Positions 1-64,000 of a stretch of 64,000 nt of DNA are shown piece by piece. Origin of the DNA: Monocercomonoides exilis PA203. Taxonomy: Eukaryota > Protista > Preaxostyla. Below the pieces are notes generated by a model that was given only the letters and a program-made list of their open reading frames with translations, searched no databases and was not told the origin of the DNA. The position numbers and the translations under genes are program-made. The stretch covers positions 620,001-684,000 of the forward strand of contig LSRY02000035.1 in NCBI GenBank assembly GCA_001643675.2, given 5' to 3'. Position 1 is the first letter of the stretch, and every line of letters starts with the position of its first letter.

Positions 1-11
1 CTGGGCATATT

Positions 12-3000
12 TTGAAGCCTCATCCAGTGTTTTTTGATTCAACATCTGCACAAAACGAGCTTTCTGACAAACTACAGCCAGTTCGATTTGCAAATCACAC
101 TGCACAAATTAACGGGTTCTGTAGCTGGAAAGCTTCAAATGACGATACTGAAAGTGGAATTGAAATTGAAGAAGAAGAAAGCGTGCAAAATGAAGAAGCT
201 TCCGATAAAGAAGCTAACTCTGAAGCTGACGATTGGAGAAGATCTGCAATGAAAAATCGGAGAAAAACAACTCAACCACGCAGAACAGCAAAGGACCTTA
301 GGCTTTTGAGCTTGTTTAGTCGCGATTCAAAAGCATCTTATTCACTTGTGTTAAACACATCGTCTGCTCATCTTGTTTCAGCATTTCGCTCTCTGTGCTT
401 TGCATCCAACTCTCTCAGTCAAGAAATTCCTCTCTCACTATTTCCTGCTTTGTGGACGCGCCTTTCAGACTCAGAGCAGCAGAGCTGCATCAAAGCGACA
501 ACAACTGCTTTATCAACAAATGTTGCTTCAGAAGTCGTTCCAAGCGATGCATTTGGATGGAAAGTGTCTTCTGCTGGACAGTTGCTAAGAGTTCAGAATC
601 GATGTAGATTGCAGAGTTTCAATAGAGATTTGAGATTAGAAAAGAGTAAACCGTTTGATTTCTATGATGATGACAGCGGCGAGGAAAGCGACGGTTTTGC
701 CAATCATTCGTCAAAAGATTGTAAACACACAGATGAGAAAAATTCATCCACCAGGAATGAAGGAATGATGGAAATTGACACAGGCAACACAAAGGAAACA
801 ACAAAAGAACCGAGAAGAGATCTCAAGAGAAGGAAAAAAGGAAAGCATCTCCGCCGAATGCGCCCAGTGAACGAAGTTACTCGAGTGATTTGGCATTCTC
901 ATCGGCCATCGTCTGCCCTTTCACCGTTCTGGTTCCTTCCTCCGCTTATGCAGAAGCGCAATATGGCAAGACACCCAACAGAACTGATTGGCTCAATGCC
1001 TGCAAACATTATGTTGAACTCAACAACGTTAGGAAGTTTGAGAAGTCGTCGTGTTTTGATGGAGAAAATGCTACAATTGCGAGGTGGATTCCTGACTGAT
1101 GGAAGAGAAAACTACAACAAGAGAAAGGAAGTATTGTGCCGAAAACACGGGACACCTGTTTCTGAGACAGAAATTTCAAAGCTTACAACTTTTGAAGATT
1201 TGATGGAGGATAACTTCAACATTTACTCAAAGCTGTCGCATCCGAATGTTGAAGAACATTATCAAAGGAAGCAAAAGAACGGAACTTCGAAGCCATTTGA
1301 GGCTGTGTCTCCATTTTCAACTTCATTGAGCGTTTCGAAGTCGCAGCATTCAAACGAGAAAAAACTTAACAATGAATTGCCAACTGTTTTAATGGAAAAT
1401 GATGAAGATTCTGAATTGAATACAAATAACTGTCAGATAGTTCAACAGAACGAAAGCAAAGATTCATTGAAATTGCAAGACCAAAATCTCAATGGATACG
1501 AGAAAGAAGATTTGAGCTGGATGAACAAGTTTTATCCTTATTCATTAGGATCTATCAATGATAATTGGCAGAAAGGGAGAGAAATTGCACGTTCAATCTT
1601 CAGAATTGGAGTGGGGAGAAGAGGAGAATCAGACGTTTCTTGGATGAAGCTTAGAATGAACGATACTACCAAAGAGACAACAAACTCTGGTGCAAATAAC
1701 ATTACAACAGAGCAAACAGGAAGCAAAGATGCTTTACCGAAGTCAATTGGATTAGACTCGATTTTGAATCAAGTAATTTTCGATACTGAGTCACTGTCAA
1801 TTCGCGAGAAGTTGTTGAGTGACATTGAAAAAGAAGTTTTCGGAGATGAGTCACATTCAGCATCAGCAGAACAATCACGTTCTTCGACTAATGTAAATCA
1901 TATGCTAATTCGCTTAGATGAAAAAACTCGTCGTCGTCGATTGCAGTTGTACCATCGTTTGACAGACAAGTATCTCTTCAACACAGCAGCGCTGATGATC
2001 CCGCCTGCAATAATTGTCCATTCTGCAATGCATTATGGAGCATGGGAGCTTGGTGTTTCGTTCCTGACGTTTTCGATTGCTGAAATCGCTGATATCATTC
2101 GCCGGTCACGAAAATACGGAAATGTCAGAGCAAATTACCAGAAATTGTTTACTCCGCATACAAATTACGAGCTGTTACCAGTTACAATGAATGGAATGGA
2201 GCTTACAGTTGAAGAAATTGGAAATACGATTCATAGAGATATGTATGATGAGGATTTGTATGTTTTGCAAAGTGAGATGGAAAGAAGAGCTAAGCTGAGA
2301 AAGAAAATGAAGGATGATAAAAGCAAGCAGCATTCTTCGTCTTCGTCTTCAGCATCTGCATCTTTATCTTCTTCGGCATCTGCTTCTTCTTCAATGAATA
2401 CTTTTGGTAAGAGAAAGCAGGAAGAGAAAGACGAAGAATGGCTGAACAACGAGTCAGATCCTGATGATGATGAGATTTGGGGGCCAGACGCAAGGAAGCA
2501 TTGCTTGCGCTGTGCAACAGATGAATTGGATGATGAGTTGATGTGGGAAAGCGAGATGGATGATCTGTCTGAAGATTCCCTGGAAAGCGATGAAATCTCC
2601 GACAGCGAAAAGCAATCTGTTTCAACTGACGAATGGGATCTCAGCGAATTTACTGATTCAAGCAATGACAATGATGGAGGTGAAGATAAAGAAAATGAAA
2701 AGAATGCTCTTCTAAATTCAAAATTAATTGAAGGTGAAAGTCAACAAAAAGATCAGATCAAATTACAACCAGCTGGAATTTCTCAGATAAAGAAAGAAGA
2801 TCAATCTTTCAATCTGCCGAATTCTCAAGCAATAAAGCCAGATCCAGAAGGAGAAAGCTTGCCAGCAAAGATGAATGCCTTGAAAATACATTCAAATGAT
2901 GAAACAACTCAATCTTCGCAAACATCTTCAGACGCTACATCTTCAAGCGAACAGCATAATTTGCAACTGAACAGAAACTCAAGCGTTGCTGGAGGATTGA

Positions 3001-6000
3001 AAGGTGGAGCTGATCCGTCTAGTTCAGATTCGCATCGTGTGCCATATCCAAACCAGAACCCGAATTTCAACAGGAGCCATCGTGGCCCAATTCCCAGTGG
3101 AATGGAAAGGATGGGGCAAGATGGAATCAGAGGAGCAGAGCATCAGAGAAGGGAGCATGGGATGCTGCAGCAGAGAAGCGAATTGGAGCAAAGAATGCAG
3201 ATGAAAGAGGAGGTGGGCATCAGCCACGATCCGAATCTTCAACCATCACCGAATGTGGAGTATCTTTTAATCAACCCACCTTCGCAAATAGCGCCATATC
3301 ATGCCGATTTAGCAAAGCTTCCATTGACCAGACAATCGATGCTGTTTCCAAATTCAACACAGATTCTTGATGTTCAATTCCCAGCGAACAGGGCTGCTTT
3401 CGAAGCTTATGAAATGCATTTCAGCAATCCTTCGCCATTCAGTATATCTGGAGCTGTTTTAAACGATGTTATTGATTCAGCAAGCTTTCTTTATGAAGCT
3501 GTGGATGAGTTCTCTCTTGCAGCACAGCTGTGGAAGCAGAGAAGTCCAACTGTATTGATCTCTCGTATTTACTCGCTGATGCTTTCAGATTTCTTCAGAG
3601 CTTCTGTGAAGGATATCTCTGCATACATAAAGACGCATGTTCCAAAAGAGTTTTCATTTGATCGTTTTGATACCGTGACAAAGAATCCAACAGAACTGCC
3701 CAGAATTCTGTTTCCGGAGTTGGATGATAAAGGCCAGTTGATCGAGCAGCGTGTGATTGGGCAGAATGAGTTTAAAGAAGATGAAGAAACCAAAGAAAAA
3801 GAAGATTTGATATTCATTCTGATGAAAGAGCTGAGGCGTCAGCTTTCAAAACTGGAACAAAGCAATCAATACGAAGCAAGTTCAAATGCATCAATTGCGA
3901 AAAAGAAAGATATTCCAACACTTGAGGAGGAGATTGGCTTCTGCCTTCGAAATGAGAATTTCCATATAAGCAAACTTCAACAGCTCATTTCAGAATACTG
4001 CACTGTGGATGTGGATAACAAAGAGCAATTTGCAGACAAAAAGGTTCCAACTATTCTGAAGAATCCACCATCAATGGCATCTGGCGATGTTTATGTAGCT
4101 GCGCTGCGCCTGATCGATCCGAATTTTATTCCTGGTGCCGCTAGCAGTTCAGAGTTAAAGATGATTCACACAGTATTCATTCATTGTGTTCATTGTATTA
4201 ATGAAAATAAGATGATCAAAGAGAGTCTGCTTCCAATTGCCTGCAGCAATAAAGACGCAAAAATAATTGACACAGTGATTTCTGCATCACTCAAATTAGG
4301 AAAGAAGGAATATTTCGACACAAAGAACCGTATGCTTCTTTCAGGTGTTGATAAGTCACATTTTGAAGGAGAGCTGTCACTAATTGACAACACTCTGTTG
4401 CGATTGTACGAGTTGTCTGCAGATCCAACTGAAGCGAATCTAAAGAGGACAATTGCATCGATTGAAGCAGATGCAAAGAAAACGAGAGAAGGACTGATGC
4501 GCATCTTGGCGCTTCATTCAAGTCGATTCACGAATTGCCACAGAAAACAGACATATCTTTTGTCGCAGCTGAATGATGTTGAACTTTTCTTAGAGGCCGT
4601 TCAAGACGCACACGAGGATTTTCAGAAGGAAGCGAAGTCAACTAAAGATGTTCTTATAGTTGAGCCTTCCACATGCAGCAGTGCATCTAGCTCTTCTTCT
4701 TCTGTTGCATCTTCACCAGTACCTTGGACACTTGATTTAGCCAAAAGGAGCTCTATTTCATCTTCCAAAAAAATTTTCCACGATCGCTTTGCTTATAGAC
4801 TTGCCAATCAGTTTCTTAGAAGATTCCCTCCAAATACCAGTGTTCCATTTGTTGTAGTTGATACCACGAGTTTTCGAATACATGTTTTGAATGCTCTATC
4901 TCCAATAACTGCAAGCAAGCAAGCTAAAGAACACATATTTTCTGCGCTCACCTATCAGACATCAGAGGTTATGAGGAGGCAGCTGAGATACAACGACTCA
5001 TTATCTGCAGGAAGCATTCTTTCAATTGCTGACAGCACCGATTTAACTTCAGAGACAAATAAATCTGATGGAGAGAAAGATAAAATCTTGGAGGAAAGAA
5101 ATCAAAGAAATCAAATCATCAAAAGAATTTCATCAAAAAGAAGAGGGAATGAAATACAAGAAGCATATCGTGTTCCTCTGAATGAATTGGAAAATGTTGT
5201 AAGAACTGGACAAATCAAAGTGGGCGAAAAATCTATCAACATTTCGTCTGCTTTAATATTTGCAAAGCGCGAAATGTCTAAACTTGATTTGAAAGAAAAA
5301 ACTTATCTGAGCTTATTGTTGGATTATGTGCGTTGCGATAAAATGAGCAGACAACTGAATCGTGGAACTTTGGGCTCTTTGATGCAGCTTTTGTTTGAAA
5401 GAAGATCAAAAAGAATGAACTGCGAAAATGCGACAAGTGAAATGAGTGCACTGTCTCTTCTGAAATTATTGAGCTTTATGCGTTTGGAATGTTTGAAAAA
5501 GAAAAGATCGAAAAATTGGTTGAAGAAAATGCTATCCATGATTGAAAAAGAAGCTCAAAGATCAATAAAAGCATCGCTGCATTCAGGAAAGAGAGATACA
5601 AGTAAATTGTACAAACCTTCACAATCTCAATTCAATGGACAAGATGTATCAATATTGAATCAGGAAATGCTGAACAAAGGCAACCAGAATTTCGAGCAAT
5701 CAAGCTCCTCAAGTTTCACACAATATAATGGATCAAAAGGAATGAAATCAACTCAACCAGCTGAAGTTCCATCCACGCCAAACACGCAACCAGCAACTCA
5801 ATATCAGTCTGTGCCTATTGATGATGATGACGACGATGACCCGTTTGCTGGATTGGACGATGAAGATGAAAAAGAAGAGAAAGTTGTGTATTCAACTTCT
5901 TCAGAACGTTCAAAATCCAAAAAGCAGAAATCAAAAGCTTCATCTTCTGATATTTATTCCAATTCAAATGAAATTCTTGATGACGACAGCAGCGACTTCT

Positions 6001-9000
6001 TGGGAGATGACGATGTTTTAAGCGCAACTCCTCCAAAGCAGTTGTCACCGTCAAGCAGATCAACATCAAGATCGCAGCGTGCAAGTTCTCCTTCAAGTTC
6101 ATATGGCAGCGCATCTGCTAAGCCAAAGGGAAAAGCAAAGGCTCGAGGAAGAGGAAAGCCGAAATCAAAAGCAACTCCAATTCCAGTTCCATTAATTGAA
6201 CATGCACCGAATGCGAAGAACAACCAGTTTTCTTCAAGTTCTGAAACAGCTTCAACAGTCAGCTCGATTTCTCCAGCGTTTCCTGCGGCACTCTCAAAAA
6301 CAGTGTCATTTCCAGCAATTTCAGGCTATAAATCAATCTCACCATCTTTTGCTGCTTCAAGAACAAATTCAGCTTCAACATTCCAATCATCAGGATTTCC
6401 TGCGAAGCCAAACATGCCATCAACTCAGTCATCTCTGCAATCAGATTCACTGATGTCTCAGAGCAGCTCCTCTCAGACTGGCGGATTGATTTATTCTGCC
6501 TCAAAATTGTCTCAAATTTCCATGCAAAACAATCGGTTACACAAAGGTTGCCACTCATTGTGTAAATCTGCTTTATCTGTTTCTGAAGATGTATTTTCAA
6601 GATCAGCAGCCTCCAATAAACTTATATCAAAATTCCAGAATCAACAACTTCCATCACCAGAGCTTCTATATTCACTTTGTCAGAATAGCAAATCTTCTCC
6701 TGCAAAAGCAGTTGATCGATCGAAGACAGGAAATATACCACCGCTTCCACCTTTGTCAAGTCTTCGATTGCCTTCAAATATTGTACATTCAAACAATGTT
6801 TTGTGTCACGACATTTCAACTGTATCTACCAGCGTGATGCAACCAGAGTTTTCTAATGAAGGGCAGATTAATTCATCGGCTTCAAATCAAACATCAAAAG
6901 AAATGAATACAAATAACTTCGTGAATGAACGCAAAGAACTTTCAAAACGAAAGAGTTCTCCATACAGAATCAGAGTTGTGAAACGTCCATTTTTAGCACA
7001 AAAAGGCAGATTTCTTAATGCATCAAAGATTTTATTAGCACACAATCAAAAACAGCTTATCTCAATGTTCGTTACAAATTATATGAATGAAACAGAAAAA
7101 GATGACCAAAATTCTGGACATGAGAAAGGATTAGCTTTGGACCACTCTCAAATGATAGCAGGCGAGGAATACTCTAACTCATTAACTGCAACGTCTGAAT
7201 TTATCGATAAGACCTATTCTTCTGTGTGCAAAAATGCATATTCTTCAAAAATGGATGTTGATAAGTTCAAAGAAGGTGACACAAGCTTGTGCAACAAGCG
7301 AAGACAAAGAATATCACTACTCATTGCTTTAGATACAGTAAAGAAAAGAAATTCTAAATACGATGAAAAAACATATTCAAATGAAATGATTCGTTTTGCT
7401 CAAGGAGATCTCTTCATTTCCTCTTCGTTCAAAGAAGGAGCCGATCTGTTACAGGATCGAAGCTGGCTTGGCAACGAGATGAGGGCTTGGATCAACGAGC
7501 GATTTGGCCATGTGGAAGCAGCAAAGGAGTTGCTGCTCCGTGCTGTTGAACAGAATCCTACGAACTTCCATGCGTGGGAAGACATCGGGTTGTTTGCAGA
7601 GGAGCAAAAGAAAAATGTTACACATGAAATACAACGTAACATAAACGAGTTAGCGCAAATATCAACAGAAAATTGTATTTTCAGTCTGTTTAATGAAAGT
7701 CACAATTTCTGTGAATCAATTTCTCTATCATTCTACTTTGCAATTTTGCTCAAGCCTCAAAGAGCTGTTAATCTTATGTCTCGCTTTGTGATCAACACTT
7801 TTGAATACCTTTTAGTTAGGAGCTGGAAAGAAAAACAAAAGAACAATTCAACAGACAACCTAAAATCTGTTGAGCACAATGAGGCAAAAATTGTACGAAA
7901 ATCAAAGTCTCATTTTGAGAAGTTAATGTCAAACTATAAACTTCCAGTGTGGGTGGCCATTCCGCACACATATTTCTTTTTATCGCAACTTGGCTCACCT
8001 TCCGGCTTTGTTTTCAAAGATGCATTGCTCAATGCAACTCATTATTGTCCTTCACAACTCTACTTGCCTGTTCGAGCTGCATTGGAATGCGTGAAAAGCA
8101 TTCGGCTTATCTCAAATCCAGATCAACACTCACAAGAATATCAACATTTAACAAAAATTTTGAATTCTATTTCAACTACACATTCTGAAACGGCGGTTGT
8201 ATTGGAGAGACTGGCAAAGGCGTTGTGTTCTGTTCATCTTCAAAAAGAGCATCTTGTGCTGAATAGCATTGATGTTCTTACGTTCATTTGGTCTGGCGCA
8301 TTGGCTGCGTGCGACGCTGTGAAAGATCGAGAAGGGAAAGTTGAACATGTTAATCTGGAACTACTCAAGGATTCGAAGATTCAAATGGATATGGAATCAT
8401 CATCATCTAATTCCGACCATTCAACAATTAAGATATTATGTGTAACGAAGTTTTATGAGCAATTGAGAATTTTGAGAGAATACATTTTCATTAACCGTGA
8501 ATCTTTGCCTCCACTTTTCGTTGTCTTTGCATGTGGTCTATTTTCATTATTCCCAGAAGCTCCTCTTCTATCTCCATGTGCATCAATAATTGCTGCTCTG
8601 CGTTATTTGTACTCATGGCGTGATGTTTTGTACGAACTTTGTCCTCTTTCAGCAACTCTCAGTGAATCATGTGCAGAATTAGCAGCACTTAATCCAGTGT
8701 TCTCTTCTATTCCTCTCGAAGTGCCAGGCGTATGCGCATACTTGTCATCTTCCACTGCTCCACCACGCAGTAGATTAATCTCATACTTTGATGCTGTTGA
8801 AGCAGCATCTCGCAACATTCAATCAGAAGTTATTAAAAATGTTGCAACAGTGGTATCGTTTAAACATCGCTCATCACCATACAATTTATATGTTGATTTG
8901 AATAGCATGATTGAAAAAGATAATATTTCTGAAAGCAAAGTCAAAATGGAAGCGGATGAGATTTCACCTTCAGTTGAAATCAATAAATCATTGATAATTC

Positions 9001-11150
9001 CGTTAAGTGTACCACTAGTAACACCTTTGCTCACATTTATCTCGTTAAGAAATGCTTATCATACCTTTGCTGTTTACAATACATCCTTCAATCTTCAAAA
9101 AATTGGAAGCTCATTTAATGGCATTGAAGAAAATAATCTAATTCCTCTGCTTATTCCAGAGTTGCATTCGTGTGTTAGTATTATTCCTTCTGTGGATTCA
9201 ATGTTTTTGCCGTCTTTGTCGACTCTGGTTACACAAAACATTGCAAAGGCAATCGCTGAATTTCCAATTGCATCACTTGCAATGCTGCACAAAAGCAATG
9301 TTGAAGTGAGTGGAATGGCAAAGAGCTGGATGACGAACAATTGGAATGGAGAACCGATGAAAGGAGGAGGATTGAATACAGTTATGGCTAATTCTCGCGT
9401 ATCAACAAATTCGGATTCATTGTCAAATCGTAAAGAACAGCAAAACGAGTCTACAAAAATTGAGAGAGAAAAGAAAGAAAAAGAAGAATTGGAGATGAAA
9501 GACAAGAGACGATTGGCTGTTGTGCATCAGCAACATGTTGTGAACACAACGTCATATTGTCCTGCGGCACTTGTATCAAAAAGTGGAACATGTGATGTGA
9601 ATTACTTTGATGGAGCACGTTTTGATGAACCGATTCGTGCTGTTGGAATTGGGTTTGGAACTGTTCCTGTGTGTATCCCTGTATCTCAATCAGTGATTAT
9701 TGTGAGAGATCTTGTTGAAGGAATAACCTTGAGTGAGATTATGAGGCATTGGGGAAGCGTGATGAGAGTCTCAAGCTTCCTTCCACTTCCAGTTTGGTGT
9801 TGTGAAGACGACGATTTGTCCGATTCAACGAGTCTTAATGATAACGCTTGCTGGCGCGAGATATTGCATGCTTGCTCGCAAATGAATCTAAACTCTGCTG
9901 TTGTATGTAGATTGATGCAGTACGCGATCCATTATGCAGAAGATGTTGGACTGCCTCGTTCTGACGAAGGATTGTTACGCTATTTGTGTGGAATTCATGG
10001 TATCAGCACAACCAAATGGCTGGGGAGCAAGCTGTCGCAAAATGAAATTATTCCTCTATTTCCATTGAAAGCTCGCGATTTCCAAGTACAGAGTGAGGAA
10101 TTGCTGAAACGAAGTGAAGTTTGCACGAATGCACAGCTTGCAAAGGAGTTCTTGAAGATTCGAATGAGAATTCCTTCAGACATTCTAAATAGTGCGCTGC
10201 ATAGCCTTCTTGTGGAGCCAGAATATTCACAGCCATCATTACGAATGATGTCACTTCAGTTTGGAATTGGGGCATTTATCTCATATCTTTGCTCATTTAC
10301 CCCAGCTCATCCGGGTTCGTTGGTGTTTTATCCTTCAATTGGCAATGTGATGCAGACGGTGTGGGGATGGAATTGCGAATGGGGATGGGGAAAAGATGAG
10401 CTGAAGGATAACAATTGGTGGAACAATAGAACGATACCAAATGAGATGTGTGGTTCATTGAAAGATTCATCCAATACAGTCGAAAGAAGTTCACTTGAAG
10501 TTAATTCATCAATAGCGTCAAAAGATAACAAATCAACATCGCTTGTTCTTTCCCCATCTGCTTCTTCTTCGTCTTCACTTTGCTCATCAACGGATAATTC
10601 CAAGTTAGCCAGCAAAGTTAATCCAATTAGATACAGAATGACCAGAAACATTGCAGGACTGTTTGAAAATGGACTTCTTGTTGGAAGTTTCATTCAAGCA
10701 TTTTGCCAAACGGCAGACGCAATTTGTGAACCAATTATTTTCTCTGATATCGAAGCAAGCCTTACAGAATTTTCTCAAGTTGCAATTCGTTCAGTGTGTA
10801 TGCATCATCCTTCGCTTCCATCTGATATAAGTGGTGTTTTAAGAACTTTATCCTCAAATTCACATGTGCCATCAAGCATTTGTAATAAGAGCTCAGCTGC
10901 TATTTCTGATTTGCACACTCCCAATTACGCTTCTGAAGCAACTTCATTTATACAAGAAAATAGTTCTTATATTGCTTCAATGCAATTTACAAGTTATTCA
11001 ATGAAACGTGCTCTTATTACAAGTAGTCGGGAACAATTTGAAAGAGACAGTGTTAATCCTGTTGACACCTCGTCTCTTCTATTGATGCAATCTGCTATGG
11101 ACCAAGACAACCTGGCAAAGGTTCCATGGTGGTTGTATCCTTGGATGTAG
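12..11150 (+). CDS. TRRAP: Divergent TRRAP/Tra1-like PIKK pseudokinase (5'-partial; about 3700 aa in the window with many low-complexity insertions)
   Basis: The C-terminus QSAMDQDNLAKVPWWLYPWM fits the FATC pattern (A..p.nLa.....w.PW). PIRYRMTRNI resembles the PIKK VPFRLTPN motif. RIPSDILN...LQFGIGAFISYLCSFTPAHPGSLVFYPSIGNV aligns to the Tra1 pseudokinase lobe and lacks DxxxxN/DFG. A TPR/FAT-like segment AVEQNPTNFHAWEDIGLF is present. The ORF-finder start is a TTG, so the true start probably lies upstream of the window. Confidence 0.7.
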   Translation: MKPHPVFFDSTSAQNELSDKLQPVRFANHTAQINGFCSWKASNDDTESGIEIEEEESVQNEEASDKEANSEADDWRRSAMKNRRKTTQPRRTAKDLRLLSLFSRDSKASYSLVLNTSSAHLVSAFRSLCFASNSLSQEIPLSLFPALWTRLSDSEQQSCIKATTTALSTNVASEVVPSDAFGWKVSSAGQLLRVQNRCRLQSFNRDLRLEKSKPFDFYDDDSGEESDGFANHSSKDCKHTDEKNSSTRNEGMMEIDTGNTKETTKEPRRDLKRRKKGKHLRRMRPVNEVTRVIWHSHRPSSALSPFWFLPPLMQKRNMARHPTELIGSMPANIMLNSTTLGSLRSRRVLMEKMLQLRGGFLTDGRENYNKRKEVLCRKHGTPVSETEISKLTTFEDLMEDNFNIYSKLSHPNVEEHYQRKQKNGTSKPFEAVSPFSTSLSVSKSQHSNEKKLNNELPTVLMENDEDSELNTNNCQIVQQNESKDSLKLQDQNLNGYEKEDLSWMNKFYPYSLGSINDNWQKGREIARSIFRIGVGRRGESDVSWMKLRMNDTTKETTNSGANNITTEQTGSKDALPKSIGLDSILNQVIFDTESLSIREKLLSDIEKEVFGDESHSASAEQSRSSTNVNHMLIRLDEKTRRRRLQLYHRLTDKYLFNTAALMIPPAIIVHSAMHYGAWELGVSFLTFSIAEIADIIRRSRKYGNVRANYQKLFTPHTNYELLPVTMNGMELTVEEIGNTIHRDMYDEDLYVLQSEMERRAKLRKKMKDDKSKQHSSSSSSASASLSSSASASSSMNTFGKRKQEEKDEEWLNNESDPDDDEIWGPDARKHCLRCATDELDDELMWESEMDDLSEDSLESDEISDSEKQSVSTDEWDLSEFTDSSNDNDGGEDKENEKNALLNSKLIEGESQQKDQIKLQPAGISQIKKEDQSFNLPNSQAIKPDPEGESLPAKMNALKIHSNDETTQSSQTSSDATSSSEQHNLQLNRNSSVAGGLKGGADPSSSDSHRVPYPNQNPNFNRSHRGPIPSGMERMGQDGIRGAEHQRREHGMLQQRSELEQRMQMKEEVGISHDPNLQPSPNVEYLLINPPSQIAPYHADLAKLPLTRQSMLFPNSTQILDVQFPANRAAFEAYEMHFSNPSPFSISGAVLNDVIDSASFLYEAVDEFSLAAQLWKQRSPTVLISRIYSLMLSDFFRASVKDISAYIKTHVPKEFSFDRFDTVTKNPTELPRILFPELDDKGQLIEQRVIGQNEFKEDEETKEKEDLIFILMKELRRQLSKLEQSNQYEASSNASIAKKKDIPTLEEEIGFCLRNENFHISKLQQLISEYCTVDVDNKEQFADKKVPTILKNPPSMASGDVYVAALRLIDPNFIPGAASSSELKMIHTVFIHCVHCINENKMIKESLLPIACSNKDAKIIDTVISASLKLGKKEYFDTKNRMLLSGVDKSHFEGELSLIDNTLLRLYELSADPTEANLKRTIASIEADAKKTREGLMRILALHSSRFTNCHRKQTYLLSQLNDVELFLEAVQDAHEDFQKEAKSTKDVLIVEPSTCSSASSSSSSVASSPVPWTLDLAKRSSISSSKKIFHDRFAYRLANQFLRRFPPNTSVPFVVVDTTSFRIHVLNALSPITASKQAKEHIFSALTYQTSEVMRRQLRYNDSLSAGSILSIADSTDLTSETNKSDGEKDKILEERNQRNQIIKRISSKRRGNEIQEAYRVPLNELENVVRTGQIKVGEKSINISSALIFAKREMSKLDLKEKTYLSLLLDYVRCDKMSRQLNRGTLGSLMQLLFERRSKRMNCENATSEMSALSLLKLLSFMRLECLKKKRSKNWLKKMLSMIEKEAQRSIKASLHSGKRDTSKLYKPSQSQFNGQDVSILNQEMLNKGNQNFEQSSSSSFTQYNGSKGMKSTQPAEVPSTPNTQPATQYQSVPIDDDDDDDPFAGLDDEDEKEEKVVYSTSSERSKSKKQKSKASSSDIYSNSNEILDDDSSDFLGDDDVLSATPPKQLSPSSRSTSRSQRASSPSSSYGSASAKPKGKAKARGRGKPKSKATPIPVPLIEHAPNAKNNQFSSSSETASTVSSISPAFPAALSKTVSFPAISGYKSISPSFAASRTNSASTFQSSGFPAKPNMPSTQSSLQSDSLMSQSSSSQTGGLIYSASKLSQISMQNNRLHKGCHSLCKSALSVSEDVFSRSAASNKLISKFQNQQLPSPELLYSLCQNSKSSPAKAVDRSKTGNIPPLPPLSSLRLPSNIVHSNNVLCHDISTVSTSVMQPEFSNEGQINSSASNQTSKEMNTNNFVNERKELSKRKSSPYRIRVVKRPFLAQKGRFLNASKILLAHNQKQLISMFVTNYMNETEKDDQNSGHEKGLALDHSQMIAGEEYSNSLTATSEFIDKTYSSVCKNAYSSKMDVDKFKEGDTSLCNKRRQRISLLIALDTVKKRNSKYDEKTYSNEMIRFAQGDLFISSSFKEGADLLQDRSWLGNEMRAWINERFGHVEAAKELLLRAVEQNPTNFHAWEDIGLFAEEQKKNVTHEIQRNINELAQISTENCIFSLFNESHNFCESISLSFYFAILLKPQRAVNLMSRFVINTFEYLLVRSWKEKQKNNSTDNLKSVEHNEAKIVRKSKSHFEKLMSNYKLPVWVAIPHTYFFLSQLGSPSGFVFKDALLNATHYCPSQLYLPVRAALECVKSIRLISNPDQHSQEYQHLTKILNSISTTHSETAVVLERLAKALCSVHLQKEHLVLNSIDVLTFIWSGALAACDAVKDREGKVEHVNLELLKDSKIQMDMESSSSNSDHSTIKILCVTKFYEQLRILREYIFINRESLPPLFVVFACGLFSLFPEAPLLSPCASIIAALRYLYSWRDVLYELCPLSATLSESCAELAALNPVFSSIPLEVPGVCAYLSSSTAPPRSRLISYFDAVEAASRNIQSEVIKNVATVVSFKHRSSPYNLYVDLNSMIEKDNISESKVKMEADEISPSVEINKSLIIPLSVPLVTPLLTFISLRNAYHTFAVYNTSFNLQKIGSSFNGIEENNLIPLLIPELHSCVSIIPSVDSMFLPSLSTLVTQNIAKAIAEFPIASLAMLHKSNVEVSGMAKSWMTNNWNGEPMKGGGLNTVMANSRVSTNSDSLSNRKEQQNESTKIEREKKEKEELEMKDKRRLAVVHQQHVVNTTSYCPAALVSKSGTCDVNYFDGARFDEPIRAVGIGFGTVPVCIPVSQSVIIVRDLVEGITLSEIMRHWGSVMRVSSFLPLPVWCCEDDDLSDSTSLNDNACWREILHACSQMNLNSAVVCRLMQYAIHYAEDVGLPRSDEGLLRYLCGIHGISTTKWLGSKLSQNEIIPLFPLKARDFQVQSEELLKRSEVCTNAQLAKEFLKIRMRIPSDILNSALHSLLVEPEYSQPSLRMMSLQFGIGAFISYLCSFTPAHPGSLVFYPSIGNVMQTVWGWNCEWGWGKDELKDNNWWNNRTIPNEMCGSLKDSSNTVERSSLEVNSSIASKDNKSTSLVLSPSASSSSSLCSSTDNSKLASKVNPIRYRMTRNIAGLFENGLLVGSFIQAFCQTADAICEPIIFSDIEASLTEFSQVAIRSVCMHHPSLPSDISGVLRTLSSNSHVPSSICNKSSAAISDLHTPNYASEATSFIQENSSYIASMQFTSYSMKRALITSSREQFERDSVNPVDTSSLLLMQSAMDQDNLAKVPWWLYPWM

Positions 11151-11387
11151 ATGTTAAATCACTTTTTTGTTGAACATTTCAATTTTTTATTCTGTTTTTT
11201 GTTCATAATTTTTTGTTTTTCGTTTTTAAAAATACGTTTTTGAATGTATTTAATTCAATAATATGCAACAAAAGTGAGAGAAATAAAATTACAAAAAGAC
11301 TTTATTATTAATTTAAAAAAATCAACTCAAAAACTATTATCATTTATCGCACCCAACACATTTTTTCTGTTTTTTGATTTCGTTTAC

Positions 11388-14300
11388 ATGCGAAAATCTA
11401 TTCCTCCCAATGCTACAATTCCTTCAAATTTTCTTGACGTGTATTTAACATGCCCAATATGCTTGAATATACTAGTTTGAAATGACTTTATTTCATATTC
11501 TTATTGCTATTCTATATGATTAAAATATTCACTTTTTCAAGGATAAACCTGTTGCTCTGAGGGCGTGCATGTTTGCAGACAATTGAATTTGTTTCTTTAA
11601 TAATTTATCTGAAATATTATTTTTCAGGCATCGTTTTTGCGAATCTTGTGTCAAAACATCAACACAGCAAAGCCGAATAGGGTATGAAAAAAAAAAATAG
11701 AACAAATAAATTAGCCATCCATTTTATTGCTTTTGCTGCATACATTTGTGCTGATATTAAATAGAAAGAAGAGATGCCCCTCATGCCGCGCTATTGTGAC
11801 ATCAACTAGAGATATGCATCGTGACTATGGACTTGAGGCTTTAATTCGTCAAATGCATCCAGATCTAATGACATATAGAGCAACATATTGCCGCATGCCA
11901 AGCTGTATGCTTGTTTTCTTTTTGAATTTTCGATTAATTCTTGTGTTTTCAATACTTAATAAAAGTAATAAAAACAGTACGATTGATAATTATTGAATAG
12001 TTTTAAATCATTCAATCATTCCCTTATATTTTAACTTTATTAAAAAACTTCTTTTTCAGAGGAGTATAACTCAAAGCGGAGGTTCTTCCCTAATTCAAGC
12101 AAAGTCCAAAAAATCAAGTTCAACAAATTTAGCTACTCAAAAGGAACGATTGGAAAAACTAAAGAAATTTTCAAAATTTCTCGATGCAGATTTGTTTGAA
12201 ACGCTGAATCAATCTTTGAAGACGATGGGAGCAAACGAAGAGTCGAAACTTTCTCATGAACACCAACTGGAAGGGATGATAGGAGGTATGGAGATCACAA
12301 CACCTGAAGAAGAAACAAAAAATGATAGTGACAGTAGCGATGCGCAGGATGTGGTGATGGTGGGAGATAGCATAAGCGGCTACAGTGGAGAGATGTTCAA
12401 GAACACAAAAGATTTTCCAATGAAGAAAGGGAAAATGAATCCAATGAAAACAAAAGGCAAAAGCAGCAAAAGTGAAGAGGCCACTTCTCCAGATATTTTC
12501 AATGGTCTGCTCTCAATTATACAAAAGACCTTTATTTTTTGTCTTGTTTTTGATTTTTGATCGTTAATCAATTTTTCATTGTGAATGACAATTTCAAAAT
12601 TTTCAATTAAAATGCAAACAGCTTGGGCACGAACTGTTAAAACGAAAGGTTCAAACAAAAAAACTAGTTTGGTGACAAAACCCATCAAATCCAAAAAGGG
12701 AAGAAAGCCAAAAATAGCGAGCTTGTTAAATACGAAGAAAACAGATCAAAGCGAAAATCAATTGTCATCTTCTGATAGTTCATTACCAACATTATCGAGG
12801 GCATCTTCGTTGCATTCGACCATCAAAAAAAGGAAAAATTCAGACGAAGGAGAGAAAAAAGCGAAGAATCAGAATCAAGCTTTGAACGAAGCGGAAGAGA
12901 AAGAGAAAAAGGAAGAAGACGATTTCTTGACGCAGATAGATTTTTGGTTCAGTCAGTCCCAGCCTTCACTCACCACAGGACTTTCAAGCTTCGATGAGAA
13001 AAAAACCGATGAAAATGCGTTTGGAACTCGGACATTAAGCAAAGTTTCATCGTTCAGTCGACCTAGTCGGCAGGGGACTGTTCGTGACACGCTATTTGAC
13101 GAGTCGTTTGAGAGAGATTTGAATGATGTGATGGGCAACCTGTCTTTTGGGCCAACGCAGTCGCTGAGCATGCATTTGAGTGGAATCGGATTGGATGAAG
13201 ACAAAAGAAAAGACGAGGAAAGAGGCATTCTTAAAAAAGGAAGTACAATTGTGTTGCCACAGACGAATTATGAGGAAAAGAAGGAGAGTTCAGCTCATTT
13301 AACAGCAGACCTCAATAAAGATATTAAGAGCACTCAGGAAGAAGAAAGAAAGAAACATTTAAGCAGAAGTGAATCTGATGGTAAAAAGACTGAAAGAGAA
13401 AAGATATCAGCTGCAAAAGAAAACGCATCAAAGATAATTTCAAATGAAAAAGTTGGTGAAGATTCAAAAGAACTTGATTCTTCAAATACAAGCGCAAAAT
13501 CCTCTTCTGCCCCAAGCGAAGAGAAAGGCTTGCAGGATATGTTGAGCCAGCTCTCTGAAGAAGACGAGAAGCGCAAAAGACTATCGAGCTCAGTCACTCG
13601 AGCTCGTTCATCGTTGAACACCAATCAGACTCCAACGAAGACAGACAGACCTCTCAACGAACAAGCAGCATCGCCAAAGTCTCCAAATGAGCTCAGCTTT
13701 TTCAGCCGCTCCCGCTCGCTGGCGTCAAAAGTGACTTCTCTTTCTCCTTCTCTGCACAAATCTGTTTCTTATGCATCGATTTTTTCACCAATGCATTCTC
13801 CAAACTTTGAAGCATCGCCTCGTGCCTCGCCAGTGATCTCTCCGATGTTTCCTCCTCCGCTGCCCTTAAAGCACTCACGCTCTCTTACCATTCTGTCGTC
13901 CTGCTTGCCAAACTCACCTGTTTCTGTGAAGCTAACATTCAAAAAGCCTGTTGACGATGAAGCAGACAATGTTTCGTTTGCCTCTCCTTCACCATCCTCA
14001 CCAAGCACAGGAGACAAACAAAAGCGCTTTTCTCTTAAAAAGGGAGCTGCACATACAACCACGCCAGCACTTACTCCACAGCACTCCCCTGTAGTTAGTC
14101 CAACTCGTTCTCCTTATTTATCAAAAGAGGTGCCAATTTCTCCATCTCTGCTTCCTGCTTTGGCTTCTCCTCAGCAGCAACGCAAGCCAACTGTTGCAGC
14201 ATCAACAGAATCAGCTGGCTCTTCTCCAAATGAAATTGCCTCTCCTTTGCCTGCTGAGATAAATAGAAATGGGCAGCAAGTCCTTGAAGTGGAGCTTATT

Positions 14301-16223
14301 CACAAGAAGTCTCCCCACAAAGCTGATGAATTGCAGGAAGTCGCTTCGTCGTCTGTCGACTTGCCCTTTCCGTGTGCTGTTCCTCTGTCAACGCGCTCTT
14401 CTTTGGGTGCGCCGCCAGCGCAGACATATTCAGTTGATGATCCAACTTTTTGGAAGGTTGAAGTGGCTTCGGAAAGCGGAAAAGTAGAAGAGGCAGTTAA
14501 TCTCCTTTCTGTTTGCTCATCTCATTTGACGAAGATGCACACTATCAAAATTGGGCAGAAAAATGTTAGAAAAGATGGAAATGAGGAAGAGGAAGAGGAA
14601 GAAGAGGATCATGTTGATGTTCCAAGGAAAGAGAAACAAGCTAATAGAAGCATCAATATCTCGGAAGCTGTTGAACCTGCATTTGACAAAGCAGAAATAA
14701 ATATGAATACTCATTCAAACACGAGTGAAGAAAAAGATGAAAGTGGAGACAAAGAGAATGTGACAAGTGAAAACGTCAAAACAGAAGAGGATAAAATGAA
14801 TGGTGGAAACCTCAAAGATAAAATGGAAAAGATGAAAAATGAAAAAAATCCGAACGAAAAAATGACAATTTGTCAATCAAATCAAATTCAACAGACTTTG
14901 CAAAAGACAAAAGCAGATTATGAAATTCATGCAACAAAAGGCTCATTTGATGCGTCCTCGGAGCATTCTTCACTTTCTTCACAATCAGTTCGTACAAGCA
15001 AAAATAATACCGGTAAACACATCACATCATCAAAGACGGAGCATGCAAGCAACATGAAACTTTCATCGGATGATGTGAAATATTCCCCTCAGAAAGTTGA
15101 AGGTCAAATTTCTGATAATTCATCTCACCAATCTCCACACGACTCTTCGATTTCTTCTTCTTCTTCTTCTTCTTCTTCTTCTTCTTCTTCTTCTTCTGTC
15201 ACTCCCCCTTCTTATTCAATGCCAAGCGCAACCACTTCACTTTGTCTGCTGTCATTCATTTCAAATTTTATGGATTATTATTTCCCTCTTTCTCAGACTA
15301 CTCGGAGCATCGGCTCAATTGCCTTCAGCCGCAGCGATGTGGCTAGCCGCGAAGATGCGCATGGAACAAAAGAAGGTCACAGCAAACATGCAAAACAAGA
15401 AAGACATCAACCAGAAGAATTGGATGGAGCAGATGAAAAAGGCAGTAAAATGACAAGCTCCAACGACGATGAAGAAAGCAAAAGAGATGGATCTTATTCC
15501 CCTACTCGGAGGAAGCTTACCACATTCTATTTGAAGAGAGATCAGGAAGACCACGATTTGTACAGCCAGACTTCAGAATTTGACCTATCACAAGTTCATT
15601 CAACCACTTCTTTTAGCAACTATTCAGCTTCTTCTGCTTCTTCTGCTTCTGTCTCATCTTCTTCCTCCTCTTTAAATCCGAATTATTCATCACCAGCTTC
15701 TCGTCCATCGCAGCCCTCTGGCCAAACTCCATTCACTTCGCGCACTTCGCCAGAGCCCAATCTGTTTTCTCAGCAATTTCCTCCTCTCTGCTCATCGGCT
15801 GATCCATTCTTGTCGTTTATCCTTATGCGCAACCCAAGAGACATTCAAATGTCTCATTTTGCTCCAATTCCGATGTGTGCCCCTTCTTCAGCCTCGCTCT
15901 CACAATTGACACCTTTGATCCAGTCACGTATAAACCAAGCACATGCACAATCCAAATCAGAAGCGAAGATGTTTGGAAAGAAAAGCGAACAGAAAACGAA
16001 GTCAAATAAAGACAGCAGTAATTTGTTGAATTCTTCTTCATCGGATTTTTATTCAACCGCACCTATGTCTTCTACGTTCGCATTTTCTTTGAAATCCAAT
16101 GATGGAGTTCTTCATAAGCTCAATTCTTCATTTCCTATTGGAGTAATATTTGCTTTGTATGGACCGAAAAAATCCTTCAGAACAAAGGAATCTGCATTAA
16201 AAATATTAGTCGGAATAAAATAA
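11388..16223 (+). CDS. RING1/RNF2-like C3HC4 E3 ubiquitin ligase, multi-exon, with a long Ser-rich low-complexity C-terminal exon
   Basis: Spliced exons 11388-11474, 11542-11570, 11628-11681 and 11765-~11904 (GT-AG) give TCPICLNIL-DKPVALRACMHRFCESCVKTSTQQSRIG-KKRCPSCRAIVTSTRDMHRDYGLEALIRQMHPD. This matches the RING1 pattern CPICL..L..T....C.HRFC..CI...LR.G.K.CP.CR....S.R.LR.D....ALI...YP. Joining to exons ~12060-12503 and ~12622-16223 is inferred; one junction phase was not resolved. Confidence 0.7.
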
Positions 16224-16352
16224 GGTTGTTAAATTATTTTATTCCGTTTAATGGATACATCTTATTGTCTTTTAACGTTCTCCATTTTTTTCTTTTCGCT
16301 GACAATTCATTTTGTGAGATAATAAAAATGTTTATGGTTAGAGACAAAAAAA

Positions 16353-18620
16353 ATGTCTTTGTCTCTAAAGATTAAAGACGTTTCAAAATTAGAAAATGCT
16401 ATTTTAGAAACTCCTAGTTTTGTTGGGTATTTCACTCAGTTCGAACAGGATTCTAAAACAACAGTTTATCCATTTGATTTGAGTTCATTGCATTCATTCA
16501 AAAACCCCCCTCTTGGTGCTTCGCTTAACAAAAATTTACCTCAACGCTTCACTGAAAAACCATTGGCAACGGATAGTTCAAATCTACTGATCCAATTTGC
16601 GAACCTATTTGGCGTTAATTTGAATGATATTGATTTTGTTGCAAGACGAAATCCTCTTCTTTATGTTTGCAAACGAATTACGTTAACATATTTTTTTCTA
16701 ATTTTGATGCATTTATAAAAAGCTGATGAAAGCTCCTTATATTGATGATGCTTTTGAAATTCAAGCATCTTTAAAAGATGGAAAAATACATTTAGAAACA
16801 ATACCTCCGAGTCTTTGGGAAACCCCACGAGAAGAATTTTCCAGCTCTCATCAATACGAGTACTATGGGCATGCATTAGGAATGATTTTTCGATTATTCA
16901 TCATTTTTTTTAAAATTCTTTGATAGCCGTCGTTTCGAAATTATATGTTCTGAAAGCTCTTCTCCAGCTTTACAACCTTGGGGATCTCCTGCAAAGTCGT
17001 TTTTCACCGTAAATAGAACAAGAATCACAATGAGCGGAAAAAGTTTTGGGGTTTACAAAAGTTCAATTTTAATGAAATCTTTCAAAAAGATGGATGAATT
17101 TCTTTTGTCTATTTTGCACTTTAACAAAGTAGATTTTGATGAGCTGCGAACTAGACACATATGATAAAAGAAAAGATTTGAAAATAAAACGCGAAAGCGA
17201 AGCAATGCGAACTATTGAAGAAAATGATAGAAGTGAAAAAGAGATTTTTGAATTAGAGAAACAAATGTTTGAAATGTCAATAAAAGAAACAAGCGAAGAT
17301 TCAACAGTGCATGACTCATCTTCTGCTACACCTTCATCCACTCCTTCTGTTGAAAGCGATCCAATTTTAGCTCAGTGTGTAACACTTCGCGAGAATTTAC
17401 TCAGAAATTTACCTCAGCTTGACTCAATGATGGAACTGAAACTGACAAGGAAAAACGATACAGAATCTCATTTAAATACATTTCTAGGGTTTGTCTGTGA
17501 ATTATTGCGATAAATGCAGATATTGATTAAAAGATTCAGCTTTGAGAGGATGCAAGCTTTTTTTCTGTTAATGATTGTAGAAGAATTAAATTATTATAAG
17601 AAAAAGCAAATGTGATATTTTATGATTTTTGTTGTTTTTAAAGGAACTTTTTTTATTTTGTATTTTTTTTTTATTTTTTATTTTTTTCTTTTGTATATTC
17701 ATTATTTCTGTTTTTGCATTTTTTGTTTAATTTTCTTTGAATTCTTTTTATCTCAGCAAAAAACTTTTGAGCACATTTTCTCAAATGCACATTTCCGGTA
17801 TTCCTACTGCTTTTTATGGTTTTCGAGATCCAAGGGGCATTCTTATTTCAACAAAAGAGTACAAAACTTCACAAATCCCAAAAATGTGCCAGAAATATTG
17901 GGTATGTTTCGAAAAAAAATATGCACTAATAATTTTGTAATCTTTATTATTATTTGACGCATTAATTATTTTAAATTAACTTTAATCAAAATGTGCTGAA
18001 CGAAAATTTTCAAGAAGGAAAATGTGCTGCGGGGATCGCTTTTTCTCTGTCTCGAATGGATAAAGCTTTTGTTTCATTCAAAACTCCATTTACTTTCTTC
18101 TTCATCTGCTTCACAATCATCTTTACAATTACAGATGCATTCACAAAAATGCATGTGTTCAATTCCATCCTCATCCTCATCTTCGTCTTCGTCCTCATCC
18201 TCATCTTCGTCCTCATCCTCATCTTCGTCCTCATCCTCGTCTCCGTCTCCACCCTCGCCGCACTCTTTTCCCGAAGTTTCTCCATCTTTATCTCTTTCTC
18301 CTAATTCATCAGAATCTTCCTTTTCAGATCAAGAGCATTCATTATCTTCCTTTCCATCTTTTCCATCTATTTCAGCGACTGTTCGACAATTACCAAATTT
18401 ATCTTTTCATCTTCGTTTTGATCCATTTTTAAGAACCTTGAATGTTGTGGATGAAGATGATGATTGCACTATCGAACAAAAGAAAATAATGCGACGTGCC
18501 ATTCATCCGATGATATCTCTCGATCATTTGCCTTCTTTTATTTCTGAAAGGTATCATTGTCTATTCGACAAGGAGAAAGTTATAGAAAAAGAAATAAAAA
18601 CTATGTTGAAAACATCGTAA
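16353..18620 (+). CDS. DXO: DXO/Dom3Z/Rai1-family decapping and 5'-3' exoribonuclease, 6 exons
   Basis: Exons 16353-16664, 16723-16868, 16927-17050, 17133-17488, 17757-17901 and ~18015-18620 join in frame. Family motifs: DFVARRNPLLYLMKAPY, YYGRRFE, FTVNRTRI, LMSCELD, MELK, KKLLSTFSQMHISGIPTAFYGFRDPRG. Confidence 0.85.
18167..18245 (+). repeat. Coding minisatellite (TCCTCATCCTCATCTTCG)n giving poly-Ser in the last DXO exon
   Basis: An 18-bp unit is repeated about 4 times. It explains the spurious LILIFV and MRMRTK ORFs in other frames. Confidence 0.85.
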
Positions 18621-19501
18621 ATTATAAATTTTAAGTTTTTTGCTTTTTTAAAATATAAATCAAAAACGAAAAAAAAATTCAATTTTTTATGATTTATCGA
18701 TAATTGAAATTTCGATAACTTTAAATGAATTGAAAATTGAACATATTTTCGAATGAATTAAGTTGATTGAAACTAAACACCATTTAATATTCAAATTCGG
18801 TTAACTTCTTATTCAAAAAATATCAAATTGAGTATTTTTTTTAAGAAATTTTTTGTGAAAAATTGGTTTTTTGCTGAGTATCGGAAAATGACAAAAAATA
18901 TTTTATTATTTCATTTCTCACAAAAAGGATGAGTGTTCGAACCTATATTTTTATCGTTTGTGAAAATACACAAAAATTTACTTCTTTTTCAGAAAAAAAC
19001 CATCATCTTTGAAATCAAATAATTTTTGGTGAAAAGAGAATCAACCTTCATTTTTGATCTTGATATAAACTTTTTCAATCAAAAATTAATAATATTAATA
19101 CACATATAAATACATCATATACATGAATTTATTGCATTATTAAACACAAAAAGCAGAACTTTTAAATCCTTTGATCAATGTTGTTTAGAAAAAAAGGTTT
19201 AATAATTTCTTGTTTTTTTTCTTTTCAAGAGCGTGCAGAAAGATAAAGTTGAATCATCGATATGTTTTCAAATGTTAAATGACAATAGTGCTGTTTAGAA
19301 TGGTTTTGAACTCAAATTCTTGATTGTGCCAAAACAAAGTGCAGTTTTTGTGGTTTATTTATGTTTCTTAAAAGAGAATAAATATCATCACTAATTCTTT
19401 GCTGCCTCAATTGGAAAAGAAGAAAATCACTATTTTCCAATATTAAAAATTATCATTCACAATTGAGGATTTTAAATTTTGGATGTGACTGATTTATCTT
19501 T

Positions 19502-19585
19502 TTAATAAAGACGCAGTGAGACAGGTTTGTTCGGAGAAAATGAGTATTGATTTGAAGTTTGGGTGGTTTGAGTGAAAAACTTCAC
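19502..19585 (-). repeat. DIRS right (3') inverted terminal repeat
   Basis: The + strand taataaag..acgca..caggtttg.tc..aatgagtattgatttgaagtttgggtggttt is homologous to the reverse complement of 25465-25556 (taataaag...acgca..caggtttgctcc..aatgagtttgatcttaaacaatgggtggttt). Confidence 0.8.
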
Positions 19586-19796
19586 CCTCTCCAAAATGAC
19601 GTGGAAAAAAGGGCGAGATAAAATACAAAACAATAACATTAAAATTAAGAAATAAATAAATAATGCATTGTCCGCTTCACTTCACCACAGACTTCGCCTT
19701 TTCGCCTTGGTCACGAAGACCAGAGGGCAGGGGACATGCCCCTCGGAGCTCTTTCCTGCAGGCTGTGCAGGGATCCGGTGAGGCGAGTATTCTTGG

Positions 19797-19849
19797 AGCA
19801 GAAAGAAAAACCACTCTCGCTTCCGCGTGGCGTGGAAAAGAAAACTGCT
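19797..19849 (-). ncRNA. ENE-like U-rich internal-loop (triple-helix) RNA motif in the DIRS 3' region
   Basis: The minus strand reads AGCAG-UUUUCUUUU-CCAC-gcca-CGC-GGAA-GCG-aga-GUGG-UUUUUCUUU-CUGCU. This gives a 5-bp lower stem, two opposed 9-nt U-rich strands each with one C, a 4-bp upper stem and a GNRA-capped apex. Confidence 0.6.
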
Positions 19850-20156
19850 TGTGCAGCGCTCTGGCTCCCGCTTCTCTGTTGCATCAGCAGAGCAACCTCA
19901 ATCATTACCCACTGTTTGGACTGCTCTGAATCTTCTGTGTTAAACACAATCGTTATCGTGTTAAGGAGAAAGCTTTGATTAAAACTGTTTATTCATTCCC
20001 TGTTTCTCAATACAGGTTAAAGGTGCACCAAATCTTTCTGGACGGTTACTCGTTTCTTCTCTCTTCTGCTGTCTCGCCTTTTTTCTTGTCATCTCCCCAC
20101 ACACTTCTGGCTCCCACTCGCACCACTCAGCCTATCGTCTCTCCATCGGCATTCCT

Positions 20157-20253
20157 ATTATCTCGGAGCAAACCTGTCTCACTGCGTATTTATTAATTCG
20201 TTATGGAGCGAATCTACGAACGCAAGGAGTAGGTTTGCTCCTCAATAATGAGT
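20157..20253 (-). repeat. DIRS internal complementary region (ICR), two abutting halves
   Basis: 20157-20196 is an inverted copy of 19502-19541 (36/40 nt). 20207-20253 is an inverted copy of 25503-25549 (44/47 nt). The + strand reads as the predicted circle junction ...gcgtatttattaa|ttcgttatggagcgaatc... Confidence 0.88.
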
Positions 20254-20675
20254 CTCGAAATCCTTTCTTTCTCAGTGCACGTGATCCAAAACCCCTTTTC
20301 TAGCACGCTCTAGTGCGGCGGATGAGTTGAGAGCGTGCGAATAACGATGCAGCACTCCTGCTCTCCATCCCACCTCTCTTGGGATATTTTTGTGGCGACA
20401 CCGGTCTGGCCCCTGCATTTTCCGTGTCATTCCCTATCTGTCCAAAACTTCTTCCGCTACGCTTCTTCCGATCTTTGCCTCTCTTCTTCAGTGGAGTTGT
20501 GTTCTTCCCTCCAGTCAGCTCACAGATATTGTTGGGGATTATGGAGGGTGTTTTCCGAAGCAAGGGTGGTCTGGATGAGGAGTTCTGTGACAAAATTATT
20601 TCTCTTTGTATTCTCTCTTCTCAAAGCTTAAAGTCTCGTTTCTTTGGCCGCTTTCTCCTTCCTCATATCTTATTC

Positions 20676-22070
20676 TCACCCAGTTTCTGATGTCTTTTCA
20701 GTGCAATCTTTCATCTCTGAATTTGCTTTCTCGAGCCTCCTATCCTTCGATTCTCCACTCTTATCTGGCTTGTTATCTTCTCCCATCTGAGGTACTTGTC
20801 TCCCTATTGTCTCCAGGATCCATTTTATGTCTTGTACCGGTAACATGGTGTAATATTCCTGGGCCACTCTCGAACCCTGCGCCCATCTCGCGTACGCATT
20901 GATCGCCTTCCAGTCCGCTCCTTCTTGTCTTGCTAAGTATGTAATCACTGCTTGTCTTATAGATTTGGCGGTAAATGTGTCTGGTATTCCGTTTTCTCTC
21001 AGGACAGCCACTAATTCTTCTTTAATTCTCTGCAAGTTTGCAGGCTTGCTCCCTTCTATGTCAAACCACACATGTTCGTCTTTAAAAGTTGTCTTTGTAT
21101 AGTACATCCAGCGTTGAAGCGCTTCCACTGCATCAATTCGTGGATTCGGATGTTTGTTTATAATAATTTTGATAACCTTATTTCCAGACATCTTGGTTCG
21201 AACTTGTGTCTGGACCGAATTGTCTTTAAATATCGTTGTATAACTTCTCATTCTCTCCAGCTCTGCTGGTCTAAAAGCACCGAAAATCATGGTTAGGATG
21301 AGGGCTCTCCTCTGGAGGATTTGTGGGTCCGTCATATCGTGGGCGGCTTCTGCCCATTTGGTGATTATCGTGAAATCCCACATCGTCTTGTACCGTTTGC
21401 CCTTTCTCTGCTTATCTCCCACATAAGTGTTTTGAATTATTTCTATGTCCTTTCGATCAATCTTGGATTCCCTAAAAAGGTTAATGGAATCCAGTTCTTT
21501 TCGTACTGTCTGATGAATTACTCCACTCGAGATGTTCGTATTCGAGAGTGTTTCGGTGAACTCTGCCATAATCCATTTGGCATCTTTGGTTGTGAGGGGG
21601 TCAGTGTCATCCATGCTCTCTCTTTCCAAGAATTATTTAAATCTTCGCAGCGATCTCCACGTGTCTCTTTCGCTCTTTTGATTTATAAGTATTGCTGCTG
21701 ATATATCTTTTGCTCCAACGTATTCTCCACATGTGAGGAAGAGGTCCCTTCCTGGGATATTTTCCTCTCCAGTATAACGCTTATTACCTCTCCTGGGGGT
21801 AGTTTCCAGCCTTCCCTTCTCATCTTCGCTCCCGGAATCATGCACTCCTGAAAGGTCCCCAGGGTCTTTATGGAATGCCCAGGCTGCAGCAGCGGGGTCC
21901 AGGTCTGCCCCCGCCAGGCCGGCAGAATCAGAATTGTTAGTTCCATCAAAGCTTCCTTCATCTTCTCTTTCAGGGTCCGTCCAATGTTTCTCAGGAACGG
22001 GTGGACTAGCACTATGTCGTCTTCTGGTGTTTCTCTCTCTCTCCTCCTTCTCACGGAGGATAGTCTCCAA
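20676..22070 (-). pseudogene. DIRS tyrosine recombinase ORF; catalytic domain 20676-21629 is open, and the upstream extension overlapping pol is cut by an in-frame stop at ~21633
   Basis: YR motifs: GAFRPAEL (R), RTKM (K), AKSIRQA (HxxR box with H replaced by K), YARWAQGS (W), QEYY (Y). ORF 21633-22070 is in the same frame. Confidence 0.85.
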
Positions 22071-23771
22071 GTTCTTCCGCAGGGCACCGGCGCAATCTGT
22101 TCTAAAATTGTATCTGGTATTCTCGGTGCGATTGTTTACTATATCCCTGCGACTTTCTCCCCACTCAGGACTTGTCCAGCTTTTTCACCATCCGGCTGAG
22201 TGCATTTGCTTCTGTATTCTGTTCCCCCGGGAGATGTTCCGTCTGAATTGTGATGTCCAGGCCGTTCAGTTTCCTTTCCAAAGCCCTCAGTGTTTGAATG
22301 AGCTACGGCGCTCCCCTCTTCTTCTGAATTGTCCATCTCGCGGACACGTTATCTGTTTTTAGACGAATAAATCTTCCTTCAGTTGTTGCAGCCATGCTCC
22401 CTTTCTCTCTAGAGTCCTCAACACTGCTCTGGAATCCTTCTCGTTGATTGCAAGCGTGCTCTCCTGGAGAGTCCAACTTCCGTGAACATAAATCTTCTCC
22501 TCCCTGTTCTCTTTCGGTATTGTCAACGCTGCACCCCATCCCAGCTCTAACGCATCCGTTGTAAGTACTGCTGGCCTTGTTCTCTTCCTCATACGCCTCG
22601 GTTTATTCTCTTGTTGTATCTTTTTCCAGTGTGTTAATTCTCCAGGTTTCATTGGGCTGACTATCACCGTTCCATTCCAGCCTCCGCGGGCTATTGCATG
22701 CCTCAGCACATATTGCATGCGCTTCATCCACAAGCTCGCCGGTGGGTGTTGTGACCTCACAAAATTCAATCTCCCGAGGAGTGCTGCTAAGTCTCTCGTC
22801 TTTTGTCTCCTCCTCTCCATTGCATGTGCTTTCCACGTTCGCACATCCTCCAGAAGCAGCACTCTCTTCCTCTTTTGGAGCGTCACTTCCATCTTCTCTG
22901 AGTTCCACAGCCATCCCAGAAACTCCACGCTCCTTACTGGTTCAAACTTCAGTTTCTCTTCCGACAGTATCCAGCCCAGATCTCTCAGGAACTGGGCTAT
23001 CTCCTGTGAGATCGATCTCAATGCATCCCTGTCTGGGTGCATGAGGAGAATGTCGTCCAGGTATATCACTTGCTTCACTTTCCACTTTTCTCTGATATAT
23101 GACGCCTCCCTTCTCATTATCTTCGTGAAAACTCTGGAAGCATTTTTCGCTCCAAATGGCATCCCTATGTGAGCGTAGCATTGACTTTGAAAGCTGAAAC
23201 ACAGATAGGGACTGAATTACTCGTACACTTTGACATGCTGGTATGCACTCGATATGTCCAGAGTTGTCATCCAGTCGTTCTCCTCCAGGAGTTCCACCAC
23301 TGTCTCCTGGGAATCCATCTTGAAATGCTTTCCCTGTTCTTCCTCGTTTAGAGCTCTGCAATCCAGGATTTTTCTCCACTTTCCGTTTTTCTTTATCACC
23401 ATGAATGTCGGGTTGAACTACTTCACCTCCGACTCCTGTATGGGCTTCACCACTCCATCCATCAACTCCTCCTCCAAGAGGGATAAATAATTGTTCATCA
23501 TCTCCATCGTCCCCCGAAACTCTTGTCTATGTTTTCTCTCCTCGAGTGAGATTGGGGATTGGGGACTTTTTCATCGAGCTCTTATACCACGGCTCACAAG
23601 TTTATCTCCCCCAATCTTCTTCCACTCGCTCAGTCTGTTCACTAGTCTCCCAGGAAGTAGCTCCTTCGGTGGTCCAATCGCTTGACTCCTCTTCACTTCT
23701 TGGGTCTTGTGGCCATGCTGAATCTGTGTATTCTCTTCTCCTTCGAGAATATATGCAATAGCTGTCTTCAA
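21683..23771 (-). pseudogene. DIRS pol (RT, RNase H, methyltransferase-like domain), broken by stops and frameshifts
   Basis: RT: KKNGKWRKILDCRALN, LDISSAYQH, MPFGAKNASRVF, IYLDDILL. RNase H: LTTDALELGWGA, TDN. MT-like: VHPFLRNI...ILPAWRGQTW. The motifs are split over ORFs 23571-23771, 23217-23402, 22359-23162, 22303-22539 and 21683-22087. Confidence 0.9.
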
Positions 23772-23912
23772 GCTCGCCTCCTGGGGGCTCCCAATTGGGG
23801 ATTCGATAACAGTTCCAGAAGCTCTCCAAACTATCTTCTCTTCCTCCTTCTCGGATTTCTGCTCGTTCTTCTGTTTTGTCTTGTGGAGATATACGGAGTC
23901 TTCTTCTGTGTT

Positions 23913-25448
23913 CTATCTCCATGTTCCCATCTCATGGTCTCTCGAGATCTCTTGATCTATCCTCTTCTCTCGATCGAATGGCATCAATGCCTTTTCGTTG
24001 TTCTCGCAAACTCCCACGGGTTCCGTTCTTGTAACCATCTGTCGATTGAACGAGACTCCCCCTGGCATTGTCACTCCCTCGGAATTCGATTGCGTTCTGT
24101 TTATCTCTGTCTCGCAGCAAAGCGCGGATCTCTCTTCTCTCTCTATCTCGCGGCGAAGCGCGACCTTTTTCCCCCTCGCTTCTACGATGCCCATTGGCTC
24201 TATCCAGAAGCTGCACATGTTGCTGGTCCTCCCCGTATCCTCGGGGGAGCTGGGGGGAGGGGAACTGTGATCGTGGCCACTCTCCCAGGTGATACTGGGG
24301 GATGCTGTGAGGGGATGTGTTGATCTCCTTCTTTCCCTGAAATTCGTGAAGCTCCCATTCAAGCCATGCTTCAGGAGCTGTCTGTAAGCGAAGCCCTGAG
24401 CGTTCATGTCTGTGCTGGACCTCCTTGAGCGTCCTCTCCTGGCTGTGATAAGGCCGAAGGCTGTTGGAGAAGCGGGGGATGCTCCGTACACTGGAACATC
24501 CCCCACTGGACGAAAAAAGCTGGTGCTTTCCACCAACCTCCTCAGGCTCTCTGGTACATCTTTGGACGTTCCCCCTTCAAGGAAGCACTTCTCATTCTCC
24601 CAGTTTGAATGGGGAATAACTTTCAAAAAGTTGATGCGGCTGATACTGTTTGCTATCAGGGCGAACGAGCAGAAGAGTCCCCTCAGTCGCTCCTTCTCTT
24701 CTTCCTCAAAACGTGTCTTCCTCAATTCTCTTGTTGAAAGGGCTGCAATCGCATTAGCGGCTTCAAACACCGATTCAAGGGCTGGTTGGAGAAATTCAAT
24801 GACTCGTACAGCTTCTGGTGAGTCCTTTCTCCATTCAGCGGTGACCCCAGTCGCCTTTAAGGCGTTCCAACTCGCATCAGTGTGTCTGGTGAAGAAACTC
24901 TTTTCCGTCTCTTGAATAAACGTGTTAAAGACATCATCGTTTATTCTGATCGATCCGGCCTTGCAAAACTCCACAAATCTCTTCAGTTCTCCCGCCTGCC
25001 TCCTGGGCGTCAGCCATTCGTCTGGGAAAATTCCCAAAAAGTCTTCCGATCTCTCCTGCTCTTCTTCCCGCTTTTCTGTACTTCCGAAATCGCTCTCGCT
25101 GCTTTCTTCTTCGTCCCATCTCTTCATTTGGTTTCGTACGCCACTGCCCCTCAATCGCTGTCTGTGTCTCTTCTTTTCAATCATCTCTGAATAATTAGTT
25201 TCGGACTCAGATTCGCTTGATCTCGTCAGAGATCTTCTTCTTGGCCGTTCCCTCTTCGTCTTTCTCATTGGTAATAATCCTTCTGCTCCGGAGTGACTTG
25301 GTCCTCCTCTGCTCATCGATACTTCATCAATCCAGTTTTCAACTCTCTTGAGCCTTTGAACAAGATCAACAATCTTCTCCTCGCTGTCGCTGTCTGCCAT
25401 TCTAACAGGATTTAGCCTCATTTCAACTGCGGACAATGGTGTAAACAA
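23913..25448 (-). CDS. DIRS ORF1 (gag-like), 3' end probably frameshifted
   Basis: Long charged ORF directly after the left ITR and upstream of pol, on the same strand. The assignment is positional. Confidence 0.65.
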   Translation of the reverse strand: MFTPLSAVEMRLNPVRMADSDSEEKIVDLVQRLKRVENWIDEVSMSRGGPSHSGAEGLLPMRKTKRERPRRRSLTRSSESESETNYSEMIEKKRHRQRLRGSGVRNQMKRWDEEESSESDFGSTEKREEEQERSEDFLGIFPDEWLTPRRQAGELKRFVEFCKAGSIRINDDVFNTFIQETEKSFFTRHTDASWNALKATGVTAEWRKDSPEAVRVIEFLQPALESVFEAANAIAALSTRELRKTRFEEEEKERLRGLFCSFALIANSISRINFLKVIPHSNWENEKCFLEGGTSKDVPESLRRLVESTSFFRPVGDVPVYGASPASPTAFGLITARRGRSRRSSTDMNAQGFAYRQLLKHGLNGSFTNFRERRRSTHPLTASPSITWESGHDHSSPPPSSPEDTGRTSNMCSFWIEPMGIVEARGKKVALRREIEREERSALCCETEINRTQSNSEGVTMPGGVSFNRQMVTRTEPVGVCENNEKALMPFDREKRIDQEISRDHEMGTWR

Positions 25449-25464
25449 GAAGTCAATTCGTTAG

Positions 25465-25560
25465 CGAAGTTTGATTTTAAACCACCCATTGTTTAAGATC
25501 AAACTCATTATTGAGGAGCAAACCTGCTTCTTGCGTTCGAAGATTCGCTTTATTACAAAT
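25465..25560 (-). repeat. DIRS left (5') inverted terminal repeat
   Basis: The sense strand starts ATTTGTAATAAAGCGAATC. It is complementary to the ICR half at 20197-20253 and homologous (inverted) to 19502-19585. Confidence 0.82.
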
Positions 25561-26083
25561 CGATGAATTATTCCTTTTTCTGGTTTTCATTCCTCAAATC
25601 TTCTTCTTTCATCAAATGATGCAACAAACTCAGCAAAGAAAAAATTGTTATAAAATATTCGAATTCTTGACTAAGCCTGGGTGACTTAAGACTTTTGTCT
25701 TAAGGAAATCTTCTTTTGACTGACTTTAAAAATGCTTGAAGTCAAAAAGCATTTATATCTAATCAAAATTATTCAAAAGTTTAACAGTTTATCGTTCACA
25801 CACTTAATAAAATAAAAGGAAAATGAAAAATTTAAATCGAACAAAAAATAATCGATACTTTTTTTTTTGAAATAAAGAACACGTTAATGGGTTTTGACTG
25901 GATCAATTTTTTGGAAATTGCCTAAGTCACAGACTGGTCGATCTTTTTTTGACTTTGTCAAATTTTTGTGTCAACACCCAACATAATTGAATGTTAAAAT
26001 CATTTGAGTGAATTTCAAAATGCCTTTATGGATAAACATATTAATTGCATCGTTTTTTGATTGATTTATTCACTTTGAATAGC

Positions 26084-29000
26084 ATGAACACACTTTAAAG
26101 TGTATCTTCAAATGACCGGATTAACAAAATAAAGTGAAAAGAAAAAAGATGAAAGCATGCATGAGTCTTTTTCGTTTCCTTCAACAAGTTCCTCCTGCTC
26201 TTCTTCTTTTGATAGTTTTTCTTCGTCATGTTTGACATATTCTCGCATCACATATTTCCAAAATAATTCTCGTGACTTAACTGAAGATGCAATGGAAGAC
26301 GGAACTGATGAAATAGAATTTGGCGTAGATAATGTGGATGTGCTGTTTAAAAACCAGAAGATCAATTTGACTTCACAACTGGAACCAGAAAAGAGAAAGA
26401 AGTTTGTTATCAAGTGGTATGTTCCATATGTTTTTACTGGGCTACACGAATTAGACAAGGTTTTGAAAGATACGTTGTAACAGTATAATCAAATCAATCA
26501 AAAGAGATCAGGGATTTATGTTTCAAACTGTTTCCGGATTTTTTGAATGAAGCACCAAGCTTCGTATAAGAAGACGACACACAAAAGTTCGACGCAGAGA
26601 TCACGAAGAAAGAACTTATTCAAACAATTCTTTCAAACATCTTTTTTTCATTTGTTTCATCTCAATGCAGCGAATCAAGCTGCGAATGTGTCTTTTCAAG
26701 AACAAAAAGGATCTCTGGTGACAGAAGGCATTCTCTATCTTTGAAGCACTAAATGCTCTTTTAACTGTTTTGTCTTTTGACAAAAGTTTTTTCATTTCAC
26801 ATTTCTTTCAACAAATTTTTAAATAAACAATAAATCATCTGTTTTCTTTTTTGATTTTCACAAAAATATCAATCAATATTTTCATGAATAAACTGCATAT
26901 TTAAAAATAGTTCTTGTGAAGCGTTAATATCAATGAGCAAATAAAAAGAAGAACATCTGAATGAGGAAACTGAAAGCAATATTCATGATGTAAGTTAACG
27001 AGAAGGAGAATATGTGTTGCGTTTCTTGCTCTTTTCAATAAAATCTCACTTCTTTTCTATGATAAAGTTCGAAGTGCTTTTATAGCTTTCAACATATCTT
27101 CTTTGTCATGAATTCTGTATTTTCAACAGCTTTGTGCATCTCTCTATGCCTTCTGAATTCCATTATTGCTTGCTGATTTTTCAATTTTATTTTAACGCTT
27201 CACTGATATTTCCTCTTCTATTGCAGCTTCTTTTCCTTCTTCGCCATCTTCTTCTTTTTAACTTCATTCTCCCCCAACGGAGCTATTGTCCTTTCCCACA
27301 CCCACTCAACCGATCGTTGCTATGTTTCCCCTCATCCCACAGCCAGTCATCCATCTCGTTTCATGCTATCAGCTGAAAGAGGATGTGCTGTTCACCATCG
27401 ACGACTGCTTCTCTCTCGGCAAAGACAACCTGTCGCTTTTGAGGGCAGCACTCATCACGCCAGACATCATTCCCATTGGAATGGATGAAAGCACAACAAG
27501 CGATGAAGAAGAAGGTGTTGAAGAAAAAGAAGAAATGAAACAGCAGAATGACTCAAGTGATTAATTGTCATCGCCATCATTATCATTGTCTTCTTCTTCA
27601 TCTTTTTCCTCTTCCATTTCGTATCTTCTCAATTCATCAGTCGAATTCCTAAGCGGTGCGTTTCGTCTGCCTTTTGGATCGGCCGCGATACACTCGCTGA
27701 ATGCAGCTCTGATCTGTCAAGCAGTTCCTCTTCTCTCTTCTTCAATGCTTCCACTCCAACAAATGAGATTGTTCAAAAACATGAAATATAATGGATCTAA
27801 TCCTCTTTTCTCTGCCTCTTCGCACTTTTGTACGTCTTCTTCTTTCTCTTCTCCTGCTATTTCAGATCTATCGCCTTCTCTCTCCAATTATTATTCCCCA
27901 TCTCCAGTAACATTTTCATCCTATTCGTCGGTTGTTGGATCACCTCGTGCTCATCTCCTTCTCTTTCGTGATGTTTCACTTAAACAGCCAGCTCCTCCAC
28001 CTCTTCTTCTCCTTCTTCTTCATTTCCTCTTCGTATTCTTCTTCATACTTGTTATTTTCTCCACACAATTCTTCAGTTTGTCACTTTCCTGTTGCTTTTT
28101 AACCTTTGTGCACTTGTCTTCTGTAGTGGTTTTAATCCGTTTGAGCACATTCATCTGAGAGAGAGAATGAATAATGGAAATTGAAGCGGAGAAGTGGAAG
28201 CTGGGATGGACGATGCGGAGAAAGAATGAAAATGAGAAGGAGAAGAAGAGGTCGAACATTCATTTGCTATTTGAAAGGATTGTGAAGATTGTGCAAGTAG
28301 CAATGAGGCAGACACTCACATAAGCATAAAAGTCATTCATTGTTCCATGTTAAAATAACAAGCTGCAGAACACCGAAGGTGGTTGAAAGAGATTCAAAGC
28401 TGTTCTCTGAGTCATGTGGCATAAACTAAGTTCTTCCTATCTCGTTTGAGTCTCTCTGGTTGCATTTCTCTTTTTCCCGCTCTGTAAAGCACATTCCGCA
28501 GTTGGTGGCTAGCTCTCAACCAGCTTCATGTTCTTCTTCTTTTCCTTGTTCTCCTCTTCATTCTTCTTCTTCTTCTTTAAATAATTCAAAAAAAAAATCA
28601 CAAAAAATAAATTCCATCGTTAGGGCCCGTTCGATTTATTCCGGAGATTATTCCTTAACTCAATTGAAAACAGACATGTCAAATTAACAAAAGAAGAAGA
28701 AGAAGAAGTTGTGTGAAATGTTGATGATATATTTATAGAAGATCCAGAAGACAATGATGATGATGAATGTGTTGAATGAGATGATTATTTGTTGAAGATT
28801 GAGAAGATGAGAGTCAATTAACATCAACAAAAAATACATTGAAATTCTTTTCTTTTGTCCCTTTTTCTTCTGGCAAATAATATCCTCCAAATCCATCAAA
28901 CATTCAGCTCAATCCACTTTCTTTCTTTCCAACAAAAAATACGAAAGATTGAGCGATCCCTTTTTCATTTCATCTCTTCCATATTCGCTTCCCCTCTTTC

Positions 29001-29166
29001 ACAAAAAAAAACATCTTTCCTCAAAAACGAATTCTTCGTCAAAGCCCGATTCAATGAGTCTTCGAAATATCTAGCATTTCATGTGTCCGTCTTTTTTTTC
29101 CTTCCTAGCTTATCTTGTTCTTCTTCAAAGCCATCCATTCCTTCTATCTTTCAGCATCCTGAATGA
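26084..29166 (+). pseudogene. Degraded gene fragments of unknown product
   Basis: Short Ser-rich coding-like ORFs (26157-26480, 27286-28158, 28460-28687) are separated by stops and frameshifts. No recognisable domain. Confidence 0.35.
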
Positions 29167-30021
29167 AAAATAATAATCACTCGAAAAAAATAACTACATC
29201 AAACCTTCAAAGCATTTTTTAAAGCAATTTTCTGTTTATTATTCCCAAGTCAATGCTTGTTTTCCTTTATAATAAAATTCGTTATGCCTTCGATTTTCAA
29301 GTGTTTCATCATCTGATTCTCAGTTTTCACTTCCAATTTTCTTCATCCTGTGAACTTTCTTTATGAATTTGTAGAATAAACTCGATATTCAGGCAGATAA
29401 ACAAGATGTTCCACTTTTTGTTTATTTTCGAAAATTTCCACTGGATTGCATGAAAGAAGTACATTTACAGATTATAGGCAAATACAACAATATGCAAACC
29501 AATCAGCTATCATTGACTTCAAGCGTTCAATTGCAAAAAGATATTTCTCAGAATAAGTATTATTAGAATTATGGTTCATAATATTTTCTTTCTTTTGAGG
29601 AAAAAATAATACATAATTAATTATTTCAAAAAATAACCATACATTTTTAAGCAATAAAATTTGTGTTTATTGCCTCAAATATCAAGATAGAGAGAAAAAA
29701 AGCCAATTGACGTGAAAATATTCCACTGACTGACGTAACCATCAATTTTTCAATCCGTCAACCAGGCTTATTCTTGACTTTCACTCACTCACTCACTCAC
29801 TCTCTTTGAAAAGTCATATTTTCGTTTTTATTCAATCTGATTGAAATTTTCATTATGGCCTATTCCTTTACACAAAAAATATTAAAAGTTTTTGGCTGAA
29901 AGATTATATATTAATTTTATTTTTGGTGGGCTTTTGAAGATTGTTTTCATTTTCTCGACCATAATAAATTGCCTTGTCTATTTTGACTTTCGAAAAAGCC
30001 CAGGAACTTGTTGTTTGTGAA

Positions 30022-33000
30022 ATGGAGCCCAGCAACGACTCGTACGATGTGGTAGAAAACTGTGTGTTCTTTTGTTATTTGGGTATGTTATTTGCGATTT
30101 AAGACAGGATTGAGGAAATGCTTGGGAAAGGAGAGTTTGGGGACGTGTATCTTGTGACGAACAAGGATGACGGGCGAAAATACGTGGCGAAAATACTGAA
30201 GATAAAATCGGGAAGGCTGACGGAGGAGCAGATGGCGGAGCTGTTTGAGACGAAAAGCATCGACTGCGAGTTTGTTGTGAAGATGCACGAAACGTTCTTT
30301 GCGTGGCAGGGAGCAGGAGACATGCTTGCGTATCTCATCATGGAGTACTGCAACGGCGGGACACTGGGGAGCGTGATTCGGAAGAACATGAATGCTCAAC
30401 AAGCGATGGAGCTGGACACGTTCAAGCAAGTGTTCACGCAGATTCTGCTTGGGCTGCATTATCTGCACTCGATGGGGATGCTGCACAGGGACTTGAAGCC
30501 GGACAACATATTTTTGCAAGAAGGGGGCAGGGTGAAAATCGGGGATCTGGGCCTGCTGGCGCAAATCAAAGATGGGCAAAGTTTTGTGTTTGGGAATGTT
30601 GGAACAAAGTGTGCCATTTTCTCAGATGCTTTTTGTTTTATTGACGATGTGTGCATGTGTGCATGCATTACTGCTGCTGCTGGCTAATGCATGTGTTTCA
30701 GGTGCTATCGCGCACCAGAAGTTGGAAGAAACGCCAAGTATGCCAATTCCAAAGCACTTTGAAGAATAAGCCATTTTCACATACGAAAGTTGCTGTTATG
30801 AATCAGATGTGTTTTCTTTTGGGGTGATTGCGTATGAGATGCTGATGAACAAGCGGCCGTACGATTGCATGAGCTGTGAGTACTTCGATGTTCCTTTCAA
30901 TGTGGCTGAGCCGCTGAAGTGCGACGAGGAGGAAATCCGACGAATTGTCAACCAGATGATTGAAGAGGTGTGTGCAGGCCTTTGAGCAACAGCTGCTGAA
31001 CGTGGCGGACTTTTCCTTCTTTTGTCTGATGTTTCTGTTTGCAACATATGAATTGTGATGGCAGGACTACAAAAAGCGCCCGAAGACCGAAGAGATTCTG
31101 AAATGCGAATTTGTGAAGAAGACGATAAATCAGTGCAACTATCAGGTGAAAGAGGCACCGGATAACAGAGAGTTTGCTTCATTTCTTCTTCTTCTTCTTC
31201 TTCTTTTCATTTTGGTTTTTCATCTTTGACTTGTGTGCGCGAATGGTGAAACACGACAGACAGGCGGAGTTAAGGCGGGTGGAAGAGATGCTGGACAACC
31301 CCGAAATGAAAGTGCATCTGAGCGGAATTGAGTCGCTGCTATCGGCGTACAAAGAAGCACAAAGCAGCAGCTCTGTTTTTCGGGCTGTGGGCAGGAGCAG
31401 CGACGAAAGTGTTGGGAGAAGAGGAAAGAGAAAGAAAAGCAGCGATGAGCTTTCTGATCTGCCAAGCATGCCTTCGGGTTACTGTGGGTGTGGCTGTGGC
31501 GCAGCGAAAGAATCGCCTGTTGTGAAAAGCAGAGGGACAAAAGCGGTGTGGAAGGAGGATGGTGACTGGATGGCCATTGGGCAGGAAGTGGTTGGGGAAG
31601 GTGTTTGGCTGTTTGAGACGCGGATACGCAGACTTTGCGAACACGATTGCAAACACACATCAGCTGGAGCAGGTGGAGCATGTGGGACAGGTGAGGCAGA
31701 GGAAGTTGAATGCAGCGAGAAGGAGAGGAGGATGGTGATTGGCGTCTGTGAATCTGGCGGAGAAAACGAAACGGTGCTGTTTGGAGAGGACGAAGGGCAA
31801 AGTGCTGGGTATTGGGCAGATGGAATGCTGAAGAGCAGAAACAAATGGATCCAGAAAGATGGGAAATGTGTGTTTTTTGTTTTATTTTTCATTTTATTGT
31901 TTTGTTGTGTGAGATGTGATGGTATAAATTGAGCATTTTACTTTTATATTTTTTATTTTTTATTTTTTGTATTTGCTTCATTTTGAGATGTGTTTATCAA
32001 AACGAACATTCATCTGAATTTGTTGATTGATGCCTTCGACTGGCGTGAGGCAGCTGTGAGCAACGTTTGCTGGGAATGTGGGGATGTTGTGGCAGTTGAG
32101 GCAGACATGAACAGAAGGATTGTCTCGTTTTATGTGAACGGCTGCCGCCAGGCTGTGTTTTTTGTGGATGTTCCGCCCAAACTCGTTTTTGGTGTTTGCC
32201 ATTTTTTATTTCAAATCTGCTTCATCTTTTTTCATCTTTTTTCATCTTTTTTCATCTTTTTTGATTTGATATTTTGCCTTCAATTGTGTATGTGAAAATG
32301 TGTGTATTGAATGAACTGGGCTGTGACAATTCCTGTTTCAGTTTGGAGCCTGCCGACGGAACACGACATGTGAAATAATCCGCTTTTGCCGCCTTCCTTC
32401 ATCGCAGTTCCATCCGAGTTACGCAGACATCGCATGCATCTGGAACAGACACGCAAGAGAGATCGAGTGGTTCATGCTTGGCATGAAATACCGTCCTTGC
32501 GCAGCATCAGGAGCATCTTCGCCTTCCACCCAGCCTCGTCAGCCGAATGCGCATTCAGCACTTTCGTCTGAGCTGCTGCCGATTCTGCAAGGAGAGACAC
32601 AATACACGCGATATTTTGGGTTTGAGGAAGGCAGCTGCAGATGGATCCACCACATGAACATGAATCTGGTGGCAGACGTTGCTCTGCGGGGGTGCCGATG
32701 GATTGTGACGGTGCGGTTCGACTCGTTTGGGCAGCGGCTGGAGAAGAACGTGAGGAGAGAGAGGATGTCTGTTGCGAGCAGCAACCTCAGCAGAAGCAGC
32801 ATCAGCAGCAGGGTTGGCAGAGCGAAGCAGGACAAGACAAAAACAGCGTCATATGTTCCGAGCCATCGAAGCCAGCACAGAGAAGGAATGGAACCGTTGA
32901 CAGAAGAGGAGCAAAAGGCGTATGCAGATTATGTGAGGAGCCAGAGTTGGGTTCCGTATGTTGGGGTGTCGCAGTTTCCTTTGGCAGCGCAGATTGCATC

Positions 33001-35368
33001 GCAGTTTGGAGACAGCGAAGCATCGGCAGCGTACTTGGCGAGCGGAGAGTGCAGGCACATGGAGCAGCTGGTCGAAGGGAACGAGGCGTTTGGGGAAGGA
33101 GACGAGGTTTCTGTGGTTGTGGATCTGCCGAAGTCGGAGATCTGCTTCTACAGGAACAGGGTGGCGCAGAAAGTGGGCTTTGTGAATGTGCCGAGCACTG
33201 TGATTGTCGGGGTGTGCAGTCTGAAGAAACGGACTATGCTGTTTTTTTTATTTGAGAAACCGAGAAAAGAAAGCAATTGTGCAAAAAGGATGATCAAACG
33301 AATATGAATATTATTTTTTTTTTCCTATCTTTTTCATGTTATTTTCTGCTCATGGAATTGTGAAGGAGAAAAAAAAATTGCTGTGTGAAATGGAATATTT
33401 TCAATAATCATTTTTGTGCTTATTTTGTATGTGTGTGTCTTTTTATTCTATTTGTTTTGAAATGATGTTATTTTTCAGGTTGGGATGGGAGCAAAAGATT
33501 CGAAATGCACGCTTGTTCGATGCCAGCCGCTAAGACAAAATGAAGATCCCTTTTATCAACCTCCTCCTCTTCCTTCTCTATCTTCTCCAGTGCATGTCCA
33601 ATCAGCGAAACCAGATGAATCGTGTGCAGCTGATGAGAAGAAGAGCCAGTCTTTGCCGAATGCAGCAGGCAAGACCATTTGCCGTCGGTTGAGCAGAGCT
33701 GTTCGGTGGGGCCAGAGCGAAAAGGCGAGCCAGTTTGCGAAAGACAACTTGGATGAGTTCATGCCAGTGCAGCTGATCCGCTCGCAAACAGTTGCGAGGT
33801 GGGTGGATGCAGAGCGGATGGCGCAGGAAAGGAAGGCGAAGCGGGAGCTGAAAGAGAAAGAAGAGTCGATCGCGGAGGGTGACGAAGAAGAGGAAGGGCC
33901 AGGGATTTTGGAGATGCTGCGGGAGATGGCAGTTGTGAAAGAGAAGAGACAAACTGAGGGCTCGTTTGGAGAGCAGTTTTGTGGGAGCAAAGGGATGACC
34001 GAGCAGCGGGGAGCGAAGGAGAAGAATGTGATGTTGTTTGTGAAGCAGGAGGTAAGAGAAGGGATTTGGAGGTGCAAGCTGAAAATCTCAAAGCTGCGTG
34101 ATTGCTATGGGGAGCGAATTGCGGGCAGGCGCAGGACAGGTGGGCATTCGTCCTCTGGGCGAAGATCAGCCTCTGGAGCGAGCGAGAAAAGAAGAGAAGA
34201 CACAGAAAGAGACTGCTATTCAGACTCGGATGATGACAGCTCAGAAGGGAGCAGGGAAGACAGGTTGAGCGAAAGCGAGAAGGAAAGCGAGAAGGAAGAT
34301 GACTCCAGTGGAACTGACAGCAGCCGCGATGAGACAAGCGAAGAAAGCGATTGCCAAACAGAAGCATATTGGAACAAAAAGCAGGAGATTGCTTGGAAGC
34401 CGCACATCGGTGTTTGTGTGAAGGGATGGAAGTATCGTTCAGAATCTGTTCTTCGTGGTAAAAATGCTCAGTCAGGCAAGGCTAAGCAGCGAGGGCTGGA
34501 GGGAGAATTGACAGGAAAGGAAAAGAAGCAGCCTTTTCAGACAGTCTTTTTTGATCAGCGGCGTTCTCGGGCAGATCATTGCTGCTTGGCAGAACAGTCT
34601 TTGGAGACGAGTGGCAGCCGGCCGTTTGGGTTTGACGAAGGGTCGATTGCATTTGGGTGTGACGGGCGTGTGCTGGTGAATGGTGTTGTGCAGTGTCGGT
34701 GCGAAAGGTGGGGAGAGGGCGACACAGTGGCGCTTGAGGTGAATGGGGTAAACGGGACGCTTCTGATGTATGTGAACAGGGTGAGGCAGCCAGCGGTGGT
34801 GGTGAATGTTCCGCGGTGTGTGTGCTTCGGGGTCTTTCTCGGTGGAGACGGCAGCCAATGCAGGCTGATGGGGGTGGAGCGTGCTCGCGTCTCGCCTTTC
34901 CACAAGCACAAGAGCGACCGCTGGATTGACTGGAATGGTGGAGGGGCAGGGGCAACGGAGGCTTCGACTGCATTGTTGGGCATGACGGGGAGCAAAGGGT
35001 TGGCCAGGCATGATTCGTCCTCTTCACCACGAATGTTGGGAGATGAACTGATCATTCCGTCGTTTCATCCTCGAAAGACGGCTCCTGCAGCAGCAGACTC
35101 ATCAGCCAATAGATGTTTTGCTCCTGAATCCCGGGCATTGCTCTCTGCAGAACCGTCTGCTTCTCCACCTCAGCCAACTTCCCATTCATCTGGGGTGCAT
35201 TCTGAAAGGGTTGGCAACAAATATGTTTTTGAGCCTCCTCCGCCTCCTTCATCCGAGCAGCAAGCTGACACATACTCGCCCTCAATATCGCCGAATCCAA
35301 AAGTTGTTTTGAGCCTTTTGAAGCTGAACCAGATGGCATACAATTCGCAAAAGCGAGCTCACAAATGA
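30022..35368 (+). CDS. NEK-like Ser/Thr kinase with three C-terminal SPRY/B30.2-like domains, multi-exon
   Basis: Intron 30062-30103 gives ENYRIEEMLGKGEFGDVYLV. Kinase motifs: VAK, MEYCNGG, HRDLKPDN, DLG, GTK-CYRAPE, SDVFSFG. Three repeats of W/F..GD.V.+.++....+.+Y.N...Q...F.NVP..+..GV occur at ~32070, ~33090 and ~34710. Linking all exons into one gene is inferred. Confidence 0.8.
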
Positions 35369-35770
35369 GCGCTGCCTGCTGTTTGGTTCTGTCAGACGGT
35401 GTTCTCTAAAGATGTGCCTTCCAACTTTCCCAGTTGGCCACAGCAGAAGAATTGAGCGTTTGGAGCGGAGAAAGGTGATTGCACCAACAAAACAAATAGA
35501 ATGCGAAGTCAATTAGATATCCTCAGTATTTTATTGTTTTTTATTTTTCTTTTTGTGTTGCTGTTTTCATTTCAATTGTGAAGTCACTTAGTTATGAAAT
35601 AATTGAGAAACATCCATCATTTCTGCGTATTTTCGGGAAAAAAGAGGCAAAGAATTTGTTTTTGTTGAAAAAGGGTCGATGAATATTTTTTTTTTAAGTC
35701 TTTTTCGCTCAGCTCATGAAAAACAATTTGAAAATGAAAAATGAAAGAAAGAGATCTGTCAAAATGAAAC

Positions 35771-37990
35771 TTATTTCTCGAATGAAGTGGCAAAAGAGCA
35801 TGTGCTTTTAGACATTTTTCTTGACCTCTCCTTGGCAGCAATCTTTTCTTCCAGGCCATTCTCTATTCTCCCTTTTTCTGGAACTGCAACCCCCAAAAGC
35901 GGTGGAAGCATTTTCGGAAGCTGAATAACCATTTTGGGAGCAGGAAAGAGTGGACCAGTCAAATCAGAGCAGCACTCCGCACAACCTCCACATCCACACA
36001 AACACTCTGACACAGCACAGCTGCAGCGACTGCTCAGGGCAAAAGTGGTGTTTGCTTGGCAGACGATGAATGAGAAGAGAAGGCGTTCCCATCTGCTGAT
36101 CGATCCTGTGCTGAATGTTGCAGCTCCCCAGGCAATCGACGCTCTGCTGAAACACTCGCAATTTTTATTTTCAACAGATGAGGCACCTGCAGAGGCGGTG
36201 ACAACACACATGCGCCAGACAATGAGACAATCGGAGCAGCAAGTGTTCAAGAAGAGTGTGTTGCAGGAATTCCACGCTGAATGTTTGCTAACTTGAAAAA
36301 TGATGTGTTGCGGAACAACGAAGATGTTGGTTCTGAAGGAGTCACACCAGAAAAACAGAAAAGGCAATATGATGAATGTGGAGAAGAAAATGTCAATGAT
36401 GAAGATGAAGAGAGCAGAGGCTGAGCTGGTTGTGTTTGACATTCTTTCTCTGAATGCACACAGAGCATCTCAAAGGAAGGCAGAGTAAAAGAAGGTGGAG
36501 GCGTTGTTGGAAGAAAAGTCACAAAAGCATCCACTGGCATTATTGTGTCTGGCAGCCGGCAATCAAGTAAATTTCGAGGAATTTGAGGAATTTGAGGAAT
36601 TTGAAGAGCTTAACCAATCAAGAGTGTTCTGTGCCAAACGTATAGACAATTGCTGTCTGACTGAAGGGATCTGCTTCGGGCAATTCGAACTTCTGTCATT
36701 TTCTGCCTCAGACAAATGTCCGACTTCAGATGCTTCAAATAGCAGCTGAGATGTTTGTCCCTCGCTTTCAGCTGAGCTGTGCGGGCTGCCAACAGAAGAA
36801 AACAACTCAGCCGATGTGAACAAAAATTGCTGTGGTGGTTGGGATGAATCGTGTAGCAATGCCACAAAAGAAGGGAAAGATGGAATGTCTTCAGAAACTA
36901 TCGAAGGAAATGCTGTCTCATCATCGTTCTCATCACAAGAATCACTCGAAGCCTGAACAGAAGACAAACACAAAAGCGAGTCGTTCTCTTCTGTTGGCTG
37001 CTCATTCCTGTTGATGTTCAATGGACTTTGGATCCATTGAAGCAAGTTTGGTCCATGGCTTCTGGGTAATGGCTGAAATGACTCTTCACTTTCGCTTTCA
37101 TACCTCTCTGTCATCTCTGATTCTTTTGCCTGTTTGTCTCTTTTCCTCCTCTTCCTTCCTCTCTCCTTCGTTTCCTTCCATTTCATTTCAATGCTACCAT
37201 CACTATCTCCTCCTTCTTCTGCTGCCTCTCAAACCGCTCCATCTCCTCTGCTGTCATGTCCCACACGTCTGAATGCTTCAGCTGGCTTTTCGCTTCTTCC
37301 AGCGTGAAGCGCCTCATCTTCATTCCTCCATTTCCATAAATGTGGAAAACTCTCTGCTCGCTTCTTTTGTCACCTCGTCTTACTGCGGTGATTCCTTTGA
37401 AATCATTTGCAAATCACTTCCGATGGCTCCTTCTTTGAGCAAAATCTGTTTTTGCAGTTCGATCACTCCAAAGCTACGCTCATCAAAACGAGCCTTTCAA
37501 TTGGTGCCTTCTTTCCTGATCAAAGACTCCTCTTCACTGAATGCAACACACATTTCTGGTGCTTTTCGCTTTGGCAAAGAGTTGCCAGCATTTGTATCTG
37601 ATTGAAATGAACTTCCTTCAGTATAGATACTCAACAGAGGACTCATCGCTTCACATCGGATTGTTGGCTTGATGGTTTAATGAGCTTTGTCCTTCCTGTG
37701 TGTCCGCTGCTTTCATTTCTATTGATTGCGCAAGAAATCGAAAAAGGAAATGAAGTAGCAGATTTGGCAGAGGTTTCGAAGCGAATGCTGTGCTGTTTAA
37801 TGCCTTTGAAGGGAGTGCAAAACTTTCTTGCTGCTCCATTGATGTATCTGCGCAAGGAGGCTTGGCAAAGGAAAATGTCCAGCAGGTGTCATTGCGAAAT
37901 TCAAATGCTTTGCCTCCCATTTTCAACACATCGCAGACTTTTTTCTTTATGTCTTGCAGGAGCCCAGTTTGCTCGGTGTCTTTGCACAGA
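35771..37990 (-). pseudogene. Degraded gene fragments of unknown product
   Basis: Coding-like composition with frequent stops and frameshifts on the minus strand (ORFs 36563-37186, 37651-37929, 35771-36442). Confidence 0.35.
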
Positions 37991-38214
37991 ATTTAACGGG
38001 AAAGTCGATTTCGAAGACAGCAAGCAACATAATATACAAAGGATTTTTCGTACCAAAAATAATATTTAATTGAATATGAAAATTAAAAAATCACACCTTT
38101 TATCAACAAAAAATAAATATTTTTTTGATTGCAAATTAATGGGCATTTCGATTGGATCAGTTTGGATCCTTGTTTGTTATTCTTTGAAAATCGAATCTTA
38201 TAACTTTATATTGG

Positions 38215-41200
38215 ATGGCAGTTGTTTATAAGATGTTTTTATATTTGGTGCTGTTATTGAAAGGAGTTTCTACTGAATATTGCAACAATAAAGAATATTT
38301 GAGCAAAGAATTTATTCATGAAATTTCTAAGACATCTTTTGGCATCGAAGGAAAGAAAAAGCTCGCTGAAAGTGAAGGTAATGTTATTCAAGATTTTGCT
38401 TTGGAAAGTGAAGAACACACTGCTGTGGGAAAAGGAATTACAAGTTCTGATTATTTTTTGAACGATAAAACGAAAAGAATTCCACTGGAGGATGATTTTG
38501 AAAATACCAAGAATTATGAAAATTCAGAGAACACTTTGGTGGAGAATGGAGCATCGTTTGCCATCAGTAGAAATCCAGTTAACGAAAGCAGTTTTGAAGA
38601 AGAAGAAAAAGAAGAATTGTTCTTTGACGGGGCATATGGGGAAGATATCGCTGAATGTGGAATACGTGAATCAATTCCATGCAAAACAATCAAAAGAGTG
38701 GTGGAAAAATGTTCAAAGAAAAGTTCAATGATTCTGTGCCTCAGCGAAGAAAGCAACAAATACGACACTGAGCCAATCACAATTGAAGGAAGGAATATCG
38801 AGATTAAAAATCGAGACGATCGCATTGTGACAATAATCACAGCATTGGATGAAAAGAAGGTGCAGCAGGGGGATGCATTGTTTAACTTAAGAACTGATGG
38901 AAATTTTACTGTGAAAAACGCTTTGATTCATGTGAATACAACACGTGCAAGTGGCAGAAATCGGGGATTGGTTGTTGTTGAAGGAAAAGATGCATCTTTT
39001 GAAGTTGAAACAGCAACTATTATTGCAGCAGATTCTGAGCAAGTGCTGAATTGTGTTTTGATTGAATGCAAATTAGGCACATTAAGTCTGCAAGATGTTG
39101 GGATTTCGCATTTTCATTCCTCTTTTGCACTGATATTGGCAGATGCGTCGTATCTCTTTTATTTGTTTTCTTCCTCATTTGACACAATTTCAACAGCAAG
39201 CGCAGCACAATCGGTGATAACAATATTGGGAGGTTGCAATTTCACAATTATTCATGACTCCAACTTTTCAAATTGTGGCTCATTGGAGCACAGATTGGGA
39301 GGCGTTTTGTACCTTGAGATTGAAAGCATCAATGATTCCACTCATATCATTGGAACCGATTTTTCTAATTGTTCTTGTCAAAGCAATGAATTGCAAAAGC
39401 AACAAAATGAGGGATCAAAAGGTGGAGCAGTGTATGTCCATGCAAATAATGATGCGATTGGTGCATTAAATTTTGAGTTAGACAGGGTAACATTCTCAAA
39501 TTGCACGGCTGATATTGGAAAATATATATTAATGTCCCTTGAAGCAGGCTATGAGCAAATAAAGAAAGACAAGTTTAAGTTTGACATGGAAGAGATTTAT
39601 GGAAAGCCAAATTTTATTATGTTGGAAGGAAGAGCGGGCGGAGCGAATAACATTGTTGATTTCATGAACGATGAGGCAAAAAGGCTTCCGTATTTCTCGA
39701 AGAATATTTATATTGGGGGAGAGAAAGCAAGTGATGGGGATAATTGTGGAAATAGAGAAGAGCCTTGTGATTTGCTAAAGACTGGGCTGAATCACATCCT
39801 AAAATTTGTTCGGAATACGATGTTTGTTGTTGGATCTGTTCCTGTGGATGAAGCGTGTTTGTTTGATGAGCAGACTGTCTTTTCATCTGCTGTAGATGAT
39901 TGTTCATTGCCAGTTCCAATTAAAGAAAATAATCGCGGAATTCTTCATGTTGGTGCAAATATTAAAGCAGGAGAATTGAAGGGGGTATTTCACTCGAATC
40001 GCTCAGATTTAAATTTCGAGCATATCGACATTGAATATCCTGATGCAGTCAAAGGAGATGCACTGGATATAATTTATGGGAGATGTTATATTGTGATTGT
40101 TGATGTTGTGTTCAGGCCTTGGTACGCTGGGCTGAAGGGAGAAAGCGTGTCAAGGTTGGAAGGAAATCTTCTTCCTTTTAAGCTTATTGTGACTGAGGAT
40201 AGAATGGCCTACATGAGTCGACTTGTTGTTTATGGCAGAAATGGTAACCTGACTGACATGGGCCAGAGTTGCATCAATGAAAATAACAAAAAACCCAACA
40301 GTTTAACGATGAATGGATTATTTGAGAACGAATGTGAGAATAGAGGAGGCAACACAGAGAACAATCAATTGTGCTCTTGGAATTTTGGGCTTATATTTTT
40401 TAATAATTCTTATCAAGTGGACTTCAAAGATTGCATGTTTGCTAATATCAGTGAAGGTGCCGTTTTGACAACAGCTTCTTTTTTAAACTTTAATAATTGC
40501 AGCTTTGTGAATAATCATGCAACTGACGATGAATGGAAGAAATTCCCTTCTTTGCATCATAACATTCTTCAATATGGAAATCAAAAATTGGGTTGGACTA
40601 CTGTGAATTCCTTGGCAGCTGGAAGTGATGGGATGGGCAGGAAACCTTTTGGAATGCTTTCTGAAGTGAGGGTGAGCGGTGACGCAGTGACGCAGTGACG
40701 AATTTGGGTTCTATTTTCTTTGTTCCTGTTTTGACGAATGTGTCTCAGATAAAAGAGGAACAGAGCAATGCAAATGAGATTCGTGATGATAAAGATGAAG
40801 AAACTGTAATCGCTGTTGTGTGTGGCAAATATTTATTTCCTTGCAGCTTGACATTTGAAGCAGCCAAAAAATGAAAAGGGGAAGAACTGAAGTGGATTGA
40901 TTGTCCCATTTCTGAATATGTTAACGAGACTGAAATGAAAGTGAAGATTCCGAAGTCTATTCTTGAAGTCGATGACTACACATCTGTGATCTGCCGACTC
41001 TCATATCCCAATGGACTGAAGAATGGCAAAAAGAGTAGCACTGATGATTTTATTTTGGTGAATCAAAAGAAAGATGAGCCTTCGGAAAGTGAGCCGAAAA
41101 GACTCACACCAACTCAGATTATAATTATTTCTGTTTCTGTGAGTGTATTTTTTGGACTTTCGGGAATGACGATTTTTGCAATTGTTTTTGTTTGCATTTT

Positions 41201-41255
41201 GAAGAAAAGGAAGCGAAGCCAATACAAGGTTATAAATGACACCCAGAAGTATTAA
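38215..41255 (+). pseudogene. Beta-helix/Pmp-like single-pass surface protein, disrupted near its C-terminus
   Basis: Signal-like N-terminus. Motifs: CG....PC, GGVLYL/GGAVYV, FSNC and LCSWNFGLI. An extra 8-bp unit at 40679-40700 causes a frameshift, and there is an in-frame TGA at 40872. The TM segment plus KKRKRSQY tail is in 40935-41255. Paralogous to 59650-63720. Confidence 0.75.
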
Positions 41256-41840
41256 AAATGGACAAAGACGAAGACCTGACCATATCTGTCTTTATTTTAT
41301 TTTATTTTTTTTTTTAATTTAATTTTAATGCCCTTCCTTCTGTCTGTATAGGGTGAGTGTTTGATTTGGTGTTTATTTCTGTTTATTGAAATATTTGTTT
41401 GTCTATATGTATGTGCTTGTATTTTGATGATATCAACTTGTTTATATTTAGCCAAAAGCAAATAAGAGGAAATGGGTATTTTTGTTTGAAACCAATTTCT
41501 CATGAGATCGAAAGTTAGGTCTTTTCTTTTCTTTTCTTTTTTTTATTGAATTGAATATGTTCAATATGTTAGATGGTTACACAGAGTGAAATGTCATTTC
41601 ATTCTAACAAACAAAGGTGTTTTAACTCTTCCATTTTTTCGGTTTTTTCAAAAAGAGCATTTCAGACATTTTCTTTTTGAAGAAAGAGATTCCGTCAACG
41701 AAGGATTTAACCACAGCCCTCTGACTCAAAATAAAAATAGATTTTCGGTTTTCTTTGGTTGTTTCGTTTTTATCGTTTTGTTAAAATAAATTTCGATTAA
41801 ATTGCAAATGATAATTTCACTTGGAAAAGTGTTACGTTTA

Positions 41841-44382
41841 CCATCGTTCAAAAACCCGGGAATTTTTCAAAAACCCGGATTTCAAGAAATAATGAAATCT
41901 GATCATCTCTTTCAAAAGCATTTTCAACAACATATTTATTTTCCATAAAGTATCAATAGTAATTTCCCATCCAAATTTTGATCATTTTCCGTTAAAATTC
42001 AATTCGCCTTGTTGAGAGAATCAATTTGAACTTTAACTCATTTCTCAATAAGAAATCAAAAAAAATCAACACCAGCATTTCCGTGAAGAACTTTTATTGT
42101 TCAATGAATACTTAACTATTGCATTTTTTTATTCACAAACAAAAAATCAATATTAATTCTCATATTTTTTTAATTATGATCAAAAATCAAACCCATATTA
42201 ATGGCTATTACAAAAGAATTGTCGTTATCAGAGCTTAGGAAAAAGTTGGCAACCTCCGAAATAAGAAGGTTAAAAACAACATCTCAAAAAATATTTGAAC
42301 TGCGGAAGGATCATGTTATAACAAGAAAAGTGGCTGTAGATTCTGGCACCATATCAAATGGCTCATGGTACAGAGGAATAGCGGCAGAGAAGCAGAAAAG
42401 GCAGGCAGGAGTGAACGGAAGACCACCAATTATTACACAAGATTTAATAGAAAAAATTGAGAATCAAGTTATTGTTCTTCTTTCAAAAGGTGAAACAATT
42501 AGAGTGAAGGACGTGCACAAAATGGTTTTTGTTTTTTTTTATCAAGGAAATTAATTTTTCTAAGTATTTTTAGATTGTGGAGCATCTTGAGCAATCATTG
42601 CGTGACGAAGAAGAGATAAAAATTCCAGGTTTAACTGCGGCGTATTACACGATTCAAAGAAGCAGTGTTTTGAAATCAGCGCTTTCCAAACCTTTAGACT
42701 CAGCAAAAATATCTTCACAATCATCAAGTGCCATTCAAAAATGGTTCGAAGAACTTCATCAGATTGTAAATGACAATGATATTAGTGCATCAGGGATATT
42801 TAATTTCGACGAAACATCACTTCATTTTGGAGACGATTCTTGCAAACTAGTGGTTTGTTTGCAAAATCAAAAACCCCCTTCAACACCGTTACCAAAAAAA
42901 ACTTCAAACACAACTTTATGCCTTTGTGCATGCGCAGATGGCTCTTGTTTACCTTCTTATCTTCTTTGGCCAGCAAAAAAAACACCTTCAGAATTTCTCA
43001 CACTTTCATCATTCAATATCAACTATATATTTGCTTCATCTGGCTGGATCACAACAAAAATCTTCGAAAAAATAATGTGCGAAAACTGGCTAATTCAAAT
43101 TGAAGAAAAAATGAAAAAAGGAGGAATAAAATCGTCGTTATTTCTAATGGATAATCATTCATCACACTGTAGTGAAGCCGTTGAAATTTTTGCAAAAAAA
43201 AGAAACATCATTATCAAGAAATTTCCACCAAATTTAACTCACTTGCTTCAACCGTGCGATAACTCAATATTTGCAAGGTTCAAAAAAACGTACAACAACA
43301 ACTTCAAAACTTCATCTGATCGTTCTGCTTCTGCATTTCGCTCCGCTGTTTTTGACATCCTCCCAGAAGCACTTTCTGCAGCCACAACTCCATCAAATAT
43401 AAAACATGCATTCAGGCAGACGGGCGTTTGGCCGGTCAAAGCTGCTCCTGTATTGGAAAGAATAAGCGGGGAACCAGAAAGAAACCAATCATTATGTGTT
43501 GAAAAAAACAAAGAACAATTGTATGGAAGATTTTCTCCAAAGAAAATGAAACATGATGAAAAAACTCTTGAGAACATGAAAGCTGATATTGAAAAAGGCA
43601 AAACAATCAAGAATGGAAAAGATGAAGAAAGAAAAAAAACTTCAGCAATCAGTGATGTATCAATATTGATGAAGAAGAAAAAGAAACGAACTAGAAATGA
43701 ATTTTTGAAATTGATGAGAAATGAAGAAAAGGATGAGATGGCTATGATGAATATATCAAAAAAAGAAAATAGAAATAAAAGCGAAAAGAAATTGTGGAGA
43801 AAATGTTTGAGGATTGAGTACAATGACGATGAAAGTGATGATGAAAATGCGAAGACGATTTGAAGCAAGATCTTTTAATAATAATGCTTTTCATTGTGAA
43901 ATTTGTAGTTTGATATTCGATAAATCCAGATAAATTGCATTTCATCTTTTTGAAAAATTAAAAGGTTTGATTCTTTTATTAGAATTCCATTTGTTTCCTC
44001 ATTTCATCAGACGCTATCGAATATTAGAATATTATCACAATTATAGGATTTTGTTGGAAAAAGCAAATGAAAATAGAAACAAATGATTTCATTCGTTGTG
44101 AATTATTCGTAAGAATAAATATTGATAAAACAAGTTTTAAGAAATAATTTTTGAAATATGCAATTCACAATAACTGAAAGAATAACAAAATAATTTTTGA
44201 AAAACATATATTTCTTTCTTAAAGAATGAACAATTCTTTCATTAACATATGAATTATCAACAGCTTGAACATCATTTAATTGTTGAATGCGTGTGAAAGT
44301 TAAATATCAAGAACGATTGAATGATCTTTCAATATGATGGATGTCCGGGTTTTTGAAAAATTCCCGGGTTTTTGAACGATGG
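41841..44382 (+). mobile_element. Intact pogo/Fot1-like (Tc1/mariner superfamily, DD35D) DNA transposon
   Basis: Perfect 39-bp TIRs ccatcgttcaaaaacccgggaatttttcaaaaacccgga (41841-41879 and 44344-44382), flanked by TA on both sides, with a transposase inside. Confidence 0.95.
42201..43863 (+). CDS. pogo-like DDE_1 transposase, two exons (42201-42524, 42574-43863)
   Basis: An in-frame 49-nt GT-AG intron. The triad NFDETS / MDNHSSH / LQPCDNSIF has 35 residues between the 2nd and 3rd D. GRPP motif near the N-terminus; AFRQTGVWP tail. Confidence 0.92.
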
Positions 44383-44471
44383 TATATTTGATCTGTTTTT
44401 GAAAAAATATTTTGACATAAAAGGTCTTATAAATCATTTCTCAAGGGAAAAAAATTCTTTTTGAATTCTCT

Positions 44472-45150
44472 TTATTCACTATCATAATACATTATCAAAT
44501 CATCTTCATCAAGTATTTCTTCTTCTTTATCTTCTGTTTCTTCTGCTGCTTTTGCTTCTTCTATTTTCTTTTCTTTTTGAAAAACAATTTTCGACACGAA
44601 TTCATTGAACCACAAAATCTTTCTCTTATTAATTATCAAAAAAAGCAAGTCAATAATCAACAAATTTTTCTCGAATTCCATGGGATTGTGCAAATCTTAT
44701 CATTTGGCTCCATAATCCTTTGAATGTATTTGTGTAAATGTGAGTTTCTTCGTTTATAAAATTTCTTTTATGGCACACTGGAAGATGATTGTATCCAAGA
44801 AGAGCAAGAGATAATAATGTCTTCCACTCATCAAGCACTATAATTGATTGAGAAAATATTTCCTTTTAAATGTTGCGAGACAATAAAAAAGCTGAGTTAT
44901 TTGGTCAATCACACTTTAAATCTTTCGTTTCAATTTTTTTTTCAAATATTCAGAAAATGCATGTCAGTAACATCAGTTTTCCTCAATTGTATTCTTTTCT
45001 TTGAAACACACATTTATCAAATCCTGCATAATCTTTTCGTCTCAGAGAACTGTTTTATTCTAATTGATAATGTTCATCGCTTCACACCTCATTTCAGATG
45101 ACCAATATACCACAGAGTTCCTATTTGTCTCCAACATTTCCGAACAAAAA
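44472..45150 (-). mobile_element. Degraded Merlin/ISXO2 (IS1595-like) transposase remnant
   Basis: DEWKTLLSLALLGYNHLPVCHKRNFINEETHIYTNTFKGLWSQM fits the ISXO2/Merlin pattern D.W..Y..L...GY.H..V.H...F......HTN.IE..W. It is frameshifted, and no TIRs were found. Confidence 0.7.
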
Positions 45151-46764
45151 TTTTCACTTGCATTAACACAACTTTATTAACAAATTAAGAAAATGTTGTT
45201 AATAATGAGCCTTGTCACTTTTCTGTGTTCATTAATAATTTTTCAAGTGAAATAATTGAATCGAAAAATATGATTGAATTTATATGATTTCAAAAATAAT
45301 CGCCCATATTTACCCCATTTCTTTCATCTGCCTTTTCTTTTCAAAAAAAAACTTTAAAAAAACACCAACCCAAAATTATTATTTATTAAGTTTTTTATGA
45401 TAAAAAAATCTCATTTGAAAATAAATTTTTGTATTGTCCAAAGAAATATACTAAAAACCTGTTATTATTTGATATGAAAAAATATCATATTTTTTTCTTT
45501 TCACATTTGTCTAAAATTTTCTTGAAAAGTTCCTTTTGTTTTATTTTTAAATAAAAACAAAATAAAATATTTCGATCCAATTTCTGTTCTCACTTTCCAA
45601 ATTTTTCTTTCGAGAAAACAAAATCTTGACAATGTTTTGATTATCATTTTTGAGAAGTTTCATGAGTGGGAACAGAAATTTGGTTCTAATATGATTATTA
45701 CAATAATTATTATAACAAGAATAAAACATTAGCCACTTTTCAAAAAGAATTGTTCACTTGATTCAACAAAAATCCGAAAAAAAAGTTATGACAACAAAAA
45801 TAATCACACTTCTACAACCTCATTCACAATCGATGTGGACTTTCATTGAAGACACGATTTTGCATAAAAATTCTATAAAAAGCATTTTTTTTTCACCTGT
45901 TTTTCAATCCGTATAATATCTAAAGACATTGGCCATTCGATGAACAAGAACATATTATTATTATTATTATTTGGATGTTTGAAATAAAGATCATAAAATA
46001 GTTATCTTTGAAAAAAAGTTATTTTTTTCTGTGTGTATTTATCAATAAACAAAGTTAACTCTCGAACATGAATTTTTGTGAGAAAAAAATTGTTTCAAAA
46101 ATTATCACCCTTATGAAAATTATTGATTTGGGACAAATTTTTTTGTTTTATGAATTTTGTTCCACACAGTTCTTTCAAAGATTTTCCTCGATTTTTTATA
46201 TTTTTATTCTAAATATCACTATTATGTTAGAATAATAATTCTTCGATTTCAGAAATAATTTGGAACAAATCATTGAATATTTCATAAATTCAAAAATTCT
46301 GTCCCATTTCAATTTTGAGATTATATCTTTGTTTCTTACAATATTAGCAAGTGAAATAAACACATAATAACTTATAACTTATTATTTATCTATTTTTCAA
46401 CAGATTTGAAAATTGTTGAAAAGCGTGCATTTGTAGAAGCATTTTAAAATAGCTGTGTGTCAATTCAAACAAACAAACTTAATCTGCGTTGTATAAATAA
46501 TTAAAAAAAATCGAACAAACTTGAGTAAACACATTGGAGAAACAATGCTTTCAAAATAATCGATAAAGATAATTCATTTCAAAGAAAATAAAGAATAAAC
46601 ATTCAAAGAGATCAAAATTTTCAACAATCCCATTCTCACAAGAAAAAAGGATTTGCTTTCAATTTGAAGAATGAGAACACGAAATCAAAAAAAAATATTT
46701 AAAACATACAGATTTTTAAACAAATAAATTTTGAAATAAATTCACAAGTCAATTTTCTTTTTTT

Positions 46765-46765
<1 letters not shown>

Positions 46766-46808
<43 letters not shown>
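46766..46808. repeat. A43 homopolymer
   Basis: A run of 43 A (poly-T on the minus strand) just after the inferred stop of the minus-strand gene. Confidence 0.9.
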
Positions 46809-46810
<2 letters not shown>

Positions 46811-46815
46811 CATAA

Positions 46816-49800
46816 TCAGAACGGTCTGCGCAGGCGAGAAGGTGGAGGATAAGGCGGAGTGCTTTCGTAAGTGCGCCACACGCGCTGCAGAAACGGGTGC
46901 TCTGGAATGGCTCTGATGAGATACTCAGGAAAAGGGAGAGACTCGGAGTGCATATAGCTATTTTATTGTGGATGAAGAAAAGAGAAGGGAAGAGTGGTTG
47001 AGAGAAGAGGAGTGAAAGAAATAGGGGGAAAAAATTATTATTAAATCAAAAAATATAATAAAATATAACATAACATAACATAACATATATGCAAGAAATT
47101 AAAGAAATTAAAAAAAAAAAGAAAAGAAAAAGAATGAGAAATTAGTCATCTACCATCAAACTCCCATTCAAATATTACTCAAAAATAATAAGTGGCAAAT
47201 ATCCTTTTAGAGAGAAAAAAGAAAGAAAGAAAGAAAGAAAGAAAGAGATAGAGAAAACATTGAGAGAAGAGAGAGAAATATTCACTCCTTTCGTCTCAAA
47301 ATCTCATTCATTCTTTCACTCATTCCTCACAATTCTCTCGAATTCTCTCCTCCTTCACAATTTCCCACTCTCCATTCATCTCCAATCTCACACAAATCAA
47401 ATCACAAACCTCAAAAGCGGTTGTATTTTCAGTGCAAAGTTGATCTCCCTTATCACAAACATCCTTCTTTCTCGCTTCTTCCCACTCTCTCTCGCTTTGT
47501 CCAGCGTCTCGCTCCGATCCTCCTCGCTTCTTCTGCTCCCTTCTTTTCCCACTCCAATTGAGTCGCCCCTGCCGCTCCTCGAACCTGCGCTTCCCCATCC
47601 CCCACGACCTAGCCCGCCACCCGCAGGACCCGCTGTGCCACGCTGCCTCTCGATCATCCGCCTCTTCCTCCGCATTGCCTCCAGCTTCTCTGCCCATTCT
47701 TCTTCTTCTCCTCCTTCTCCTCCTCCAATTCCTCCAATTCCTCCTCCTCCCTGGTGGCTCCCTTCTCTTTCTCTCAGCCTGTCTCCTGCTGCCTTCATTT
47801 CCTTCTCCTCTTCTTCCAAAATACTCCGTTCATATTCACTAAGCTCAAGTTCATCTTCTCCTTTGCCTTTGCCTCTTCTTCCTCCTCTTCCTCCTCCTCT
47901 TCTTCTCCCTCCTCTTCCTCTTCCAAATTCCATTGCTCTTCTTCTTCTTTCACCTCCTTCTTCTCCACTCCCTTCCAAATATCTTCCTGCTCCCTTTGCA
48001 GATGATGCAAGTTTCTCTTCATTTGCATCTGAAGAAGAGGAAGAGGAAGAAGAAGAAGAAATATTCATTTTATTTGAGTGGCTCAAAGAAGATTTGCTTC
48101 GCAGTGGTTTCAGGGCAGAATGAGAGCGCTTCTCAAAAATGACTCGAATTCCTCTTCTGACAGCAGAGGTGGGGGAGAGAGGAGGAGAAAGAGAAGAACT
48201 AGAAGAAGAAGAAGAATTTGATTGAGAAGAAGAAGAAGAAAGAGAAGAAGAGGAGGTGATGGAGGAAAGAGAAGTCGATGATGATGGAAGAGAAATAACT
48301 TCTGGGTTTTTGATGTTTATTTGGCTGGAGGAAGTGATATGAGGAAGAAGATTAGATAAATTCTTTTTTTCTTCTTTCTTTTTCTTCTCTTTTCCTTCAT
48401 CTTCCTCCTCCTCTTCTCCTTCTCCTTCTTCCCCTTTTGAATATCTTTCTCGTCCATTTGTTAATTTTGAAATGGAAGAAGGAGAAGGAGAAGAAGGAGA
48501 AGATTTTTCATTTTCTTGCAAATTATCATTTTCCCCTTCATCTTCACCTGGAAATGCAATCTTTGCTAAATTCTCTTCCATTCCTTTTCTTCTCTTCTCT
48601 TCTTCTTCTCCTCCTCCTCCTCCTCCTCTTTCTTCTTCCTCCTCTTCTTCCTCTTCCATCACATCATCCAACATTATCATTCCGTTTGCTCTTCTTCTTC
48701 CTCTTCCACTTCTTTCTTTCTCTTTCAAAATATTTCTTTCTCTTTCTCTTTCTTCTTCCTCTTTTCCTTCTTCCTTTCTTTCTTCTTCTCTTCCTTCTCT
48801 TCCTTCTTCTTCTCTCTCTCTCCTTCTCCTCTCCTTCCTCTCCTTCTCCACCATCTTCCTCAACCTCCTCTCCATCTCCCTCTCTTCCTTCATCGCCTTC
48901 TTCCCTCTCACCACTTTCTCTATCAGCCTGTCCCCTTGTATGTCCATCTCTTCTCTTATTCTTTCTTCTTCCGCTTCTCTTTTCTCTGCTTTCAGCTTCT
49001 GGATAAATAGTTCTTCTTCTAGTTCTCCTTCTCCTTCCTCTTCATCATCATCTTCTTCTTCTTCTTCTTCTTCTTCACTTTCTTCTTCCTCCTCTTCCTC
49101 TTCTTCCTCCTCCTCATCATCATCTTCTTCTTCTTCCATTCTAAATATATCTTCAAATGTCAATACAGATCCATCAACCAATGAAAAATCTATCTTCTTC
49201 TTTCTTCCTTTGCTCTTCTCTTTCTTCTCTTCTCCTCCTTCTCTTCCTTCTCCTTCTTTCTTCTTCTTCTCCTTCTCTTCCTTCCTCCTCTTCCTCTTCA
49301 TCTCCTTTTCTTCTTTTTCTCTCCTCTTTCTCTCCATCTTTTTCTCCTTCTCCATCTCCTTCTCTCTTTTCATCTTCTTTTCTTCTCTCTCTTTCTCCAC
49401 TAAAACATAAGCGTCATTGAATCTTCTGTGTATTTCCCTCATTTTCGCGCCTTGCTGCTTCTGATGAAGAGAAGAGAGGAAGGAAGAGACGGAGAGAGAA
49501 AGAGAAGAAGGAAGAGAAGAAGAGGAGGAGGAAGAGGAAGAAGAGGAAGAGGAGAAGGAAGAAGAAGCAGGATTTAATGAAGAATTTGAGGAGGAAGAGG
49601 AAGAGGAGGAAGAATGAGAAGAATTAGTGCGAGGAAAAGCAGGAACAGAAGGATGAAGATGAAGATAAATAGAAGAGGAAGAGGAGGAAGAAAGAGAAGA
49701 AGAAGAAAACATAGAATGAATAGGAGTCATAGAAGATGAGGAGACAAATGGAAGAGTATGTTTGAAGTTATCAGAAGAAGAAGAAGAAAGAGAAGAAGAA

Positions 49801-52748
49801 GAAGAAGGAAAAGAGGAAGAAGAAGAAAAAAGAGAAGAAGAAAAATTATCTTCCCTTTTTCTTCTTCTGTTGCTGCTGTTGAGGTTAAATGAAGATGTAT
49901 GAGAAGCATCAAATGAACGAGAAAGTGGAGAAGAAGGAAAAGAAGAAGAAGAAGAAGAAGAAGAAGAAGAAGAAGAAGAAGAAGAAGCCAAAGAAGAATA
50001 ACAATTTCTTCCTTTTCCTTCCATCCCTCCTCTTTCTCCTCTTTCTCCTCTTCTCTCCATCCTCTCTTTCTTCTCTTCTCCTTCTCCTCCTTCATCAGGC
50101 GTTCCTCTCCCCATCCCCACCAGTTGTGTCTCTTCAATCACCATCTTGTTCAGCTCTGGGTGAATCTTGCCTGTTGCTATGCATTTCTTCATCACATTCA
50201 GCAGATCATGCTCAATCGAACCAAATTCTGAAAGAGAAGAAGAGGAAGAAGATGAAGTTAATCCTCTTCCTCCTCCTCTTATTCCTCCTTCTCCTTCCTC
50301 TCCTCCTCCTCCTTCTCCTTCTCCTCCTTCTCTCTTCCTCCTTCTCCTCTTGTTTGCACTCATCAGCTGCACAATAGCTGCCAGTGTGATTGCCTTCCTC
50401 TTCAGCTCCTGCTGTCTGACTGGGTCTGACTGGATGTTCTGTGTGAGACGGATCATTTTGGTGGCTATGGAGGAAGACTGCTTGTGGAGAGTGAGAGGAG
50501 AGGAAGAAGAAGGAGAAGGAGAGGGGGGAGAGGAAGAAGAGGAAATTAATGGAGAAGAAGAAGAAGATGATGACGATGATGATGATGGTTTAATTTGAAA
50601 AGAAGAAGAAGATGATGATGATGAAGTTATATTTGTTTGTGAATTCTTCAAAGACGAAGATGAAGAAGCACTAGTAGAAGTTGAAGAAAGCTGATTATCT
50701 TTTCTATGAGGAGACTTAAAAGATACCAATTTCTTTGAATTTCTTTGATTTTCACTCGAATTTTGCTGATTTGGCGAAGATGAACGTCTCAAAAATGGCA
50801 TTTTTTTCGTTTTTTCTTCAGAATTTTCGCTTTTTCTCATCGAAAATGACGTTTTTGTGCCTTTTTGCCTTAAATTTTGGGTTTTTTCTTGATTTTCTTG
50901 ACTTTCTTGGTTATTTCTGGGTTTATTGAAGGAATGAGAATTAGATAGAGAAGAAGAAGAATTTGAAGAAGAAGAATAAAAAGATGATGATGATGATGAT
51001 GATTGTTGGCGTAAAGGTGAATTTCTTATTCTTCTTTTTCCTCCTTTTCTTCCTTTTTCTTCTTCTTCTTCTTTCTCTATTTCTTCTTCTTCTCTTCCTC
51101 CTCTTCCTCCTCTTTCTCCTCTTTCCTCATTTTCTTTAATATTTTCCATTATTTTCATCTCCTTCATCTGATTTCCTTCTCTTTCTTCTGAATGCATCCG
51201 AATCATTCTCATCACAGGCGACCTCAAATAGCCTTTCAATATGTCGCTCCTCTCTTTCATTTGGGGCTTAATGGATATTTTGGATGGATTAGAGGAAGAA
51301 GAGAAAGAAGGAAAAGAATTAAATGGAGAGGAAGAAGAAGAAGAAGAAGAAGAAGAAGAAGAAACAGAAGAGCGAAATGAAGCAGATGTTGCTAATGTTG
51401 TGCCGTTGCGTGACACACTTCGAAGAGCATTTTCATTTCTTCCCTTGTTTTTCCCTCTCATTTCCTCTGCTTTGTCTCCTTCTCCACTCACTTCTCCTCT
51501 CTTCCTAATGTCCTTTTCTCTTTCTCTTTCTCTTTCTCTTTCTCTTTCTCTTTCTCTCTCCCTCACTTTCATTTTCGCTTTCTCTTCTCTCTTCTTCTCT
51601 CTCTCTGCCTCTCCTTCTCCTTCTCCACTCGCCCCTCCTTTCTCCACCATCTTCAGTGTCTCTTCTGCTCCTTCTATCACTTTCAAAAGCTCATCTTCGT
51701 CATGTCGCTTAAATTCCCCTCGTTCGCGCCTGCCGGCAGACGAAATGCTTCTTATGGGAACAGAAACATCCACAGATCGATTTTTGGGTGCTGAAAAATG
51801 CGAAGTTGATGGCAAAATAAGTGTGTGCGAACGCGGTCGTGTGGGGGAATTATACGAGGAGCGAAGAAGGGAAGAAGATTGATAAGAGTCTCCAGAAGCA
51901 GAGGCAGAGGCAGAGGCAGACGTTGAAACAGAAGGTGTGTCGCTCAGCAGCTGCTTCTGCATCAGCTCCTGCTGCCGTTGCGAGGCAAGAATGCGGCCGG
52001 CTTCTTGTCTGAGCTCTGCTGGGGCAAACAACATCTCCTGCACATCAACTGCTTTGCTCGCGAGGCTCTTATTCTCTGAGCAGTCGAGATGCAGCGGGCG
52101 GCTGTGCATCAGAAGGGAGCTGCGGACTGGATCGATGCGCGTCGATATGAGCGAGGAGAATAACGCGCTCGATCGAGAAGAATATGACAGATCTGCAGAT
52201 TCATGTAATTTGCTCTCATCGCAACCGTCTTTCAAACTGAATTCTCCATCGCTGCTGCTTCTTAAACTGGAAAAAGTGTCAAAGTCATGAACCAAAAGGG
52301 ACTTAAGTAATAAATCCTTTGATGATTCATCAGGCAAATCATCAATTTGTTGAACCAATGAATATGCATCCGAAACATCAAAGTCTCGAGCACTGGACAC
52401 GGGACTTGAAAGAGTTGTGAGGGATCTGTTTGTGATGGAAGTTCTGTTTGTGCTTGTCGATGGAATCGTCTCTGAATGCGAAAAAGGCGAGGCAATTGAA
52501 GAATATGAATGACGCTCAATATTTTCGATTTCCTTTTGTCTCATTTGCTCTCTTTGTTTCTTTGAAATTGTTGGAATCTTCAGGCAAGCAAGAGGTATCC
52601 TGGGAACAAATACTTTTTTTGGAACGCAAAGCTTTCCATCCCGCGATTTTTCCGCGTCTTCAGGCAATTCAAAAACAAAATTTGATGACGTGTTGCTTTC
52701 ACGAAGAAAAGGCCGTTCTAAAACTTTTGATTCAGTCATATTTGTCAT
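46816..52748 (-). CDS. Large low-complexity Ser/Glu/Arg/Gly-rich protein of unknown function
   Basis: 1783-aa ORF 47397-52748 ends at an IQ-like ALKIQPLLR and a GT donor. A probable terminal exon at ~46816-46958 reads YMHSESLPFPEYLIRAIPEHPFLQRVWRTYES...RRPF*. Intermediate small exons are unresolved. Confidence 0.65.
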
Positions 52749-53185
52749 TGCTTGAAATCAAAACGATAAATTTTAAAAACAGAAGCGATAACCTATCTAT
52801 CACATATTTCAGCAAATAATTGAAATATATATTTTAATATGAAATGTTTTCCATACAAATTAACTATCCAAATACGCAATCACAACTTTACAAAATGGTA
52901 ATTTATGAAAACAGATTGATCTGATGATTATATAAACTTTTTTTCAGAAAAAACACGAAATAAATTCACAAATAGAATTACATTCACATTTAAAAAAATG
53001 AAAAGAAAAAAGAAAAGAAAAAGAAAAAAGAAAAGAAAAGAAAAAAGTAAAAAGAAATGAAGAAATGTAGAAATAAAGAAAAAACATGTGTCACGTAAAT
53101 TATTTTGTTTCTGTTATTCGAAAGATTTTGAACATTTATATTAGAAAGTGATGGATGATTTTAGTATTTTTTAATTGGATTAAGT

Positions 53186-53390
53186 GGTTGATCCTTTTTG
53201 AAATCAAACTTTAGTTCGAGTTTTGATCAAAATTTTAATATCACTGGGATTTAGAAAAATTCTAGTTTATGCAATAGCAATATCATAAACAATATGAATT
53301 AACAGTTTAACTTCAATTTTTAAAAATCCCATTGAGAATAAAATTTTGATCAAAACTCGAACTAAAGAATGATTTCAAAAAGGATCAGCC
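53186..53390. mobile_element. 205-bp MITE with ~75-bp TIRs and a candidate 4-bp TSD (AAGT)
   Basis: gg(t/c)tgatcctttttgaaatca..ctttagttcgagttttgatcaaaatttta is inverted at both ends. AAGT lies at 53182-53185 and 53391-53394. Confidence 0.75.
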
Positions 53391-53738
53391 AAGTGAAAAA
53401 GAAACAAACTTTCGTTGAAATGTTAATGAAACATAAAATAATTCAAATGCATTCGATAATTGTGCACTTAAAGATGTCTATGGAGTAGACTTTATAGTTT
53501 TAAATCTCTTCTTTTGAAAAAAGAGATGTTTCACTAATGTTTTCAAAAAATTTCATGTTTCAAATGCTCACACTCCGGAATTACTGAATGATGCAATATT
53601 TATCGAAAGCCAAAAATGAATCATCATAAGTGAATTTAATTTTTTTTAACAAAACTGGCACTATTGTATGATGCATTTAACTGAGAAATGTTTGCACAGG
53701 AAATACGGCAATTTTTTTAGTGCTAATGTTCATCCAGC

Positions 53739-54108
53739 TATCGCATAAATTACCGGACAAGATTGATTTCCCAATAACTGCAAAAGGAATAATTCTGACA
53801 TTTATCCTATTAATATGTCTTAGCAACACTTACTCATATTATATGCAAAACTTTCAAAACAACTTCATTTGTGCTCAGAAAAAAACAATTATTAAAAGCT
53901 CGGAGAAATAGAATTTTGAGTTTCTCCGAGATTTCGATATTAATTTCTCCTGAGCACAAATGAGGCTGTATTGAAAGATTTGCATATAATATGAGTTTGT
54001 ATTGATGAGATACATTTTAAGGAAAATTATCGAAATTATTCCATTTGCAGTTGTAGTGAAATCGATTTTGTCCGGGATTTTGTGCGATGTCCGGTATTTT
54101 ATGCGATA
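53739..54108. repeat. Long imperfect palindrome / fold-back element (arms ~170 bp, centre ~53913)
   Basis: Matching inverted blocks: atcgca..ccggacaa, aactgcaaa.ggaataatt, actcatattatatgcaaa, tcatttgtgctcag, ctcggagaaa. Confidence 0.85.
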
Positions 54109-54471
54109 TCTGTATATTTATCTTATTTGCACACCATTAACAAAATAAAACAGTTTTTTTATTTTTTTTCCTGCACAATAATGTTAGGATTATTGTTATG
54201 GATAACCAGAAAATGTTTGGAACAATTGGTTGTTTATTTCACAAACGCAAGAATATTGCCCCAAATGGAAAATATGACCCTGAATAAATATATTAATTTA
54301 TTGTGTGCGAGTTTTTGCAAATGGGCCGGTTTTGAACCAAACAATTATTAATTTTTATTTTTATTTTTTCAGAATAAAGCGACATCGCGAACAATTACGA
54401 TCGGATATTGTCACAAAAAGTTGGGCAAAACTTGATGTGATTATGTCTGGCTTGGACTGTGTTCACTGAGT

Positions 54472-54653
54472 TTTATTATCGAAATAAATAAAACACTCAT
54501 TTTTTTATTCAAATTTCTGTTCACACTTACGAAGCTTTTCAAAAAAAGAAGAAACCACTCAATGATGCTAATGAAATCATTCAAAGCGAAGTTCAGTGAG
54601 TGTGATAAGAAATTTGATCAAAATAAAATTTATTTTTTTATTTCGAGAAATAA
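54472..54653. repeat. Degenerate fold-back/MITE-like inverted repeat
   Basis: tcgaaataaa...tcaaatttct..tcacact pairs with agtgtga..agaaatttga...ttatttcga. Confidence 0.6.
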
Positions 54654-55289
54654 ACAAAGAGAATTTTTTCAAAAAAAAATGAACCAATTAAAAATAAAAA
54701 ATTAATAATTCAATAAAATAAGTATTTAAAAATGAATTTTCAACTATTCTAGAAAATGGATTCCTGAATAATTCAAATATCGCTCAACAAATTATAGATC
54801 ATTCTCAAAAAAAATAAAAAATTAAAACCTTCCAGTGAAAAGTGCTTCAAAATTTTTTGAATTCTAAGTTTTGCATAAAAAATATCATAGTTATTTGAAA
54901 ATGACTTTTTCACTTGAATATGTTCATTGAAAAATAATCTACACAAATAATATAATCGAATTTTTTCTCTGGATAAATTTGAATTCAAAAAAAATTATAA
55001 CCAATACACATTCACTCCTAGATGCAAAATTTAATATTTCCAATCAATTTGTTTCACAACAACAACTCTTTTTATTAATTTTTGGCTTTTTAAGTGACTT
55101 TTCAAAAAAAACATTTCAAAAGATTATGCAAGTGAAACAATACCAAAATTAATTGTTTTTCTTCACTTTAACAATAAAACTGCTCATAATTTATCAACGA
55201 TAAAAAAAACATTCAAACGTAAATTTTGTGACATAAACCCAATAAAACTGTTTGTACCATTTTTCAAAATGAAATGAAAAATAAAATTC

Positions 55290-56585
55290 TCATTTTTTTG
55301 AATTTCTGGAAACTTGCTTTTTTAGAATCGCTATTTGCTTGTCCTTTTGAGAGATAATTGTTTGCATTCTCTCTATTTGTTCCTCAAGAGCCTATAAAAT
55401 CCAAACATATCATGCATTTTGAGAAATTGATTACAGGAAAAATTTTTAAAGAAAAAGTATTTTAAAAAATTTGAAGAAAAATTAAAAATTTGTTTAATGT
55501 TAAAAAAAAATACCTTGCATTTTTGACTTAGAATTTCATTTTCTTGAAGCAGATCATTTGAAGAAGATTCAATTTGCTCTTTGGTAATTGAGGAATGAAG
55601 TGAATCGACAGAAGGATGAGAGATTCGTTTGCGAGATGCCAAGCTTGTCATTGCAACTTTATCTTCAAGTTCTCTTTGGGGAGAAGAAAACACTGGACCA
55701 GAAGATTTGCTCTCACTATCCAGTTTCTTTTGATCCGCCACATTAGATCGTGAAATGCTAACTTTAGATGAATTGATAATTTGCTTTTGGATCGGATTTG
55801 AACTTTTTTTAATAAAGCTTCCATGCGAGCCACTGCTCTTTGAAGACTTTTCACTTTTCTCTTGAATGGTTCCAGTGTCTTTTACTGGTGATGATATCTT
55901 ACTTGCTTCTTCTTCTTCTTCTCGCTGTAATGCTTCTTGAAGTTGCTTCTTTTCATTTGAAAGCTGAGAAATCGGCTTAACTGGTGGAAATTCTAAATAA
56001 AAATTAACATTAATTTTAAAGAAACGGTTGCATATAGACCTTTTCGTTCTGTGTAATAATATTCCATCTTAAATAATTTGATGCAAATAATCATTTGCAT
56101 TTAGCAATAAAGAAAAATATACCTCTGCATTAAATTCAAGCAAAACATATTCAATGGCTCCAGGAACAGAAGATGATAACGCTTGAATAATGTCAACAGG
56201 TATTTGATATCCAACTTTCTGAAAAACTTTTGCTATCAAGTATAACATAAATTAATTTTCTTCCAAAGTTAAAACCATTTAACGTTTGCCAATTATAAAT
56301 TTTCTTTGATAATGCATTTGCTGGACTATAGTTGTGAAGGTCAACAAGTTTTGGAAAACAAGCTTTACACACTTCGGCCATTAAGACTTTTTCATTAATT
56401 TAAGAAATTATATAAAAATCACGAAATTACCCATTGCTTAGAAATAAAATACATTTAAATGAGAGAAAACCTCCATCACTAAAATCTCGAGCAATGTTTT
56501 GCTTTGGTCTACTTAGGGCTATTGAATCAACCCATTCATAAACAAGACTGAGAGTTTCAGAATCCAAAGAAAAAAGGTCCATCAT
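55290..56585 (-). CDS. SPEF1: Sperm flagellar protein 1 / CLAMP (CH-domain microtubule-binding protein), multi-exon
   Basis: YEWVDSIALSRPKQNIARDFSDG-VLMAEVCKACFPKLVDLHNYSPANALSKKIYNWQTLN-KVFRKL, followed by a C-terminal coiled coil (LQENEILSQKCK-RMQTIISQKDKQIAILKKQ). Confidence 0.9.
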
Positions 56586-56859
56586 TAAAACGCTTTTTTG
56601 AACAATATTCAAAAGAAAAAATTTCCATTTATTAGCATCAGTTTAAAATATTTTTTCTATATCGCTTTTTAATAATAATAATATTTCAAACCAAAATATT
56701 CTAATATAAATATTGTGAGTTATTTGATCAAAAAGAATTCTTTCTTTTCACTTTGTTTCCACAAATAATATTTATATGCATCATATTTTCATTTCTATTT
56801 CAAACATTTTTTCTTCTTTGTCATTTTTGAATTAATGGAAAATAGATCAATCGATCAGA

Positions 56860-57371
56860 ATGGTGTGATACCTTTTTCTTGTTATTTTGTGCTTATTTGA
56901 GGCCATTAAATATATTTTGTAATAACGTCATTTTGTTATGATATTTATTGTGGTGAATTGTCGTTAATACGTTATAGCCATACAGATTCACTGATCTTGC
57001 AGAATTTGCTCGTATTGTTTCAATTTCTCGCAACAAAGGTATTAAAATATGATGTTATTATTGAAAGAATTATAATGTTATTTTATTAAAATGTATTTAT
57101 GTGTGGCTTTTGCTTTTTATCTGCAGTTTGCTATATCAAAAGAGACGGAGCAGTTTTTAAGTTCAAATTGAGAGGTCCAACTCAAAAAACTACTCTCATT
57201 GTTCATGACGCTTCAAAAGCAAGAAGTGTTCGACGATCAATTCCAAGAGGTTTTTTATTTCGTTTTTATTGCTTTTTTAAATATTCTTTGCTTGATGAAT
57301 CATTTCAATGTTTAATAGAATGGAAAATTGTCGATGTTGCTTTACACAAGAAGAAAGGAGGGAAAAAATAA
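56860..57371 (+). CDS. RPL38: 60S ribosomal protein L38 (eL38), 4 exons
   Basis: Exons 56860-56862 (ATG only), 56978-57038, 57127-57249 and 57319-57371 give MPYRFTDLAEFARIVSISRNKVCYIKRDGAVFKFKLRGPTQKTTLIVHDASKARSVRRSIPREWKIVDVALHKKKGGKK. The eL38 pattern KFK.R.....TL.+.D..KA..+..S+P is present. Confidence 0.8.
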
Positions 57372-57744
57372 AAGAATTTGAAAATCAAATATCCTTCTTT
57401 GAAACTTATTATTTTTAATTCATTTCTTAAAGAAAGATCAGATTTTCGAATAAACACATATGAATTGCATTTCTTTCGCGATGAAAGTTTTCATTTTTTT
57501 TTGCTTCATGATGCAAATGTTCAATTTTAAATATTGAAAAGAATATTATCTCTTCAATCTAAAAGATAATGATTTTCATTTTGAATGAACTCATTGGACC
57601 CCCCCAAAAAAATATCATCATTAACAAAGTGTCAATCTCCTAATTTTCCAAAATTCAACAAAAATTGTTTTTTAATTCTGTAATAGCTGTTTTATTGTTT
57701 TCTTCAAAAATTTATGATGTGATTCTCTTTTTCTTCTTTATTGT

Positions 57745-58425
57745 TTATGCTTTAACATCAGCAGATGATGCATTGGCTGGCTTTTCGAGTGCAGCTTGAA
57801 GTGTTACTGTTCTTCCAGAAAGTTCAAATGATGATTTTTCTTTTAAAGCTTTTTCTTGATCTTGGTGTGATGCAAATTCAACAAATCCATATCCACGAGA
57901 TGAACCATAGCGATCGCGAACAATCAATGCCTCTTTCACTGCATAACCTTCAAATACCTTTGCGAGTTCTTCTTCAGTCAACTTATATGGCAGCGAAGTG
58001 ACATAAACTCTTGTCTTTGAAGCTGGTGCATTTGGATCACGTGGTGCTCTTGGAGCTCTTGGAGCGCGTGCTCTTCTTGGACCACCAAATCCGTACATTC
58101 CTCCTCCAATTCTTCTTGATCCACGACCTCTTCTGTCAAGGGATCCTCTTGGGGCTCCTGCTGGCCTTGTTCCAGGGGCTCTTGGTTCTGATTTCGATAA
58201 CTCAATGCGAATTGGTCTTCCATCAAGATTTGTATTGTTCAATTTGTCGATTGCTGCAACAGCCGTTGCGTTATCTTTCATGTTCACGAAACCATAGCCA
58301 AGTGATCTACTTCCACGTGAAATAATAACGGCTTCAAGCACTTCACCAGCAGTTTCGAATAATTTACCAAGATTCTCGGCTGTTGTAGTAAAGCTAAGGT
58401 TTCCAACAAATAAACGATTTGACAT
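57745..58425 (-). CDS. Two-RRM RNA/ssDNA-binding protein with an RG-rich linker (Tcg1/Gbp-like architecture)
   Basis: RNP2/RNP1 motifs LFVGNL/LGYGFVNM and VYVTSL/RGYGFVEF, with an RGG and (PRA)n linker. Intronless. Confidence 0.85.
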   Translation of the reverse strand: MSNRLFVGNLSFTTTAENLGKLFETAGEVLEAVIISRGSRSLGYGFVNMKDNATAVAAIDKLNNTNLDGRPIRIELSKSEPRAPGTRPAGAPRGSLDRRGRGSRRIGGGMYGFGGPRRARAPRAPRAPRDPNAPASKTRVYVTSLPYKLTEEELAKVFEGYAVKEALIVRDRYGSSRGYGFVEFASHQDQEKALKEKSSFELSGRTVTLQAALEKPANASSADVKA

Positions 58426-58562
58426 TGTCAAGGGACAAAGAACAAATTGAAAAATTCAAAATGTTAGAATTTTGTTTGTTGCGTTTTCACATTCTTAATT
58501 AAGATGTTTTTTATTTTGATGGGAGAAATTAAAGAATAGTGGTTAAGATCTCAATATCAAAA

Positions 58563-59188
58563 ATGTTTGATTTAGTATCGTTTAAACAGTCAACCATTTT
58601 GCTGAAGATATTTCACATTCTTCTAGCTGCCACTTTGGTTTGAATAGCGATGATAAAACATTCATTTCAATACTTTGATAACAATTTATCTTTCAGCTCT
58701 TTTCTCTTATTAATGGTTTATTTTACACAGAAGATCCATTTAATTGGATATATCTTATTGCATATTATGGACTGCAGCAAGAAAGCTGGGCAATTTTATT
58801 CTTTTTCGTAATTATTACTGCTTTTTCATTATTGATGGATTTATTGCAATTAATCATCTACAGTGTGCTTTTATTAATTATGCATATTTTTCACACAATG
58901 CATTTGTGCAGATGCGGATAAAAAGGACTTTTTAGCAACTCCTTTTTGGAACGTAATGACAATCATTGTCGCAGTCTGTAAAAGTGTGCATAAATTTGTT
59001 GGAACATGATATTGTATCAAATAATATATTTTTTAGTTGGACTATGTTTATTGTCTGTTTTAATTAGAAACGATCTTGGAGTAATTCCGCCTTCATCACT
59101 TCCTGCTCAGCAGCAAACATCAAATCCTTATGGAGCAGGTGTCGGTTCAAGTTCATCTGGTGTCGGTGCATATTCCACCTCAGTTTAA
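58563..59188 (+). CDS. Possible small membrane protein encoded by several micro-exons
   Basis: ATG at 58563 is followed by short GT-AG-bounded hydrophobic segments (e.g. DPFNWIYLIAYYGLQQESWAILFFF) and a last exon NDLGVIPP...AYSTSV*. The full splice path was not resolved. Confidence 0.35.
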
Positions 59189-59649
59189 AATATTTGTTTA
59201 TGTTGTTTTATTTCTGCAAAACCAATGTATTATTTGATTCAAACGTCTTCATTAAAGAGTAGTTGTATATAATCGAAAAAACTGAAAATTTTGATTTTGC
59301 TTTCAGGGAATTTTCAACATTCCGTACCATTTCACTTTTCTTTCTATACTATTTTCTATTTTTCCTTAGCTTTTTTAATCTCAGTCTTTTTAAAACATTG
59401 GTAAATAACCGCAACAGTTTTGTTTCATCAAAACTTAAAACCAAAAAATGAAAATCATAACACAAGCCCTTTCACTGAAAAATTAAAAGCAAAGTGAATA
59501 GAAACAAATATAAAAAACGGGAAAAACATGAAACAATGACAATACTTATAAAAAAGGGATTTACATTGAAGAATAAATAATAACATCACGCAGAATTGAT
59601 AAAGAAATCTATAAAGCATTTACACAACAAACATCAAATCAAATTTATA

Positions 59650-62600
59650 TCAGTCCTCTTCGAAATGTGGAGATTGGCAATCAGCAGGCACCGACATAAC
59701 AAATGAATTCGCTTCCATTCTGTTCGCATTTGAAAAGGAGAAAGAGCTGTACTCGTTCGTGTTGATTGAAAGCAGGGCAGAGCCTTCACTCAACTTGTTG
59801 TATTTCTTGGACGATTTGAGACATATTCGAAAAGCAATGATAGTAAAGGCAGCGAACGCAAGAGCGGCCAATGAAGAGCCGACAGATATCGCAATGATGA
59901 CATTCTGAGATAGCTTCTTCTTGTCTTCAGGAGGCGCCTCAGCTTCAACTGTCACAAACTGTGTGTTCAGCACTTCGTGCGTATTGTTTTCTTCACTGGC
60001 CAGCCCATTCTGAAAGGCTTTGCCGCCTTTGTATTTGCCTCGAAACGAAAGTGCTGCAATCATCTCAGGGAGCGTGGTGAGAACAGGTGCTGGAGGAGGA
60101 GCAAACAAACGATTCCAAATACGGAGAACAGGCTTTGAATGATCAAGTGTAGTTGCATCCGCGTTATTGATTATGTCAGATAGCATTGAGATTGGTACAT
60201 TCAGCGTGACAGCATCTGGTGAAGAGACAGCATCGATTGCAATTGAAACAGAGCGCATCTCATAGTGTGTGTTGACCAGCACCAGCGACAGCTCGCACGG
60301 GTGCATGTTCTGCCCTTTCACTGAAAACACCACATTCTCTTCATTGAGGTGATATGTCACTGAAGCAAGAGAAGGGACAAAGTACATCGACGCCTCAGCA
60401 TGAATATCTTCATGCATCAAAAATTGACACCCCGAATCGTCAATCCACATCGAAGAGAAATTGTCTGCGTGCTCAGCTTCTCCCCCCGCTATGAACTCGA
60501 GCATTGCTTCGTTGTTGCACCGGATGTTGTGGTGGATCCCTTCACTGGCAGGATCGTCGCAGCTGTTGTTGACAAAGGACGCATTGTCAAGTCGAGTCGC
60601 TTCGCCGGAAAGAAAAAGGGCGCCAACACACACCCTCTTAAAGATCGTGTTTTTGATGTACAGTTTTGTGCGCGTGACTGAAATAAGTGAGGTCTGCCAC
60701 GAGCAATACTTATTTGGCTCAACATCAGGCTGCGAAAGGCTTCTACTGCTCTTCAATTTCCCATTTGACAAAGAAGAAGAAGAAGATGACGATGATAAAG
60801 CACTTCCACATTCAATTTTCTGGCTGCCGCTTTCGTCAAAGACGGAAGTGTAGATATCCATTGAGGAAAAATCTAACATAATGAGGGATCCATCCATATC
60901 TCTATTTGACTGAGCACAGCTGAGAAAGGAGCAGCCTTCAAAAAGGAGTTTTGACGAGCTCTTCGACGAGCTGAAAATGGACTGAGCTTGTTGCAGCTGG
61001 TTGATGTTGGAGAAGACAGCGTGCTGGTTTGTCAGCAGCAGGCCATTCCGAGAAACATTCGGGCCGTCCTCAAACAGTGCAGAGCCATCCAGCGTGACGT
61101 TGTTGAATGTGTTGGAGGCGAACTCACTGTCTGTCATAGTAGTCATGCAGATAAGTGACACAGCAGTTGATAGCGAAGTGAATGTGCATCCGAAAACTTT
61201 AAGCAACCCGTTAGTGGTTGCAACGATGTGGAATGGCAACTTTGATGGAGCAGGCAAAGTTGATGTGAATGTACACTTATTGATCTCCAGCGTCACCCCA
61301 TCGCTGAAGATGAACGAAGGACAAACGATGTCGCAGCCTTCCTCAAACAAAAACAGAATCTCGTCCACACTCAAATCTCTGAAGTTGTTGAGCACCCCTT
61401 CAAGCAGACCAGCCACAATCTTGCGCGGCAGAACCGCATTCCCCACTGAAGAATTCTCCCGCCTCACTTTGCAGTCAGAGGCGATCACCACTTCTGTCAG
61501 CGTCGTGTTGCCAACAAGCACTATTGAGGTGGTCCAAAGAGACGCTCTGTTGAATCCGATGTCCAGTGTGCCGCAGGGCATCTTCAATGTGCCGCACTCA
61601 GGCGAGTTGTTCCGGTTGCTGTTCTCCGACGACACATACACATTTTCTCTGCGTGTGACATTCAGATAGAGAGGAATCAGATCGACGATGTTGTCGCTGA
61701 TGAGACTGTCATGCACAGAGTCTGAACTGCCTTCAAGCATAGCAGCCATGGTGCTGCCAACGTGCTTCTCATCAAACCCAGAAAAGGACTCGCTGTCATA
61801 CAACGATATGTTCATGCGGAAGCACATCGGCTTCACCAGGCTGTTCAGATCCTTTCCACATATAAACACATTCTTCCCTTTCCTCGCGATCATCGCCTCG
61901 AACTCACACGAGATAAACTCGTATGCCACAGGCGAGTGAGTGCTCGACAGATAAAACCCTCCTCCCAGCCCATTTCCTGAGCAGCCGCTGGATCCGAATG
62001 AGGAGTTGCATGTGCGAAAGGAAGAGCGAGGCGAGCAGAAATGCTGGCTAATCAACCCGCCTCTGTTGCTTTGTAACCCCACACAGCTGGAAAATGTGCT
62101 GTTGTTGATGTCGATTGCCGTGGGAGTTTCTTCGTCAACAAGAGAAGAGCGAGAATTCAGTGAGGAAAGTGATTGCTGTTGAGAATGCAAGTGGAAACGA
62201 GAACAATCATTTGGAAGCATTCTGTAGCTGCCAGCAGAGAGCACGGCAGGCTGCCCGGTTTCTGAGGAGTAGATGTAGTTGAATATCGTGTTGTCAATCC
62301 AAAAGCGCGTCGGAAGGGTTGAGTCGACAAAAAACAAAGAGTTGGACACGCAATTGATGTCACTGAAAGTGCAGTCTGTGATGTGGATGGAAGACGTGCT
62401 TTGTTCTATTTCACTTAGCAAATGGCGAGTTTTCCTCGAAGAAGAAGAAGAAGAAGAAGAAAGAAATCGAGATCTACGTGATTCTGTTTCTTCATCATCT
62501 TCTTCTTCGAATTTGCTGTGACTATTCATTTTGGTTGCATAACTTTGTGTGATTTCACCTGTCTCTTCCAATTTCGATGGGTTCATTGAGAAAAAGCTGG

Positions 62601-63720
62601 TTTTATTCGCCACGCAATTTGAGAAATGAGATTTTTCTGCAAACAGATCCGCCCCTCTGCACAAAATGATCGGGTGCTTGTTGGTGGAGATGTTGCTGAT
62701 GAGGGTGCTGTTCAGATGCAGGTAGCTGTCCACCGCTGTGATGAACGAAAACTCCCAGTGCCGCTCCAAATCTCCGTCGTAGCTCACTTTTTCGAAGGAG
62801 GCAAAGCAGTCTTCGCACAGAATGAGCGTGCTGAGCATCGCCTCTTCAGGGTCGTTCAGTGTGATGTTCAGACTCTCCAGCTGCATCGACACCTTCCCAA
62901 TGAGCATTGCCGTATGCGGATTATCCTTTTCTGCCCGGAAGCGCATGAGCGCCTTCTTCGTCAGCTCGCTCGAGACAGAAGAGACAGTAAAGCGCTGCCA
63001 CGAAAACGGTGTGTTGACTACTATCTCATCAATGGCGATGAAAATCGAGCGCTGCTTGTTGAAAAAAGGGAAGATTGACGCCATCTGCAGCGTCTCGCAA
63101 GGCACTTCCGCAGAGCCGCAGCTGATCCAGTTGAGCGCCTTCGGGTGCGAAGAGGAGACATAATAAGGCGAAATCCGGTTTTTCACATATAGCTCCACCA
63201 GGTCAATCATTTTGCCCTCCCCATCCTCGCCGATGAATGCATTCTCCAGTTCCATCGTTGCTGGGCTTTTTGTGTAGATGATCTGGGCAGGCGAGAAGGA
63301 GGTCATGTTGTTCGCAATGAAGTACAGGTTCTTGCCCAAGAAAGCGCTGTTCTCTGTAAACTGCACGTTCTCAAACATCCAGCAGTTCGGTGTCTCTGAT
63401 CTCGATCCGTTCAGAAAGAATATTCCGCCCCGGCCGTTTGCTTCCGAAGCTTTGCAGCGGATGAAGGAGCAGCCCAGCACACGCATTGTGCGGTTCTCCA
63501 GCAGCTGCAGCTTCATCAGCCCTCCATACGAAGCTTTGGATGGTGAGCCGGCGGAAGAGCAGTCGACGAAGGCGGAGTTGTTGAGGAGGACAGCGGCACT
63601 CAGATTTTTGCTGATTTGCTTACCGACGTAGCTGAGAGAGAGGAAAGAGGAGCCAATAGAATGGCTGGCTATGTTCGCGATGGTGCTGTTGGAGATGTTG
63701 ACGGAGCGGAGTCGCTCTTT
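59650..63720 (-). CDS. Beta-helix/Pmp-like single-pass surface protein, terminal exon (5'-partial)
   Basis: Repeated GG..+..F..C and CG....PC.T motifs, YCSWQTSLI, MYFVPSL, GQNMHPC, then the TM VIIAISVGSSLAALAFAAFTIIAFRICL and a basic/YxxL tail. Acceptor CAG at 63721-63723 (minus strand). Confidence 0.8.
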   Translation of the reverse strand, partial: KERLRSVNISNSTIANIASHSIGSSFLSLSYVGKQISKNLSAAVLLNNSAFVDCSSAGSPSKASYGGLMKLQLLENRTMRVLGCSFIRCKASEANGRGGIFFLNGSRSETPNCWMFENVQFTENSAFLGKNLYFIANNMTSFSPAQIIYTKSPATMELENAFIGEDGEGKMIDLVELYVKNRISPYYVSSSHPKALNWISCGSAEVPCETLQMASIFPFFNKQRSIFIAIDEIVVNTPFSWQRFTVSSVSSELTKKALMRFRAEKDNPHTAMLIGKVSMQLESLNITLNDPEEAMLSTLILCEDCFASFEKVSYDGDLERHWEFSFITAVDSYLHLNSTLISNISTNKHPIILCRGADLFAEKSHFSNCVANKTSFFSMNPSKLEETGEITQSYATKMNSHSKFEEEDDEETESRRSRFLSSSSSSSSRKTRHLLSEIEQSTSSIHITDCTFSDINCVSNSLFFVDSTLPTRFWIDNTIFNYIYSSETGQPAVLSAGSYRMLPNDCSRFHLHSQQQSLSSLNSRSSLVDEETPTAIDINNSTFSSCVGLQSNRGGLISQHFCSPRSSFRTCNSSFGSSGCSGNGLGGGFYLSSTHSPVAYEFISCEFEAMIARKGKNVFICGKDLNSLVKPMCFRMNISLYDSESFSGFDEKHVGSTMAAMLEGSSDSVHDSLISDNIVDLIPLYLNVTRRENVYVSSENSNRNNSPECGTLKMPCGTLDIGFNRASLWTTSIVLVGNTTLTEVVIASDCKVRRENSSVGNAVLPRKIVAGLLEGVLNNFRDLSVDEILFLFEEGCDIVCPSFIFSDGVTLEINKCTFTSTLPAPSKLPFHIVATTNGLLKVFGCTFTSLSTAVSLICMTTMTDSEFASNTFNNVTLDGSALFEDGPNVSRNGLLLTNQHAVFSNINQLQQAQSIFSSSKSSSKLLFEGCSFLSCAQSNRDMDGSLIMLDFSSMDIYTSVFDESGSQKIECGSALSSSSSSSSLSNGKLKSSRSLSQPDVEPNKYCSWQTSLISVTRTKLYIKNTIFKRVCVGALFLSGEATRLDNASFVNNSCDDPASEGIHHNIRCNNEAMLEFIAGGEAEHADNFSSMWIDDSGCQFLMHEDIHAEASMYFVPSLASVTYHLNEENVVFSVKGQNMHPCELSLVLVNTHYEMRSVSIAIDAVSSPDAVTLNVPISMLSDIINNADATTLDHSKPVLRIWNRLFAPPPAPVLTTLPEMIAALSFRGKYKGGKAFQNGLASEENNTHEVLNTQFVTVEAEAPPEDKKKLSQNVIIAISVGSSLAALAFAAFTIIAFRICLKSSKKYNKLSEGSALLSINTNEYSSFSFSNANRMEANSFVMSVPADCQSPHFEED

Positions 63721-63732
63721 CTGAGAGAGCAA

Positions 63733-63840
63733 GAGAAAGAGAGAGAAAGAGAGAGAAAGAGAGAGAAAGAGAGAGAAAGAGAGAGAAAGAGAGAGAAAGA
63801 GAGAGAAAGAGAGAGAAAGAGAGAGAAAGAGAGAAAGAGA
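63733..63840. repeat. (GAGAGAAAGA)n intronic minisatellite forming a polypyrimidine tract on the minus strand
   Basis: About 11 tandem 10-bp units immediately upstream of the splice acceptor. Confidence 0.9.
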
Positions 63841-64000
63841 GAATAAGAGAGAATAAGAGAATAAGAATAATACATATATTTACATATTTAACAGAGAAAA
63901 GTTATATGATTTTTGAAAGTCATTCATTTGAATTTAAAAAAAAAAAATGAATGAAAAATTTATAAAGTGAAAAAGAAAACATCGAAAACAATCAAAACAA

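What the first reader, a model, noticed from the sequence alone, without database searches (positions are those of the whole stretch)
19797..19849. ENE-like triple-helix motif in the 3' non-coding region of a DIRS retrotransposon
Seen: the sense strand reads AGCAG-UUUUCUUUU-CCAC...CGC(GGAA)GCG...GUGG-UUUUUCUUU-CUGCU, a symmetric U-rich internal loop between two stems with a GNRA apex, ~300 nt from the element's 3' end. Established: ENEs (KSHV PAN, MALAT1, plant and fungal TE RNAs) have this form and clamp poly(A) or an A-rich tract in U-A-U triples to stabilise intronless RNAs. The C in each strand would suit a C+-G-C triple with an AAAAGAAAA-type tract. No such tract lies downstream, so the ligand would be the poly(A) tail or the upstream AAGAAAAAA (~20079-20087). 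Inference: a 3'-end protection module that could also sequester or position the RNA 3' end for the poorly understood DIRS priming step. I know of no description of this combination, but I could not search the literature.
Basis: partly seen in the sequence, partly recalled or inferred. Interest (0 to 1): 0.8.

Follow-up and report, generated by a model that had tools for sequence, protein, structure and literature searches.

The report
ENE-like U-rich hairpin in DIRS retrotransposon
A jumping gene of the DIRS type in the gut protist Monocercomonoides exilis keeps, almost unchanged in more than 60 copies, a small RNA hairpin shaped like the 'ENE' elements that grip an RNA's poly(A) tail, but what its two U-rich strands really bind has not been shown.

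Summary
On the minus strand, window 19849->19797 reads AGCAG-U4CU4-CCAC-[apical hairpin]-GUGG-U5CU3-CUGCU. It lies in the 3' non-coding region of a DIRS-type element (RT, RNase H, tyrosine recombinase, ICR), 295 nt from the element's end. The genome is Monocercomonoides exilis.

The hairpin is under selection. It is the most conserved 51-nt stretch of the 3' region in 63 distinct copies. The U-tracts match the consensus at 98.8%, the linkers beside them at 64%. Its 33 outer bases recur exactly 72 times in the genome. A strict ENE descriptor found nothing else in 718 kb, nor in 5 Mb of simulated sequence.

The ENE interpretation remains unproven:
- No poly(A) site was seen, and no matching A-tract lies downstream.
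- No compensatory pair changes were found in the 63 aligned copies, and no Rfam family matched.
- Five related oxymonad DIRS loci (four with a readable post-ICR region) lack the hairpin.

One new point is that a conserved purine island (ARAAGAR) about 90 nt upstream matches the tracts, with its G opposite the tract C.

This scan already noted the same motif on another piece of this genome (s1-468352). My estimates are poly(A) clamp about 0.33 and any triple helix about 0.45.

The parts
19797..19849 (-). ENE-like hairpin core: lower stem, U4CU4, upper stem, apical hairpin, U5CU3, lower stem
   Evidence: Sequence read, local minimum-energy fold. It is the most conserved 51-column window of the 3' region in 63 copies. 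Its outer 33 nt recur exactly 72 times in the genome.
19836..19844 (-). 5' U-rich strand, UUUUCUUUU
   Evidence: Each column is 97-100% conserved, including the C.
19802..19810 (-). 3' U-rich strand, UUUUUCUUU
   Evidence: Each column is 97-100% conserved, including the C.
19815..19831 (-). Apical hairpin. The consensus is CUCGC-GAAA-GCGAG. The window copy has an A.A mismatch and a GGAA loop.
   Evidence: The stem is paired in 57-62 of 63 copies. The loop varies among GAAA, GGAA, AUAA and AUGA. One copy carries a C-G to U-A double change at the closing pair.
19859..19867 (-). 5' strand of the basal stem. The consensus is GAGGCAGAG. The window copy has a G-to-C change at 19864.
   Evidence: RNAalifold on 30 copies. 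Pairs are kept in 60-63 of 63 copies.
19780..19787 (-). 3' strand of the basal stem, CUCGCCUC
   Evidence: Column 484 is C in 37 copies and U in 22, so the pair is G-C or G-U wobble.
19850..19858 (-). Variable 5' linker between the basal stem and the hairpin
   Evidence: Conservation is only 0.41-0.97 (mean of both linkers 0.64), right beside columns at 0.97-1.0.
19788..19796 (-). Variable 3' linker, with 3-4 nt indels among copies
   Evidence: The indels are not multiples of three, so the region is non-coding.
19661..19880 (-). Conserved non-coding block of about 220 nt that contains the hairpin
   Evidence: Conservation profile, 0.90-0.97 per 20-nt bin.
19930..19936 (-). Purine island B. The consensus is ARAAGAR. 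The window copy reads AGAAGAU.
   Evidence: It is a conservation island (0.95-0.97) inside DNA that is 0.4-0.7 conserved. It is complementary to the 5' U-tract, with its G opposite the tract C.
20137..20150 (-). Purine island A. The consensus is GCGGAUGGAGAGAC.
   Evidence: Conserved island. It can pair in 13 of 14 positions, 4 of them G.U, with the 3' tract plus CUGC. Its 5' half also pairs with a conserved UCAUCCGC just upstream of the ICR.
20071..20087 (-).
   Evidence: Forms a long-range helix with 19603-19619, with 90% of cells paired in 63 copies. Also reported as inverted repeat I8 in the intact copy L074.
19603..19619 (-). Downstream partner AUCUCGCCCUUUUUUCC of that A-rich tract
20157..20253 (-). 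Internal complementary region (ICR)
   Evidence: Inverted repeats with both termini. The match is 100% in the intact copy L074.
19502..19541 (-). 3' terminal repeat R, at the end of the element
   Evidence: Similarity among copies stops near 19500.
25503..25568 (-). 5' terminal repeat L, at the start of the element
20676..21629 (-). Tyrosine recombinase ORF
   Evidence: Pfam Phage_integrase, E = 1.8e-8. There are 127 matches in the genome.
22359..23162 (-). RT/RNase H ORF fragment; this copy is decayed
   Evidence: Pfam RVT_1, E = 1.2e-12, plus weaker RT_RNaseH matches (E = 1e-4, below Pfam's cut-off). The ORFs of the window copy are fragmented.

Best explanation
The hairpin is a cis-acting RNA element of the sense transcript of the M. 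exilis DIRS family, kept by purifying selection, and it is built like an ENE. The single most likely mechanism is as follows. The two U-rich strands of the internal loop clamp an A-rich strand, most probably the transcript's poly(A) tail. One strand would bind it by Watson-Crick pairs and the other by Hoogsteen pairs, giving U.A-U triples. The closing G-C pairs and the stems would frame the triplex. The central C on each strand would split the triplex into two short stacks of 3-4 triples. The clamp would shield the 3' end of this intronless RNA from deadenylation and decay.

Shown: the architecture, the selection, and the sense-strand RNA signature.

Inferred: any triple helix, the identity of the ligand, and the effect on stability.
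For: - ENE architecture with G-C closing pairs: G423-C467 in 62 of 63 copies and C433-G457 in 61 of 63.
- The formally unpaired U-tracts are the most conserved nucleotides of the whole 3' region. Their conservation is 0.988 and their pairwise identity 0.976, against 0.794 for the region and 0.559 for the adjacent linkers. Loop bases this conserved must make specific contacts.
- The core is the top-ranked 51-column window of the region, above the essential ICR.
- The 33 outer nt recur exactly 72 times in the genome; the reversed-pattern control gave 0.
- A strict descriptor gave no hits outside the family in 718 kb, and none in 5 Mb of simulated sequence.
- At G-C pairs the common variants are C-to-U, which keeps a G.U wobble on the sense strand only (57 cells, at frequencies up to 22 copies). 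G-to-A variants number 20 cells, all at low frequency. This points to an RNA structure on the sense strand.
- U residues that would face G in the rival duplex model never change to C, so U identity itself is required.
- The region is non-coding and is present in RNA-library contigs.
- ENEs are established in transposon RNAs of plants and fungi, and G-C pairs next to the U loop are essential for them (PMC12501189; PMC13541005).
Against: - No poly(A) site or tail was observed. Contigs from four RNA libraries read through the hairpin and 24-36 nt past the element's end.
- The hairpin lies about 300 nt or more from any 3' end.
- Both tracts carry an invariant C, which would mismatch a pure poly(A) ligand.
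- No downstream A-tract with a G exists.
- There are no compensatory double changes in the 63 aligned copies. One copy seen only in the genome pattern scan carries a C-G to U-A change.
- No Rfam family matches.
- RNAalifold and RNAfold on the full 3' region pair the tracts with upstream purine islands instead.
- Five related DIRS loci from other oxymonads or metagenomes lack the hairpin. In two of them the contig ends soon after the ICR, so only part of the region could be read.
Confidence: 0.33

Rival explanations
1. Ordinary long-range secondary structure. The U-tracts are not an open loop. Each pairs by Watson-Crick and G.U pairs with a conserved purine island upstream, island A with the 3' tract plus CUGC and island B with the 5' tract. 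Together with the apical hairpin this makes a three-way junction inside a large closed 3' domain. That domain would serve as a recognition or packaging signal for the element's RT or Gag.
For: - RNAalifold on 63 copies predicts exactly this.
- Helix A is paired in 97% of cells and helix B in 93%.
- The minimum-energy and centroid folds of the intact copy's 771-nt 3' region also pair island A with the 3' tract, at z = -9.5.
- Both islands are conservation islands inside variable DNA.
- The domain is closed by the 39-bp R'/R helix and by a 15-bp A6GGGCGAGAU/AUCUCGCCCU6 helix.
Against: - Helix A has 4 G.U pairs and a U.U mismatch.
- U-to-C changes that would strengthen these helices never occur, and the G residues of island A do not drift to A. 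Pairing with each other is therefore not what constrains them.
- The 5' half of island A has a stronger G-C-rich partner, a conserved UCAUCCGC just upstream of the ICR, paired in 40-42 of 42 copies.
- A third helix needed by this fold (columns 353-362 with 415-424) is broken in 15-22 of 63 copies at three positions, without compensation.
- A purine-rich strand pairs trivially with U-tracts. My rough chance estimates are about 0.13 for island B and about 0.04 for island A.
Confidence: 0.22
2. Internal triple helix. The loop clamps the element's own upstream purine island B (ARAAGAR, about 90 nt upstream), not the poly(A) tail. The 5' tract would pair with it by Watson-Crick pairs and the 3' tract would lie in the major groove parallel to it, or the reverse. 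That gives 5-7 layers, including a C+.G-C triple where the two tract C residues face the island's conserved G. This would be a purine-pyrimidine-pyrimidine fold-back triplex that locks the 3' domain, not a 3'-end cap.
For: - Island B is the only cluster of columns at 0.95 or more within about 150 nt of variable sequence.
- Its G336 (0.95) aligns with C428 and C463 in a register where every layer satisfies the loop geometry, that is, a constant sum of column numbers. This is worked out.
- It would explain why both C residues are invariant, which a poly(A) ligand does not.
Against: - Position 333 is G in 52 of 63 copies, which gives a non-canonical layer, so the canonical core is only AAGAA.
- No natural ENE with an upstream ligand is known to me.
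- The complementarity could be chance (about 0.1).
- No covariation is possible because the tracts are invariant.
- Where the tract C became U (L023 and L024), the island G did not change.
Confidence: 0.12
3. Protein-binding or DNA-level site. The hairpin with its U/T tracts is recognised as such. On RNA the reader could be the element's RT or Gag, or a host U-binding protein. On DNA it could be a promoter, a strand-transfer signal or a second-strand priming signal. No triple helix would be involved.
For: - Extreme conservation of loop bases is also typical of protein recognition sites.
- The hairpin lies in a 220-nt conserved block whose other parts are equally unexplained.
- How DIRS reverse transcription is primed is unknown (PMC7192593).
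- Relatives show other pyrimidine-rich features after the ICR. L140 has U16 and U13 inside a stem-closed loop, and the Streblomastix element has a long polypyrimidine run.
Against: - The bias toward wobble-preserving changes favours an RNA structure on the sense strand over a duplex-DNA site.
- No protein or DNA evidence of any kind is available here.
- The sense-strand tracts are pyrimidines, so this is not a classical polypurine tract.
Confidence: 0.25
4. The motif has no function. A chance sequence in the founder element would have been carried along as the family amplified.
For: All copies share descent. There is no covariation and no homologue outside this family.
Against: - Copies differ by about 20% overall and by about 44% in the linkers that touch the hairpin, but by only 2.4% in the tracts. 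Passive inheritance cannot produce that contrast.
- The descriptor is absent from the background sequence.
Confidence: 0.05

Closest known systems
KSHV PAN RNA ENE and the single-domain ENEs of transposon RNAs (Tycowski et al. 2012 and 2016; Evade/Copia93 ENE, PMC12501189)
   Same: A hairpin with a symmetric U-rich internal loop, closed on both sides by G-C pairs. It sits in the 3' non-coding part of an intronless mobile-element RNA. The U-tracts and closing pairs are the best-conserved positions.
   Different: - The tracts are 9 nt with one invariant C each, whereas pure U5 is typical.
- The hairpin lies about 300 nt or more from any possible 3' end.
- Polyadenylation is not shown, and no Rfam or sequence relationship was found.
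- The host is a tyrosine-recombinase (DIRS) retrotransposon of a metamonad. I found no ENE report for either in the literature searches, though the 2016 catalogue itself could not be read.
MALAT1 / MEN-beta ENE+A bipartite triple helix (Brown et al. 2012 and 2014; recalled and cited through PMC6379651 and PMC13541005)
   Same: U-tracts interrupted by a C, which suits a C+.G-C triple that divides the helix into two short stacks.
   Different: MALAT1 has a genomically encoded A-rich tract with a G at the RNA's 3' end. Here no such tract lies downstream. The only conserved matching purine tract (ARAAGAR) lies upstream and is internal.
Double ENEs (dENE) of plant and fungal transposons, such as rice hAT TWIFB1 (PMC13541005)
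   Same: A transposon-borne element able to hold about 8 A residues in two stacks.
   Different: In a dENE a short duplex separates two loops, and there is a conserved adenosine triad and a 3'-end pocket. Here a single loop is split only by a C/C position.
DIRS-1 (Dictyostelium) and DIRS-like elements: ITRs, ICR and unexplained 3' hairpins (PMC7192593, PMC3266345)
   Same: The host element has the defining RT/RNase H/tyrosine recombinase set, and an ICR that equals the reverse complement of the joined termini.
   Different: This family has short ITRs of about 47 nt and an unusually long, highly structured spacer of about 620 nt between the ICR and the 3' terminus. Related oxymonad DIRS elements have spacers of 235-966 nt without this hairpin.

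Membership tests
ENE (element for nuclear expression), a triple-helix RNA stability element | Hairpin with a U-rich internal loop, at least about 5 U on each strand, between two helices | tested here: met
   U4CU4 and U5CU3 lie between a 4-5 bp lower stem and a 4 bp upper stem. This is the local minimum-energy fold and is compatible with 63 copies.
ENE (element for nuclear expression), a triple-helix RNA stability element | G-C pairs immediately flanking the U-rich loop on both sides, which are essential experimentally (PMC12501189) | tested here: met
   G423-C467 is kept in 62 of 63 copies and C433-G457 in 61 of 63.
ENE (element for nuclear expression), a triple-helix RNA stability element | An A-rich ligand in cis: a 3' poly(A) tail, or a downstream genomically encoded A-rich tract | tested here: inconclusive
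   No downstream A-tract that matches the tracts exists. RNA-library contigs show no A tail at or before the element's end, but contigs cannot show minor 3' ends.
ENE (element for nuclear expression), a triple-helix RNA stability element | Position close to the RNA 3' end | tested here: inconclusive
   The hairpin is 295 nt from the element's end. The true RNA 3' end is unknown, and contigs read 24-36 nt beyond the element.
ENE (element for nuclear expression), a triple-helix RNA stability element | Conservation or covariation of stems and U-tracts among homologues | tested here: inconclusive
   Conservation is extreme. There are no compensatory double changes in the 63 aligned copies, only wobble-preserving single changes. 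One copy found in the genome pattern scan has a C-G to U-A change. No homologue exists outside the family.
ENE (element for nuclear expression), a triple-helix RNA stability element | Match to a curated ENE-type covariance model | tested here: not met
   No relevant Rfam 15 hit at E up to 10, on 1.1 kb or on 111 nt. I could not check which ENE families Rfam holds. ENEs are also not one homologous family, so this weighs little.
ENE (element for nuclear expression), a triple-helix RNA stability element | Triple-helix formation and RNA stabilisation | not testable with these tools
   This needs melting, gel-shift, probing or reporter assays.
DIRS-type tyrosine-recombinase retrotransposon (the host element) | RT plus RNase H plus tyrosine recombinase, with no DDE integrase | tested here: met
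   Pfam RVT_1 and Phage_integrase pass their cut-offs. The RNase H-like domain matches only below Pfam's cut-off (E = 1e-4). The intact copy L074 has a Phage_integrase match in its 1452-aa ORF and a separate open RT frame.
DIRS-type tyrosine-recombinase retrotransposon (the host element) | Inverted terminal repeats, and an ICR complementary to both outer termini | tested here: met
   In the window, 25503-25568 pairs with 20188-20253 and 19502-19541 pairs with 20157-20196. In L074 both matches are 100% complementary, and there is a 47-nt ITR.

The most novel reading that the evidence does not exclude
The hairpin would be a new kind of ENE-type clamp whose ligand is internal. Its two U4-5CU3-4 strands would wrap the element's own conserved upstream purine island (ARAAGAR) in a 5-7 layer fold-back triple helix with a central C+.G-C triple. 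This would lock the long 3' domain of a DIRS RNA, possibly switching with a poly(A)-bound or duplex state, and so control access of RT or nucleases. It would be the first triple-helix element in a tyrosine-recombinase retrotransposon and in Metamonada. It would also give a structural handle on the unknown start of DIRS reverse transcription.
Probability: 0.12. Interest if true: 0.85.

Novelty: new variant of a known kind. Interest (0 to 1): 0.55.

Why it matters
ENEs are known from herpesvirus and other viral RNAs, from MALAT1 and MEN-beta, and from transposons of plants and fungi. In those transposons they raise RNA stability and transposition (PMC12501189). A working ENE in a DIRS element of a metamonad would extend this device to a new retrotransposon order and a new eukaryotic supergroup. 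That would suggest either convergent evolution or great age.

How DIRS RNA is stabilised, selected and primed for reverse transcription is unknown (PMC7192593). The most conserved non-coding element of an active family, one that includes intact copies, is an obvious candidate cis-signal and can be tested directly.

If the ligand proves to be the internal purine island and not the poly(A) tail, this would be a new topology for natural RNA triple helices.

Tried and rejected
- Rfam scans of 1.1 kb and of 111 nt found no ENE-like family.
- Covariation gave nothing. RNAalifold and my own pair counts on 30 and on 63 copies found no compensatory changes, because the family is too uniform in the hairpin.
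- More divergent copies within the genome were sought through the recombinase search. All 127 matches belong to this one family. Even copies with 38-51% recombinase identity still align in the 3' region and carry the hairpin.
- A scan of metagenome contigs with the two-tract pattern gave 61 chance hits. None had a lower stem, so there are no homologues.
- Relatives were fetched from the RT word search: Streblomastix strix and five JGI metagenome contigs (plus a Logan contig, L142, that was not analysed). All three checked for repeats (L138-L140) are DIRS-like with ITR and ICR, and none has the hairpin. Two of the contigs are cut soon after the ICR.
- A matching A-tract (AAAGAAAA, AAGAAAAA, AAAAGAAA) was sought in the intact element. 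None lies in the right place.
- The RNA evidence is inconclusive. Only four small metatranscriptome runs, kept as contigs, hold the region. They cover the 3' region but barely touch the ORFs. That may reflect real RNA, or only the higher k-mer depth of sequence conserved among about 100 copies, or DNA carry-over.
- One contig joins the 3' terminus to the 5' terminus. This could be a circle or tandem junction, or an assembly path through the 39-nt R/ICR repeat, which is longer than the k-mer. I draw no conclusion from it.
- A protein-coding explanation for the conserved block is rejected. The ATG of the 101-aa ORF in L074 is not conserved, and the linker has 3-4 nt indels.
- One helix of the global fold, columns 353-362 with 415-424, is rejected.
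- Tycowski et al. 2012 and 2016 are not held in the library. What I say about them is from memory or from papers that cite them.

Full report
**What is there**

On the minus strand, window 19849->19797 reads AGCAG-UUUUCUUUU-CCAC-GCCA-CGC(GGAA)GCG-AGA-GUGG-UUUUUCUUU-CUGCU. RNAfold of the local 67 nt gives this hairpin as both the minimum-energy and the centroid structure. The energy is unremarkable (z = -0.68), as expected when 18 nt sit in an internal loop.

**Host element**

The minus strand from about 25568 to 19502 carries fragments of RT/RNase H and an intact-looking tyrosine recombinase ORF.
- Window 25503-25568 is complementary to 20188-20253, and 19502-19541 is complementary to 20157-20196. 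The segment 20157-20253 is thus an internal complementary region (ICR) equal to the reverse complement of the joined termini, which is the DIRS hallmark.
- Protein names returned by the word search identify the genome as Monocercomonoides exilis.
- The intact copy L074 spans positions 570-6859. Both of its ICR matches are 100% complementary. It has a 47-nt ITR, a 1452-aa ORF with the recombinase domain, and an overlapping RT frame.
- The window copy is an old, decayed one.

**Selection**

The 3' region has at least 40 full-length matches at 79-86% identity, and the recombinase has 127 matches. All belong to one family. Even copies whose recombinase is only 38-51% identical still align through the 3' region.

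I aligned 63 non-identical copies from the ICR to the element's end.

| Part | Mean match to consensus |
|---|---|
| U-tracts | 0.988 |
| Lower and upper stems | 0.968 |
| Apical stem | 0.943 |
| Basal stem | 0.960 |
| Two linkers beside the hairpin | 0.641 |
| Whole region | 0.851 |

Mean pairwise identity is 0.976 in the tracts, 0.926 in the core, 0.794 over the whole region and 0.559 in the linkers. The core is the best 51-column window of the entire region, ahead of the ICR.

The 33 outer bases occur exactly 72 times in the genome, and the reversed-pattern control gave none. Variation is confined to the apical loop, which reads GAAA, GGAA, AUAA or AUGA, so the GNRA apex is not fixed.

**Not a chance motif**
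- A strict descriptor found only family members in 718 kb of M. exilis DNA and nothing in 5 Mb of simulated sequence.
- 61 metagenome sites that carry both tracts never had more than 1 bp of lower stem.

**RNA or DNA, and which strand**

At G-C pairs of the four stems, C-to-U changes keep a G.U wobble only on the sense strand. They account for 57 cells and reach 8, 9 and 22 copies. G-to-A changes account for 20 cells, and all but one are rare. Cells are not independent events. Even so, the variants that spread with active subfamilies are the wobble-preserving ones. This fits a structure read on the sense RNA.

The block is non-coding. The ATG of a 101-aa ORF in L074 is absent from most copies, and the 3' linker has indels of 3-4 nt.

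**Wider architecture**

The hairpin stands on an 8-bp basal stem (consensus GAGGC-GAG with CUC-GCCUC), reached through the two variable linkers. It lies in a conserved block of about 220 nt, window 19880-19661.

The whole 3' region of L074 folds far better than shuffled versions (z = -9.5). It is closed by two long-range helices:
- the 39-bp R'/R helix;
- a 15-nt helix between AAAAAAGGGCGAGAU (window about 20085-20071) and AUCUCGCCCUUUUUU (19619-19605), paired in 90% of cells.

That tract is therefore probably occupied.

**What do the U-tracts bind?**

No AAAGAAAA-type tract lies downstream, or anywhere suitable in the intact element.

Two conserved purine islands lie upstream, inside otherwise variable DNA.

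Island A (GCGGAUGGAGAGAC, window 20150-20137) can pair with the 3' tract plus CUGC in 13 of 14 positions, 4 of them G.U. Island B (A.ARAAGARU, window about 19938-19929) can pair with the 5' tract, with its conserved G opposite the tract C. RNAalifold and the full-length minimum-energy fold prefer this three-way junction.

Several points count against it:
- A third helix it needs is broken in 15-22 copies at three positions.
- The 5' half of island A has a stronger, conserved partner, UCAUCCGC, just upstream of the ICR.
- The U residues facing G never become C, and the G residues of island A do not drift to A. Pairing with each other is therefore not what fixes these bases.

Island B can also be placed in the loop as the purine strand of a 5-7 layer triplex with a central C+.G-C triple, in either orientation and in a geometrically consistent register. 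This is my inference. It would explain the two invariant C residues, which a pure poly(A) ligand does not.

**RNA data**

Only four small metatranscriptome runs hold the region, and they are kept as contigs.
- The contigs cover L074 positions 6435-6895. That span includes the hairpin and 24-36 nt beyond the element's end, with no A tail. The ORFs are almost uncovered.
- Contigs cannot show strand, ends, or even that the source is RNA. Conserved k-mers shared by about 100 copies assemble preferentially. This result therefore neither supports nor refutes polyadenylation.

**Relatives**

An RT word search found DIRS elements of other oxymonads, at 32-40% RT identity over the full query: Streblomastix strix and several JGI metagenome contigs. 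The three checked for repeats (L138-L140) have ITRs and an ICR. None has this hairpin, though two contigs (L143, L144) end soon after the ICR.
- One contig (L140) has U16 and U13 inside a loop closed by a 9-12 bp stem, directly after the ICR.
- The Streblomastix element has a long polypyrimidine run at that place.

Both are suggestive at most.

**Literature**

ENEs in transposon RNAs of plants and fungi are established. The Evade ENE protects against CCR4a deadenylation and raises mobility, and its G-C pairs next to the U loop are essential (PMC12501189; review PMC13541005). No held paper links ENEs with DIRS elements. The 2012 and 2016 Tycowski papers could not be read. The primer for DIRS reverse transcription is unknown (PMC7192593).

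**Earlier work in this scan**

Another agent reported the same motif on another piece of this genome (s1-468352). I reached the same description independently. New here are the purine islands, the occupied upstream A-tract, the comparison with relatives and the RNA-run result.

**Verdict**

The hairpin is real, strongly selected and ENE-shaped. Its function as a poly(A) clamp is plausible but unproven.

| Reading | Estimate |
|---|---|
| Poly(A) clamp | about 0.33 |
| Triplex with any ligand | about 0.45 |
| Ordinary long-range pairing | about 0.22 |
| Protein or DNA-level site | about 0.25 |
| No function | about 0.05 |

If it is an ENE, it is a new variant: long C-interrupted tracts, a new transposon order and a new eukaryotic group.

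Noticed in passing
L140:6533-6620 (JGI metagenome 3300042636, DIRS relative): Directly after the ICR, a 9-12 bp stem closes a 59-nt loop made of U16, an 18-nt spacer with a UCUAUAGA palindrome, and U13. This is a possible analogue of the U-rich loop in a family with 33% RT identity.
   Followed up: partly
L138:7741-7785 (Streblomastix strix contig SNRW01002412.1): A long polypyrimidine run (UUUCUUUUCUUUCUUCUUUCU..CUCUCUUAUUUUC) starts about 20 nt after the ICR of a complete DIRS element. No hairpin is evident.
   Followed up: partly
L074:6139-6157 joined to 6859-6507 in RNA-library contig X4 record 18: One contig joins the element's 3' terminus to sequence identical to its 5' terminus. It could be a circle or tandem junction, or an assembly path through the 39-nt repeat shared by R and the ICR. 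The two cannot be told apart here.
   Followed up: no
L074:1896-2338: Nine tandem copies of a 36-nt unit (95% alike in the middle) lie inside the first part of the 1452-aa ORF of the intact element.
   Followed up: no
L074:1632-5990 and 3073-4638: In the intact copy, the 1452-aa ORF that ends in the recombinase domain overlaps the whole 521-aa RT/RNase H frame in another reading frame. Overlapping ORFs are known in DIRS-1, but the extent here is large.
   Followed up: no
window about 20300-20330 (consensus UCAUCCGC, two copies) and 20144-20150: A conserved UCAUCCGC just upstream of the ICR pairs with GCGGAUG just downstream of it, in 40-42 of 42 copies. This gives a stem that would close off the whole ICR.
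   Followed up: partly
window 19621-19660: A poorly conserved, indel-rich stretch of U and A (about 40 nt) separates the conserved block from the terminal part of the element. RNA-library contigs read through it.
   Followed up: no
window 12585-16223 (+): A 1212-aa ORF with TCT/GAA-type repeats lies upstream of the element. It was not examined.
   Followed up: no
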